IMG/VR virus record: IMGVR_UViG_3300025137_000048
Coordinates: 1-54,246 of that record
Origin: a virus
Taxonomy: Duplodnaviria; Caudoviricetes
DNA length: 54,246 bases
Direction: 5' to 3' (one strand)
Shown one piece after another: positions 1-54,246 of this stretch; the first letter of the stretch is position 1; each line of letters begins with the position of its first letter. The notes below the pieces were generated by a model, which worked only from the letters and a program-made list of their open reading frames with translations, was not told where the DNA came from and ran no database searches. The translations under genes and the position numbers were made by a program.

Positions 1-1164
1 ACCATATCTAGTTTTGAAACCAATTTTTGGTTGGAATGTGTTCTCACCAACCGCTCTCACCATTTGTAGTGGAACGTATGGGCAATAGAACATACCAGCG
101 TCATAAGGTGATGATCCTTTGTAACCCACAACGTAGTATTGAGCCGCAGTATTGTTTGACGCATAAGGGTCAATATATACTTTGTATCTACCGTTAAGAG
201 TACCAGCAAAAGTATTACCAGTATCGTCAACGTTTAGTGAGTTGTTAAGAGCAGGTGTGTAATCTAATACACCAGCCATTTGTAAAGCAGAAGCAACATC
301 TGAAGAACAGATAATGATATTACCTTTTCCACGTCTTGTTTCTTGTGCGATTACGTTGGCGTCTCTCTCAACTTGGAACATTAAACCTTTGAATTTTTCT
401 ACTGACCATCTTCCGTTGGAATCAGTATCTAAATCAAAAGTACCTGCAGTTGTAGTATTTACACCTGCACCTTTTTTAGCTTTTTCATAAATTGTTCTTA
501 CTACTTCTCTGTTGATTTCCGCAAGGATCTCAGCAGATAAGATGTTAGCCAATTCAGTTTCAGCGTCTAAACCGTGGATTGCTTTTAAGTCTTGAGCAAG
601 TTCCATTGTGTATTCTGCTTTTAACTGTCTAGTTTTAGCAGTAACAGTGGACTTTTCAATACTGAAAGCCATCTCAGCGAATGATGAACTTGCTTCAGCA
701 GTTGCTGTTGCAATACCAGTACCAGCTGTTACACTAGTTGTAGTATCGTTCATTAAACCTGGGTTTAGGGCAGCTGTACTATGAGTACCAGTTCCAGAGA
801 AATCTGAATCTGCTTCATTGAATAGCGCTTCTGTGCCTGAGTTTGAAGTAAATCTGCTCTTCATTGCGAAGATAAGACCAGTTGGACCAGTCATTGGTTG
901 TACACCACAGATGTCGTATGCTATAAGGTTAGGCATAGCTCTTCTCACGAGTGAGATTAGGATTGGATCCCAATTTGCTACAGCGCTGTCACCAGTCACG
1001 TTTGCAATCTCACCCAAGAATGCTTTGTCTTCTCTAGCAGCTTTTTCTTGGTTTTCCAGGATAACAGCTGTTACGGCTTTCTTGTACGGGTTTTCTATTT
1101 TTGGTAAATCACCATGCTCAAGAACCGGAGACCATTTTTCCTGTAAGTTTTGTGAATTAAACAT
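1..1164 (-). CDS. gp23: Major capsid protein (3' end outside window)
   Basis: Not in the ORF track. Read manually: ATG at 1164 after an AGGAG RBS gives MFNSQNLQEKWSPVLEH..., including DPILISLVRRAMPNLIAYDICGVQPMTGPTGLIFAM and FYCPYVPLQMVRAVGENTFQPKIGFKTRYG, which are typical T4-like gp23 motifs. Confidence 0.97.
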   Translation of the reverse strand, partial: MFNSQNLQEKWSPVLEHGDLPKIENPYKKAVTAVILENQEKAAREDKAFLGEIANVTGDSAVANWDPILISLVRRAMPNLIAYDICGVQPMTGPTGLIFAMKSRFTSNSGTEALFNEADSDFSGTGTHSTAALNPGLMNDTTTSVTAGTGIATATAEASSSFAEMAFSIEKSTVTAKTRQLKAEYTMELAQDLKAIHGLDAETELANILSAEILAEINREVVRTIYEKAKKGAGVNTTTAGTFDLDTDSNGRWSVEKFKGLMFQVERDANVIAQETRRGKGNIIICSSDVASALQMAGVLDYTPALNNSLNVDDTGNTFAGTLNGRYKVYIDPYASNNTAAQYYVVGYKGSSPYDAGMFYCPYVPLQMVRAVGENTFQPKIGFKTRYG

Positions 1165-1188
1165 TATGTTTATCTCTCCTATTTCTTA

Positions 1189-2445
1189 TTATTTGTTGTA
1201 GATATCTCTACTTTGTCCCCTACTGATTGCAGCCGTATAACGAGACATTGTATCCGTCATGTCCATTACTGTGTTACTATCATTAGAATTTTGTTGAACT
1301 GTATCAACATTTTCAGTTGATTCAGGTGCTTTCGCTTGTCCAAAATAGCTTTCTTTTATAGTAGCTAATTTTTTAGAGTATGCGTCAGCATTTTCGAAAG
1401 TTACGTCTTCTACTAAAGATTTAATCTTTTCTTTTTCTGTATCAGCTAATCCCTCTACAGCACTTTCAAAGATTTCGTCTTTTGTGTATCCTTCGATTGT
1501 CTTTTTGTCATCAATAGACTTCTCTGTCATTTCATTGATTTTAGCTTTCATTTCTTCAAGCTCTTTTTCTTTTGCTTCCAGAACGTCATATTTTTCATCT
1601 GGAACATCAATGTAATGATCTTCGAATAATTGTTTTAGTCCACCAATAAAGTCTTCAGCGATTTCTCCCTTAATACCTTTTTCGATTGCTAATTCATTAT
1701 CTGCCATCCATTGCTCAACAACATAGTTCAGGTAGTTGTCAACTTTAGTAGTTAACTCTTCCTTAGTAGTTGCTTTTGCTTCGTCTAGTTCACTTGCGTA
1801 TTCACCCTCTAATCTTTCGATTTCAGATTTTACTTTAGACTTAACAGCAGCTTCGAAGATTGTAGCAGCCTTTGTTTTAAACTCTTCGGATAAAGAACTA
1901 TCTCCAGAAACCAAAGCGTTAACATCATCGCTTACATCAATAGATTTTACTCTTTGATCTACAGCTTCTTTGTTTACTTTTTTGCTTTCTTCTTTTTCGT
2001 CTTCATCTTCTTTGTCATCGCTGCCATTCATAGCAGCCATCATTTTTTTGTAAGAGGACATAATGTCAGATTTCTTCATCTTGTTCATGCTGTCATACAT
2101 TGCCTGTATCATACCAGACTTTGTTTTTGGCATTTCCATGATTTCGTCTTCGTCTTTATCGTCTTCTTTCTCGTCTTCTTTTTCTGCGTCAGCGTCTTCT
2201 TTGACTTTCGCCATTGGTTCTGCTGCTGCGGCACCTTTAGTAGGAGCAGATGAGTCTTTTTTTACTTTGTCTTTAGCTTTATCTTGTCCAACTTTATCAG
2301 TTGGAGAAGTTACTGCTGGACCAAGATCCTCATAGTCGCCTGCCTTTTGCATTGGGTCTGATTTACCAGCCCCCGCTTTTGGAGCGTCTGCGCCCTTAGG
2401 AGCTTCAGAAACGATTTCTTGTTCGTTTTTGATTTCTGTAGCCAT
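1189..2445 (-). CDS. gp22: Prohead core scaffolding protein
   Basis: Acidic coiled-coil protein with LSEEFKTKAATIFEAAV, VDNYLNYVVEQWM and GLKQLFEDHYIDVP motifs; lies between gp21 and gp23. Confidence 0.93.
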   Translation of the reverse strand: MATEIKNEQEIVSEAPKGADAPKAGAGKSDPMQKAGDYEDLGPAVTSPTDKVGQDKAKDKVKKDSSAPTKGAAAAEPMAKVKEDADAEKEDEKEDDKDEDEIMEMPKTKSGMIQAMYDSMNKMKKSDIMSSYKKMMAAMNGSDDKEDEDEKEESKKVNKEAVDQRVKSIDVSDDVNALVSGDSSLSEEFKTKAATIFEAAVKSKVKSEIERLEGEYASELDEAKATTKEELTTKVDNYLNYVVEQWMADNELAIEKGIKGEIAEDFIGGLKQLFEDHYIDVPDEKYDVLEAKEKELEEMKAKINEMTEKSIDDKKTIEGYTKDEIFESAVEGLADTEKEKIKSLVEDVTFENADAYSKKLATIKESYFGQAKAPESTENVDTVQQNSNDSNTVMDMTDTMSRYTAAISRGQSRDIYNK

Positions 2446-2461
2446 TTGTATTTACTCTCCT

Positions 2462-2477
2462 AATTTGATATCAAATT
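2462..2477. promoter_or_regulatory. Perfect 16-bp palindrome AATTTGATATCAAATT in the gp22 leader
   Basis: Seen directly between the late promoter (2490-2496) and the gp22 RBS; a similar palindrome is at 8164-8179. Confidence 0.5.
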
Positions 2478-2489
2478 TTTGCGTATAAC

Positions 2490-2496
2490 TATTTAT
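2490..2496 (-). promoter_or_regulatory. T4-type late promoter (ATAAATA) for gp22/gp23
   Basis: ATAAATAGT at the gp21-gp22 junction; matches the gp55-dependent TATAAATA box. Confidence 0.75.
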
Positions 2497-3152
2497 TATT
2501 TTGTGAGTTTCTGTAAGAACCTATCAAAAGCTACTGCTTCTGCCATTGCCTTACGCTCTCTAGTTTCACGCTCAATTTGTTGTTTAATTTCGAAAACATC
2601 TTGTTCCTTAATGATTCCGTTGTCCCAAACCCATTCTTTACCTTCCATTACGCCATTGACGAATGCTTGAGGTGCGGATGGATCTGCAACGATATCGGCT
2701 GCAGTTGCCAAGTAAAAATCACTTTTTACATAGTTAGTACCGCCTTTATTCTCTAGAGAACCCATGCCTCTAGAAGAAACGCCTAGTTGTGCGCCTTCAT
2801 CTATAAGAGATTTCACTATCTTACCATAAGGTGTATCAGTAATTTTTGCTTCGCCGATGTAATTACCTTTATTATCACCCTCTAGTTTAGTTATGATATG
2901 TGATACTCTTTCTAAATTAACAGTTGGTCCGTCAGGATGTCCTAACTCACCAAATGCTCTTTTGCGCTGTACAAATTCTTTATTGTACCTATTAACTTCT
3001 TTCTCTAATACTTCCTGTGGGTAAACACGACCATTTCTGTTCTTAATGTTTGCCTGCATGAAAATACCTTTGATTTTATGAGACCTTTTACCGTTATCAT
3101 CGGCTTCAACGATATATTGTGCCTCGTTTATTTCTTCTCTAATAAGTTTCAT
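2496..3152 (-). CDS. gp21: Prohead protease
   Basis: IKGIFMQANIKNRNGRVYP, GELGHPDGPTVNLERVSH, GVSSRGMGS and DIVADPSAP motifs. Confidence 0.97.
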   Translation of the reverse strand: MKLIREEINEAQYIVEADDNGKRSHKIKGIFMQANIKNRNGRVYPQEVLEKEVNRYNKEFVQRKRAFGELGHPDGPTVNLERVSHIITKLEGDNKGNYIGEAKITDTPYGKIVKSLIDEGAQLGVSSRGMGSLENKGGTNYVKSDFYLATAADIVADPSAPQAFVNGVMEGKEWVWDNGIIKEQDVFEIKQQIERETRERKAMAEAVAFDRFLQKLTK

Positions 3153-3173
3153 GTTGCGTATTTCCCTTTATTC

Positions 3174-3180
3174 TATTTAT
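3174..3180 (-). promoter_or_regulatory. T4-type late promoter (ATAAATA) for gp21
   Basis: ATAAATAG about 20 nt upstream of the gp21 start. Confidence 0.65.
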
Positions 3181-3581
3181 CTAGTTTGACCAGAATTTTC
3201 ATAACCCTTTGTTTTTGCTACTTCTAAGATAAAAGTACCTGTAGCAGCACTTGCGTTAGTGATAACTATATCACCAGTTACACTTGCACTTTCTGGATTT
3301 GTTATCATTGGTTGTTTACCATGAAAACCATACTCACCAGAACCGTGTACTGATATTGCGTGATCATTTGTACCTGCGTCAAATAAAAATGCTACATCAC
3401 TTGTTGCTGCTGTTGTATTCCATTTAATACTTCTAATATCTAATGTTGGGTTAGACGAGTGACCTCTTAATGTTGAAGCGTCTATCACTTGTACTGCGTC
3501 ATTTGTTGCGTTGTTGATTTCAAACATTACGACATGGCGTGTGCCACTATCTACCAATGTTCTTTTGTTTACTACTGCCAT
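3177..3581 (-). CDS. Hypothetical protein, possibly virion-associated
   Basis: 134 aa ORF with AGGAG RBS inside the head gene cluster; no function recognised. Confidence 0.7.
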   Translation of the reverse strand: MAVVNKRTLVDSGTRHVVMFEINNATNDAVQVIDASTLRGHSSNPTLDIRSIKWNTTAATSDVAFLFDAGTNDHAISVHGSGEYGFHGKQPMITNPESASVTGDIVITNASAATGTFILEVAKTKGYENSGQTR

Positions 3582-3593
3582 TTTTACTCTCCT

Positions 3594-3848
3594 TTATATG
3601 GTTAGACCTGTTTCTTTTTCGAAATAGGTTTCAATATCTTTTGGTTGTATTCTATGTTTCTTTGCTACTTGTTGTAGTATTCTAGGAAACATAGTTAAAA
3701 CCTTTTGTGGTGTCTTCGCCATCATGCCGAAAACATCATCCACTGCCTTTTTGGCCTTAGGCGCCAATTTGCGATAATTAAGAGAACGTTTGTGTTCGTC
3801 CTTTTCTTTAATTGTCAATCTCAACTGGTTCAGCGTCAGCGCCATCAT
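3594..3848 (-). CDS. Small basic protein, positionally equivalent to a gp68-like prohead core protein
   Basis: 84 aa basic ORF between the portal and protease genes; assignment by synteny only. Confidence 0.5.
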   Translation of the reverse strand: MMALTLNQLRLTIKEKDEHKRSLNYRKLAPKAKKAVDDVFGMMAKTPQKVLTMFPRILQQVAKKHRIQPKDIETYFEKETGLTI

Positions 3849-4014
3849 TTGCCTCTGGTTCTTTGTTCATGATAGTGCCCGCCAAGTCTTTTCTCTTTGC
3901 GTCTAACTCACCACCAACTTTGTCTGCTAATGCAGCCTTAATACTTTTTTCTGCTTCAATGTTATCGCCTGTGTCTAAAGCGTTTATCATTGCTTTTGTA
4001 TCATCTATACTCAT
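3808..4014 (-). CDS. Small acidic prohead core protein (gp67-like by position)
   Basis: 68 aa acidic helical protein directly downstream of, and TAATG-coupled to, the portal gene. Confidence 0.6.
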   Translation of the reverse strand: MSIDDTKAMINALDTGDNIEAEKSIKAALADKVGGELDAKRKDLAGTIMNKEPEANDGADAEPVEIDN

Positions 4015-5537
4015 TATTCTCCTTCTTCACCTGGACCTTGATATAATCCAGCTTCTATTTCACTTGCTATTTTTTCTTGTTGTTCTATAACTTCAGCCTC
4101 TGACATTTTAAGTATTCGTTTCATCATATAATCTCTTGACAATACTGTACCTAACATACCAGATTCTTTAACGTTACGATATGTTTCCATACGATCTTTA
4201 AACATTTCACTTTCTTTAATTTCAGCAAAATATCCATCGTTAACATATTCATATTTAATTGTTTGACTTAATGTTGCGTCCCAATCCTCGATAGTTACTA
4301 CACCTTTGAGAACTAGTTGTGTTTTAAGTAAGTCATGGAATAAAGTGTTAAATCTATTTCTTAATCTACTAATAAACTTTGTAAATTTAATCTCATCTCT
4401 ACTTACCTCTGTTGAACGACCTAATTGTAAACCACCACCAGCTTCGCTGTCTAATCTACTATATGGTACATTCAATGATTGAAACAATTTCTTTTGAAAA
4501 TACTTAATGTCATCTATCTCACCAAGATTTGATCCACCTGGTAAAGTAGTAATCTCTGTACCTCTACCACCTTCTCGTCTTGGTAGCCAGAAATCTTCTA
4601 ACATAGACATATATTGTCTATCGTCTCGTACCTCACCTGTTGCGGCGTCATATACAAGTTTGTTTCTATATCTGTTCATTACATCTTTAAGGTATTGCTC
4701 TGCTTTTACTTTAGGCAAATTACCTACATCAATGTAAAAAATTCTTCTTTCAGGTGCTCTTGATATACGATAGATAACAACACTATCCTCAATCATTCGC
4801 AACTGATTAACTGGTTTAATTGCCTTATGTAAATAAGACAATATTAAATTCTTTTGTTGATCTACTAAACCACTAGGACAATATGCGATAGCGTCTTTAG
4901 TTATCTTTAGTCCTGTTGTTGCACTTGCGCCAGGTTGTACACCTTTTTCATTGTAAATAAAGAACTCATCAAATTCAACGCTTTGAGGTCTCTTTGGATC
5001 TTTTGGTGCAAACTCATTACCTGGTTTGTTTTTAGCTGCTCTTACTTTTTTGATTTTTCTAGGATCAATATATCGTAACTCTGTAAGACCTAACTGTGTG
5101 TTTTTTGGGTCTATTAATTTATGATATACAATACGACCATCAACATACCAACGTCTGAATATGTCATGACCTTTTTGTTCAAATTCTAAAAGACTTACTA
5201 CGTTCTTAAATTCATCTGATATTCTTTTTTTAATAGATGTTGAGAACGGAACCTTATTTAAGTTTAGACGGACAACCTCTTGGTTATCATCTACAACCAC
5301 GGCCTCATTAATAATATCTTCAATCGCCATATCACACTCTGGGTGCATAGCAATTTCTCTATATCGTCTAATTAAGTCCGATTCATTATTTACTTTTCCT
5401 TCGATATCAAGATAGGTTCCAAAGTGACCACCACCCATAATTGTTTGTGTACCGTCATCACTTGATGGTGCGGTAAACTGTTGACTATTGGGTTTAGCCT
5501 CTTTTCGTTTGATTTCGAAACCAAATATTTCTGCCAC
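4014..5537 (-). CDS. gp20: Portal vertex protein (GTG start)
   Basis: YLHKAIKPVNQLRMIEDSVVIYRISRAPERRIFYIDVGNLPK and MLEDFWLPRREGGRGTEITTLPGG motifs; AAGGAG RBS precedes the GTG. Confidence 0.97.
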   Translation of the reverse strand: MAEIFGFEIKRKEAKPNSQQFTAPSSDDGTQTIMGGGHFGTYLDIEGKVNNESDLIRRYREIAMHPECDMAIEDIINEAVVVDDNQEVVRLNLNKVPFSTSIKKRISDEFKNVVSLLEFEQKGHDIFRRWYVDGRIVYHKLIDPKNTQLGLTELRYIDPRKIKKVRAAKNKPGNEFAPKDPKRPQSVEFDEFFIYNEKGVQPGASATTGLKITKDAIAYCPSGLVDQQKNLILSYLHKAIKPVNQLRMIEDSVVIYRISRAPERRIFYIDVGNLPKVKAEQYLKDVMNRYRNKLVYDAATGEVRDDRQYMSMLEDFWLPRREGGRGTEITTLPGGSNLGEIDDIKYFQKKLFQSLNVPYSRLDSEAGGGLQLGRSTEVSRDEIKFTKFISRLRNRFNTLFHDLLKTQLVLKGVVTIEDWDATLSQTIKYEYVNDGYFAEIKESEMFKDRMETYRNVKESGMLGTVLSRDYMMKRILKMSEAEVIEQQEKIASEIEAGLYQGPGEEGE

Positions 5538-5560
5538 TACTTTTCTCCTTTATACTATAT

Positions 5561-5567
5561 TATTTAG
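5561..5567 (-). promoter_or_regulatory. Late promoter variant (CTAAATA) for gp20
   Basis: Variant box overlapping the 3' arm of the post-gp19 hairpin. Confidence 0.45.
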
Positions 5568-5588
5568 GGCGCCTCGAAAGACGCCCTA
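5565..5588 (-). terminator. GC-rich UUCG hairpin after gp19 (terminator or mRNA-stabilising stem)
   Basis: Minus strand reads TAGGGCGTCT-TTCG-AGGCGCCCTA, a 10-bp stem with one G-U pair; no clear U-tract follows. Confidence 0.6.
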
Positions 5589-5596
5589 TTTCAACT

Positions 5597-6124
5597 TTAT
5601 GTTGTAGTGTTTGATTCCCAGTATTGGTATCTCCAAGTACATTCAAATGTTTCAAGTGTTGTTGCCTGTTCCATAGTTAGATCAACTTGACCTATTATAG
5701 TAGGGTACATACCTCTGAAAGTGTAAGACTTGATTGTATTACCGTTTCTATCTAAATGGTCGACAAATGCGTCCACTTGATAATCAGTAGGATTTACAAG
5801 TCCTTCATTATCTGAATGGTTGTTTATACCGTTTGACCATCTTTCAATAGCATTTCTGATTAAAAAATCAGTATCGTTAATGATAGTAGTAGTCCAAGTT
5901 TGGAATGTTCTATCACCTGCCATGTAAATAGGTCTGCCACGGAAGTTTACAGTTAATTCACCAATTTCACTTGATGGTAAGTTAGTAGCAGAGCATAAAA
6001 ATGCCATACTTTCTGTTTCACCACCAACTGCTGCGTAACCAGGGAACGGAAGAGTTACTTTAAACTGATTGTTTCTAGCACCTCCGCCTTTTAATTTAGA
6101 AACAAAATCTGTTATATTAGCCAT
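5597..6124 (-). CDS. gp19: Tail tube protein
   Basis: GGGARNNQFKV, FRGRPIYMAGDRTFQTWTTTIINDTDF and YQYWE motifs; follows the sheath gene. Confidence 0.96.
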   Translation of the reverse strand: MANITDFVSKLKGGGARNNQFKVTLPFPGYAAVGGETESMAFLCSATNLPSSEIGELTVNFRGRPIYMAGDRTFQTWTTTIINDTDFLIRNAIERWSNGINNHSDNEGLVNPTDYQVDAFVDHLDRNGNTIKSYTFRGMYPTIIGQVDLTMEQATTLETFECTWRYQYWESNTTT

Positions 6125-6134
6125 TTTTTATCTC

Positions 6135-8138
6135 CTATGCCCCAGCGACTTCACTAAACGATACACCACTTCTAGTAGCAATAAAGTTTAGTTTGATGAA
6201 GTTAATTGAACGATTTGGTTTGACAAAAATGTCAGCCACAAATTCGTTTCTATCAATTACTTCCGCTGTGTTGTTTGTTTCATCACAGACTACTGAGAAG
6301 TCTGTAATACCACGTCTGCCTTGTACGTCTCTAAGGAATGGCTCAATCAAGTTTCTAAATTGTGCTCTAGTGAACTCATCATTGAACTCAAAGAGTTGAA
6401 ATTTAGCTGCTGTTGATACTGCTTTTTCCATAGTTATGAATAAACGTCTTACATTTATTCTATTAAACGCACTTGGTTTAGTTAATGCCGTTTTATCGCC
6501 AAATAACAATGTACCTTGACCAGGGAATGTCACAACAGGATTTACTCTTGCTTTATACAAGTCATCCCTTTGTGTCTGGTTAGGGTTAAATGCTAATTTT
6601 ACAGCACCTCTGATTTGTCCTCTACTGAATCCAGCAGGTGAATACCAAGGGTCTGCAACGATATCTGTTCTTGCAGCTAATCCTGCGATATCACCGTTTA
6701 ATGGTACATATCTGTATATGTCATTGTACTTGTCGTACATATACTTATAACCACTATCAATGACAGCGTAAGAAGAACTAGAAAGCGCATCAGCAAATGC
6801 TTTTACGTTTGCTGTTTGCGATATCGGATCTGATACATTTACTACATCTGCTCTCGCAGGTGAGATAAATGCTACAACATCTTTTCTACTTTCTGCAACA
6901 TCAATTACTTTAGTTGCATGAGTGACGCCAGTTGCGTCTGTAGCAGGTCCATCTGAAGGTCCTGCAATTAAGAAGTTGATATCTACTGTTTCTGAGTCAG
7001 CAAACTTATCGTATGCTAATGCCATTTCGCCTAAAGTTGGAGCGTTGTCGTCTGTTCCACCGGAAAGACTTGCTTTAAACACAGTTAAACCCGCAGTTCC
7101 TTGATTATCAAAAGCTACTGCCGCCTTAGTGGTTGCATTTAACTTAGGTGATCCTGCATTTGCTAAAGTTGATTCATGATCCATCCAGTAAATGAACTCA
7201 CTTGATCTGTAAAGTACATCTACATAATAGTTTGAATTACCTTGAGCGTCTTTTGCGTCAGAAGCTTGTGAAACACCTTCAAATGTTTCTAGAATTGAAC
7301 CAGCAGTACCTGTGATACCGCCATCTTCATCTACAACAGCAATGTGTAATTCGTCATTCGAAGCACCTGCTGCAGTTGCGTCATCAGTAGTTGTTGGTGC
7401 GTTAGAAAAATTGAAATAATATTCCCAATGTCTTCTAACATGTGCGTTGTTTGCTACTGCATGTCTTAATCCGCCCGTTTCTGTTTTACCAGAAGCAGGA
7501 TCAAATCTTGATATTGATAATACATGAGTTGCAATTGCTGTTACTTTGTAGTAACTACCTGATGGAGCAGCAGTGAAATTTCCACTGATATCTCCAAACT
7601 CTATTACGTCACCAACTTGTACACCTGTACCTGCGTCTACTGTTATGGTAGTGTCGCCAATTTCCGCTGTTGCGTCATTGACCAAATTACTACCGCCTAG
7701 TAAACTTTGATACGCTGTTGAGTTAGTACACATAGAGACTTTTAGGTTGTTACCCGCTGTTCCAGCTTCTCTTGCGATCCATGATCCTATGGATCCTGAA
7801 CCGTCTGAATAGTTGTCTAAGTAATCAGTTGTATTTTTAATCTGTAATCCTGAACCGCCTGAGGCAGCATTCAGATTACCAGTTACAGCTCTGACCACTC
7901 GTAAAGCATTTCCGTACTGCAAAAAGTTGGTTGCGCTAAAAAAATATTCGAAAGTGTTAGCATCTGGTTTCCCAAAAACTCTAACATATTCGGATTCACT
8001 TGAAACCGTAGTGATTTCATCCATCGGCCCTTTCTCACTAACCACGCCTATTGCACCTATTGATGTAGATACAGCAGGGATTACGTTAGTAAGGTCCTTT
8101 TCCGTAACAAGAACGCCTGGTGATACTAAAAAAGCCAT
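6135..8138 (-). CDS. gp18: Tail sheath protein
   Basis: MAFLVSPGVLVTEKDLT N-terminus; PWYSPAGFSRG, FNRINVRRLF and FEFNDEFTR motifs. Confidence 0.97.
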   Translation of the reverse strand: MAFLVSPGVLVTEKDLTNVIPAVSTSIGAIGVVSEKGPMDEITTVSSESEYVRVFGKPDANTFEYFFSATNFLQYGNALRVVRAVTGNLNAASGGSGLQIKNTTDYLDNYSDGSGSIGSWIAREAGTAGNNLKVSMCTNSTAYQSLLGGSNLVNDATAEIGDTTITVDAGTGVQVGDVIEFGDISGNFTAAPSGSYYKVTAIATHVLSISRFDPASGKTETGGLRHAVANNAHVRRHWEYYFNFSNAPTTTDDATAAGASNDELHIAVVDEDGGITGTAGSILETFEGVSQASDAKDAQGNSNYYVDVLYRSSEFIYWMDHESTLANAGSPKLNATTKAAVAFDNQGTAGLTVFKASLSGGTDDNAPTLGEMALAYDKFADSETVDINFLIAGPSDGPATDATGVTHATKVIDVAESRKDVVAFISPARADVVNVSDPISQTANVKAFADALSSSSYAVIDSGYKYMYDKYNDIYRYVPLNGDIAGLAARTDIVADPWYSPAGFSRGQIRGAVKLAFNPNQTQRDDLYKARVNPVVTFPGQGTLLFGDKTALTKPSAFNRINVRRLFITMEKAVSTAAKFQLFEFNDEFTRAQFRNLIEPFLRDVQGRRGITDFSVVCDETNNTAEVIDRNEFVADIFVKPNRSINFIKLNFIATRSGVSFSEVAGA

Positions 8139-8163
8139 CTTGTTTTCTCCTTTGAGTGTTTAA

Positions 8164-8179
8164 ATTTTAATATTAAAAT
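8164..8179. promoter_or_regulatory. Perfect 16-bp palindrome ATTTTAATATTAAAAT in the gp18 leader
   Basis: Seen directly between the late promoter (8191-8198) and the gp18 RBS. Confidence 0.45.
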
Positions 8180-8190
8180 CTTACTGAAAC

Positions 8191-8198
8191 TATTTATA
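8191..8198 (-). promoter_or_regulatory. T4 late promoter (TATAAATA) for gp18/gp19
   Basis: Exact T4 late consensus in the intergenic region. Confidence 0.8.
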
Positions 8199-8209
8199 AA
8201 ATACAAGAT

Positions 8210-9841
8210 TTAGTAACCTCGTTTGACTTTTACTGGCGACCAAGTGGTGCCATATGGGTCTTTATATGTTTCGGGTTCATCTAATCCATCATTTATGAAT
8301 CCAAAAGGTGCCATGTCTTGATCTAACATATCTTGTTGTTCATCTACAAGTCTAGCACGAATATCTTGATCTGTTAATTCTTTAAAATATGTCTGATTAG
8401 ATAACCATGCAAACATAACTAAACAAGTGACCAAATCATCGCTAGATCCTTCCTCTGCTTCATACTTATCTTTTCCTTTTAAAATGTAAGTTGATAATTC
8501 TGCAATGATATCAAAATCTTGTACAATCATTTTATCATGTTCAAGTAATGCTTTTAAATTAGAACATCCTATTTTCTTTGTTGCCTTTGTTGTTCGTAAA
8601 CCTAATTGTGATTGTTTACCACTAAAACCTGTTCCTGCAATTTGTCCTGAACGACCTCTTTGATTGACCATAATAAGATTATCATACTCTAAATCGTATT
8701 GCATTGTATCTGCTACTTGACCACCAATATCATTTACTTCAATTAACACCTCTGCTGTATTATAACTTGTTGCAATCTTATGAATAATTTGTGGAAAAAC
8801 TAATGGTTTGATTTCATTGTTTTTATATTTTGCTACAATTTTATATGGTATACTTGTTGCGTCTGTTACAACGAAAGCGCTGTAATCATTTATTGTTCCT
8901 CTTGCAACATCAACTGTCATAACATACCTGTGATCTTTTTTTGGCATTTCATAAACATCTAAACCTGCGTTAGATTGTTGAGGTATAATATGAGACATTG
9001 TTCTTAGTTTTGCACTATTGATAAGTGTGTCAACACTACCTAAAAACTCACATTCAAACTCTGTTCTAAATTGTTGTTCACTTGTATTCTTTATTGTTTC
9101 ATCTTTCCATTTCTCATCACGACCAGGTACCTCTGACCAATGCACCTCAATAGGTTTATAACTATTGCGTTCATGTATTGCGTCATTCCACATTTTATAA
9201 AACATATTCATACCATGTGGTGTAGATACAATCATAACTTTAGATGATGTACCAGAAGATATTGTAGGATATACTGAACTAAAAAATTGTTCTGCAATAT
9301 TGTTTGGTACGTAAGCAAACTCATCCAAAAATATTACATTATAAGAACCACCACGAACAGCACTTGATGATGTTGCAGCTGCAAGTATTCTACTACCGTT
9401 TTCTAATTCTAAACTACCTTTGTTCCAATTTATTATACCTTGTTGTAACCACTTAGGCAAATTTTCATATGCAAGTTGTAGTCGACCTAATAAGTCTCTA
9501 GCAATTGCAGCTTTGTTTGCAAGTATAGCTATGTTTACATTAGGATTAAATATGGCGTAGTGTAATAGGTATGCAATAATTGTTGTTGACTTACCTGTTT
9601 GTCTTGGTAACTTACATATACTAAAACGATTGTTATGAAATGTGTCTACCATTTCTTTTTGAAAGTTATATAACTTAAATGGTTGTAGTCCATGATCAAG
9701 CGTTACTATTTGAATATAGTTAGCAATAAAGTAAATAGGGTTTTCTTGACAACGCAAAAATTCCTCTACTTGCTTTTTGGTAAATCTTACTTTTTGATTT
9801 GCCGCTTTTAAATTGGGGTTACCTAGATATGTCTTTTCCAT
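8210..9841 (-). CDS. gp17: Terminase large subunit
   Basis: YLGNPNLK N-terminus, Walker A PRQTGKSTT, Walker B IFLDEFAY and nuclease motifs VDVARG and DDLV; uninterrupted. Confidence 0.98.
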   Translation of the reverse strand: MEKTYLGNPNLKAANQKVRFTKKQVEEFLRCQENPIYFIANYIQIVTLDHGLQPFKLYNFQKEMVDTFHNNRFSICKLPRQTGKSTTIIAYLLHYAIFNPNVNIAILANKAAIARDLLGRLQLAYENLPKWLQQGIINWNKGSLELENGSRILAAATSSSAVRGGSYNVIFLDEFAYVPNNIAEQFFSSVYPTISSGTSSKVMIVSTPHGMNMFYKMWNDAIHERNSYKPIEVHWSEVPGRDEKWKDETIKNTSEQQFRTEFECEFLGSVDTLINSAKLRTMSHIIPQQSNAGLDVYEMPKKDHRYVMTVDVARGTINDYSAFVVTDATSIPYKIVAKYKNNEIKPLVFPQIIHKIATSYNTAEVLIEVNDIGGQVADTMQYDLEYDNLIMVNQRGRSGQIAGTGFSGKQSQLGLRTTKATKKIGCSNLKALLEHDKMIVQDFDIIAELSTYILKGKDKYEAEEGSSDDLVTCLVMFAWLSNQTYFKELTDQDIRARLVDEQQDMLDQDMAPFGFINDGLDEPETYKDPYGTTWSPVKVKRGY

Positions 9842-10235
9842 TTTTCTTTATCAATTTTTGTAATTCTGCCGTTGACCCAACAAATAAATTATTCTCTACT
9901 TTATTAGGTGCCTTTACAACCTCATCATTTACTTTTTTCATTTTCATTTGTAACTCTAAAAGTTTTTCAGTTACTTCACCTACATTCTTAATTAGCGTTC
10001 CTGCTACTTCATATGCTCGTGGGTGGTCTGTGTCTTTTGCCAATTGTACAATACCCTCTATGGCGTCTTGTCCTCTTTCAACAAGACTATAAAGATTTTC
10101 TCGACTATACTTGTAGTCGCTATCTATATCCTCTTTTTCTTTAGGACGTGGTATAACTGGTTTATTCTCAACAGGTACGACATCTTTTTTTGTAATGTCT
10201 AGTATCTCGTTGAGTTTATCCTCAACCCTTTTCAT
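9819..10235 (-). CDS. gp16: Terminase small subunit
   Basis: DYKYSRENLY, HPRAYEVAGTLIKNV and NNLFVGSTAELQK motifs; overlaps the gp17 start. Confidence 0.95.
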   Translation of the reverse strand: MKRVEDKLNEILDITKKDVVPVENKPVIPRPKEKEDIDSDYKYSRENLYSLVERGQDAIEGIVQLAKDTDHPRAYEVAGTLIKNVGEVTEKLLELQMKMKKVNDEVVKAPNKVENNLFVGSTAELQKLIKKNGKDISR

Positions 10236-11053
10236 TAACTATCTACGTCTGTGCCAGTTGCAGGATCGTATTCTTTAGTATCCTGAAAGAAAGAACGTTC
10301 TTCATTAAACCCAAAGTTATCGTCAGCGTCTGCTGATGTTGGATTAGGTTGTACAACATATCTTTGCTCTCTTTTTGCAACAGCAGTATTTGTATCAGAG
10401 TATTGATCAACTTGAACTCTCTTAATAACTTTATTACTTGTTACTGGACCATATAGATACATTTTTGCTGTAAAGCTTAAAGTGTACATAATAACTCGTC
10501 TTTCAGTAAATGTGCCATCATAACTATCTTCATATGATACATCACCTAAAACAATAGGCACGTCTCTTACTACTTCTAATTGGGGCATAACATTTAACGT
10601 TATAGTATAGTCTGGTTGAAACATTGGTAGTATTTGTTCTACTACTTGTAATGCGTCTTCACTATTTTTTGCCATAGCAAATAAATTAAAACCAACATTA
10701 TAAGGAACAGGCATATAAGAATTTTGTAATGACTTACTATCTGCACCTTTTACTTTTTTAAATTTTTGTATTCTATTTAATTTTCTTCCTGGGTCATATG
10801 ATAAGGTTGTCATTTCAAAACCAATACGAGGTAATGTTAATGCTGTTGTTGTTGTAGTTTCTGCTGTTCTAGCAGAATCCTGATCTATACGAGTTAAGAA
10901 TTTTTGTTTTGGTCCATAGGCCAAAGGTACTTTCATTTTTTGTATTGTTTTACCTGAACTGTTTTTACGATAAACGTAAATGTCATTGAATAAAGTACCA
11001 AATGCAACAACGGTCTTTCTAATCAATTCATGGTATTGTGCGTCTTTAAACAT
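10235..11053 (-). CDS. gp15: Tail sheath stabiliser / tail terminator
   Basis: RKTVVAFGTLFNDI, KVPLAYGPKQKFL, LPRIGFEM and QVVEQILPMFQP motifs. Confidence 0.95.
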   Translation of the reverse strand: MFKDAQYHELIRKTVVAFGTLFNDIYVYRKNSSGKTIQKMKVPLAYGPKQKFLTRIDQDSARTAETTTTTALTLPRIGFEMTTLSYDPGRKLNRIQKFKKVKGADSKSLQNSYMPVPYNVGFNLFAMAKNSEDALQVVEQILPMFQPDYTITLNVMPQLEVVRDVPIVLGDVSYEDSYDGTFTERRVIMYTLSFTAKMYLYGPVTSNKVIKRVQVDQYSDTNTAVAKREQRYVVQPNPTSADADDNFGFNEERSFFQDTKEYDPATGTDVDS

Positions 11054-11061
11054 TATATCTC

Positions 11062-11928
11062 CTAATTACTTGGATCGCCAAATGGATTTTTTTCTGTGAA
11101 ATCAAAGATGTCGTTGTCTGGGTCGAAATCATCAAGTCCTGCAGCTGCGTCAAAAGCAGAATTATCTCCACCAATTGGATCCGTTGCCATATTTTCTGTT
11201 GCGGCGTCTTCTAATAATATATATTCGATATAATTTGGATCATCTTCGTATATAATATTATCGCCATCTGTTTCATCTACTAAGTATTCACCTGCTTCAG
11301 TTAATACTGCTTCTACATCACCAGTTATGCTTTCTGAAACTAAAGCACCAGATGAAGTGGTACCTATCTCTAATGATATTTGGTTTTCTAATACATCCAT
11401 TGAGACTGAATCCAAACGACTATCAATATCACCGACACCTGTTTCAACGCTTTCTGAAGCGTATTCCCACATAGAACATTTAAGTTTAAATATAGGAAGA
11501 TCGTTAATTTGATACATTGGATCTTCGTCTTCAACAAAATCAATTTGGAAAAACTTTTTAAATCTTTCCAACCATACAATATCACCTTCTCTTGGTCTAT
11601 TGATTGAAAGAGTGTTTGATGTATTGTCAACCAATACTTCAAATGTACGTCTTGCAACAACCAAAGTTAATTCGTCTCTTACCTCTAAACCAAACTTACC
11701 AACAAGATCACCTTGACCAGCAAAGCCATTTACATCTTCTACATACATTTCAATAGAGTATGCGTCTGTAAATTTATCTGTGGTATTTCCTAATATACTA
11801 TCTTTAGTTATTTCTTCTCTTGGTAAATAATAGGTATCTTGCCCATAGATTTTTAATTGTTCTATGATTAAATCTTCGTAAAGATTTTTTTCTGCGTGAG
11901 TTCCATGGCTGAAATAAGTATTTCTCAT
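11062..11928 (-). CDS. gp14: Neck protein
   Basis: EQLKIYGQDTYYLPRE, KFGLEVRDE, RPREGD and C-terminal DFTEKNPFG motifs. Confidence 0.94.
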   Translation of the reverse strand: MRNTYFSHGTHAEKNLYEDLIIEQLKIYGQDTYYLPREEITKDSILGNTTDKFTDAYSIEMYVEDVNGFAGQGDLVGKFGLEVRDELTLVVARRTFEVLVDNTSNTLSINRPREGDIVWLERFKKFFQIDFVEDEDPMYQINDLPIFKLKCSMWEYASESVETGVGDIDSRLDSVSMDVLENQISLEIGTTSSGALVSESITGDVEAVLTEAGEYLVDETDGDNIIYEDDPNYIEYILLEDAATENMATDPIGGDNSAFDAAAGLDDFDPDNDIFDFTEKNPFGDPSN

Positions 11929-11931
11929 GGC

Positions 11932-12759
11932 CTACCCTATCATATAGTGTGGAGGTAATTCGTATGCTAATTGTATCTGTTCTTCAAGTCTATTAATTTC
12001 TTCTTGAGCTTGTGTGTAAATTTGTTCGCCGTTCATTTGAACACCACCTAACATAGCTACACCTTGAAACTTAGAAAGATTTTGACCCCATTGTTTTTTA
12101 ACTAATTGTATAAGATATTTTTTTAAAAAGATATCATCAAATACATCGCTGTAATTTGAACCATCTAATTTACGATAACATTCTATAAGCATAAAGTCAC
12201 CGGCGTCAACATCATTTTTCCAATCCATGTCAACATACAATCTATTAGTGTGTGCATTAAATCTAACAGGTCTTTCACCAGTAAGAATATGATCTAATAA
12301 ATCTAAATGTCTTAGTGTCATATCGTAATGAATAATACTTGTAGATGAAAAATCATATAAATCGTTTAATCTTAATTGATATCGTACATCAAACAAGTTT
12401 AATGCAGCTTTATCTGTGAAAGGAAATACTTGAACTACGGACATAACATTAGAAGGCATGGGTATATAATTTTTACCTTCTTTAAAAATTGCTGTAACTG
12501 AGGAATCTCTTACATCTGTAACAGTAGGTAAAGTTTCATTACTTCTTGCTCTTACAATATCGTCTGCTGTGACTTGATATTTAAGATACATTCTTTCAAC
12601 ACCATCGTAATGATATTGAGCAAAGTATTGTAATGCTTCGTCTATTCTATCCTCTACTTGATCGTCTTCTACATTTATCTCAACAACAGGTTTGCCTAAT
12701 GCTCTTAGACAATATTGTTTGAGTGTTTCTCTTGTAGTTATTGGGTTATTTTGTGCCAT
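11932..12759 (-). CDS. gp13: Neck protein
   Basis: LKQYCLRALGKPVVEINV, HYDGVERMY and KQWGQNLSKFQGVAMLGGV motifs. Confidence 0.95.
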   Translation of the reverse strand: MAQNNPITTRETLKQYCLRALGKPVVEINVEDDQVEDRIDEALQYFAQYHYDGVERMYLKYQVTADDIVRARSNETLPTVTDVRDSSVTAIFKEGKNYIPMPSNVMSVVQVFPFTDKAALNLFDVRYQLRLNDLYDFSSTSIIHYDMTLRHLDLLDHILTGERPVRFNAHTNRLYVDMDWKNDVDAGDFMLIECYRKLDGSNYSDVFDDIFLKKYLIQLVKKQWGQNLSKFQGVAMLGGVQMNGEQIYTQAQEEINRLEEQIQLAYELPPHYMIG

Positions 12760-12778
12760 GTTATAGTCCTTATTAGAC

Positions 12779-12786
12779 TATTTATA
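12779..12786 (-). promoter_or_regulatory. T4 late promoter (TATAAATA) for gp13
   Basis: Exact consensus about 20 nt upstream of the gp13 start. Confidence 0.8.
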
Positions 12787-15441
12787 TTAACCTAGCGCTA
12801 TGGCTTGTGCAATAGCAAATGCTGGTGTTGTTTTTGTGTCTAATTGTGTTTGAATATTCTCTGATACACCGTCAAGATGACCTATTTCAGTTGACGTAAC
12901 CACACTTACAGATACATCACCACTACCATCAGATACTAATGCTCTGCCGTTAGTTAAGTTTGCCATCTTACTAAATGCAATTGCAGCACCAGATTTAATG
13001 TCTGCATTTACGATATTTGTAATTGTATTGTTATCGCTATCAATACTTTTATTTGTTAATGTATCAGTTGTTGCTTTACCTACTAAAGTATCAGTTGCGT
13101 TAGGTAGTGATACTGTTCTATCAGCAGTTGGATCAACGGTTGTTAAAGTTGTTTCAAAACTATCGTTTGTTGCACCCTCAAAAATCATTACAGCGTCTTC
13201 GAGTAAAGTTAATGATGTGCCAACAGTTCCTGTATTAATAACAGGACTTGTAAGAGTTTTATTTGTTAATGTGTTAGAACCTGCTAGGGTTGCAAAACTA
13301 TCACTTTGTAATGCACTATTAAATTCTGATACTGAACCTGTTAGTGTATTTGTTTGTAAATCAATACTTTTGTTTGTTAATGTGTCTGTTGTTGCTTTAC
13401 CTACTAGTGTGTCAGTTGCATTTGGTATTGTTACAGTACGATCAGCAGTTGGATCTGTAATTGCAAGAGTTGTTTCAAAACTGTTTGCTGTACTACCTTC
13501 AAATACAATGTTTTGTGAGAAGATACCTGCTGATGTAACCTCTGCTAAGTTACCTGTTGTAATAACTGTACCAGATACGTTAGGTAAAGTAATTGTTCTA
13601 TCTGCCGTTGGGTCTGTTACAGCAATTGTAGTTTCAAAACTATCTGCTGTACTACCTTCAAATACAATAGTTGGACTATTGATTGTGGGTGAATTAATTG
13701 TAGGACTTGTTAAAGTCTTATTTGTTAATGTATCTGTTGTTGCCTTACCTACTAGTGTGTCTGTTGCATTAGGAAACGTAATTGTTCTATCTGCTGTAGG
13801 ATCTGTTACTGCTAATGTTGTTTCAAAACTATCTGCTGTTGAACCTTCAAATATAATAGTAGGAGTTACTAATGTTTTGTTTGTAACAGTTGCTGTTGAA
13901 GTTGTTGATAATAAAACACCATCATCACCAGATGGTAATGTAAGAGTATTATCTGCTGCTTGAGCGTGTGGTGCGCCTATGAGTGTTTGTGCATGTGCAT
14001 TTGAACTCTCACAATAAAATAAAATTTTTGAAGCAGTACCACCATTTTTTAAATCAATAACACCAGTATCAATACTAACGTTACCATCAATTACAACCTT
14101 ACCTGTACCATGTGGCGTTAATGCAATGTTTCTATTTGAAGCAGTAGTAACAATAGCACTTGTCTCTACATCTAAGTTACCACCTAAACTTGGAGAACTA
14201 TCGTCTGCAACATTTGATAAACCTGCACCTGCAGCTGAACTTACTGAGGTAAATGAAAGATTACCTGAACCGTCTGTAATTAAAACTTGATTTGCGTCAC
14301 CGTCAGTATTAGGTAAAACAAAACTTATATTGCCTGCTATTTGAGGCGACACTATTGAAATTGAATGTGAACCATCAGATGGATCGTATAATTTTATACC
14401 TGCACTTGATATTGTTCCTTTTGTAATAGTTAAATTGCCTGAAGATGAACTATTGAATGAACCTGTACCAAACGTAAATTCGTCAGCACTTTCATCAAAG
14501 CCCATAAAGATATTTGCACTACTACCTCTTTCACCCACTATACCTATATCGCCAGAAGGCGTACCACTTGTACCAGTTGCTAATTCAATTATTTTATCTG
14601 TAATAGTTGTATTAGTTGAAGATACGGATGTTGTTGTACCACTAACAGTAAGATTTCCTGATACTGTTAGATTACCAGCAATTGTTGGATTATCTACAAT
14701 ACCTATTGTTACTGTACCTGAACTTTCTGCTACAGTTGTTTCATTTGAAACAGCAGAAAAAGTTACTGTACCACCTAAAGAAACAGCACTTGTATTAGAA
14801 CCATCTGAAACTGTGATTGAAGAATTACTTAATTTTGCATTACCTATGCTACCTGCAAGTTTAGAAGCAGCAATTGAACCTCCTAACATTGTATTTGTAA
14901 CTGAACCTGTATCACCAGTCGTAACAACTGTACCTGTAACATTTGGTACTGTAATTGTTCTATCTGCTGTTGGATCTGTTACTGATATTGTGGTTTCAAA
15001 ACTGTTTGCTGTGCTACCTTCAAATATTAAACTGCCTGACGTAATAGACGGCGTTGTCATTTGAGGTGTCGTGATAGTAGGGTTTGTTAATGTCTTATTT
15101 GTAAGTGTTTTAGATGTAGCAGAAAATAACGTATCTAATTGAGATAATAAAACTCTACCTTCCGTACCATCATCTGACAATAAAAGTTTATCACCTACGG
15201 CTAATGTTGCACTTTCTAAATTCGTTGCACCGTCAATATTAACAATTGCTTCTACACTACCAAACTCTAACGCACTAGCGCCTGAGTTTACTTTTAGTAC
15301 CTGACCTGCACTACCTATTGATAATGCCGCACCAATACCACCATGTGCCAAAGGTATTGTATCACCAGATTGAAATTCTGCAAGACCTGTTGCTACGTTA
15401 CTATCGTTAAAGACGGCTCTTATTGGTTTTTTATCTGCCAT
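12787..15441 (-). CDS. Repeat-rich tail fibre / fibritin-position virion protein
   Basis: 884 aa Thr/Ser-rich protein with five copies of FEG(S/A)Tx(N/D)SFETTxxxxDPTADRTxxxPN, TLTNKT repeats and a C-terminal AFAIAQAIALG; sits upstream of gp13, where T4 has wac. Confidence 0.75.
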   Translation of the reverse strand: MADKKPIRAVFNDSNVATGLAEFQSGDTIPLAHGGIGAALSIGSAGQVLKVNSGASALEFGSVEAIVNIDGATNLESATLAVGDKLLLSDDGTEGRVLLSQLDTLFSATSKTLTNKTLTNPTITTPQMTTPSITSGSLIFEGSTANSFETTISVTDPTADRTITVPNVTGTVVTTGDTGSVTNTMLGGSIAASKLAGSIGNAKLSNSSITVSDGSNTSAVSLGGTVTFSAVSNETTVAESSGTVTIGIVDNPTIAGNLTVSGNLTVSGTTTSVSSTNTTITDKIIELATGTSGTPSGDIGIVGERGSSANIFMGFDESADEFTFGTGSFNSSSSGNLTITKGTISSAGIKLYDPSDGSHSISIVSPQIAGNISFVLPNTDGDANQVLITDGSGNLSFTSVSSAAGAGLSNVADDSSPSLGGNLDVETSAIVTTASNRNIALTPHGTGKVVIDGNVSIDTGVIDLKNGGTASKILFYCESSNAHAQTLIGAPHAQAADNTLTLPSGDDGVLLSTTSTATVTNKTLVTPTIIFEGSTADSFETTLAVTDPTADRTITFPNATDTLVGKATTDTLTNKTLTSPTINSPTINSPTIVFEGSTADSFETTIAVTDPTADRTITLPNVSGTVITTGNLAEVTSAGIFSQNIVFEGSTANSFETTLAITDPTADRTVTIPNATDTLVGKATTDTLTNKSIDLQTNTLTGSVSEFNSALQSDSFATLAGSNTLTNKTLTSPVINTGTVGTSLTLLEDAVMIFEGATNDSFETTLTTVDPTADRTVSLPNATDTLVGKATTDTLTNKSIDSDNNTITNIVNADIKSGAAIAFSKMANLTNGRALVSDGSGDVSVSVVTSTEIGHLDGVSENIQTQLDTKTTPAFAIAQAIALG

Positions 15442-15447
15442 ATGCTA

Positions 15448-15454
15448 TATTTAG
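15448..15454 (-). promoter_or_regulatory. Late promoter variant (CTAAATA), possibly leaderless
   Basis: Box is 6 nt from the ATG at 15441, with no SD sequence between. Confidence 0.45.
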
Positions 15455-16587
15455 AATTGAAAAAGCGTAGGGTCAGCGTCTGCCAACGCACTACCATTTG
15501 CCAATGTAAAACTCTTTGTTCCTGTAAAAACAAACTTATCATCAATAACCGCATTGAACTCAAAGTCTGTATTCTTTGTTGATAATCCACCTGACGCACT
15601 AAAGAAAGGTATAACTCTTGATACTTGACCAGCATTACCTGTTGAACCAGTTGATATAACAGCAAGTTGATTGTCTCCAGATTTAGAACCTGCTGGTAAT
15701 TCTACACCTGCTGCTGATACGGCGACTGTGCCAGTACCATCTGAACTAATTGTAGCACCACCAAGGTTAATTGTTTGGCCTGCTAAGAAAATATCTTTAA
15801 ATCTTTTAGAGGCAGTACCTAAACTCCTAGTACCATTGCCATCAGGTATAATATCTTGATCAACGGCTGATAAGTCACTTGCGACTTCACCAAAATCAAA
15901 TTTATTAGTTGATGAATTAAATTTTAATGCAAAACCATTTTGTTTTGAACTAATATCTACATCATCTAAATCTTTTAATGCACCAGCACCACCTCCACTA
16001 CTATGTGATTGTGATACTTTAATTAATTGTTTTGTTAAATTGTCTAATCGTTTTTCTAAACCCTCTACTGATGGTGGCACTCTTTTTGGTTTTTGTGCCT
16101 TTTCTATTTTATCTAATTCTTTTGTAGTTAATTCTATTATGGGCGAAATTGTTTTTGGCGCTTCTGTCGTTTCGGGTTGCCTGTGTTCCACGGTGTCCAC
16201 AGATTTGGATTTTCTTTTTGCTCTTTTCTTTTGGGGCTTTTCTTGACCTGGCGTAATTTCTTTGGTGTGGTCTGTGTAGTCTTTTGTTCCAATGGCATAA
16301 CTTTCTTCCTTTTTTGTTTCGTCAGCAAGTTGTGATAATTGTTGTAGAAGACCTATTTTTTCCTCTGTTGTAACAACCTCTTTTTCAGCCTCAATTACTT
16401 CTTCTTTAATTTTTTGTGTTTCTTTTGCAACCTCTGACAACTCTGCCATCATTGAAGCAAAGGAAACATCTTTATTGAGCTCTTCTACTTTTTTCTGTTT
16501 TTTCTTTTTTTCTTCAGCTTTTGCCTTAGATAGTTCACTTAGTAGTGAACCTAAATCAGATGAAACATCAACATTATTTTTTGCCAT
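15451..16587 (-). CDS. Hypothetical virion protein (charged N-terminal half, fibre-like C-terminal half)
   Basis: Lys/Glu-rich N-terminus, then GGGAGALKDLDDVD and IIPDGNGTRSLGTASKRFKDIFL, which resemble phage fibre motifs. Confidence 0.6.
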   Translation of the reverse strand: MAKNNVDVSSDLGSLLSELSKAKAEEKKKKQKKVEELNKDVSFASMMAELSEVAKETQKIKEEVIEAEKEVVTTEEKIGLLQQLSQLADETKKEESYAIGTKDYTDHTKEITPGQEKPQKKRAKRKSKSVDTVEHRQPETTEAPKTISPIIELTTKELDKIEKAQKPKRVPPSVEGLEKRLDNLTKQLIKVSQSHSSGGGAGALKDLDDVDISSKQNGFALKFNSSTNKFDFGEVASDLSAVDQDIIPDGNGTRSLGTASKRFKDIFLAGQTINLGGATISSDGTGTVAVSAAGVELPAGSKSGDNQLAVISTGSTGNAGQVSRVIPFFSASGGLSTKNTDFEFNAVIDDKFVFTGTKSFTLANGSALADADPTLFQF

Positions 16588-16590
16588 AAA

Positions 16591-16956
16591 TTATCTAGTA
16601 ACGTTTGGTCTTACCGTCACGGTTCCTTGTATTGGTCTAGTTACTGTGCTATCAGAAGCAGTTATTTCAACATCATATACATATCTTCCTTCTTCTAATG
16701 CAGCCGTTTGTGTTGGTGTTAAACTTAAAGTAAGTTTGCCACTAGATGTTGTTGAATTTATTGCTGTAGTAAAAGATGTTGATGATGAAGAAGAATAAGA
16801 TTTGCGAATTTGTGCAGCTACAGAATAACCTGCTAAATCAACAATGCTATCATTTTGATATACTGTTATTTCTGTACTAAAAGACGCCCCTTGATCCATT
16901 GTCAAATTTGCAATGGCAGCAACATTAGGCGCCGTTGTAATCGTTGTTGTTGGCAT
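16591..16956 (-). CDS. Small beta-sandwich virion protein
   Basis: NLTMDQGASF, DLAGYSVAAQIRKSY and GRYVYDVEI pattern, typical of small structural proteins in T4-like phages. Confidence 0.65.
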   Translation of the reverse strand: MPTTTITTAPNVAAIANLTMDQGASFSTEITVYQNDSIVDLAGYSVAAQIRKSYSSSSSTSFTTAINSTTSSGKLTLSLTPTQTAALEEGRYVYDVEITASDSTVTRPIQGTVTVRPNVTR

Positions 16957-16975
16957 ACTAAATCTCCTGTTGTAC

Positions 16976-16982
16976 TATTTAT
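16976..16982 (-). promoter_or_regulatory. Late promoter (ATAAATA)
   Basis: ATAAATAGT upstream of the AGGAG RBS of the gene starting at 16956. Confidence 0.7.
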
Positions 16983-17596
16983 GTAAATTTAATATCAAAA
17001 CTTATCATAACCCTAGGATCCTTAGATTTACTAGGTTCTACAAAATGATCTAGATATGGTGGCCATAACATTAAGTCACTTTCTACTGGTAATCGCCAAT
17101 GCCACTCTCCTTTATGAATTTTAGCAGTAGACCAATAATGATTAATTGCTGCGTGTCTAGGGTCTCTAAATGCAATTCTACCTGAGTTTTCAGGAATTTG
17201 TAAATAGTACGCACCTGATAAATCGTAGTGTGTACCATGACAATGTAACACATTGTAAGAATGTTCAAAATTAATTGCTGCCCACATTTGTGTTATGTTC
17301 ATTCCTGTAATGTCAGGAAATATAGTTTTACATATATTAAATATTTGTTGACCTAACTCATTCATTGCTGGTTCTTTATGTAAATCAGTACGACTTTGCC
17401 AACCTCCTTGACGATTTGATTTTTGAAGACTATCTGGGTTCTTATCATACTCACTTCGAATAAAAGATAACAAGTCTTCGTTAAGAGATACCTTTCTTTC
17501 TTGTTGAGTATTTACACCTATATTTGACATCCACAGAGGGGTAGGATATAAATCTACTCTTTCTATTGTTGTGGAACCTTTTGGATCAAGGGACAT
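16979..17596 (-). CDS. Putative 2OG-Fe(II) oxygenase (HxH type, TIGR02466-like)
   Basis: SNRQGGWQS, HCH, LSGAYY, FRDPR, distal H and RVMISFD. Confidence 0.85.
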   Translation of the reverse strand: MSLDPKGSTTIERVDLYPTPLWMSNIGVNTQQERKVSLNEDLLSFIRSEYDKNPDSLQKSNRQGGWQSRTDLHKEPAMNELGQQIFNICKTIFPDITGMNITQMWAAINFEHSYNVLHCHGTHYDLSGAYYLQIPENSGRIAFRDPRHAAINHYWSTAKIHKGEWHWRLPVESDLMLWPPYLDHFVEPSKSKDPRVMISFDIKFT

Positions 17597-17918
17597 ATAC
17601 TACCAATCCGTTATGTTTGTTTTTTAATTCTATTTGACAAGATAAACGACTTGCTTGTTCATCAAAGTTTTCTTCATACTCTAATAACGAAAGTTCAGGA
17701 GTGTTATCGCTTGCAGGTCCAGTTACTTGACGCCATTCCTTAGGCACATGAACATGACAAGTTGCACACGAACAAGACCCACCACAATCACCTTCAATAC
17801 CACTAACATATTTGTTCTTAGAATAGAAGCGTGTTGCTTCCATAAGAGTGGTATTTTCAGGTACTTGTATTGTTTCTTTTTCTCCTGTATCTTTTTGTAT
17901 TAAAGTTACTTCAATCAA
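17586..17918 (-). CDS. fdx: [2Fe-2S] ferredoxin, adrenodoxin/ISC-Fdx type
   Basis: GDCGGSCSCATCHV (C-x5-C-x2-C) plus SRLSCQI. Confidence 0.92.
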   Translation of the reverse strand: MIEVTLIQKDTGEKETIQVPENTTLMEATRFYSKNKYVSGIEGDCGGSCSCATCHVHVPKEWRQVTGPASDNTPELSLLEYEENFDEQASRLSCQIELKNKHNGLVVYVP

Positions 17919-18647
17919 TTATCTTACTCCGTCTTGATTTAATGCCATTTCTAATTCTATTCGGTCATCAAAATTTACACTTACTGATACTCTTTCTGTA
18001 TCTGCTTGAAAAGGATAAACCATGTGAGATAATTGAGCAGGAAAAAAGAATATTTGTTTTTCTTTTGGTGTTCTAATCCAACCACCACTTGAAAACGACA
18101 TACCTGAATTACCAAAACTAAATTCAATACGACCTGCTGATGGTGTATTACTTCTTTTTGTATGATCTGCCTTTTCATTTTCTTCTTCTATTTCTTTAGG
18201 TACTCTTAAATAAGTAACACATGATATTTTACCTGTATGATTGTGTGCAGGATTCCATTCATTTGATTTCATAAAATTAACCCATACTGGTTTTTGCATT
18301 ATTATTTCATTTGGTTGTCTTACAAATCTTTTTTTAATTTTGTTTGCTTGATGAGCAGCATTAGTATAGTGTGCTGCTAAAAAACAAAATTCGTCTTCAA
18401 TCATTTTTGCTTCTTCTTTAGTAAATGCTTTATCATAAGAATATTCTTCACTTAAACAACCTGCTAATCTACCCCTATAATCATTTGTCTCTGTGTTAAT
18501 ATCTGAATTAGGATGTGTGCCGTCTCTTAATTGATCTGCTCTGTTTAATAATGTACTATGCAATTCATCACTTATAGTTGTTTCCATAATTACAGGACCA
18601 AAAGGAACAGTCCAATCTATTTGTCTACCTTCTATACTCATACCCAC
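17919..18647 (-). CDS. Putative 2OG-Fe(II) oxygenase (HxH type)
   Basis: WVNFMKSNEWNPAHNH, ISCVTYL, FFFPAQLSHMVYPF and RVSVSVN. Confidence 0.85.
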   Translation of the reverse strand: MGMSIEGRQIDWTVPFGPVIMETTISDELHSTLLNRADQLRDGTHPNSDINTETNDYRGRLAGCLSEEYSYDKAFTKEEAKMIEDEFCFLAAHYTNAAHQANKIKKRFVRQPNEIIMQKPVWVNFMKSNEWNPAHNHTGKISCVTYLRVPKEIEEENEKADHTKRSNTPSAGRIEFSFGNSGMSFSSGGWIRTPKEKQIFFFPAQLSHMVYPFQADTERVSVSVNFDDRIELEMALNQDGVR

Positions 18648-19378
18648 TGCTCTTTCTCATCAGCGTGTTTACCACCTTCTTGAAATTCACCATGATGTTT
18701 TGCTTCTGCTATTTTTAATTTATTCATTGCGTCCATGTTTTTTGATGTGTGAGGATAACCAAGACCTGGTCGACAATCAAACTTTGCGTCTTTGAAAGGA
18801 CCATTTCTATCACAATAATGAAAGAACACTTGTGATTGCATAAGACCTTTAAATTCTTCACGCCAATGATCTACTTCACAACCACGATAAATTATTGCGT
18901 CACCTGGTTGCATATCGTAACCTTTATCTTCTTTAGGATTACCACCATATCGTTGACCGTTAGCAGTATTATTAACCCATAGTTGCCAGTTATAATCTGT
19001 TTTCTTAAATGCGTCTAGATTACTATAATCATAACCCAAACATATTGTAGCAGATATTTCACAAGCAGGTCTGTCAGTATGATGTTTTAATATATCACCT
19101 TGTTTATATACTCTATAAAAAGTATATGTAGGCCATAACTCTACACCTGTTAATTCTTCCATCTTTGGCCATGTGTGTTCAAAAATAGATTCCATTAAGT
19201 GATCACCATGTATTGAATGTGTATGTGGTATTTGACCTGTTGCACTTTCTGGTGAATGATTATGTCTTGCCTGATGTAGTGTGTATGTTGTAGCAAGTTT
19301 TGCTAATTCAGGACTAATAAAATTTTTTACTAAAAGATATCTATCCTTTTCAAATTGTTCCATTGTTTCTTTACTCAT
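18638..19378 (-). CDS. Putative 2OG-Fe(II) oxygenase (HxD type)
   Basis: PTYTFYRVYKQGDILKHHTDRPACEISAT, GDAIIYRGCEVDHWRE and QVFFHY. Confidence 0.85.
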   Translation of the reverse strand: MSKETMEQFEKDRYLLVKNFISPELAKLATTYTLHQARHNHSPESATGQIPHTHSIHGDHLMESIFEHTWPKMEELTGVELWPTYTFYRVYKQGDILKHHTDRPACEISATICLGYDYSNLDAFKKTDYNWQLWVNNTANGQRYGGNPKEDKGYDMQPGDAIIYRGCEVDHWREEFKGLMQSQVFFHYCDRNGPFKDAKFDCRPGLGYPHTSKNMDAMNKLKIAEAKHHGEFQEGGKHADEKEQWV

Positions 19379-19392
19379 TTTAGTTCTCCTTA

Positions 19393-19983
19393 TTAATAAA
19401 AATTTGGATCATTAGTTTTTGGATCTTCTTTATCATATCCTAACCAACCAGTAATAATTAATTTTTCCTCTGTACTACTTATTAGACCTCTATGTGCGTA
19501 AGGATAATTGACAGGCCATATCAAAGTCAATCCTTTCTTACAAGGTGCTTTCCAATTTAAATATGTAAACTCTGTACCACCATTCTTTGTATCTGTTAAG
19601 TAAGTCATGAACGCCATTATTCTATGACTTTCATTGTATGACATAATTTCGCAATGTTCTTTATGATATCCTCCACCAGGTTTATAGTATTGTATATTAA
19701 CACCATCACATGTACCCCAAGGATGATGTCTAGCCAATATAGGAAACTTGCGAACATAATTATCTATTATATCGTGTAATTCGAGGTGCCATATTTTTAA
19801 GTTTGTTATTTCTTTAACAGGCATTCCTAAGTCTAAAGAATCCTTAACCGTTTTATCAATCTTTCCATAAGGACCCATTCTTCCTTGCGTAATTCTATGT
19901 TGTTCTTTCTTGTACATATTAAGACAATTTTCTACAGCACGATCAGAAACATATTCTGCATGTATACCAAAAGGTGTTTCCAT
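19393..19983 (-). CDS. 2OG-Fe(II) oxygenase, prolyl-hydroxylase-like (HxE)
   Basis: IQYYKPGGGYHKEHCE, MTYLTD, GGTEF, LIWP...HRG and KLIITGW. Confidence 0.87.
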   Translation of the reverse strand: METPFGIHAEYVSDRAVENCLNMYKKEQHRITQGRMGPYGKIDKTVKDSLDLGMPVKEITNLKIWHLELHDIIDNYVRKFPILARHHPWGTCDGVNIQYYKPGGGYHKEHCEIMSYNESHRIMAFMTYLTDTKNGGTEFTYLNWKAPCKKGLTLIWPVNYPYAHRGLISSTEEKLIITGWLGYDKEDPKTNDPNFY

Positions 19984-20894
19984 TATTTAAAAGGTCTTCC
20001 TAAACTCCATATAACTAAAGAGTATCTTGTGCCAGAGGTTACTGGTGTAACTTGGTGATGAAGAAATGATGGAAAAAGAATCATTGATCCTTGATCTCTT
20101 ATCTCTTTGCATGTTTTAAATCTTCCTCTACCTGCATGAGGACCAAAATCAAATTTAAGATTACCACCTTTGTATTGATCAGGTGTTGTTAAATTTAATG
20201 TCATACTTAATTTTCTTATCTTAGCCCAATAAAATCTATTATCTGTAAAACCAGTTGCCGGCACATCATTATTCCACAAGTCTTTCTTTTTTCTTACAGG
20301 ACAATCTTGATCTGTTATTTCTACTTTAGGAAATGAATTACCAAACTCATCTTTTTCCATAATAAAATCTGTTCCTTTTTCGTTAGGAATTAATTTACAA
20401 ATTTTCCACTTACCATCTTTACCTTTTAATGTTGGTTTATACATACTAGGCCAATCTGAACTACCGTCAGCATGCCAACCATAAAATTGTCCTGGTTCAT
20501 ATTTTGTAAACTGACAAGCCTCACTAAAATTCCACTCATAGTTCCAACCTGCTTTTTGATTTGCCTCATGAATAAAAGGATGTATCATATCATATAACCA
20601 TTTATCACTTAACCAAGCAATTGAACTATCTCTTACATATCCGTCACTTTCTTTGATACCTAACTTTTTTTGTTTTTGTTTTGTCATATTGGCAGTAGCA
20701 ACATTACCTGTTTTTTCACCTGCCATAGTAACTCCACCTTTTTCTTTACCATCAGCAGTTTGTGCCTTGATTGCGTCCTCACCATATGCACTTGATTTTT
20801 TTGTTAATTCAGTCATACCTGCTTCTAAAATTTTAGTACATTGTTTAGGTGTCAACGCACTTTTAAAAAAATAATAATTATTTACTAGTTGCAT
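19983..20894 (-). CDS. 2OG-Fe(II) oxygenase, PKHD/P4H-like (HxD) with a long insertion
   Basis: QFTKYEPGQFYGWHAD, RKLSMT, GGNLKF and FPSFLHHQVTPVTSGTRYSLVIW; start moved from 20948 to the ATG at 20894, which follows an AAGGAG. Confidence 0.88.
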   Translation of the reverse strand: MQLVNNYYFFKSALTPKQCTKILEAGMTELTKKSSAYGEDAIKAQTADGKEKGGVTMAGEKTGNVATANMTKQKQKKLGIKESDGYVRDSSIAWLSDKWLYDMIHPFIHEANQKAGWNYEWNFSEACQFTKYEPGQFYGWHADGSSDWPSMYKPTLKGKDGKWKICKLIPNEKGTDFIMEKDEFGNSFPKVEITDQDCPVRKKKDLWNNDVPATGFTDNRFYWAKIRKLSMTLNLTTPDQYKGGNLKFDFGPHAGRGRFKTCKEIRDQGSMILFPSFLHHQVTPVTSGTRYSLVIWSLGRPFK

Positions 20895-21654
20895 GATGTG
20901 GACACTCTCCTTTCTTAATCTCGTCTTTTCTATGTTTAGCGTAACCATTACCCCACTTTGTTCTTACATGGTAGTAACTTGTATTTCTTGCTTGTCTTAA
21001 TTCTGTTGTTTCATTTGTTACATTTAAATCAAAACTTTCTCTACGAATAGGAATGTATTGTGCTAGAGGAGTACCTCTTTGTAATTCAAAAACACCTTTT
21101 TTATGAAACATCATTTGTTGATTTATTTCATGGTGTATATCTGTCCATATAACAGCACTCGCTACTGTAAACACAGGATTAAAATGCCACATCATAGGTA
21201 ATTGTAATAAAGAAACACCCTTAGGTGTTCTTACACGCCAAGGACAATTAGGTTTCATTACTACTGTTGGTTTGGCATGTTTAGGAAGAAAATCTGCTAA
21301 TTGTGTTGGTCCATGATTATCAAAACTAAATTCTGCAGCAGGTGAGTTCCATTTCCATGAACCATCATCAAATATTTCTACTTTTAAATCACACCATAAA
21401 GGTACAACAAAACCCATACTCATAAACTCTGGTATTGCAGGACATCTTTTTACAGTACCTTTGTTATGAAGATTATTAATTTTATTATCTTTTAATACTG
21501 TTTCGTTTTGCCATTGAGGTGTATTAGTCCACCATTTAGGCATAAAATTGTGAGATTCCTTTACAGGTTCAACACCAGGTATACCTTCTATATCAGACCA
21601 AATATCAATTACGTCTTCTTTTTTAGGACCAAACTTAAATAGTTTCTTTAACAT
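20878..21654 (-). CDS. Hypothetical protein of a family often found beside phage 2OG oxygenases (DUF6065-like)
   Basis: GTVKRCPAI..GFVVPLWCD, PWRVRTPKG and RGTPLAQYIP motifs; family call from recognition only. Confidence 0.55.
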   Translation of the reverse strand: MLKKLFKFGPKKEDVIDIWSDIEGIPGVEPVKESHNFMPKWWTNTPQWQNETVLKDNKINNLHNKGTVKRCPAIPEFMSMGFVVPLWCDLKVEIFDDGSWKWNSPAAEFSFDNHGPTQLADFLPKHAKPTVVMKPNCPWRVRTPKGVSLLQLPMMWHFNPVFTVASAVIWTDIHHEINQQMMFHKKGVFELQRGTPLAQYIPIRRESFDLNVTNETTELRQARNTSYYHVRTKWGNGYAKHRKDEIKKGECPHHATSK

Positions 21655-22165
21655 TAAACGATACCGCTATTCTTTCATCATCTGAAAAACTTTCACCAAC
21701 GCCATGTCTAGTTGCGCCATCAAAGATAACTAACATTCCATCTGTGGGTGTAATTTTTTGTTTTAGTTGTGGAAAAAGTAAATCGCCACTATTTTTAGGT
21801 GCTTTAATATAATACACACCTGACCATAATGCTGGCCAATGATCATGTGTTATTGCATAATTGCCTTTATTGTAAATCATACCCCACATATCTGATATTC
21901 TAGGTTGTATTTCTCTACGATAATATTTTTTACTTAGAAATCTAGTTGCTGCAATTACATGTTCTTCAAACTTATCAAAACCAGGTTTGCCTGACATATT
22001 CCAATCAGTCATGTATGCTTTAACATTAGTTTTATGATCTTGTTTATCACCACTTTTTTTAATTTCTTCTACTAATTTATCCACCATATCAGGATCTACA
22101 ATTGTTGTTGTAAAAACACTAGTAGGTTTTATTGTTTCAAAATTATGTTGTAATATTTCACTCAT
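21635..22165 (-). CDS. Putative 2OG-Fe(II) oxygenase (HxH type)
   Basis: WGMIYNKG..HDH, WSGVYY, HGV and RIAVSFN. Confidence 0.85.
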   Translation of the reverse strand: MSEILQHNFETIKPTSVFTTTIVDPDMVDKLVEEIKKSGDKQDHKTNVKAYMTDWNMSGKPGFDKFEEHVIAATRFLSKKYYRREIQPRISDMWGMIYNKGNYAITHDHWPALWSGVYYIKAPKNSGDLLFPQLKQKITPTDGMLVIFDGATRHGVGESFSDDERIAVSFNVKETI

Positions 22166-22907
22166 CTTTTAACTCCAAATCTTGTATTGTAACTGATCCT
22201 CCACTATTGTGACCTTTTCCTAATTTTTTAGGTTCTACACCAATTTTTCTTCCTTGCATAAAATTAAATGATATTGAATATCTCCATCCTTTACTATTAG
22301 TTTCTTCAAACTCTTTATTTAAATTAGGTTCTACTTCGTGCATTAACCAAGCAGGAAATATTATTAATCTACCTGGCACTGGTTCATAATAAACTTCTCT
22401 CCAAGTAAAATTTTCTCTAGTTTTAAAACGAGGTAAAATCATATGTGCTTCACCTCTAGGATCTGTAAACCAAATACGACCACTATCTTTAGGTGCTTGT
22501 ATATAATAAACACCAGACCATAAACCACCTGGGTGTATATGATTTCTGTTATGTGAATATCTTTTGTTTATGTTTGCCCACATATTATCAGCATAAGGTT
22601 CAAAGTCAGGATCATATCCTTGATCATCAAACACTTTTTGCACTTTTTCAAATATCCATTTAGTAATATGGTTGTATTCATTTCTGTGGTGCATATCAAC
22701 AGCACTATGCCAACCTAATGAGTTAGAACGAACAATACCTTCTTCATCTCTTTTTTCCCATTGATCTACATTTTTTTTAATTCTGTTATTTGTTTCTAGT
22801 GCCGTAGGATGATCAAAGAAATAGATCATTGTTGGATAAAAACTTTCTCTTATTAAAGTATCCTTTGGGGGAGTGCCTTGATTTTTTTTAGATGTATGTT
22901 GGTCCAT
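22158..22907 (-). CDS. Putative 2OG-Fe(II) oxygenase (TIGR02466-like)
   Basis: SNSLGWHS, MWANIN...HIHPGGLWSGVYY, FTDPR, FPAWLMHEVEPN and RYSISFN. Confidence 0.88.
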   Translation of the reverse strand: MDQHTSKKNQGTPPKDTLIRESFYPTMIYFFDHPTALETNNRIKKNVDQWEKRDEEGIVRSNSLGWHSAVDMHHRNEYNHITKWIFEKVQKVFDDQGYDPDFEPYADNMWANINKRYSHNRNHIHPGGLWSGVYYIQAPKDSGRIWFTDPRGEAHMILPRFKTRENFTWREVYYEPVPGRLIIFPAWLMHEVEPNLNKEFEETNSKGWRYSISFNFMQGRKIGVEPKKLGKGHNSGGSVTIQDLELKDE

Positions 22908-23541
22908 GAATCCATCCTACTATAGCATGTCGTGTGCCAGTTTTAATTTTACTTACTCTGTGTGCTAAAAATGAAGGGAACATAATACAAGTGCCTTGTT
23001 GTCTAAACGCTTCTGTATTTGTTTTCGTTCCTAAAAATTCTAAATCACCACCTTCATAATCTTCAGGTTTAGATAGTTGAATTGTAAAACTTAATTTACG
23101 ATTAGGTACATTTTTACCTACATCTATATGCCAATCATAATGACAACCTTTACCATATTCCATGATCATAGGTGCGTCATAATTCATAAAACCAGATACA
23201 TCAAATTTATATCTTGCTTCATTTGCTTGTTGCATTAATTCAAGTATTCTTGTATGAGGCCAACCTTCTTCATTCATCATTAAACCTTGTTGTTTAACAT
23301 TACGAAGTTTCTTATCTATCTCGCCCTCATTTACTTCACCTTGTATCCACAAGGGACTTTCGCAAGCTTCTATAACTGCTGTACATTGTTCAGGACTAAA
23401 AAAACTTGTGTGAACAATTGACGTAAATAAATCGTTTGTTTGTACGGATTCTTGTGTGACAGCCGCTGGTGGTTCATTTACTTTTTTGAACCCGGTGTCT
23501 TTTGATAGTTGCTCATCAGCAACTTTTATATTTTCTTCCAT
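22888..23541 (-). CDS. 2OG-Fe(II) oxygenase, PKHD/P4H-like (HxD)
   Basis: YDWHID, RKLSFTIQLS..DYEGGDLEF and FPSFLAHRV...RHAIVGW; start moved from 23577 to the ATG at 23541, which follows an AAGGAG. Confidence 0.88.
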   Translation of the reverse strand: MEENIKVADEQLSKDTGFKKVNEPPAAVTQESVQTNDLFTSIVHTSFFSPEQCTAVIEACESPLWIQGEVNEGEIDKKLRNVKQQGLMMNEEGWPHTRILELMQQANEARYKFDVSGFMNYDAPMIMEYGKGCHYDWHIDVGKNVPNRKLSFTIQLSKPEDYEGGDLEFLGTKTNTEAFRQQGTCIMFPSFLAHRVSKIKTGTRHAIVGWIHGPTYI

Positions 23542-23600
23542 TATATCTCCTTCTACTGTTATACTCTCAACGAGCACATTTACATAGTGTTACTATATAT
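23542..23600 (-). repeat. Duplicated promoter-hairpin-RBS leader, copy B
   Basis: About 59 bp matching 25038-25095 with 5 mismatches and 1 indel. Confidence 0.85.
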
Positions 23601-23601
23601 G

Positions 23602-24357
23602 TTATTTTTTCTTCGTGGTTTTTTTCTTTATTGAAGAAACTTTATTTCTTCCTCCATAAACTCTTGGATCACTAAAAGTTATTCTATTGTATTTAATTCC
23701 GCCTCCAGTACCAGGAGGTGTTCTATCTAATGTTTGAAAACCTTTACCAAAGTTATTTGTTTCAGACATAATTAATTCCCACTTTTGTTTTGCTCTTTCT
23801 TTTTTTGCTTCTTCAGATTTTAATATCATATCCTCAGTAGGTTTATTTAATTTAAGAACATCAGGATTAAAATTTTTCTTACCTTTAAATGCTTGACCAT
23901 GATTTGCAGCGTCTATCCATTGTCTTAATCTCATTGACTTATCTGGTTTATGTTCTTGGTGCCATTGACCTGTTATAGGACTTTGGTGCATAGCACCTTT
24001 ACCCACAGGCTTCTTTGGTTTACGCCACCACCATTTTGAAATTAATAAACCACGACCTTTATCTAACATACGACCTAACCAATCTTTACCATGTGATTTA
24101 AAGTTTTGATAATCAGAAGCAATAGTTTTATTTAATTCCATATTTTGATGATGTTGTTTCCATCTAAACTCTCTCTGTTCTTGACTTTCTCTATATTTCA
24201 TTTCAAACTCTAGTAACTTATCATAAGATATATCACCTTTAGCAAAAGCTTCTTTTTTATCTTTATATGCATTTAAATTGTGAACTTCCCATTCCCAATC
24301 TGTAGGCATTTTTGTTTTCCAATTTAGTGGAATATATTTTTTGAAATCAAATCCCAT
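23602..24357 (-). CDS. Hypothetical protein (Lys/Trp-rich)
   Basis: 251 aa ORF in the operon orientation; no motif recognised. Confidence 0.6.
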   Translation of the reverse strand: MGFDFKKYIPLNWKTKMPTDWEWEVHNLNAYKDKKEAFAKGDISYDKLLEFEMKYRESQEQREFRWKQHHQNMELNKTIASDYQNFKSHGKDWLGRMLDKGRGLLISKWWWRKPKKPVGKGAMHQSPITGQWHQEHKPDKSMRLRQWIDAANHGQAFKGKKNFNPDVLKLNKPTEDMILKSEEAKKERAKQKWELIMSETNNFGKGFQTLDRTPPGTGGGIKYNRITFSDPRVYGGRNKVSSIKKKTTKKK

Positions 24358-24359
24358 TT

Positions 24360-25037
24360 TTACTTTCCTTTATCTTCCGTTACGTTTTGAACAATTTTTG
24401 GATCCATTACCGCTGCCATATTAAAATGTACAAATCTAAATTTTTCGTTATTCAGACCAGCAAAATGTGAATATGCATGTGGCATATAAGAATTAAAAAA
24501 TATAAAATCTCCTGGTCTAACAGGATAATGTATTTGAGTAGAGGCATGAGTAATTTTTTTTGGATCTTTAGAATCCAAATCTGTCATTATCTTACCTGGT
24601 CGTGGATCATGAAATGAAGGTTTAGATGTTTTTTCACTACATTGTAAAAAGTAAAAACCACTCATGTGATTATTACCGTGAATGTGTATATCATGAAAAC
24701 CACCTTCTTCAGGAAATTCTTGTACCCAACACTCTTGTAATAAAGGCATTTTACCTTCTAATTTATATCCTTGCCACGATAAAACATTCCACATTTGTTG
24801 CATAACAAATTCAACAAAAGGTTTAAAAGGTTTTTCTTTCCAAAGATTATGACTATGATATGAATTAGGTAACTGATCTATCGTACCATCTTTAAGTTTT
24901 TTTTGATTTTCTTTTTTTAATCTATCTATAATAGGATCAACATGTTTATCTAAAGACAACCATTGTGTGTCGTTTCCTCTGTATATAGAACACGGAAATA
25001 AATCGTGTCTGTTTAATTCTAAAGGTACTGTATTCAT
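24360..25037 (-). CDS. Putative 2OG-Fe(II) oxygenase (HxH type)
   Basis: CWVQEF...HDIHIH.NNHMSGFYFL, FHDPRPG, FFNSYMPHAY and RFVHFN. Confidence 0.85.
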   Translation of the reverse strand: MNTVPLELNRHDLFPCSIYRGNDTQWLSLDKHVDPIIDRLKKENQKKLKDGTIDQLPNSYHSHNLWKEKPFKPFVEFVMQQMWNVLSWQGYKLEGKMPLLQECWVQEFPEEGGFHDIHIHGNNHMSGFYFLQCSEKTSKPSFHDPRPGKIMTDLDSKDPKKITHASTQIHYPVRPGDFIFFNSYMPHAYSHFAGLNNEKFRFVHFNMAAVMDPKIVQNVTEDKGK

Positions 25038-25095
25038 TATAACTCCTTCTACTGTTACACTCTCAATGAGTATATTTACATAGTGTACTATATAT
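25038..25095 (-). repeat. Duplicated promoter-hairpin-RBS leader, copy A
   Basis: Minus strand ATATATAGTACACTATGTAAATATACTCATTGAGAGTGTAACAGTAGAAGGAGTTATA followed by ATG. Confidence 0.85.
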
Positions 25096-25103
25096 AAAAC
25101 TTT

Positions 25104-26873
25104 TTAAGCCCAACTTAATGAGACGCCATGTATTTTACTTTGATTGTTTGCTAATGCCAGTTTCCATCTCATTGATGTACCACTAGGTTGACCTGAAATA
25201 GTTGCAACACCTGATAATATTCTTTGTCCACTAGAACCTGTAACATAACCTTCGTCTGTTAAAGTAATATTTGTGAAGTTTGATCCACCATTTCTAGATA
25301 CACTGGCTATGATATCTGTATTTAACGTTACACTATTTTCCTGAAATACAACTATTCTAGATGTACTAGGAGCAGAACTTGCTGTAAATGCGTTAGATAC
25401 AATTGTTGTTGAAGACGTATTTTGAGTTGTTGCTGTACCTGTAATCAATACAAATCCATCTTCGGCTGGTACGGCAGGACCATTAGGTGAACTTGCTGTT
25501 TCATTTGTGCCTGCAACATAACCGGGTTGTGTTGTACCGCCACCTGCTACATTTGCTCCTGCTTCTGTTGAACCTGAAGTAATTTGTGGATGTGCATGAT
25601 AAGATGAACCTCCGCCACCACCTGCGTCAACAATAGTAACTGGTGAACCTGTGCCACCAAATCCGCCACCGCCTCCACCGTAGTAACCTCCGCCACCACC
25701 ACCTGAATGACTGTGTCCTTCTCCTCCAAAAAATAAACCACCTGATCTATTTGCATAAGGCGATCCTGTATTTGATGGTGCATTATGACCTCTGGCGTCT
25801 GCTTGAGGTGCATTACTAATATTTGGATTATTTAAATCACCACCTATACCGCCAGCAGTTTGTGAACCTCCACCACCTGCATAAACATTTTCACTATTTT
25901 GAGTACCAGCACCTGCACCGGCTTGTCCTATTAATCCGCCTCCTGCACCTGCTGTACTTCCAATGGCAGGTAAAGGGGATTGTGCTCCACCTCCGTAACC
26001 ACCACCGCCACCGGCACCTGCGACTATATAAGCTTCTGGTGCTGTATCTAATGCGTCATCTGTTACACTTAATACTCCGGCAAGACCACCGCCTCCGGCA
26101 CCTGTACCACCACCTCCTTCTCCGCCTCCGAAGAAAGAAATGAAACCACCATTGTTTGATCCTATACCATCAGGACCAGGAGATGGACTAGCATATCCAG
26201 AATAACCACCTTCACCTGCGCTTACTTGTAATGTTTGAGTTGCTGTAACAGCAAGAGCACCTTCGGAGTAACCGCCTCCGCCTCCTGAACTACATGGTCT
26301 GTGTGTTGAACCTCCGCCAGCACCCCATACTTGAATGTTTGCACTTGTCATACCTGTTGGTACAGTAAATACACCAAAAGTTGCAGCACTACCTTTTCTC
26401 TTAGTAGCACATGTTGCTTGTACTGATGGAATAGGTCCTGTTCTATAATAACCATTACCATATGGATTTGTACCTGCTGTTGATGTGTCTGGTTCTGTAA
26501 TTGATGTTGTTCCAAATCCTGCTGAAATTGAAACTGTAGCAGGTGTTGTATTGATGTAGTTATCATTTGTACCACAATAGGTATCATTTGATCCTTCACC
26601 TTCGTCTGTTCCATCTTCACTATGAAACTCATCTACCACACCATCAACTAAATTGAATACTGTTAAACTTTCTTGTACTGCCATCTTGAAACCAAGTAAA
26701 GCAATATTTTGTTCTATTGTTGTTTTTTGTGTTGAAGACATTAGATTTGTTTTAGAAACATCTATTGCAGCCGAGTTATTCATATCATTATTTGTAACAT
26801 CACTAGCAATTTTTGCACTTGTAATTGCGCCGTCTTCTGCTGCTCTTCCTAAATTTATTTTACTTAATGCCAT
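25104..26873 (-). CDS. Glycine-rich fibre/adhesin paralog 1
   Basis: Shared N-anchor LLGFKMAV..LTVFNLVDGVVDEF, central polyglycine domain and shared C-domain ending MRWKLALANNQSKIHGVSLSW. Confidence 0.8.
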   Translation of the reverse strand: MALSKINLGRAAEDGAITSAKIASDVTNNDMNNSAAIDVSKTNLMSSTQKTTIEQNIALLGFKMAVQESLTVFNLVDGVVDEFHSEDGTDEGEGSNDTYCGTNDNYINTTPATVSISAGFGTTSITEPDTSTAGTNPYGNGYYRTGPIPSVQATCATKRKGSAATFGVFTVPTGMTSANIQVWGAGGGSTHRPCSSGGGGGYSEGALAVTATQTLQVSAGEGGYSGYASPSPGPDGIGSNNGGFISFFGGGEGGGGTGAGGGGLAGVLSVTDDALDTAPEAYIVAGAGGGGGYGGGAQSPLPAIGSTAGAGGGLIGQAGAGAGTQNSENVYAGGGGSQTAGGIGGDLNNPNISNAPQADARGHNAPSNTGSPYANRSGGLFFGGEGHSHSGGGGGGYYGGGGGGFGGTGSPVTIVDAGGGGGSSYHAHPQITSGSTEAGANVAGGGTTQPGYVAGTNETASSPNGPAVPAEDGFVLITGTATTQNTSSTTIVSNAFTASSAPSTSRIVVFQENSVTLNTDIIASVSRNGGSNFTNITLTDEGYVTGSSGQRILSGVATISGQPSGTSMRWKLALANNQSKIHGVSLSWA

Positions 26874-26874
26874 A

Positions 26875-28539
26875 TTATCCCCAGCTTAATGCTACTCCAT
26901 GAATTTTACTTTGATTGTTTGCTAGTGCTAATTTCCATCTCATACTTGTCCCACTTGGTTGACCTGATATATCTACTAATCCTGCTAATACTCTTTGACC
27001 ACTTGATCCTGTAACATATCCTTCATCAACAAGAGTAACATTTGAAAAATTAGAACCACCGTTTCTTGAAACGCTTGCTATGATATCTGTATTTAGTGTT
27101 GCACTATCAACGTCTTCTTTAAATACAACTATTCTACTTGTTGTAGGAGCACTACCTGCTGTAAATGCATTTGAAATTATTGTTGTAGATTGTGCTACTG
27201 TTTTTGTTCCTGTAATGAATACATATCCATCTTCACTTGCTTCACCTTCACCAGAACCTTGAGCAGCACCTTCACCTGTTCCAGCTACATATAAAGGATT
27301 ACCTGTTCCGCCACTTTCATCAGCAGTACCTTCTTCCGTAGAACCTGATGTTATTTGTGGGTGTGCATAATAAGATGAACCACCTCCACCAGCACCATAA
27401 GGTCCTGTTCCTGGTCCATTACCTGAACCACCGCCTCCGCCATAAAAACCTGCACCGCCTCCGCCTGGAGCAGCGCCGCCTACAGCACCAAATCCACCAG
27501 CGAATAAACTTCCAGTTTGCCCAGCAGGAGTAGGAGGAGCAACTCCGCCTTGACCACCTTGTTCTTGATCGCCACCGCCGCCACCTGCTTCTTGTCCAGG
27601 TGAACCTCCGCCAGGAGAATTGTTTGTTTGTTCAGTTGTAGTACCACCAGCGTCACCTGTTGTACCGCCACCAGCACCTCCGTCACCACCATTTGAATAT
27701 CCACCTGCGCCACCTGAACCTGCAATCACATATGCTTGTGGAGCAGAATACTGAGGAGCAGATAAAGGAACTAAATCAGTTGCAAATACACCAGCAAGAC
27801 CACCACCTGATCCATAAAGACCTTGTAAAGGTGAGGTACTACCTCCTGATTTACCACCGTTTAAAAAAGCACGTCCGTTTATTTGTGATTCCTTATGACC
27901 ACCTTCGCCTGCGACAACTTTAAGTGTTTGAGTTGCTGTAACGGCAAGAGTACCTTCAGCAAAACCACCACCTCCAGCACCACCATAGTCTGTACCGGCC
28001 GCACCCCATACTGATATATTAGCAGCAGTCATACCACCAGGAACTGTAAATGTTCCCATTGCTCCACTACCATAACTAGGATTTGTACCTGTTGTTGAAG
28101 TGTCTCCTTCTGTTACTGCTGTTGTGCTAAATCCAGCAGATATAGCAGCAGGTGTTGCATTTACATAGTTATCATTTGTACCACAATAGGTATCATTTGA
28201 TCCTTCACCTTCGTCTGTGCCACTTTCGTCTTGAAATTCATCTACTACACCATCAACTAAATTAAAGATTGTTAAATTTTCTTGAACGGCCATCTTGAAA
28301 CCAAGAAGAGCAACGTTGTAATTTATTGTATTGAATGAAGAATTAGCGAGTGTAACTGTTTTACTTGATAAGTCTAATGTAGAAGCAAGATCATCAGCCG
28401 TTACAACACCATTAGAAATCTTACCTGTAGATACAGAGTTAGTAGCAAGTTTGGCTGTTGTGACATTAGCGTTATTAATGTCTGCTGATTTTACTTCTCC
28501 GTCTTCAAAAGAATCTGTTGTTAACTTTGTTTTTTCCAT
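26875..28539 (-). CDS. Glycine-rich fibre/adhesin paralog 2
   Basis: Same three-part architecture as paralog 1. Confidence 0.8.
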   Translation of the reverse strand: MEKTKLTTDSFEDGEVKSADINNANVTTAKLATNSVSTGKISNGVVTADDLASTLDLSSKTVTLANSSFNTINYNVALLGFKMAVQENLTIFNLVDGVVDEFQDESGTDEGEGSNDTYCGTNDNYVNATPAAISAGFSTTAVTEGDTSTTGTNPSYGSGAMGTFTVPGGMTAANISVWGAAGTDYGGAGGGGFAEGTLAVTATQTLKVVAGEGGHKESQINGRAFLNGGKSGGSTSPLQGLYGSGGGLAGVFATDLVPLSAPQYSAPQAYVIAGSGGAGGYSNGGDGGAGGGTTGDAGGTTTEQTNNSPGGGSPGQEAGGGGGDQEQGGQGGVAPPTPAGQTGSLFAGGFGAVGGAAPGGGGAGFYGGGGGSGNGPGTGPYGAGGGGSSYYAHPQITSGSTEEGTADESGGTGNPLYVAGTGEGAAQGSGEGEASEDGYVFITGTKTVAQSTTIISNAFTAGSAPTTSRIVVFKEDVDSATLNTDIIASVSRNGGSNFSNVTLVDEGYVTGSSGQRVLAGLVDISGQPSGTSMRWKLALANNQSKIHGVALSWG

Positions 28540-28542
28540 GTG

Positions 28543-30342
28543 TTATTTCCATTGTAAGGAAACACCATGAATTTTGACAGCATTATTTGCTAATGCTAAT
28601 TTCCATCTCATACTTGTTCCACTTGGTTGTCCACTAATTGTTGCTGTACCTGTTAAAATTCTTTGACCACTCGTACCTGTCACATAACCACTATCTGATA
28701 ATGTGATATTGGTAAAATTGGAACCTCCATTTCTTGAAACGCTTGCTATGATATCTGTATTTAATGTTGGTGACGCTACGTTTTCTTGGAATACGACTAT
28801 TCTACTAGTTGTAGGCGCTGTACCTGCTGCAAAAGCATTTGAAACTATTGTTGTACTTGTTGTACTAGCAGGATTATTAATTGTTAATAACATATAACCA
28901 TCATAACCTGAATGTGAACCTGCACATGTACCATATTGTGGTATACCTGCAACAACCTTAGCACTTCCAACATTTGAAACATAACCTGGTTGTGTTGCAC
29001 CACCACTTGTACCTACAGCACATATTGGTGTACACCCTTGAAATGCTGCTTCTGTTGAACCTGATGTAATTTGTGGATGTCCATAATAAGATGAACCACC
29101 GCCACCAGCACCGGAATCACCTGCTGGTAAATCATTATATGCAGGAGCACAAGCAGAACCTCCGCCACCGCCGTAGAATCCACCAGCACCTGAACCTGAA
29201 TATGCAGGAGTGTCATCACTTGCTGGTGTTGTTCCACCCGCTCTGTGAGCAGCACCACCATATAAGAATCCGCCTGTTTCTCCAGCTTGTGGATGATTTG
29301 TTCCACCTTGACCACCTTGTTCTTGATCGCCACCACCACCATGTCCGTGATTGGCTTGTCCGCCACCTGGTCCTTCGTTGTTTGTTTGTGCTACAACGCC
29401 TCCACCAACTGAACCTACAAGACCGCCACCGCCTCCGCCGTGACCACCTTCGCATGTATTTCTTCTATAACTGTTTCCTGAACCTCCACCTCCACCAGCA
29501 ACTACTGTTACTCCTGAACTTGGATATGTTCCTTTTTCTGGTTGACAACTTGCCATTTTAGGTTGTGACATTTCTGCTGTTGCAACGTTGAATAAACCTG
29601 ATAGACCTCCACCACCACCGTGATGTCCGTCTGGTTCTGGTGCGTTAGTACCAAATGTATTTCCGCCACCACCTAAACTTGCAGCTTTGGAAGATGTATC
29701 GTGGAATCTTTGACCAAATCCACCTTCACCTACAACGACATCAAATACTTGACTACCTGTAACAGCAAGAGTACCTTCAGCGTAACCGCCACCTCCGCCG
29801 TCAAAAGCAGTTCCTTGTGGGTGCATTGATGAACCACCAGCTGCGCCCCATGCTTGAATTGCCACAGAACTTGCACCACTTGGTACTGTAAATGTACCAA
29901 AACCACCTGCACCATAAGCTGGATTTGTTCCTGCTGTTGATGTATCACCTTCTGTTACTGCTGTTGTTGTAAATCCTGCTGAAGCAGTAATTGAGGCACC
30001 TGTTGGTGTTGTTGAATTTATGTAATAATCATTTGAAGCACAATATAGATCGTTAGATCCTTCGCCTTCGTCAGCACCACTTTCATCATGAAACTCGTCA
30101 ACTACTCCATCAACTAAATTGAAAACTGTAAGACCGTCATTTACGGCCATCTTGAAACCTAATAAAGCAATGTTTTGTTCCATTGCACCTGCTTCTGTTG
30201 TTGTAACGGCACCAGAAATTTTAGTAGAAGCAATACCAGCATTCGAAGCAACGTCTGCATTTACAATTGTGCCATCTGTAATTTTTGCACTTGTAACAGA
30301 ACTATCTGTTATTCCGCCTGTTTTTATCTTCGAAAGTGCCAT
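28543..30342 (-). CDS. Glycine-rich fibre/adhesin paralog 3
   Basis: Same three-part architecture as paralog 1. Confidence 0.8.
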   Translation of the reverse strand: MALSKIKTGGITDSSVTSAKITDGTIVNADVASNAGIASTKISGAVTTTEAGAMEQNIALLGFKMAVNDGLTVFNLVDGVVDEFHDESGADEGEGSNDLYCASNDYYINSTTPTGASITASAGFTTTAVTEGDTSTAGTNPAYGAGGFGTFTVPSGASSVAIQAWGAAGGSSMHPQGTAFDGGGGGYAEGTLAVTGSQVFDVVVGEGGFGQRFHDTSSKAASLGGGGNTFGTNAPEPDGHHGGGGGLSGLFNVATAEMSQPKMASCQPEKGTYPSSGVTVVAGGGGGSGNSYRRNTCEGGHGGGGGGLVGSVGGGVVAQTNNEGPGGGQANHGHGGGGDQEQGGQGGTNHPQAGETGGFLYGGAAHRAGGTTPASDDTPAYSGSGAGGFYGGGGGSACAPAYNDLPAGDSGAGGGGSSYYGHPQITSGSTEAAFQGCTPICAVGTSGGATQPGYVSNVGSAKVVAGIPQYGTCAGSHSGYDGYMLLTINNPASTTSTTIVSNAFAAGTAPTTSRIVVFQENVASPTLNTDIIASVSRNGGSNFTNITLSDSGYVTGTSGQRILTGTATISGQPSGTSMRWKLALANNAVKIHGVSLQWK

Positions 30343-30346
30343 TATA

Positions 30347-30553
30347 TTATCCTTCGCTTACTTTTGTTCCAAAGTAACCTGTTGCTGCATTAACTTTTTG
30401 TGTTGCAGCATTACTTTCACTAGTAACGTCATATGCTGAAGAGGTTAAATCTGTAAATGTTGAACCATCTACATTTTTAATCTTAGCATTTGCTTGAGGT
30501 TTTGCGTTTGGTCTTTTGTCTATGATTTCTGTTTTTAAACTCTTTACTGGCAT
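30347..30553 (-). CDS. Small hypothetical protein inside the paralog array
   Basis: 68 aa ORF with its own TATAAATA box and AGGAG RBS. Confidence 0.7.
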   Translation of the reverse strand: MPVKSLKTEIIDKRPNAKPQANAKIKNVDGSTFTDLTSSAYDVTSESNAATQKVNAATGYFGTKVSEG

Positions 30554-30574
30554 TATAATCTCTCCTTGTAATAC

Positions 30575-30582
30575 TATTTATA
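30575..30582 (-). promoter_or_regulatory. T4 late promoter (TATAAATA)
   Basis: Exact consensus, with a second overlapping ATAAATA at 30581-30587. Confidence 0.8.
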
Positions 30583-30583
30583 T

Positions 30584-32305
30584 TTATGCCCAACTAAGCG
30601 ACACACCATGAATTTTACTTTGATTGTTTGCTAATGCCAGTTTCCATCTCATTGATGTACCTGATGGTTGACCTGCAATTGATACTGTTCCAGTCAAAAT
30701 TCTTTGACCACTAGATCCTGTAATATATCCTTCGTCTGATAATGTAACATTTGTAAAATTAGATCCACCGTTTCTAGAAACACTTGCTATAATATCAGTA
30801 TTTAATGTAGGTGTATCTACGTTCTCTTGAAATACTACAATACGACTTGTACTTGGCGCTGAACCTGCTGTAAAGGCATTTGAAACTATTGTTGTAGATG
30901 TTGCTTGTGCAGCTGCTGTTCCTGTAATAAGAACGAAACCATCTTCTCCTCTACCTGAATTTGGAGTAGGAGCACCACCGGCACCTGAACCTGGAGGAGC
31001 AGAATATTCTGGATTAACTCCACCACCTTCTCCTGTTTGAGGTGAATAACCTGTTTTAGAAACACCGGCACTTTCACCACTACTTTCAGCGTCACCAGCA
31101 GCACATGTTGCACCTGATGTAATTTGAGGATGACCGTAGTATGAACTACCTCCACCTCCACCACCTGCGTGACCTGTTTCTCCGCCTTCTCTAAATCCTG
31201 ATGAACCACCGCCACCACCATACCAACCTCCGCCGCCTCCGCCGCCTTTATTGGTATATGGTTCTGGAGCACATCCTGTTGCTGCGTTACCGCCTTGAAA
31301 TTGAGCACCGGTTTGACCTGAACCACCTTTATTATTTGGGTGTGTTCCTTGAGGGGCACCTTGACCGCCTGATGTTTGACCACCACCGCCACCGTGACCT
31401 GCTAGTACACCACCGGCACCTGATTGACTTGCAATATGTCTTACTGTTCCTGCTGGTGAAGCACTTTCTGGATCATGAATAAATCCTATGAGACCACCGC
31501 CTCCGCCTCCACCACTACATCCTATTTTACCTACGTTGAAACAACCAATAGGATTACCTTTGTTATAGAAACCACCTGATTGAGGTAAGTCTGCTGCTCC
31601 TCCACCTGAACCTGCAATTACATATGCTTCAGGACCAGAATCCATTTGAGGAAATGCTTCAACACCAGTTGCAAAGACACCGGCAACACCGCCACCTCCA
31701 CCACCAGCACCGCCGGGATCTGGTCCACCTGGACCTCCATCACCGCCTCCGCCACCACCGGATTCTCCTGTGACACCGCCACCTTCTCCTGCAATTACTT
31801 TTAATGTTTGACTTGCTGTAACTGCCAAAGTACCTTCAGCGTAACCGCCACCTCCACCATTACGATAATCTCTACCTAGTGGACCTTGTCCTTGTCCGTT
31901 ACCACCTGCACCCCATACTGATATACTAGCAGAGGTCATACCTGTTGGTACTGTAAATGTTCCTAATTCTATACTTGGTGTTGTTCCGTGTTGTGGGTTT
32001 GCACCTGCTGTTGATGTATCTGCTTCTGATACTGTGGTCATTGTAAACCCAGCAGAATATGGTACGGCTGAACCGTCTGGTGTTGTCGAGTTTAAATAGA
32101 TATCACTAGCGGCAACATAATTGTCGTTAGTTCCTTCTCCTTCGTCAGTACCGGATTCGTCATGAAACTCATCTACTACACCATCTACTAAATTAAAAAC
32201 TGTTAAGGAATCGTTAACGGCCATCTTGAAACCAAGAAGACCTACGTTGATTTGTTTACCTACTTCTCCAGCGCTAAAATTATCTAAATCTATTTTTTGT
32301 GTCAT
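30584..32305 (-). CDS. Glycine-rich fibre/adhesin paralog 4 (short N-terminus)
   Basis: Same architecture but lacks the N-terminal TSAKI-type repeats. Confidence 0.8.
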   Translation of the reverse strand: MTQKIDLDNFSAGEVGKQINVGLLGFKMAVNDSLTVFNLVDGVVDEFHDESGTDEGEGTNDNYVAASDIYLNSTTPDGSAVPYSAGFTMTTVSEADTSTAGANPQHGTTPSIELGTFTVPTGMTSASISVWGAGGNGQGQGPLGRDYRNGGGGGYAEGTLAVTASQTLKVIAGEGGGVTGESGGGGGGDGGPGGPDPGGAGGGGGGVAGVFATGVEAFPQMDSGPEAYVIAGSGGGAADLPQSGGFYNKGNPIGCFNVGKIGCSGGGGGGGLIGFIHDPESASPAGTVRHIASQSGAGGVLAGHGGGGGQTSGGQGAPQGTHPNNKGGSGQTGAQFQGGNAATGCAPEPYTNKGGGGGGGWYGGGGGSSGFREGGETGHAGGGGGGSSYYGHPQITSGATCAAGDAESSGESAGVSKTGYSPQTGEGGGVNPEYSAPPGSGAGGAPTPNSGRGEDGFVLITGTAAAQATSTTIVSNAFTAGSAPSTSRIVVFQENVDTPTLNTDIIASVSRNGGSNFTNVTLSDEGYITGSSGQRILTGTVSIAGQPSGTSMRWKLALANNQSKIHGVSLSWA

Positions 32306-32308
32306 AAT

Positions 32309-33856
32309 CTATTTCCATTGTAGTGACACGCCATGAATTTTACTAACATTATTAGCAAGCGCCAGTTTCCATCTCATTGCTGTACCACTTGGTTGACCTG
32401 ATATATCAACAGATCCAGTTAATATTCTTTGTCCGCTTGCACCTGTGACATAACCACTATCTGATAACGTAACGTTAGTAAAGTTAGATCCACCGTTTCT
32501 AGATATACTAGCAACAATGTCTGTGTTTAATGTTACACTATTCTCTTGAAATACGACTATTCTACTTGTTGTAGGAGCACTACCTGCTGTAAAAGCATTT
32601 GAAACTATTGTTGTTGAAGCTGTTGATCCTGGTCCTGTTGCTGTAATTAAAGCATATCCTTCTTCACCATTTGCTCGAGCAGTTGCACCACCTTCATTTG
32701 TACTTGCAACATAACCGCCATCAGCGACACCACCACCTTCACATAAAGCACCTGCTTCTGTTGAACCTGATGTTACTTGTGGGTGTCCATAATAAGATGA
32801 ACCTCCGCCACCTCCACCATAAACTCCACCTGAACCATTACCTGCACCGCCGCCGTAGTAACCTCCACCACCAGCACCGGATTCTGAACTTGATTGACCG
32901 CCATTTAATATTGCGCCATTGTATGTACTATCTACACCTTGACCACCTTGTTCTTGATCGCCACCGCCAGCACCGTATCCTTCATTACCTGGACCTACTG
33001 GACCACCATTTGTAGTGACTGAACCATTAACTCCTGATTGTCCTACTAGTCCACCACCGGCACCACCTTGGATACCTGGTCCTGAACCACCATTTGGACT
33101 TTCGTTAGAGTGACCACCACCACCTCCGCCTGCAGCGAGAACTGCTATGTGAGGTGCTGTATTTGATTTTTCTTGTGGAGAACCTGAACTATATGTATAT
33201 TTACTTGAACTAATTTGTATCTGAGGTGCTGTAATACCTGCTTGTAATACGGCAGTAAATCCACCACCTTGTGCGCCGTGATCACCACCTTCTCTACAAC
33301 CACCACCATTTCCTAATGGTACACCTGGATGTGATCCTGGATCACCACCTGCACCAAACTCTCCTATACCTACTAGTAATGCTGAATCCGCGGAAACTGC
33401 TAAAGTACCTTCAGCAAATCCACCACCACCACCTTTACCAAAGTAAGAGTAACCTGGATTACCATTAGCACCACCACCTGCACCCCAAAGTTTAATATCA
33501 ATTGATGATACGGCTTCTGGTACAGTAAATGTACCAAATGCACCTTGGTTTGTTGATGGGTTAGAGTGTGTTGTTGATGTGTCTGCTTCTGTTCTTGAAC
33601 CAATAGCAAAACCTGCTGAGAATGCTACTGGGCTTGTTTGATTTAAATAGTTATCACTTGAAGCACAATATAGATCGTTAGATCCTTCGCCTTCATCTGT
33701 ACCTGATTCATCATGAAATTCATCTACGATACCATCAACTAAATTAAATACAGTCAAACCTTCGTTGACTGCCATTTTGAAACCTAATAATGATACGTCT
33801 TGCGAATTTGCAATTTGAGTATTATCTGTGTTATCTGTTGTTAAAAATTGTGTCAT
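32309..33856 (-). CDS. Glycine-rich fibre/adhesin paralog 5 (short N-terminus)
   Basis: Same architecture but lacks the N-terminal TSAKI-type repeats. Confidence 0.8.
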   Translation of the reverse strand: MTQFLTTDNTDNTQIANSQDVSLLGFKMAVNEGLTVFNLVDGIVDEFHDESGTDEGEGSNDLYCASSDNYLNQTSPVAFSAGFAIGSRTEADTSTTHSNPSTNQGAFGTFTVPEAVSSIDIKLWGAGGGANGNPGYSYFGKGGGGGFAEGTLAVSADSALLVGIGEFGAGGDPGSHPGVPLGNGGGCREGGDHGAQGGGFTAVLQAGITAPQIQISSSKYTYSSGSPQEKSNTAPHIAVLAAGGGGGGHSNESPNGGSGPGIQGGAGGGLVGQSGVNGSVTTNGGPVGPGNEGYGAGGGDQEQGGQGVDSTYNGAILNGGQSSSESGAGGGGYYGGGAGNGSGGVYGGGGGGSSYYGHPQVTSGSTEAGALCEGGGVADGGYVASTNEGGATARANGEEGYALITATGPGSTASTTIVSNAFTAGSAPTTSRIVVFQENSVTLNTDIVASISRNGGSNFTNVTLSDSGYVTGASGQRILTGSVDISGQPSGTAMRWKLALANNVSKIHGVSLQWK

Positions 33857-34470
33857 TAAATTAATAATTCTTTAGCTCTAACAGCAACGCCACTTGCTGG
33901 CGCTGTCCCGAAAGTTAATGTTGTACCTGAAACTGTATAATCTGTTGTAGGACGTTGAACAACTCCGTTCTCTGTTACAATTAATGAATTAACATTATGA
34001 CCTGTTGTAATTGTTAATGTTGTAGTAGAGCCGTCACCTGTCATTGATCTTGTTACATATTTAGAAGCAGCAACTTTGTTTGAAAGTAAGTTAGGTACTG
34101 TAATTTCTTTTAATGATGAAGCACTACTATCAAATATTAAAACTGTATCAGCGTCATCCGCTGCGGAACTTAAATCAGTTTGACCTGTAATTGCACCTGA
34201 TCCAATTGTACCAACATCTTGAGCAACACCTAAGAATATAATAAATGTAGTTTCACCTGAAGCAGGAGCACTTGCAAAAACTATTTGTGTACCGCCATTC
34301 GTGATAGTATAACCACTTCCAGGTTGTTGAACAACTGCTGCTTGTGATACTAATACTGAGGCAGTTGAGCCTATAGTATATGTTAAATTAAATGTCGTTG
34401 TTGATCCATCACCTGTAATGTCTTGTCTTTCATGACTTCCGTATGATGGTTGTCTTCCTATATATGCCAT
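33856..34470 (-). CDS. Virion structural protein with two TGDGSTT beta-domains
   Basis: MAYIGRQP N-terminus; two TGDGSTTT...VVQxP...YT...F..APASG modules; paralogous to 36996-37703. Confidence 0.7.
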   Translation of the reverse strand: MAYIGRQPSYGSHERQDITGDGSTTTFNLTYTIGSTASVLVSQAAVVQQPGSGYTITNGGTQIVFASAPASGETTFIIFLGVAQDVGTIGSGAITGQTDLSSAADDADTVLIFDSSASSLKEITVPNLLSNKVAASKYVTRSMTGDGSTTTLTITTGHNVNSLIVTENGVVQRPTTDYTVSGTTLTFGTAPASGVAVRAKELLI

Positions 34471-34475
34471 ACTAC

Positions 34476-34482
34476 TATTTAT
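34476..34482 (-). promoter_or_regulatory. Late promoter (ATAAATA), possibly leaderless
   Basis: ATAAATA-GTAGT-ATG. Confidence 0.65.
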
Positions 34483-36207
34483 CTACTTCCATTGTAAAGA
34501 TACACCGTGTATTTTCATTTGATTGTTTGCCAATGCTAGTTTCCATCTCATTGATGTACCACTAGGTTGACCTGATATTGTTGCTGTACCTGTTAAAATT
34601 CTTTGTCCTGATGACCCAGTCACATAACCACTATCTGCTAATGTAACATTTGTAAAATTAGAACCATCTCTTGATATACTTGCAATGATATCTGTATTAA
34701 GTGTTACACTTGCTACATTTTCTTGAAATACTACAATACGACTTGAAGCAGGTTCACTTGACGCCGTAAAGGCATTTGAAACTATTGTTGTTGATGTTGT
34801 TACGGGAGCCGCTGTTGCTGTAAGTAATACAAAACCATCTTCACCACCATTACCTCCTGATGGATCATGTCCACCTTCACCAATAACATTACTTGCTGCA
34901 TATTCTGGTGTTCCGCCTGTAATAGGATTTGCTGCATATGATATAGCGTTTGTATCGTTTGTTGCGCCTGCACTTTCTGTCATGAGTGGCATTGCATTAC
35001 CTGGTCCTTGACCTGCTGTACCGTTTCTTGCACCTGCATATGTAGCACCTGAAGTAACTTGTGGATGACCATAGAATGATGAACCACCACCTCCAGCGTC
35101 ATTATCGTTTCCACCACCACCGCCGTAGTAACCTGCGCCACCACCACCTGAATGGTTTCCTATACTACTACCACCATTAAATAAACTTCCACAACCATTG
35201 ACATTTTCACCACCGCCACCTGTTTCACCACCTGTTGTTTGTTCACCAGCGCCAGCAGTTTGTGAAGAACCCTCTTGTGTAAATGCAGCTGTTTGACCAC
35301 CTGAAAATCCTACAAGACCTCCACCTGCACCACCTTTTGATTTACAACCTCCTCCGCCTGGAGCATTAGAAAATCCACCACCACCGGAACCTGCGACTAC
35401 ATAAGCGTCTGGTGCGGCTAATGTTGTTTCTGTACTTTCTGCAAGAACGGCTGCTAATCCGCCACCTGAAGCGCCACCACCTGTACCAACTCCTCCACCA
35501 AAGAATGATTCCGTTCCTGGAGCACATGGAGCACCTGGTGAATATCCTCCACCATTTCCGGCAGAAATATGTAAAGTTTGTGAAGCAGTAACAGCAAGAG
35601 TTCCCTCTGCGTATCCACCACCTCCTCCTCCACTACATGTAGCTGGCCTTCCACCACCACCACCTGCACCCCATGCTCTTATATTAACTGAGGTTACATT
35701 TGCTGGAACTGTAAATGTTCCTGAAGTACCTGCCGCAGGGGAAGGTGTTGTTGCTGCTGCTGAAGTTTGTGGTTCTGATATAAGTGTTGTTGAAAAACCT
35801 GCTGCAAAAGAAGCACCGTCTGTACCATTGATGTAGTTGTCATTTGATGAACAGTAAGTATCGTTAGATCCTTCACCTTCATCAGCACCACTTTCATCAT
35901 GGAACTCATCTACTACACCGTCAACTAAATTAAATACTGTGAGACCATCATTAACTGCCATCTTGAAACCAAGTAAAGCAATATTCTGATCTACTACTGA
36001 AAAAGCACTTTGAGGTAATGTAACTGTTTTACCAGTTAAATTTAATGAACTTGCTAAATCATCAGCAGTTACTTGACCGTCAGTAATTTTAGCACTTGTA
36101 ACAGCATTACCTGCTATTTTTGCTTCTATAACAGCACATGAGGCAATCTTTGCTGTTGTGATTGCACTATCTGTTATTCCTTCTGATGGTACTTGTGTTT
36201 TTGGCAT
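34483..36207 (-). CDS. Glycine-rich fibre/adhesin paralog 6
   Basis: Same three-part architecture as paralog 1. Confidence 0.8.
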   Translation of the reverse strand: MPKTQVPSEGITDSAITTAKIASCAVIEAKIAGNAVTSAKITDGQVTADDLASSLNLTGKTVTLPQSAFSVVDQNIALLGFKMAVNDGLTVFNLVDGVVDEFHDESGADEGEGSNDTYCSSNDNYINGTDGASFAAGFSTTLISEPQTSAAATTPSPAAGTSGTFTVPANVTSVNIRAWGAGGGGGRPATCSGGGGGGYAEGTLAVTASQTLHISAGNGGGYSPGAPCAPGTESFFGGGVGTGGGASGGGLAAVLAESTETTLAAPDAYVVAGSGGGGFSNAPGGGGCKSKGGAGGGLVGFSGGQTAAFTQEGSSQTAGAGEQTTGGETGGGGENVNGCGSLFNGGSSIGNHSGGGGAGYYGGGGGNDNDAGGGGSSFYGHPQVTSGATYAGARNGTAGQGPGNAMPLMTESAGATNDTNAISYAANPITGGTPEYAASNVIGEGGHDPSGGNGGEDGFVLLTATAAPVTTSTTIVSNAFTASSEPASSRIVVFQENVASVTLNTDIIASISRDGSNFTNVTLADSGYVTGSSGQRILTGTATISGQPSGTSMRWKLALANNQMKIHGVSLQWK

Positions 36208-36212
36208 TTATA

Positions 36213-36446
36213 TTATCCGTTTGCAGCGTCCCACGCTGATTGTAATTGTGTTAATTTTGTATTTACTGCTGTTTCAGTTGGTAATTCTGTTACTGTATTA
36301 TCTACAATACTTCCATCAACTCCTATTTTATCTGAAAGTCGTAAGTTAGCATAAATTTTATTTTTACTATCTGTCCATGTAAACCATTGGTTAGAATGTA
36401 ATTTTACTAATGCGTCCTCAATGTGTGAAGGTCTAGGTACTGGCAT
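36213..36446 (-). CDS. Small protein, possible fibre chaperone or tip partner
   Basis: 77 aa with PTETAVNTKLTQLQSAWD C-terminus; directly follows the C1q-like gene. Confidence 0.5.
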   Translation of the reverse strand: MPVPRPSHIEDALVKLHSNQWFTWTDSKNKIYANLRLSDKIGVDGSIVDNTVTELPTETAVNTKLTQLQSAWDAANG

Positions 36447-36447
36447 T

Positions 36448-36987
36448 CTATGTGTCTCCTAATCTTATAAATGTGGCATGTGTTTCATTTTGTGAACTAT
36501 GTCCGTGAGTTGTCGTATCTGAACTTGTGCTTGCAACAACAAATCTACATTTGTGTGTAGTAACATTTGTAACATCAAAAATAAAAGATGTACTATAAGT
36601 GTTACTGTCACTTGCTCTTGATATTCCTGCTACTTGCTCAGACGCACCTCCATAAGAACTATTATTAACTGTTGTTTCAACTTGAATTTGAAGTTGACCG
36701 TCTATGTTATCAGCAGTATTTGATACTGTAAATTCTATAAAATAAATACCTGTTGAAGGAAAAGTAAATACACCAGAGGATTGTGTCATGTTACTTCCTA
36801 AACTTCCGTATCCATCTGTATCTGCTAATTCCCAATTTGAAGCTATTGGATTACCTGCACCAGTAAAATCTGCTGTTATTCTCCATTGATTAGCCATGGT
36901 GTTTCCAACACCACCTGATACTCCTGTTTGCAATATCTTACCTGCTGTTGTTACGTTGTTTGCGAATCCTCTTGTTATTGCACCCAT
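36448..36987 (-). CDS. Short fibre-tip protein with C1q/TNF-like domain
   Basis: MTQSSGVFTFPSTGIYFIEF and C-terminal TFIRLGDT resemble the C1q-like F.AP..G.Y.F signature. Confidence 0.6.
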   Translation of the reverse strand: MGAITRGFANNVTTAGKILQTGVSGGVGNTMANQWRITADFTGAGNPIASNWELADTDGYGSLGSNMTQSSGVFTFPSTGIYFIEFTVSNTADNIDGQLQIQVETTVNNSSYGGASEQVAGISRASDSNTYSTSFIFDVTNVTTHKCRFVVASTSSDTTTHGHSSQNETHATFIRLGDT

Positions 36988-36995
36988 TTTCTATC

Positions 36996-37703
36996 CTATT
37001 GTATTGGTAAAAACCTAAAAGTTATTTCTGCACTACTTGCCGGAGCAGTTGCAAAAGTTAAATTTGTTCCTGATATAGTATAGTCATCCGTTGGAACTAA
37101 ACAAACACCGTTTACAAAAACTAAAACATCATTTATTGCTCGACTACTTACACCTAGTGCGAACACGGTAGTTGAACCGTCACCTGCATGTGATTTGTTT
37201 GTAGTGTATTGTGATGATAGAGGATTAAATCCTGTAGCAACACCTTGATTAACAATTTCACTACCTGATAATACTGTAAAAGTATTAGGAGTAAATCTGA
37301 AATCATCAGCACCATTAATTTTAATATCGATTTGATCGTCTGTGTCTGCTGTAAAACTTGTATCGCCATCAGCGTCAAGTAGTAATTCATTACCATTAAA
37401 ATCTGTGTTGACAAATGCTTCATTATTAAAAGTAGTAATACAATATATTGCTGCTGAACTATCTGGAGCACCAGTGAATGTTATTCTTTTTAAATCACCT
37501 GATCCATCTGCACCTAAAGTGAATGCTTTTCCTGACCCGGGTTCTTGTCTTACGTTATCAACAAATACTTGTAATGCAAATTCGCCCCCAGCAGGACATG
37601 CATTTGCTAAATCAAAAGCAACTGTTGAACCATCACCTGTAAAAGTATCTTTAGTAGGTGATACCCTAAACAATTCATTTGGTTGTGCGCCTAAATATGC
37701 CAT
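36996..37703 (-). CDS. Virion structural protein with two GDGST beta-domains
   Basis: MAYLGAQP N-terminus; FTGDGSTVAF...VFVDNVRQEP and AGDGSTTVF...VFVNGV..VPTDDYTISGTNLTFATAP modules. Confidence 0.7.
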   Translation of the reverse strand: MAYLGAQPNELFRVSPTKDTFTGDGSTVAFDLANACPAGGEFALQVFVDNVRQEPGSGKAFTLGADGSGDLKRITFTGAPDSSAAIYCITTFNNEAFVNTDFNGNELLLDADGDTSFTADTDDQIDIKINGADDFRFTPNTFTVLSGSEIVNQGVATGFNPLSSQYTTNKSHAGDGSTTVFALGVSSRAINDVLVFVNGVCLVPTDDYTISGTNLTFATAPASSAEITFRFLPIQ

Positions 37704-37725
37704 TTACTTATCCTATTTACTTATC

Positions 37726-38094
37726 CTATACGTCTTCTAATACTGAAACTAATGCGTCAGCACTATTAGAAGCGCTTGCTGAAACTCTTAATACATCTGC
37801 TGCGGAACCTGTGTTTTGCAAAACAAGTTTGTTTCCTGACATTACCTCTAATGAGGAACCTGCTGGAATACTTGCATTTTTAACAATATGCACATCATTT
37901 GAACCTGCGCTATTATCTAAAAACACATTAGCAGTTATACCTGCATTTGATGTATTTGCAATTGTGATCCCGATAACTATTGCTTCTAATGCTGAAGAAC
38001 CAGCACCTGCAGGTACAGAATAAACCGCACTAGCAGAAGCACCTGAAGAAGTATTTACATTTGTTACTGCAAATCTTTTAAAATCGTTAGCCAT
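37726..38094 (-). CDS. Small virion structural protein (MANDFK type)
   Basis: IVIGITIAN, IVKNASIPAGSSLEV..GNKLVLQ and D.LVSVLE pattern seen in marine phage structural modules. Confidence 0.65.
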   Translation of the reverse strand: MANDFKRFAVTNVNTSSGASASAVYSVPAGAGSSALEAIVIGITIANTSNAGITANVFLDNSAGSNDVHIVKNASIPAGSSLEVMSGNKLVLQNTGSAADVLRVSASASNSADALVSVLEDV

Positions 38095-38113
38095 CTTTTA
38101 TATCCTTTTTTAC

Positions 38114-38121
38114 TATTTATA
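38114..38121 (-). promoter_or_regulatory. T4 late promoter (TATAAATA)
   Basis: Exact consensus, intergenic. Confidence 0.8.
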
Positions 38122-38122
38122 C

Positions 38123-39028
38123 TTATCCTAACGCAACCGCTTGAGCAATTGCGAAGGCATTTGTCGCTAATCCAACACCACCTTGCGTGATGGTACCTGC
38201 TTCAATAGTACCAGTTGTTGTTAGATTTTCATTACTAAAATTAATTGTTCCTGAACTGTCTGTAATTGATCCACCTGTTATAGTTAATATTGCAGAACCT
38301 GTTGTATCAGCAAAACTTGTTGATGATGTTCTTGCAAGATTACCCATGTGGGCATGTGAAGAACATTGATAATATAATCTTTGAGGTGTTGCTGTTGATA
38401 CAACAATCTGTGTGTATGCACCTGAACTACCTGGTGTACCATTTGTTGTAACACCTGTTGAGTATATTGTATTTTTTGCAGCGTCTAAATAAAATCTTAT
38501 TGGGTGACCACTATTAGAACCATCTGCTTGATTAAATCTGTATGTATTACCAGGTTCAAATTGTATAAATGGTGCCTCGATACCATCTATTTTATATCCA
38601 TTACTTGATCCTGTACCTTGGTATATGTGATTAGTTGTTTTGCTTGCAACAGTTGTAACTAATTCTGTGTATGCATTTGAACCATCAGCGTTATGTTGAG
38701 CACCTAGTACATCAGCATATACGTTTGTTGATATGTCACTTGCAAGTGTTAATGTTAATGTATCTGTTGCACTAACAGCAGCACTAACACCAGTAGAACC
38801 TGTAACTGTTAAAGTATTACCTGTTACAATTGTCTGAGAAGTAGAACCATCTGATAAAGTAAAACCAGTACCAGTAACACTTGTATTGATCTCATTGATC
38901 GCAAGTATGATAGAACCCTTTGCTGTTGTAGATAAAGATGATAGATCACCTACGTCTGTACCTAACGAGTTAAAGGTCGTTCTAAAAGTTTCTAAACTTT
39001 CTGTACTTGCTACGTTTCTAACTGCCAT
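38123..39028 (-). CDS. Virion/fibre protein with cupredoxin-like domain
   Basis: GNTYRFNQADGSNSGHPIRF...LYYQCSSHAHMG; C-terminal AFAIAQAVALG. Confidence 0.65.
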   Translation of the reverse strand: MAVRNVASTESLETFRTTFNSLGTDVGDLSSLSTTAKGSIILAINEINTSVTGTGFTLSDGSTSQTIVTGNTLTVTGSTGVSAAVSATDTLTLTLASDISTNVYADVLGAQHNADGSNAYTELVTTVASKTTNHIYQGTGSSNGYKIDGIEAPFIQFEPGNTYRFNQADGSNSGHPIRFYLDAAKNTIYSTGVTTNGTPGSSGAYTQIVVSTATPQRLYYQCSSHAHMGNLARTSSTSFADTTGSAILTITGGSITDSSGTINFSNENLTTTGTIEAGTITQGGVGLATNAFAIAQAVALG

Positions 39029-39239
39029 TTGTTACCTTAAGTATTAATTCTTTTATTTCTTTTAATTCTGTTTTTAATATATTTATTTCTCTTACAGCAG
39101 ATTTTAAATTATCTTCACTTTGTCTTGCTGATTTAACTCTTGACATATAAAGAAGATAAGCGCTTCTGTCTGAATTAACCACAGCATGTGTTCTTGTATC
39201 TTTAACATAACTTCTATTTTGTTCTACTGTTCTTTTCAT
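39018..39239 (-). CDS. Small coiled-coil hypothetical protein
   Basis: 73 aa, VKDTRTHAVVNSD...EINILKTELKEIKELI; coupled to both neighbours. Confidence 0.65.
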   Translation of the reverse strand: MKRTVEQNRSYVKDTRTHAVVNSDRSAYLLYMSRVKSARQSEDNLKSAVREINILKTELKEIKELILKVTNGS

Positions 39240-40825
39240 TATGTTGCCAATGCGATTGCTCGTAAGTCTGTTATTCTTGGTGGGTATGCTGGATTTGAAC
39301 CAGTCATTACAATCTTAATTGCAAAAGATGTAAACTCACCTAAATCACTTGCTGTAAATTTTTGTTCGCTATAACTTACAGTATAATCTGGACTGTAAGG
39401 TGTTTGTGAACGACTTTCTGAAAATAAGACACCATCGTCTGCTAAACCAGTTGTATTGAAAAATTCATAAGGTATTTCATCAAAAGGTCTACTGTCATCA
39501 ACAAGTCTAATTTTATGAAGAACTTTAATAGCAGAGGTAGGAAAATTATTTGCACTAATTCTTACATCTAATGCTGTTGCTGGATTGTCTAGTAAAATTT
39601 CTTTTGTTAGATATTTTGAATTTGAACTACCACCTGTTGGTTCTGTTTCTGCTTGAAATCCTGTAGTGTTTGAAGAACTTGGATTATCAAGTCTATTTGT
39701 AATAGCAATTAAATTTGTTCTTGCAGTATCAACAACAGGTGATGTATTTTGATTTCCTGTTGACATTTCAATTTTATAAGTTAATGTTTTATTACCAGCA
39801 AAATTTGTTGTTTCATTAATAGGTGAAGCAACTTGTTGTTGTGTTGTGAAATAAAAATTATCATTTGGTGTAATTTCTTTTTCTGTTTGAGCAGTATATG
39901 AAGTTTCTGCACCATGAATAGAACGTTTAGATGTTGTTGTAATTTTGTGTATTACTGTAGCGTCTTCTGGGTGCATATATCCAATCTGAGGTTGTAATAC
40001 TTCAAATGCGACATTTTGCGTAGCAGTTACAGCACTACCACCAATACTACCTGTTGATGTTGCGGTGTCACTCGCTAGAGTAATTGTATAACTATCTAAA
40101 GTAACATTACCAATATCGTGTGTACCATTAATATTACTTCCAGTAATACCATTATATTCTGTTCCATCTACCAATCCTGCAATAGTAACTTTATCTGGTT
40201 TATCACCAGACATACCATGATTATCATGATTAACTTTTATAATTTTTGGATTGTCTCCAAATACTGTACCAGAACCTGCAGTTGCATTTACCTCAATAGG
40301 ATTATTATCTAAAGTATCAGCAGATACAGCACTATTATTAAAAGTAACTGTTCCTGAAGTAAATTTTGTAAACTTTGCTTTTTTTAATGAAAATTTTAAA
40401 TCTTGTAAAGGGGATTCTTGTTGACCTCCAATGTTTTGTGATTTAAATAAAGCACCTACAGCAGGTTGTTCTGAAACTCGTCTTGTTGTGCCTATAATAT
40501 TTTGTCCTAATTCAGAAATATATGTGACATATTTTGTGCTGTTTGAAAAAAGAGTTAATGCATATGTTTGACCACCTTTAAGAAATACAGGTGAATCAAA
40601 TGTAAAAGTAGTTGCTGATGAAGCGTCAGTTGATGTATTAACATCAGCAGCAGCTTTAGTAACTACACTAAATGGTATTATTTTAGAACCAGGTCTACTT
40701 CTAAATGTTTCTAATACTCCAATAGTAATAGGTTGTATTGAATCTTTAGCACTAAAGTACAAATCCAGTGATGTGACAAAACACCCTTCAGCAGTATTAT
40801 TTACAAATGTTTGTGCAATAGCCAT
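39239..40825 (-). CDS. VrlC-like virion protein, C-terminal part encoded as a separate gene
   Basis: Begins AIAQTF...CFVTSLDLYFSAKD, contains TTFTFDSPVFL and GALFKSQN...QDLKF, ends PPRITDLRAIALA; recognised as the C-terminal third of VrlC/DUF4815-type proteins; has its own AAAGGA RBS. Confidence 0.75.
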   Translation of the reverse strand: MAIAQTFVNNTAEGCFVTSLDLYFSAKDSIQPITIGVLETFRSRPGSKIIPFSVVTKAAADVNTSTDASSATTFTFDSPVFLKGGQTYALTLFSNSTKYVTYISELGQNIIGTTRRVSEQPAVGALFKSQNIGGQQESPLQDLKFSLKKAKFTKFTSGTVTFNNSAVSADTLDNNPIEVNATAGSGTVFGDNPKIIKVNHDNHGMSGDKPDKVTIAGLVDGTEYNGITGSNINGTHDIGNVTLDSYTITLASDTATSTGSIGGSAVTATQNVAFEVLQPQIGYMHPEDATVIHKITTTSKRSIHGAETSYTAQTEKEITPNDNFYFTTQQQVASPINETTNFAGNKTLTYKIEMSTGNQNTSPVVDTARTNLIAITNRLDNPSSSNTTGFQAETEPTGGSSNSKYLTKEILLDNPATALDVRISANNFPTSAIKVLHKIRLVDDSRPFDEIPYEFFNTTGLADDGVLFSESRSQTPYSPDYTVSYSEQKFTASDLGEFTSFAIKIVMTGSNPAYPPRITDLRAIALAT

Positions 40826-40826
40826 C

Positions 40827-41303
40827 TTAGTTTCCTTTATTTACTCCGTGTTGTAAATCCCATTGTTCATCATCTTGAAAACACTCTAGGTCTTTTACAT
40901 TATTGTTTAAGTCATTAATAAATGTAGTAACATTACTTTCTGTTTTTTTAAAGCCATGATATTTTTCATATCTTTTATGTAAAGCCTCTTTAGCAGTAAC
41001 GGTATACATTAATTTTTTTCCTTTTTCTTTTGCCATTTCAATTACACTATCAATACATAATTGTAAAGCTTTGTGTGATTTAATGTGACTTATATTTTTA
41101 TCAATCACAGTCCACTCCATAATACAAAATTTTGTTGTGGGGTCTGAGTACAATCCTGTAAAACATATTGGTTTATTATCATTTTCTACTATAATTCCAT
41201 CTTTAGGTAAACAATCTTTTGGCACAATACCAAACTCCCAATCGTTCCACCATTTAACCAATGTTTCATAATCATTATCTCTGTCCCATAGTCTTGCTTT
41301 CAT
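40827..41303 (-). CDS. GNAT-like (putative acyltransferase-fold) protein
   Basis: 158 aa; DYETLVKWW, GIIVENDNKPICFTGLY, CIDSVIEMAKEKGKKLMYT and LHKRYEKYHGF resemble GNAT motifs. Confidence 0.55.
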   Translation of the reverse strand: MKARLWDRDNDYETLVKWWNDWEFGIVPKDCLPKDGIIVENDNKPICFTGLYSDPTTKFCIMEWTVIDKNISHIKSHKALQLCIDSVIEMAKEKGKKLMYTVTAKEALHKRYEKYHGFKKTESNVTTFINDLNNNVKDLECFQDDEQWDLQHGVNKGN

Positions 41304-44300
41304 TATTTAAATACTCCTCAGTTCCTTCAATGTGTACATTTTTTTCCCAATTATCAAAATATTTATCTCCCATTGTTTCTAACATTTTTTGTCCATCTAC
41401 TTCAAAATAATCTGTGAACAATGTATCACCAATTTTTATTCTTCTATTTTGACTACCAAATACATAAACTACATGGTCATCATCACCTAGTGATTTACCA
41501 TGTTTAGAATTTTCTACTCTTACCCAATTATCATCTTCGTTAACCATGTGTGACCCTGCAACCTTAATACCTTTATAATCATAAAGATTATCTATTAAGA
41601 ATTTACCTGTTGCAAATACAAATCCACCAACAGCAACATTATCTTGTAAATCAATTTGTTCTATTGGTTTTGTTGAACCATCCGCCATAGTTACTAAAGT
41701 ACCTGGTAAGAAACAACCACTATTTTTATTATGAGCACCAGTATTTGGTGATGTATCATAACTTACCCACGGTGGAACTTTAGCAGCTTCTTCTCTATTT
41801 TTCAATTGTGCCATATTTCTTACTCTGCTATCATCAGGATCTGGATCAGCATAATCTGGTATACCGTCTCTATCTCTATCTGACGGTTCATCATTATTTC
41901 CACCACGATTGTGATTAGAACTAGAACCAGAACCACTATAATATGTAACTGAATCTGTAACTTCTCTTAAAGAAGTTTCGTCAAGTAATTTTGTTTCTAC
42001 AACATCTGGTACTCTTGTCGCATAAACTGTTTCTTGTTCAGTTACTAATAAACCTTGTGCTCTGTATTTTGCTGAAGCAAATGATTCATTATATTCACCT
42101 GTTCTAAAGTTTGATTGTGAATCTGTAATTTTAAATACTCTTTCACCACATCTCCATTTAGGATTACCGCTTACTGATGGTTTAGGTATTGCAAAAGTTC
42201 CTGATAAAGAACCATTAGCATCTGCTACTAGTTGACCACCAAGTGAACCACCTGTTGGTGTGACATATGCATTAACATCTTGTTCTTCAAAATATGCAAA
42301 ATGATTAGATAATGGTTTTAAACCTGTAACTGTAAATGTAATTGTTTTGGCACGAATAAATGGAACGTATGATAAATCAACAAGCCTTTCACCAAAAGAT
42401 TGATTAACTACTTGTGAAGTTAATTCTCTTTTTAAACCTGTTCTTGTACCAGTTCCTGTTCTACCACTTGTAGTTGTTTTTTGATTACCACTTGATGTTG
42501 ATTCTACAAATGTACCTGTCCAGTTATTTTGCCACTCATTCCAAGTTGATCCTATTCTATGTGAAGGATTAGGAATGTCTTTAATATTATTGTATAATAA
42601 ATCATTATTAACAACTAAGTCTGGTGAAGTTTTTGTATCTTTCCATTCATCAACCTCTGGTGTTAATTTCATGTTACCATAATATTTAAATACAGCAAAC
42701 GGATTAATATTCGTTGTTGTTGTTGCACCTAAATTAGATATGTGTTCAACCTCTGTGTAAGGTAATGTAATTAAATCTCCAGTTTTTTGATAACCTGCTG
42801 ATGTTCTTACAGTATCAGTTGTTGCAAGCTCTGTTAAACCTAATTGATCTGTGTGACATCTTGGTCTTACTACACCATCTTTTAAATCAATAGCACATTG
42901 ATAATCAGCACTTGTTGTATCACCAACATTATGACCCTTGAATGTATCTACTAAGAAACCATTTTTAAATCTATTGAATCCATTAGCGTCAACTATTTCT
43001 AAATTTAATGTTTCTTGTTCTAACAATGATAAACTTGTATAGTATTCTAAATTTTTAATACGACTTTCTAACTTACCAATATCTCTCATAGTATATCGTC
43101 TATTATCAATAGGTGTGATTGTTACATCACTAGTATTAAATGTATAAGCAGGTAATCGTAAATATGCAAGTAACATTGCAGTATCAATTATATCAGGTCG
43201 TTGAGGATCAACAGCAGGTGAACCTTTTGCCTGTTTAAATTGTCCCATTGTTGTTATATAAATTGCGTCTATTCTTGATAAGAAAAATTCAAAGTCTGCT
43301 CTAAAGTTTGTTCCTGGTTTTGGAATATCTACTGATACAGAACCTGTGTTGACAAAGTTTTTAGAACCAATAGTATCTTTTAAATTAAATCCTACAACAT
43401 CACTATCGTCAGCAACTCTAGGTCTAAAATCAATAGCGTCTCTTAATTGTATTGTTTTTTCTTTAACTGGTGAAAAGAATGATGGTATATCTTCGTAATC
43501 AATACCAGAATAACTATCTACTGAAAAATAATCACCAGTACCATGTGAGAAGAAATCAAAATTAATAAGTAATCGACCAGTTGGCGCTTGAGCACCTGGT
43601 TTTATTTTGATTGAACCTATATCATAAAAGTTATCTCTTTGTCCAGTATCTAAATTAAATCTATCTGTAATATCCACATGACTTGTTGTTGCAGCTGTAC
43701 TAAAATCTGGTGCCATAAAGACACTATTCAATGCAGATACATCAGCTTTACCTAAAGAGATAGAACTTGATTGTGCTAATGCTGCTGTTGCTACTGTTGT
43801 AGTAGAACTTGAATTTAATGTTTTTGCTTTTTCGCCAGCAACTGATCTTGTTATTGTTGCTATTAACTTAACTTGTGAACCACCATAGTTAGAACCTAAA
43901 TCAATTGTTAACTGTGTATTTGTTGAACCTCTTGTAAATATTGTTGCACCCTCATGACTGTTTCCAGATAATGTAGTTGTTTCACCAACAGCACCTGCTG
44001 ATGAACCTGCGGTTATATGCATTAATGCATAATCACCTGACGCCAAAGTATCAAAAGATTCGTTTGCACCAGTATTAAATATACCAATACCATCACCAGT
44101 AAGTGTTGCCACAAACTGTCTTCTTATAGTAAACGTAGTATCTGTTAATGCGTCATTATCAGCAGTCTTTAAAGTTTTGACTGTGCTTTCTGGCATATCA
44201 AAAACTAAAGTATTTTCATCTATGTTTTGTAATTTTGTTCTTCGTCTTTCTATTGGTGATGATGTTGTTACATCTAAAGAAAGAGTTGCTGTTGCTAGTG

Positions 44301-46488
44301 TTAAACTTGTATTACTAATAATTGCAGCAACAACACCTGTTAGTGTTTCACCTGTGTTATCTGTAAATACAATTGTATCACCAACAATAAGTTCCGTTGT
44401 AAATTTTGTTCCTAAACCAACAACAGCTGTATCAGTTTCAGCGATAGACATTGTACCAGATAATAATTTTTGTGATTCATCAAAGCCATCTACTGTATTA
44501 GATGTTAATACAGTATCAGCAGTAAATGTTGGTGTGCCTGCTTGATAAACTTGTTTGGTGTTTTTAAAATCGTAAGCTTGAACACTTTTGAACTGATTTG
44601 TGTCAGCAGAAATAACAGCAGTATTAGTTGATGTTCCTCCTGTAATAGTTTCTCCTGCAGCAAAAGTACCTTTTGTATTTGAAACAACAGCGATACCAGT
44701 TGATACTGTACCACCTGAAGTAAATGAACTAAATGATGAAGAATTTACAGCGATTGTAAATTGTGTTGTACTTGCTATAGTTGCTACTGTGAAAGTAGTA
44801 TCATTAATATTAGTCATACCACCAACACCAGTAAAGGTTACTCTTTGTCCTACTGATAATCCGTGAGTTGCACTTGTTGTTACTGTTAATGCACTAGAAC
44901 TTTTTGCTGCCGCAGAAAGTGTTTTTGATACAGAGGTACTTACACTTTCAACGATACCTGTTGCACCTGATGTGCCACCAGTTACTATCTCTCCTGTTGT
45001 AAGTGAGTGTGAGCTATTTGTTCTTAAATGTGTAAATGTGCTTATATTAAATAAACCTAATTTGTAAACTGAACTTGTATTAGAAGCAGAAGCACCAACT
45101 GTTCCAGATTTATATTCAAAAAATCTTGGAAGCGCTATACCAATATCATGTATGTCTGTACCTGCACCAGCATTTTGTGTACCTCTTGTTGCTGTTGCTT
45201 CTTTATATAATCTTACTTCTTTGTATGCTTCAGTTGAACCAGAAATTGTATCAACATCAGGTTGACCATAAATTTTTGTGACATCAACAAAGTTACCTAT
45301 TTGCATACCCACAGTAGTATTGTTTACTGTTTCAAAATCTCTAGCTTTATCTACTGTAACATATTTTGTAGCGATTGTTTCTAATTCATATCCTCCAACG
45401 TATGCCTTACCTACACCCATACCTACAGCCAATCTTGCTTTAGATTGAGCTTCTGTGTAATTAATTTCATATAACGGATTTGCTACTGTTCCGTATTTTA
45501 TTGAATCACCACGATATATACCACGACCAAATTTAGCTACCTCAGAAGCCTCTGAACTAAAATAGTGTTCTCTTATATCAATGTCAAAATTCTGTACAAC
45601 ATAGTTTCCTGATTCGTCAAAAGTTCTACGAGCAAGTGTATCTGCCAATAAATTATAATCTGTTTTAATAACTTTTTCTAAAACGTTACCATTATCAATT
45701 TTCATTAACTCTACAAAATTATCATCATCTGTGGCGTCTAATTCTTTTTTGGTAAGTGTTAATACAATTTTATGTCTGTGAGCACCAGGTGCATTTATAT
45801 TTGTTGATCCAGTTGCATTATCAGTTAATGTTGTATCAGCTTCTGGTGTGACAAAAGTTTCTGTTACTGTCCAACCAACCCTAAAGCTTGGATTAACAAA
45901 ATAAGGTTCGAGTATTAATGTTTGTGCTGAATTTTTTACGAAGAAACCATCTATGTAATATATACCTGCTTCAACATTAATAGCAGAACCAGTACCTATT
46001 GCTGTTGAATCAATAGGTAAAGTAACATTATCAGTTCCCACAGTTGCAGTTTCGCCACTATCACCTGTTAAGGATTCTCCAGCAACGAATCTGTTTATTG
46101 TACCTGTTGTTGCTGTTTTAGTATATTTAAGATATATTGTTGCAGCTTGTGTAGTAGAAGCTTCAGTTGCATTAAGAACTTCCGCTTGAACATTATTTGT
46201 GCCACCAGTAAATACTGTACCAATTAAAGCAGCTGCAGTTGATGTTGATAACGCTGAAAGTTTTGCAAAGTGATATCTATTAGTATAAGATAGTTCACCA
46301 GGAATAACTTGAGCGCCATCTTTAAACATATGGTCACCAAATCGTTTAACTTGGTTTTGTAATATGGATTGAAGTTGTGTTAACTCTCTTGCCTGTACAG
46401 CAAAAGCAGGTCTGAATAAAACTTTATGAAAATTCTTATCTTCAGAAAAATCATCAAAGTAAGGTGAGACGTTAAAATTTGTTGCCAT
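41275..46488 (-). CDS. VrlC-like (DUF4815) virion protein, N-terminal part, with C-terminal Hint domain
   Basis: TNFNVSPYFDDF...VLFRPAFAVQARELTQLQSILQNQV, LARRTFDESGNY, RRYTMRDIGKLESRIKNLEYYTSLSLLE and RFKNGFLVDTF; Hint starts at G|CFLPGTLVTMADG (Cys codon 41713-41715). Confidence 0.85.
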   Translation of the reverse strand: MATNFNVSPYFDDFSEDKNFHKVLFRPAFAVQARELTQLQSILQNQVKRFGDHMFKDGAQVIPGELSYTNRYHFAKLSALSTSTAAALIGTVFTGGTNNVQAEVLNATEASTTQAATIYLKYTKTATTGTINRFVAGESLTGDSGETATVGTDNVTLPIDSTAIGTGSAINVEAGIYYIDGFFVKNSAQTLILEPYFVNPSFRVGWTVTETFVTPEADTTLTDNATGSTNINAPGAHRHKIVLTLTKKELDATDDDNFVELMKIDNGNVLEKVIKTDYNLLADTLARRTFDESGNYVVQNFDIDIREHYFSSEASEVAKFGRGIYRGDSIKYGTVANPLYEINYTEAQSKARLAVGMGVGKAYVGGYELETIATKYVTVDKARDFETVNNTTVGMQIGNFVDVTKIYGQPDVDTISGSTEAYKEVRLYKEATATRGTQNAGAGTDIHDIGIALPRFFEYKSGTVGASASNTSSVYKLGLFNISTFTHLRTNSSHSLTTGEIVTGGTSGATGIVESVSTSVSKTLSAAAKSSSALTVTTSATHGLSVGQRVTFTGVGGMTNINDTTFTVATIASTTQFTIAVNSSSFSSFTSGGTVSTGIAVVSNTKGTFAAGETITGGTSTNTAVISADTNQFKSVQAYDFKNTKQVYQAGTPTFTADTVLTSNTVDGFDESQKLLSGTMSIAETDTAVVGLGTKFTTELIVGDTIVFTDNTGETLTGVVAAIISNTSLTLATATLSLDVTTSSPIERRRTKLQNIDENTLVFDMPESTVKTLKTADNDALTDTTFTIRRQFVATLTGDGIGIFNTGANESFDTLASGDYALMHITAGSSAGAVGETTTLSGNSHEGATIFTRGSTNTQLTIDLGSNYGGSQVKLIATITRSVAGEKAKTLNSSSTTTVATAALAQSSSISLGKADVSALNSVFMAPDFSTAATTSHVDITDRFNLDTGQRDNFYDIGSIKIKPGAQAPTGRLLINFDFFSHGTGDYFSVDSYSGIDYEDIPSFFSPVKEKTIQLRDAIDFRPRVADDSDVVGFNLKDTIGSKNFVNTGSVSVDIPKPGTNFRADFEFFLSRIDAIYITTMGQFKQAKGSPAVDPQRPDIIDTAMLLAYLRLPAYTFNTSDVTITPIDNRRYTMRDIGKLESRIKNLEYYTSLSLLEQETLNLEIVDANGFNRFKNGFLVDTFKGHNVGDTTSADYQCAIDLKDGVVRPRCHTDQLGLTELATTDTVRTSAGYQKTGDLITLPYTEVEHISNLGATTTTNINPFAVFKYYGNMKLTPEVDEWKDTKTSPDLVVNNDLLYNNIKDIPNPSHRIGSTWNEWQNNWTGTFVESTSSGNQKTTTSGRTGTGTRTGLKRELTSQVVNQSFGERLVDLSYVPFIRAKTITFTVTGLKPLSNHFAYFEEQDVNAYVTPTGGSLGGQLVADANGSLSGTFAIPKPSVSGNPKWRCGERVFKITDSQSNFRTGEYNESFASAKYRAQGLLVTEQETVYATRVPDVVETKLLDETSLREVTDSVTYYSGSGSSSNHNRGGNNDEPSDRDRDGIPDYADPDPDDSRVRNMAQLKNREEAAKVPPWVSYDTSPNTGAHNKNSGCFLPGTLVTMADGSTKPIEQIDLQDNVAVGGFVFATGKFLIDNLYDYKGIKVAGSHMVNEDDNWVRVENSKHGKSLGDDDHVVYVFGSQNRRIKIGDTLFTDYFEVDGQKMLETMGDKYFDNWEKNVHIEGTEEYLNNESKTMGQR

Positions 46489-46497
46489 CTATCTCTC

Positions 46498-47889
46498 CTA
46501 AAACTCTACGATTAACTTTATATTCTCCGTTTGATCTGTCGCTCTTGTAATTGGTTTTCTATTTTCAATATACAATATATCACCAGTATCGTGTGTTAAC
46601 TCTGGTGTAACGTCATGAGATGAAGGAGTACCTGTTGCACTTGAAGTAGCGCCTGAAACTGTATGTGTGCTTGTAAATGCTGTTGCATTACCATTAGCGT
46701 CAACACCTTGATCAGCAAATTGTGGTTGTATGTATCTTAATACTTTAGTAGTAGAATTAAAATCTACAACGAAACCTACAGCACCAGATGTTGCTTGTGT
46801 AATTTTTTCGTCTGCTTGAAATGCCCCTGGTGTGCCACTAAATGTTATTGACTTAGTTGCGTCTAAGGTTGAAGCAGTTGCTGCTGAACCTGTTGTACTG
46901 TCTGTTGGATTTCTTAACAATGCAATTCTTCTAAAATCGTTAGCAGTATTAAAGTCACCAGAACCTTCTGCTTGAGTTAAGTTTACATTTAACATTACAA
47001 AGAAACCACCTAACTCTGCGATTATATCTTTTGCGTGTCCACCCGGAGGTGAGATTATGAAATCAATATCAGAACCTGATACGTTTCCAAAGTCACTTGC
47101 CTTAATACTTGCAAAAGTATATCCTGAACCAGCAGTTGTAATTGTTACAGCTGTTACAGCGTTTGATGATACGACTACTGTTGCTTTACCACTTGAGCCA
47201 TCACCACGAATATCAACACCAGTGTATGTTCCGTTTGAACCACTTGTGCCACCAGCAGTTATCTTAACATGTTCTATTGCACCACCAGTTGTTGAGAAGT
47301 CTGAACTCTCTGTGGATAAATGCATAAAATCAGTTGATAAAAAGTTTGCTTGTTCTGAAGCAGTTAATGAATACATGTATTTCCATTTGTAACTATCACC
47401 TGTACTGAATACACTTGTTGATTTGTTACCTGATGGTTCTACTGTTGAGTTTGCTCCACCATTATTATCAATACATTTATATACATCAAAGGTACTATTC
47501 ATTACATAAAAAGTTGCGTCATATAAAGACGTTGCACCACTATCAGCAGATATTGTTGCGCCAGCACTATTGATATCTCCGTAGTCGTGTCTATAATAAT
47601 CGTAAACTGTACCAGTTGCCCAGTTTCTTCTAGGAATTGCTAGTGATACATCTGAATCAGCAATCTTTTTTGCTGACAAGAAATCATCATATGCATAGTA
47701 TTCAACTTGCCCCACATCATCTACTGGTGTAGGTGGTGAAGCGTCTGTTCCATCATTAAATGCTTGATCGTTTGCGAATGCTTGAGGTCTACCTATTGCA
47801 AGGTAATACTTATCAGCAGTCTCGCCAAAACTTTCTTCAAACTGTCTGGCGTTATGTACTCTAAAATCTTTTGTTATTATCGCTGGCAT
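46498..47889 (-). CDS. gp8: Baseplate wedge subunit
   Basis: IPRRNWATGTVYDYYRHDY, FYVMNSTFDVYKCIDN, YKWKYMY and GDILYIENRKPITRATDQTENIKLIVEF. Confidence 0.9.
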   Translation of the reverse strand: MPAIITKDFRVHNARQFEESFGETADKYYLAIGRPQAFANDQAFNDGTDASPPTPVDDVGQVEYYAYDDFLSAKKIADSDVSLAIPRRNWATGTVYDYYRHDYGDINSAGATISADSGATSLYDATFYVMNSTFDVYKCIDNNGGANSTVEPSGNKSTSVFSTGDSYKWKYMYSLTASEQANFLSTDFMHLSTESSDFSTTGGAIEHVKITAGGTSGSNGTYTGVDIRGDGSSGKATVVVSSNAVTAVTITTAGSGYTFASIKASDFGNVSGSDIDFIISPPGGHAKDIIAELGGFFVMLNVNLTQAEGSGDFNTANDFRRIALLRNPTDSTTGSAATASTLDATKSITFSGTPGAFQADEKITQATSGAVGFVVDFNSTTKVLRYIQPQFADQGVDANGNATAFTSTHTVSGATSSATGTPSSHDVTPELTHDTGDILYIENRKPITRATDQTENIKLIVEF

Positions 47890-47904
47890 GTTATCTCCTG
47901 AAAC

Positions 47905-47912
47905 TATTTATA
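47905..47912 (-). promoter_or_regulatory. T4 late promoter (TATAAATA) for gp8
   Basis: Exact consensus, intergenic. Confidence 0.8.
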
Positions 47913-47923
47913 CGTTCTACCTA

Positions 47924-50900
47924 TCATCTTGTAGTATTAATTTGAGCAGGTATAGCATATCTTGTACCTAGTCTCGTATTAAAGTCTCCTATTTGATTTA
48001 ACTCTCCGTCAAGTGAAGTATCACCTGTACCGGTTAATCTTATACTATTTATCCGTGGAATAGTAGCGGCATTTGAATCCATAGTAAGTTGTCCATCTCT
48101 ATTATCAGGTTCTCGTTTTATTTGTCCATTAAATAATACATCTTCTAATACTAGATCATCGCCTGCGTTTGTAGATGAACCATCTGTTCCATCTAATAGA
48201 AATCTATCTGGTACATGACTAAATGCACCAAAGATAAACTTACCTATACTGTCCATTCTTGCACCTGCATAGACAAACCCTTGATTTATATTGGTTGTTC
48301 TAAAACTTGTTTCTCTATCGTCACCTGTTTGTATAGTAATATCTTGATTTAAAGTAACGTCTCTAGTGTTAGTAGTAAACGAAACGTCTCTTTCAATACC
48401 TAAAGCAGGACTTGCTCTTAATGATGTACCATCAGTTGTTGTACCTAATCGTCTACCTACCTTCTCACCAAAGATAATTCTAAATGCTTCTATAATCTCA
48501 TCTTGTTCAATACCCGCTGTAATTGTTCTACCTGATTTTAATTTATTATCAAGTCTTGAAGCAATACTAACTTCACCTGCAACATAAAAACCTGCAGGAT
48601 GAACAGAAGCCTTAAGATACTCTCTCCAGTCTGTAATGGATTCACCTACTTTTACAACATATGAATAATCTTGATAGTATAAACTATCTTGTATTTTTTT
48701 AGTTGTTTCAGAAACTTGACCTCTAACTCCAGTGTATGCACCGTCAGTTTCAATAACAGTTCCTGCAGTAGTTGACATACTTGCTTGATCAGCATTTCTT
48801 ACTCTTGCTGTTTCAGTTGAACTTGCACCAGTAATTGTAACCTTATCATCAAAGGTACCTGTTGATCCTGTAACTGATAAAATATTTGTATCACCATCGA
48901 AACTTTCAATAGTTGCTGATACAGTATTAGTTGTTTCATCTTGTAATCTACTTTCAGTAGAACCATTGTGTGTAACAATAAGATAATCTACCTCATCTGA
49001 ATTAATTAATTCTGTACCAACAAAACGTTCATTTGATTCAGACCTAATAAAACTAATTTGATTTCCTCTACGAACAGCAGGTTCTGCTTCATTTTCAAAT
49101 TCTATTATACCTCTAGTATCATCTTCTAATTCTATTCCACCATCATTATCTTCTAATCTAAAAACAGAACTTCTAAAATCTTCTAACAATAAAGGAAAAT
49201 CATTTTCAACAAAACTTTCTAATTGAATGTTGTCTTCATTTGTTGCAGACACAGTTTCACCTATAGTAAATGTTCCTGATAGTGTATCAACCTGCATGTG
49301 TAATTTAGGATTCAATGTTGGTCCTTGTTCATATCTAAAACCATGATCAAGAACTCTTACATCTAATACATTACCAACATTACTTGATACAGGAAATACA
49401 GTAGCACTTGAACCAGAACTTGAAGTTACACCAACAGTTGGTAGTGAAAGATAACCTCCACCTTTATTTGTAATTTTAATTTTTGTTATATCATTTGAAC
49501 TTGAATTGGTTGCAGCTTCCATAACTAATTGTTCACTAATATTTTCTTCTAATGCAATAACACCATTTTCTAAACTATCTTGTTCTAAAGTAAATCCACC
49601 ATTGACAACAGCAACCTCACCTGCAAGACCTGTACCATGAGTAGGGTTTGTAACAGTTAATGCGTCACCTACTGCATAACCTGACCCACCACTTTCAACA
49701 ATAATACTTTCTATATCACCATATGATATATCTTCTATCTGTGGTGTTAAACCAACACCACCACTTTGATTATCAACAGGAACAGTTTCACCAACTGAAT
49801 AATATCTTCCTCTATCTGTGGTATCTACAATAACATCATCAGCAACACTTTCAATATTACATGTAATCGTTACATCTTCATCATCATTGGCAGTACCAGT
49901 AAGTGTAGAAAAAGTTTGTTGTAAAATTTTATTACCATCTTCATCTATAATATCATCACCATCTGTTTCATCTATGATAGAATGACCTAAACTATTTTGA
50001 AAAGTTCCAGTAATAGAATTTTTATTTAATACTAATGTTGCAACATCTTTCTGTACAAGACCTAAAGTTGTTTTTGCTACAGTTGCAGATTCCACAACAG
50101 CACTCGCAAGATTAACAACGGTATTACCAGCAATATTTGCTTGTGTAATTTCTTGTCCAGTAAGTTTAGACATATCACCATTTGAGGGTGATACTAAAGT
50201 TACTTTTAAAATTTTTTGTGTTTCAAAATTACCATCTGAAATACGAAGCATATCCACAGTAGGATAATAAATGTCAGGTGTCTCATTAAACAATGCACGG
50301 AAAAATATCTCATGACCTTTCTTCGTACCTTTACGTTTATATAATGATAAAATATTTTTTGTAAGTTGTCTTTTATTTAAACCACTTGTTAAATCATTAG
50401 GTATGGTTTGTAAAAAACTATTTCTAAATTGTATAAAGAAATCATCTAAGGTATCATTCACATCAGCATACTCAAGGAGTTGTGATATAGTTTCGTTAGG
50501 GTTTGCCCTATACTTTGATATCACACCTTGAGCACCTGACGTGCCACCTGTAACTGTCTCTCCTGTTACAAACTTTGAATTTGCAGATATATATAATTTT
50601 AAATTGTCCGTATCTTCAGCAAGTATTGTTGCTGTTTCACCAGAGGTCTGTCCAGTAATAATTTCGTTTTTACTAAACTCACCTATTGAACCTTCTTCAT
50701 CCAAAATATAATCATCAGCATTATTACCACTATCGTCTGTGGCATTTAATGAAAGAAAATTTATATTACTAGCAGTTGATGTTTCTAAAATTATTTGATC
50801 ACTTGCTGTTACACTAGATAGTGTAATCTGAGCTGAATCTAAAAAACGATAATACTGTTTAACGAACTCAACCAGTAATGGATTGTTCGCTTGTATATGT

Positions 50901-50953
50901 TGCGGAAACTGCCTGCCTACTAGAGGACTTAATTTTTTTGTAAACTTTGCCAT
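47924..50953 (-). CDS. gp7: Baseplate wedge initiator (gp7-like)
   Basis: FVKQYY, KNILSLYKRKGTKKGHEIFFRALF and IQDSLYYQDYSYVVK...VHPAGF; lies between gp6 and gp8. Confidence 0.8.
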   Translation of the reverse strand: MAKFTKKLSPLVGRQFPQHIQANNPLLVEFVKQYYRFLDSAQITLSSVTASDQIILETSTASNINFLSLNATDDSGNNADDYILDEEGSIGEFSKNEIITGQTSGETATILAEDTDNLKLYISANSKFVTGETVTGGTSGAQGVISKYRANPNETISQLLEYADVNDTLDDFFIQFRNSFLQTIPNDLTSGLNKRQLTKNILSLYKRKGTKKGHEIFFRALFNETPDIYYPTVDMLRISDGNFETQKILKVTLVSPSNGDMSKLTGQEITQANIAGNTVVNLASAVVESATVAKTTLGLVQKDVATLVLNKNSITGTFQNSLGHSIIDETDGDDIIDEDGNKILQQTFSTLTGTANDDEDVTITCNIESVADDVIVDTTDRGRYYSVGETVPVDNQSGGVGLTPQIEDISYGDIESIIVESGGSGYAVGDALTVTNPTHGTGLAGEVAVVNGGFTLEQDSLENGVIALEENISEQLVMEAATNSSSNDITKIKITNKGGGYLSLPTVGVTSSSGSSATVFPVSSNVGNVLDVRVLDHGFRYEQGPTLNPKLHMQVDTLSGTFTIGETVSATNEDNIQLESFVENDFPLLLEDFRSSVFRLEDNDGGIELEDDTRGIIEFENEAEPAVRRGNQISFIRSESNERFVGTELINSDEVDYLIVTHNGSTESRLQDETTNTVSATIESFDGDTNILSVTGSTGTFDDKVTITGASSTETARVRNADQASMSTTAGTVIETDGAYTGVRGQVSETTKKIQDSLYYQDYSYVVKVGESITDWREYLKASVHPAGFYVAGEVSIASRLDNKLKSGRTITAGIEQDEIIEAFRIIFGEKVGRRLGTTTDGTSLRASPALGIERDVSFTTNTRDVTLNQDITIQTGDDRETSFRTTNINQGFVYAGARMDSIGKFIFGAFSHVPDRFLLDGTDGSSTNAGDDLVLEDVLFNGQIKREPDNRDGQLTMDSNAATIPRINSIRLTGTGDTSLDGELNQIGDFNTRLGTRYAIPAQINTTR

Positions 50954-50956
50954 AGA

Positions 50957-52807
50957 TTACGAAGCATAACTTGTTGCTGATGTATAACCAATACCTGATG
51001 TTGTTTCATATGTATCAGCAGATACAGTAACAGTTGTATTGGCTTCATCAATTTCTAAAACTTGATTTCTTACAGGTATAACATCCACTGAACTAGGTAT
51101 AACAGTTAACCTAACAGCAGTTGATGTAGCACCATCTACGTTTGAAATGCTTGTGATGTTTAAAGAATTTATTGTAATCACACCAGTTGAATAATTGATT
51201 GTACCTTGAGAACTGTTTGAGTATGTTCTTGTGGTACCAACAAGATAATACAATCTTACATTACCTGCACCATCTTCATCTAAAAAATATTCGTTGGTAG
51301 CGTCACCACTAATTTTAAATCCTGATGATGTTAATACACCACCACCACTTGCATTATGTCCTGAATGTGGATTATATAAAGCATTATTGAAACCTATTGT
51401 ATAAGTTGTAGAACCTGTTGTTACAGCTGTAAATGATTTGTGTAATTTAACAGTAGTAATATTTGATAGTATGGAATCATCAACTTTGTTTATTGTTTCA
51501 ATAAATTTAGAATGTCTGAATATACTATCAAACTCTTGTAAATTGTTTACGTTAAAACTTGTTATTGCTGATGTAATTAATGCCTTAATGCTGTCAGTTG
51601 TTTTTGTAGTTGACTTTGCGTCATATTTAACATTTACATTTAATTGTGCTGATGTTGTTTCTGGATCTTCTATGATTGGAGTAATACTTGCTACATTAAA
51701 TTCTTTTAATTGATTTATGATATCTGTTTTTTTTGCTTCAGTTAATGTTGCACCGGCAACAGGTTTAATTGAAATATAAACTCTACCATAAAAAGGTGTA
51801 GCATTATCTTCTCCTCCCCAAACGGAAACAGATTTTGCATTTGCATAAATTGATTTTACTCTACTCTTATAGTCGTTTGGTGTTACTGCTCTATTTTGTG
51901 CAGCATATTGTCTTGGTGCATTGAAACGAATACTATCTGGTGTTTCTGGTTGAGCACCGTTGGCAGAATTGGTAGCAGTAGATAAAGAAATATTAGTAAA
52001 GCCTCCAATGTTTCCTGACAAGCTAAATAAACTTGCACCATTACTTTCTTCAGCATTTGTAACAACATATGATAATGTCACAATGTTACCAGTTGATAAC
52101 GCAGCACCAAGTATACCATCTCCAAACTTAATTTCATATTGTTGATCTTCAGCACCTTCAAGATAATAAACTTTAGATGTTGATGTAATATCTGCTAAGT
52201 CTGTTGATAATGTATATGTACTTGATGTAGTATCACTTGAACTATTTTGTACTGTAACTTTTAACGTGGTTGTATCTGCTAAATTATTTTTAATTAAAAA
52301 TCTTTGATCAGCATTTGCTGTATCTGCGGTATAGGTATTGTTAACCAATGTTCCTTCGTAGATAGGTAAATTAGAAAAAGTATAAACACCGTCTGTTGGT
52401 GTAATTGTTGTAGCGTCTTTAACAATATAATTGTAAGTAACATTATCAACGGATGTTGTAAAAGTTGTTCCTCGAGCAGCAGTTAGTGTTGAACCTGTTG
52501 CATTATTAACTGTAATGTTTAAATATGCTACAGGTGCTGTTGCACTTCTTGGTGTGTATCCAACATGTTTGGCATGAGAGACAATACTGTTTCGTAAATC
52601 AGCACTATCTAAAAACATTTCATTAGCAAGAACGTTTGCATACACAGCATTGTAATGTGTATTGTATGCTAGAACATCTAACAAGGTTGCCATAGTTGAA
52701 CCATCAAAATCGTAGTCTGTTAATTGATCTTGCTGTCGTAAAAAATTTTTTAAATTGCCTTTGATAGTATCAAAGTCTAAATCTGTGACTGATAATTTTT
52801 TTGCCAT
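50957..52807 (-). CDS. gp6: Baseplate wedge subunit
   Basis: LDFDTIKGNLK, DYDFDGS...LLDVLAYNTHY, IKFGDGILG, QNRAVTPNDY and VWGGED motifs. Confidence 0.95.
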   Translation of the reverse strand: MAKKLSVTDLDFDTIKGNLKNFLRQQDQLTDYDFDGSTMATLLDVLAYNTHYNAVYANVLANEMFLDSADLRNSIVSHAKHVGYTPRSATAPVAYLNITVNNATGSTLTAARGTTFTTSVDNVTYNYIVKDATTITPTDGVYTFSNLPIYEGTLVNNTYTADTANADQRFLIKNNLADTTTLKVTVQNSSSDTTSSTYTLSTDLADITSTSKVYYLEGAEDQQYEIKFGDGILGAALSTGNIVTLSYVVTNAEESNGASLFSLSGNIGGFTNISLSTATNSANGAQPETPDSIRFNAPRQYAAQNRAVTPNDYKSRVKSIYANAKSVSVWGGEDNATPFYGRVYISIKPVAGATLTEAKKTDIINQLKEFNVASITPIIEDPETTSAQLNVNVKYDAKSTTKTTDSIKALITSAITSFNVNNLQEFDSIFRHSKFIETINKVDDSILSNITTVKLHKSFTAVTTGSTTYTIGFNNALYNPHSGHNASGGGVLTSSGFKISGDATNEYFLDEDGAGNVRLYYLVGTTRTYSNSSQGTINYSTGVITINSLNITSISNVDGATSTAVRLTVIPSSVDVIPVRNQVLEIDEANTTVTVSADTYETTSGIGYTSATSYAS

Positions 52808-53250
52808 TATCTACTTCTTTCTAACATTGTGGTTATAGTAACTAATTCGCCGGGAACATTAACAACGTAAAAAGCAATTGTAACTTCATAGGCATTTTGA
52901 TCTAACATTGCTTTTGCATTAACAGATACAAGTCTAGCACGAGGTTCAAAATTTTCTATACATTCTGCGATTGTTCTTTGTAATACATTAGCGATAATAG
53001 GATTCATAGGTTCAAACAACATTGCCGTCACACTAGAACCTATTTCAGGATGAAAAGGTCTCTCATAATGATTTGTCAATATGAGATTTTTTACAGATTG
53101 TTTTACTGCGTCAACATCTTTTTTGATGATTACATCTTTAGTTGCTGCATTCCTTTCAAAAGATAATGCGATATCTTTATATAAACGTACTGATCTATTA
53201 CTTGCGTTAGTACGAGAAGCGTCTGAGTATCCTGATTGAATTATTGCCAT
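52807..53250 (-). CDS. gp25: Baseplate wedge / sheath initiator
   Basis: AVKQSVKNLILTNHYERPFHPEIGS, FEP and IENFEPR motifs. Confidence 0.95.
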   Translation of the reverse strand: MAIIQSGYSDASRTNASNRSVRLYKDIALSFERNAATKDVIIKKDVDAVKQSVKNLILTNHYERPFHPEIGSSVTAMLFEPMNPIIANVLQRTIAECIENFEPRARLVSVNAKAMLDQNAYEVTIAFYVVNVPGELVTITTMLERSR

Positions 53251-53256
53251 GTTAAC

Positions 53257-53263
53257 TATTTAT
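53257..53263 (-). promoter_or_regulatory. Late promoter (ATAAATA) for gp25, possibly leaderless
   Basis: ATAAATA-GTTAAC-ATG. Confidence 0.65.
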
Positions 53264-53267
53264 CAAG

Positions 53268-53561
53268 TTACCCTGCAAAAACATTAGAAGAACCTGAGGC
53301 TGATGAATTAGGTACCCAAGACCCATGACCACCAGTTCCGTCACCTTTTCTATGTACACCTATACCATTTACAAATACAGTAGATGAACCACCTGTTGCA
53401 GGATCACCACATGATGTAGTGTCACCTATACGAACAGTTTTAGCACCATTTGTAAAAACGTCTGGTGAACCAGTAGCATATGCTGTTTGATGAAAAGGAT
53501 TAGGAGTAGGACTTGCATGACCTACATGACTATCTAATCCAACTCTAGTAACAGCAGGCAT
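53268..53561 (-). CDS. PAAR spike-tip protein (gp5.4-like)
   Basis: 97 aa with three PAAR-like repeats (PAVTRVG, TVRIGD, VHRKGD) and GS..VF(T/V)NG segments. Confidence 0.9.
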   Translation of the reverse strand: MPAVTRVGLDSHVGHASPTPNPFHQTAYATGSPDVFTNGAKTVRIGDTTSCGDPATGGSSTVFVNGIGVHRKGDGTGGHGSWVPNSSASGSSNVFAG

Positions 53562-53695
53562 TACCCTTGTCCTACACTTCTTTTGTGTTGTCTTCTCTTA
53601 TGTTTATTCTTAGGTCTTGATCTAGAACTATCTCCAATAGACGTTCTTTTCTTTGGACCTCTAGCATATGATACTATATTAATACCCTTAGCCAT
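53561..53695 (-). CDS. Small Arg/Lys-rich protein (44 aa)
   Basis: Read manually: MAKGINIVSYARGPKKRTSIGDSSRSRPKNKHKRRQHKRSVGQG; TAATG-coupled to both neighbours. Confidence 0.75.
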   Translation of the reverse strand: MAKGINIVSYARGPKKRTSIGDSSRSRPKNKHKRRQHKRSVGQG

Positions 53696-53790
53696 TATAC
53701 ATCATGCTCACAATTTGCACATTCACATGATTGACAAGAACCACCACTTGAACAATGACAGCCGTGTCCACAATTTTTACATGTTCCCAT
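53695..53790 (-). CDS. Metallothionein-like peptide (31 aa, 8 Cys, 3 His)
   Basis: Read manually: MGTCKNCGHGCHCSSGGSCQSCECANCEHDV; ATG directly follows the upstream TAA, with AAGGA upstream, and its stop overlaps the next ATG. Confidence 0.7.
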   Translation of the reverse strand: MGTCKNCGHGCHCSSGGSCQSCECANCEHDV

Positions 53791-53940
53791 TTACTTTTCC
53801 TTTTTTTTAGTAGTCTTCTTTTTTTTCTTGACTACTTTTTTCTTAGTTGTTTTCTTTTTTATTGTCTTATTGGGTCCAGCAGGATAATGTGTGTTTAACC
53901 CTTTACCCCAATTCTCCCATAATTTACTTAAAAATCCCAT
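53791..53940 (-). CDS. Small Lys-rich protein (49 aa)
   Basis: Read manually: MGFLSKLWENWGKGLNTHYPAGPNKTIKKKTTKKKVVKKKKKTTKKKEK; GGAG RBS. Confidence 0.7.
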   Translation of the reverse strand: MGFLSKLWENWGKGLNTHYPAGPNKTIKKKTTKKKVVKKKKKTTKKKEK

Positions 53941-53960
53941 AAAATCTCCATCTCATATGC

Positions 53961-53975
53961 GAACAAACCCAGAAC
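53961..53975. promoter_or_regulatory. Candidate alphaproteobacterial LexA box (GAAC-N7-GAAC)
   Basis: GAACAAACCCAGAAC in the intergenic region. Confidence 0.45.
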
Positions 53976-54055
53976 ATAGTTGGTCAAGATTGTCGCACCC
54001 TTGTTAAACCATTGAAAAATAACACTTTTAATTTTCAATTAATACCAAATAAACC

Positions 54056-54084
54056 TTGACTTTCAAGAGTTATCCGTGTATTAT
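54056..54084 (+). promoter_or_regulatory. Sigma70-type (early) promoter
   Basis: TTGACT-17 nt-TATTAT with an AT-rich upstream tract; AAAGGA RBS and ATG at 54113 follow. Confidence 0.75.
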
Positions 54085-54085
54085 A

Positions 54086-54093
54086 TATTTATA
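54086..54093 (-). promoter_or_regulatory. T4 late promoter (TATAAATA) for the small-ORF/PAAR operon
   Basis: Exact consensus, but in very AT-rich DNA and about 145 nt from the first ATG. Confidence 0.55.
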
Positions 54094-54112
54094 TTAACAA
54101 AAAGGAAACATT

Positions 54113-54246
54113 ATGAATATAACTAAACTTGAAAATAACATGACTAAACAAAACCTTTATGAGACTTATAAGTCTCTTAATTCTACTAACGAAAGATTAG
54201 AGTTTATCTCTATCATGAAAAACTGTTACTCTAAAGTCTTTGACAT
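54113..54246 (+). CDS. Hypothetical early protein (partial)
   Basis: MNITKLENNMTKQNLYETYKSLNSTNERLEFISIMKNCYSKVFD..., open to the window end. Confidence 0.65.
   Translation, partial: MNITKLENNMTKQNLYETYKSLNSTNERLEFISIMKNCYSKVFD

Follow-up and report, generated by a model that had tools for sequence, protein, structure and literature searches.

Hint domains drive protein splicing and Hedgehog lipidation. In Hedgehog proteins, a terminal Hint domain, which is accompanied by a sterol region, cleaves at a Gly/Cys-Phe junction and transfers the protein upstream of it to a nucleophile. GNATs are an enzyme class built for thioester donors. Two further types of Hint domain, BIL types A and B (Amitai 2003, Dassa 2004), are described in PMC4031507: type A ends in His-Asn without a +1 nucleophile, and its thioester is proposed to be resolved by amines. 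The thioester of BIL2, a domain of the polyubiquitin-like locus BUBL1 of Tetrahymena thermophila, attaches the upstream domain to lysine amines, making an isopeptide bond without ATP, as described in PMC8616854. Here we compare with these systems a phage locus in which a Hint domain ends a virion protein and is coupled to a GNAT-fold gene.

The window, that is the whole stretch of DNA analysed, comprises 54,246 nt of the IMG/VR record IMGVR_UViG_3300025137_000048 (Caudoviricetes), and the locus lies at 39239..46488. Three translationally coupled minus-strand genes encode, in this order, the N part of VrlC with a linker and the Hint domain, the GNAT-fold protein and the C part of VrlC (Table 1). 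All three ORFs were found where the original prediction had placed them, and the motifs it had quoted (SG/CFLPGTLVTMADG, VAGSH, VYVF and FTDYFE), as well as Cys1592, could be read in the translation. The GNAT ATG is located 29 nt inside the 3' end of the 1737-aa ORF, and these 29 nt also encode the end of the Hint tail. The ATG of the C part is located 1 nt beyond the GNAT stop. Shine-Dalgarno-like sequences, GAGGAG and AAGGAA respectively, precede the GNAT and C-part starts, and the latter agrees with the ribosome-binding site proposed for the 528-aa gene.

Table 1. Features of the VrlC locus, with positions in the window.
Feature	Position	Strand	Extent and basis
ORF of VrlC N part, acidic linker and terminal domain	41275-46488	-	1737 aa
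VrlC (DUF4815) N part, baseplate protein	41935..46488	-	residues 1-~1518 of the 1737-aa ORF; PF16075 and phrog_358 matches
Low-complexity acidic linker (DGIPD..DPDPDD), ending in Gly1591	41716..41934	-	residues ~1519-1591; translation; pLDDT <50
Hint-fold core, Cys1592 to FTDYFE	41401..41715	-	residues 1592-1696; AF2, Foldseek, conservation
Conserved helical tail, C-terminal to the Hint core	41278..41400	-	residues 1697-1737; AF2 helices, conserved tail pattern
GNAT-fold partner gene (phrog_17252)	40827..41303	-	158 aa; AF2, Foldseek; coupled to the Hint ORF
VrlC C part, start MAIAQTF within the family DPLAQTF motif	39239..40825	-	528 aa; phrog_358; HTVC008M alignment

The 1737-aa protein matches DUF4815 (PF16075, E 1.3e-58) and covers positions 4-1241 of phrog_358 (1241.8 bits), while the 528-aa protein covers positions 1762-2055 of the same family (E 4e-130). 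Both parts were aligned, as had been suggested, to an intact VrlC, the single 2001-aa protein of Pelagibacter phage HTVC008M. For the N part, the alignment begins at residue 1 and shows 51% identity, and homology peters out around residue 1518. The C part is alignable from its own third residue and is 54% identical to residues 1479-2000 of the HTVC008M protein; its start falls inside the DPLAQTF motif, to which the breakpoint is mapped on this reference. Judged by homology, an uncultured marine T4-like phage that resembles the pelagimyophages here encodes its baseplate protein VrlC in two genes lying side by side.

In order to determine how this arrangement relates to the cassette, we compared VrlC loci with and without Hint and GNAT. 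Among 81 related Hint-less IMG/VR loci, VrlC is fused across the junction in 75, split in three and indeterminate in three, in line with the statement that it is usually one polypeptide. The original prediction further held that VrlC had been intact until the Hint and GNAT cassette invaded one of its variable loops and split the gene, and named as contrary evidence close relatives that lack both genes and are split at the same point. Such relatives exist. L086, L087 and L088, the three loci whose C parts are closest to that of the window (58-61% identity), are split at the identical codon and share with the window the C-part start MA-x-x-QTF, and neither Hint nor GNAT was found in them, which weakens the insertion account. 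Moreover, of the 54 loci that were informative in a more distant VrlC group, 37 are fused and 15 are split at the junction without the cassette, showing that it can split unaided. In most other carriers of the module, the gene 3' of GNAT is unrelated to the carrier. Elsewhere than in VrlC the module stands at natural gene ends, for instance before a portal gene in L080.

An insertion could still account for these data if the cassette-less split relatives lost the cassette later. The prevalence of fused genes in both sets speaks for this, as does the cassette at the VrlC junction of at least three lineages with differing C-part starts (window/L012, L076/L078 and L167/L168). The N-part tails of L086 and L088 also share a low-complexity stretch that in the window lies upstream of the linker. 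A linker resembling that of the window precedes the Hints of L012 as well; the L076 C part, when searched for close relatives, matched its own contig only. On a quick ML tree, the window groups with L012 (support 100) and then with L088 (support 99). On this quick tree insertion requires at least two losses, versus one gain for the alternative, and three subclades form an open fork that does not order split-first against cassette-first. With the exact split codon shared by three cassette-less nearest relatives, we consider an insertion that split VrlC unlikely. As read from the aligned loci, the two-gene arrangement is common to the nearest relatives at the identical codon and is independent of any insertion. 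VrlC occurs in several states: fused, split without any addition, split with another kind of end domain, and split with GNAT and either one Hint or two. The module is thus an optional add-on and not a repair device.

The fold of the terminal domain was predicted with AF2, with a pLDDT of 94-98 over model residues 41-130 and of 85-96 in the remaining core. The best Foldseek match in the PDB was Tetrahymena BIL2 (6y75, E 6.7e-5), followed by inteins, BIL 2lwy, Vint and Hedgehog 1at0; all entries in the list belong to the Hint superfamily except one row, of probability 0.06. The predicted structure thus places the domain in the Hint fold of inteins, BIL domains and Hedgehog, as had been proposed. 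Cys1592, the block-B His1647 and FTDYF 1691-1695 are invariant in 28/28 aligned sequences, and a Gly directly precedes Cys1 at 49 of the 53 distinct junctions, giving a Gly/Cys-Phe junction. Beyond the core, the tail is predicted as helices at model residues 138-159 (block-mean pLDDT 81-96) and keeps the pattern EQ..L...GD.YF.NW. Sequence models recognise little of this domain: Pfam detected block A alone, below threshold (PF01079, Hedgehog Hint, E 0.038, 14 bits for a cut-off of 29.7), phmmer against PDB sequences likewise matched block A alone (E 0.055), and NCBIfam gave no match for the Hint protein or for the 158-aa protein.

The translation of the 1737-aa protein confirms that a terminal His-Asn and a C-extein are absent. 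The domain shares with class 1 mini- and split inteins (gp41-1 6qaz, AceL NrdHF 6zgq, Npu DnaE) its fold, Cys1 and block-B His, and for both a phage setting is common. Unlike them, it has Thr-Asp at the site of His-Asn, and FTDYFE is followed by the 41-aa tail and a stop. A homing endonuclease and a downstream C-intein were also looked for and not found: the intervening gene has a GNAT fold and the C part, homologous to VrlC from its third residue, carries no C-intein. Since a terminal Asn, a +1 Cys/Ser/Thr and a C-intein on the next gene are all missing, the Hint cannot splice by the intein route.

BIL domains resemble the phage Hint in fold (the C. thermocellum BIL 2lwy ranks sixth), in the Cys1 nucleophile and in the absence of a +1 nucleophile; they too are expected to cleave rather than splice and are carried by variable surface-type proteins. 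Type A differs by its His-Asn, where the phage domain has Thr-Asp within the invariant FTDYF, followed by the helical tail. Type B BILs bear no resemblance to intein block G and cleave without any coupling to splicing; the absence of block G from the phage domain is compatible with type B, cleavage being a predicted feature and the likeness being one of anatomy. The phage Hint also departs from BIL domains as a whole in its obligate GNAT neighbour, its near confinement to viruses and its constant position at the very C-terminus, hence without a C-flank. BIL2 (6y75/6tmm), the best structural match, offers a model for the capture of a Gly-ended protein by an amine. However, it is eukaryotic, lacks a GNAT partner, is only 15-17% identical to the phage Hint, and retains both a C-flank and the terminal Asn (the structure was solved for a C1A-N143A mutant). 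The Hedgehog Hog domain (1at0, 6tyy) has the same Gly/Cys-Phe junction and an extra C-terminal region beyond the Hint core, but it is a weak structural match (rank 27, E 0.022), the PF01079 score is under its cut-off, and no sign of a sterol or other defined acceptor was seen for the phage Hint.

The departures from inteins could also mean that the Hint is catalytically dead and that its role at the end of the baseplate protein is purely structural or adhesive. Pfam's recognition of block A alone, the replacement of His-Asn by Thr-Asp, the lack of a +1 nucleophile and the Ala that occupies the block-B S/T-x-x-H position in the window (Ser in most family members) are compatible with this. We nevertheless judge it improbable: the conservation of Cys1, of the block-B His and of the preceding Gly is the pattern expected of first-step chemistry and not of a decayed domain.

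The Hint belongs to an unannotated family of 1455 clusters at 50% identity (E<=1e-3), whose members form the very C-terminal end of several unrelated virion proteins of uncultured marine phages. Among its best 150 representatives, 145 have a long Hint-profile match, ending at a median of 1 residue before the protein end, and none is fused to GNAT or to the VrlC C part. The family is nearly confined to viruses, the genome collection yielding a single match, on a MAG contig; by tblastn, the Hint region had no match among 50,697 cultured-phage records. Single-linkage clustering grouped the carriers into 8 families, but merged unrelated proteins through shared upstream Hints and low-complexity runs, and we therefore speak of several carrier families only.

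The 158-aa protein was predicted by AF2 with a pLDDT of 92.1, and its elements follow the GNAT order (beta1-alpha1-beta2-4-alpha3-beta5-alpha4-beta6). Foldseek returned 325 PDB matches at E<=1e-3, the matches listed being acetyltransferases (top 5e96, E 1.2e-6), and 73 viral matches at E<=1e-3 in BFVD, headed by an N-acetyltransferase-domain protein (E 2.3e-12). These matches corroborate the suspected GNAT fold, although no acetyltransferase model of Pfam or NCBIfam matches the protein. The fold is shared with AAC(6')-Ii (5e96), RimI-type (4j3g) and Ard1/NatA (4pv6) enzymes at a TM of ~0.6-0.65. In contrast to this superfamily, the CoA pyrophosphate loop is non-canonical: the usual Q/R-x-x-G-x-G/A is missing by inspection, and the family alignment reads (H/F/Y)-(K/R)-(A/G/C). 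The protein also differs in having an invariant Cys47 and, at its C-terminus, an extension linked to the Hint. An invariant Tyr in helix alpha-4 stands where many GNATs keep their general acid and may play a similar role. All 26 Hint-linked GNATs in the alignment have the extension, with a conserved L-x-W, and the Hint-less homologues from cultured Flavobacteriia phages lack it. Two such relatives (~30% identity), in Cellulophaga phage phi46:3 and Tenacibaculum phage Gundel_1, adjoin structural genes without any Hint.

Co-occurrence of Hint and GNAT in other phage loci, a check that had been suggested, proved strict: among 80 viral loci, 76 have a GNAT homologue (P0002-like) downstream of the Hint, and the other four are cut by contig ends. 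GNAT start and Hint stop overlap by 11 nt in 44 of 77 cases and by 29 nt in 9. No same-strand GNAT homologue was found in the 81 Hint-less VrlC loci, and in the P0111 set it occurs in 2 of 79 loci, precisely the two that bear a Hint. Our literature searches found no description of such a pair. The pairing could nonetheless be fortuitous in chemical terms, GNAT being a cargo with its own acetyl-CoA-dependent host or phage target, while the Hint just removes itself so that the cassette can ride at the 3' ends of late genes. This would fit the Hint-less GNAT homologues of Flavobacteriia phages, the 11 loci in which two other enzyme genes lie between Hint and GNAT, and the discordant identities of the two proteins (the L004 Hint is 66-73% identical to that of the window, the L004 GNAT only 30%). 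However, a passenger at a gene end needs no Hint, and neither the near-universal co-occurrence with its conserved, dual-coding 11-nt overlap nor the extension specific to Hint-linked GNATs is expected from it. We hold a GNAT unconnected with the Hint to be rather unlikely.

The gene order N-Hint, GNAT, C part, with a 1-nt and an overlapping junction, might alternatively suggest splicing in trans, in which the N-terminal amine of the C part attacks the VrlC-N Hint thioester, helped by GNAT, to restore full-length VrlC. Precedents would be the ligation via a free alpha-amine proposed for type A BILs in PMC4031507, and the BIL2 isopeptide bond, as given in PMC8616854. The nearest relatives nevertheless function as two genes without Hint or GNAT, and the gene after GNAT in other carriers encodes a portal or tail-fibre protein and not a missing half. 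In almost all of the loci listed, the gene after GNAT begins with Met-Ala or Met-Ser; we dropped the Met-Ala start as a clue to an N-terminal acceptor, 172 of 437 background ORFs beginning in the same way. Ligation of the two VrlC parts is thus very improbable.

On balance we favour a mobile C-terminal Hint cap and its partner enzyme, sitting on a VrlC gene that was already in two parts, as the probable explanation of the locus, chemistry included. To the gene anatomy, the two predicted folds, the conserved catalytic-type residues, the strict co-occurrence and the split in cassette-less relatives, all shown by the analysis, it adds a proposed mechanism. The 3' end of the N-part gene carries a mobile two-gene module composed of an acidic/Gly linker, a complete Hint that does not splice, with its helical tail, and the coupled GNAT. 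The Hint would undergo an N-to-S acyl shift at the putative scissile bond Gly1591/Cys1592. Resolution of the resulting Gly-thioester would free VrlC-N, ending in a C-terminal Gly, from the Hint. The Hint thus probably forms a Gly-Cys thioester and releases itself, and GNAT probably acts on this reaction rather than being an unrelated neighbour. Its substrate may be the thioester-activated C-terminus, passed to an amine, or the amine of the freed Cys1, which it would acetylate. We more tentatively suggest that Hint and GNAT form an ATP-independent activation and transfer pair for particle proteins, a possibility to which we give distinctly less weight. The amine that accepts the Gly C-terminus could then be located on a second virion protein, on a lipid or on the host envelope. 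Alternatively, acetylation of Cys1 could lock the thioester, which would then act as a reactive warhead in covalent attachment.

With its obligate GNAT-fold partner, this large and virus-restricted Hint family would represent a novel route by which a Hint thioester is processed. The different states of VrlC, from fused to split with Hint and GNAT, constitute a natural comparison set. If GNAT uses the thioester, the pair would provide a compact chemistry by which virion proteins are ligated or capped, possibly of use as a protein-engineering tool, and would bear on the maturation of the baseplates and ejection proteins of marine phages.

The three genes (VrlC N part with its terminal Hint domain, GNAT and VrlC C part) sit within a T4-type baseplate module of the window record, an IMG/VR entry of 54,246 bases with an estimated completeness of 38%. 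The gene order is the same in two Pelagibacter phages, HTVC008M and Mosig, each with a single VrlC gene (2001 aa and 2045 aa, respectively). VrlC is a core pelagimyophage protein, apparently replacing T4 gp7 in a two-layered baseplate, and the paper describing it mentions neither inteins nor acetyltransferases (PMC7029224). Reading and translation of the window ORFs recovered all three as originally described. The 1737-aa product has matches to DUF4815 (E 1.3e-58) and to the first 1241 positions of phrog_358; the 528-aa product matches the last 294. The N part aligns with HTVC008M VrlC from residue 1 with 51% identity, and its homology runs out near residue 1518; the C part, which begins inside the DPLAQTF motif, is 54% identical to HTVC008M VrlC residues 1479-2000. 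A low-complexity acidic linker extends to Gly1591 and the terminal domain opens with Cys1592. The GNAT gene starts 29 nt inside the 3' end of the 1737-aa ORF and the C part starts 1 nt past the GNAT stop, with Shine-Dalgarno-like sequences at both starts. The N part also holds an E1_FCCH-like domain (PF16190, E 2e-11); the domain is shared by locus L012, but by pairwise alignment HTVC008M VrlC has nothing that corresponds to this stretch of the window. At about 0.30, the G+C content of the module region is the lowest of the window (the VrlC N part has 0.32-0.37), and its GC skew is strongly negative (-0.40).

Features of the window and of related loci (L-numbers), with positions and strands
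Feature	Position	Strand
Wedge-type structural protein, 1009 aa	47924-50953	minus
Baseplate wedge subunit, 463 aa	46498-47889	minus
Three genes of the finding (1737 aa, 158 aa, 528 aa), after the 463-aa wedge subunit gene	41275-46488, 40827-41303, 39239-40825	minus
73-aa virion protein, then tail-fibre-like genes	after VrlC C part	minus
E1_FCCH-like domain, VrlC N part residues 533-596	44701-44892	minus
Module region with low G+C and negative GC skew	41000-41750	
Two-enzyme insert between Hint and GNAT (same in L016-L018, L029, L031, L061, L063-L065, L068)	L015:6416-7652	
Tandem Hints	L012:431-6082	
Cellulophaga phage phi46:3 gp113, GNAT relative	L084:5001-5411	
Tenacibaculum phage Gundel_1 gp71, GNAT relative	L085:4974-5384	
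End domain of L087 N part	L087:7297-8001	plus

Sequence models reach only the first Hint block of the terminal domain, with Hom_end_hint (E 5.8e-4) and Hint (E 0.038) both below cut-offs and a PI-SceI match to the same block at E 0.055. Its fold was modelled with AlphaFold2 on an alignment of 28 family members. The Hint core is predicted confidently (block-mean pLDDT 94-98 over model residues 41-130), and its best Foldseek match in the PDB is BIL2, from the BUBL1 locus of Tetrahymena (E 6.7e-5); further matches include a class 3 split intein, a C. thermocellum BIL, gp41-1, Vint, DnaB/DnaE inteins and Hedgehog 1at0. Cys1592 (Cys1), His1647 and the FTDYF motif (1691-1695) are invariant in all 28 sequences. 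Thr-Asp stands in place of the intein His-Asn, whose absence the original prediction had already noted, and a conserved helical tail behind the core is followed by the stop. Together, the fold, the invariant Cys1 and His, the Thr-Asp and the terminal tail indicate a complete Hint that keeps the first-step residues and cannot splice by the intein route. This putative autoprocessing cap can be likened to BIL or Hog-type domains. It lacks the defining features of both splicing inteins and type A BILs, and its similarity to Hedgehog lies under the Pfam threshold.

The 158-aa protein (P0002) matches no acetyltransferase model in Pfam or NCBIfam. Folded with 26 homologues, it gave a model with a pLDDT of 92.1 and the element order of a GNAT. 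A PDB search with this model gave 325 matches at E<=1e-3, and among the matches listed all are acetyltransferases, including AAC(6')-Ii, RimI-type and Ard1; it also resembles viral N-acetyltransferase-domain proteins (top E 2.3e-12). The GNAT-like nature first proposed from sequence is thus confirmed at the level of the fold. Cys47, Tyr112 and Glu122 are invariant in the family alignment, from which the canonical glycine-rich CoA loop is absent by inspection. All 26 aligned Hint-linked GNATs carry a C-terminal extension with a conserved L-x-W. Hint-less GNATs about 30% identical to them adjoin structural genes in phages phi46:3 and Gundel_1; they retain Cys47 and lack the L-x-W extension. These cultured Flavobacteriia phages could be a tractable comparison system.

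A full HMMER scan of 1.84 billion representatives retrieved 1455 Hint-family proteins at E<=0.001, 608 of them at <=1e-10. Among the best 150, a long Hint-profile match was found in 145, ending at a median distance of 1 residue from the C-terminus; only one match, a partial one, was followed by more than 60 residues, and none of the 150 is fused to a GNAT or a VrlC C part. The carriers measure about 200-1800 aa and comprise VrlC N parts, lytic transglycosylase-domain proteins and many proteins without a family. The co-occurrence of Hint and GNAT extends to other phage loci: in the best 80 of 124 IMG/VR stretches encoding a Hint relative, a P0002-like ORF lies downstream on the same strand in 76, and in the remaining four (L014, L022, L026, L042) the contig breaks off no more than about 600 nt from the Hint ORF. 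Of 77 cases, window included, 44 have a GNAT start that overlaps the Hint stop by 11 nt and 9 have an overlap of 29 nt; in 11 the GNAT lies about 1.2 kb downstream. Of 53 distinct junctions, 49 have Gly directly before Cys1, and the twelve residues ahead of Cys1 are 54% Gly. On the VrlC strand, the one scanned, none of 81 Hint-less VrlC loci showed a P0002-like ORF, and in the more distant P0111 set of 79 VrlC loci such an ORF is present only in the 2 that bear a Hint. The Hint + GNAT module is a family rather than a single occurrence. No Hint match was found in the cultured-phage collection. A pattern scan of prokaryote genomes (one per species, 185,579 species) gave a single Hint-family hit, on a 15-kb contig of a Verrucomicrobia MAG (L247, NHDJ01000025.1); its size and content make it likely that a phage contig was binned into this MAG.

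Several variants of the module were observed. In eleven loci, two extra enzyme genes separate the GNAT from the Hint ORF, with overlapping starts throughout: an Asp/Asn beta-hydroxylase-like protein (PF05118, E 3e-10) and a short-chain dehydrogenase (PF00106, E 2e-8). Hint, GNAT and these two enzymes may form a larger protein-modification set. Short carriers, with 136-264 aa ahead of the Hint, form a family (L019, L025, L034, L045, L054, L069 and 18 loci like them) in which a hydrophobic glycine zipper, GGPxGGVIGGxIGG, immediately precedes the Gly-Cys junction; it has a weak C19orf12-like Pfam match. Tandem Hints occur in L012, L021, L028, L033, L058, L066 and protein P0119, which has three in a row. 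There, a canonical-looking Hint ending VVHN-K(G), matched by Pfam Hom_end_hint, Hint, Vint and Hint_2, lies directly upstream of the family-Hint Cys1.

The observed basis for a possible chemistry consists of both folds, the conservation of Cys1, His and Gly(-1), the position of the Hint at the protein end and the strict GNAT linkage with its conserved dual-coding overlap. An N-to-S acyl shift would take place at Gly1591-Cys1592, VrlC-N would be released with a C-terminal Gly, and the GNAT would take part in the cleavage chemistry; in an alternative variant, the freed Cys1 amine would be acetylated, blocking the reverse shift. The usual acyl donor of GNATs is itself a thioester, acyl-CoA, which makes a dedicated GNAT beside a putative thioester-forming Hint suggestive. 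A chemical link is made less likely by the Hint-less GNATs beside structural genes in phi46:3 and Gundel_1, and by Hint and GNAT identities that can diverge strongly, for example in L004. As precedents, two papers describe a proposed resolution of type A BILs by a free amino group (PMC4031507) and the ATP-free joining of a ubiquitin-like domain to lysine by BIL2 (PMC8616854). Among open-access papers and preprints, none was found that describes a Hint + GNAT pair or reports a Hint within VrlC, and the predicted chemistry of the module is potentially new.

While both folds and their co-occurrence held, the original prediction had also attributed the split of VrlC to insertion of the cassette, and this account was not supported. 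The closest IMG/VR relatives of the C part, L086 and L087 (single-protein search) and L088 (profile scan), are 58-61% identical to it. All three have a two-gene VrlC whose C part starts at the window's codon (MAVYQTF, MALGQTF, MAIAQTF), and both Hint and GNAT are absent. In L088 the N part (1489 aa) ends 6 nt ahead of the C part; in L086 (1557 aa) it finishes with a low-complexity tail, and in L087 (1634 aa) with another domain, about 125 aa long, for which neither Pfam nor PHROG has a family. This L087 domain occupies the position of the window's Hint, has a Cys-rich beginning and is placed by the protein atlas in viral clusters only (score 0.94). Across 81 related loci, VrlC is fused through the junction in 75, split in 3 and undetermined in 3; in the P0111 group, 37 loci have a fused gene, 15 have the split but no module, 2 have both, and 25 are truncated at a contig end. 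In L076 and L078, very distant VrlCs with the module, the C parts begin 12 residues earlier, so theirs is a separate split. The splits that lack the module, those of the P0111 group included, mark the junction before DPLAQTF as a site of repeated VrlC splitting on its own.

A quick maximum-likelihood tree with SH-aLRT support only was built from 21 N parts (window, L012, L086, L087, L088, L076, L078 and 14 hand-picked fused forms), about 60 further fused loci lying outside it. The window groups with L012 (100), which has two tandem Hints and a GNAT, and then with L088 (99), and L086 groups separately with L087 (100); the split groups and the HTVC008M-type fused clade join in an unresolved fork. 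A less probable alternative is that cassette insertion split VrlC and was followed by loss in the module-less split relatives. The gene following the GNAT is a portal gene in L080 and a tail-fibre gene elsewhere, and the module is therefore not generally a gene splitter. The split of VrlC is independent of the module. On the simplest reading, the module is added to the C-termini of proteins, and VrlC has one at this position only where it already consists of two genes. VrlC occurs as a fused gene, as a bare split gene, as a split gene with a different end domain, and as a split gene bearing one or two Hints and a GNAT. This range of states speaks for an optional module, one that the two halves do not need in order to be rejoined.
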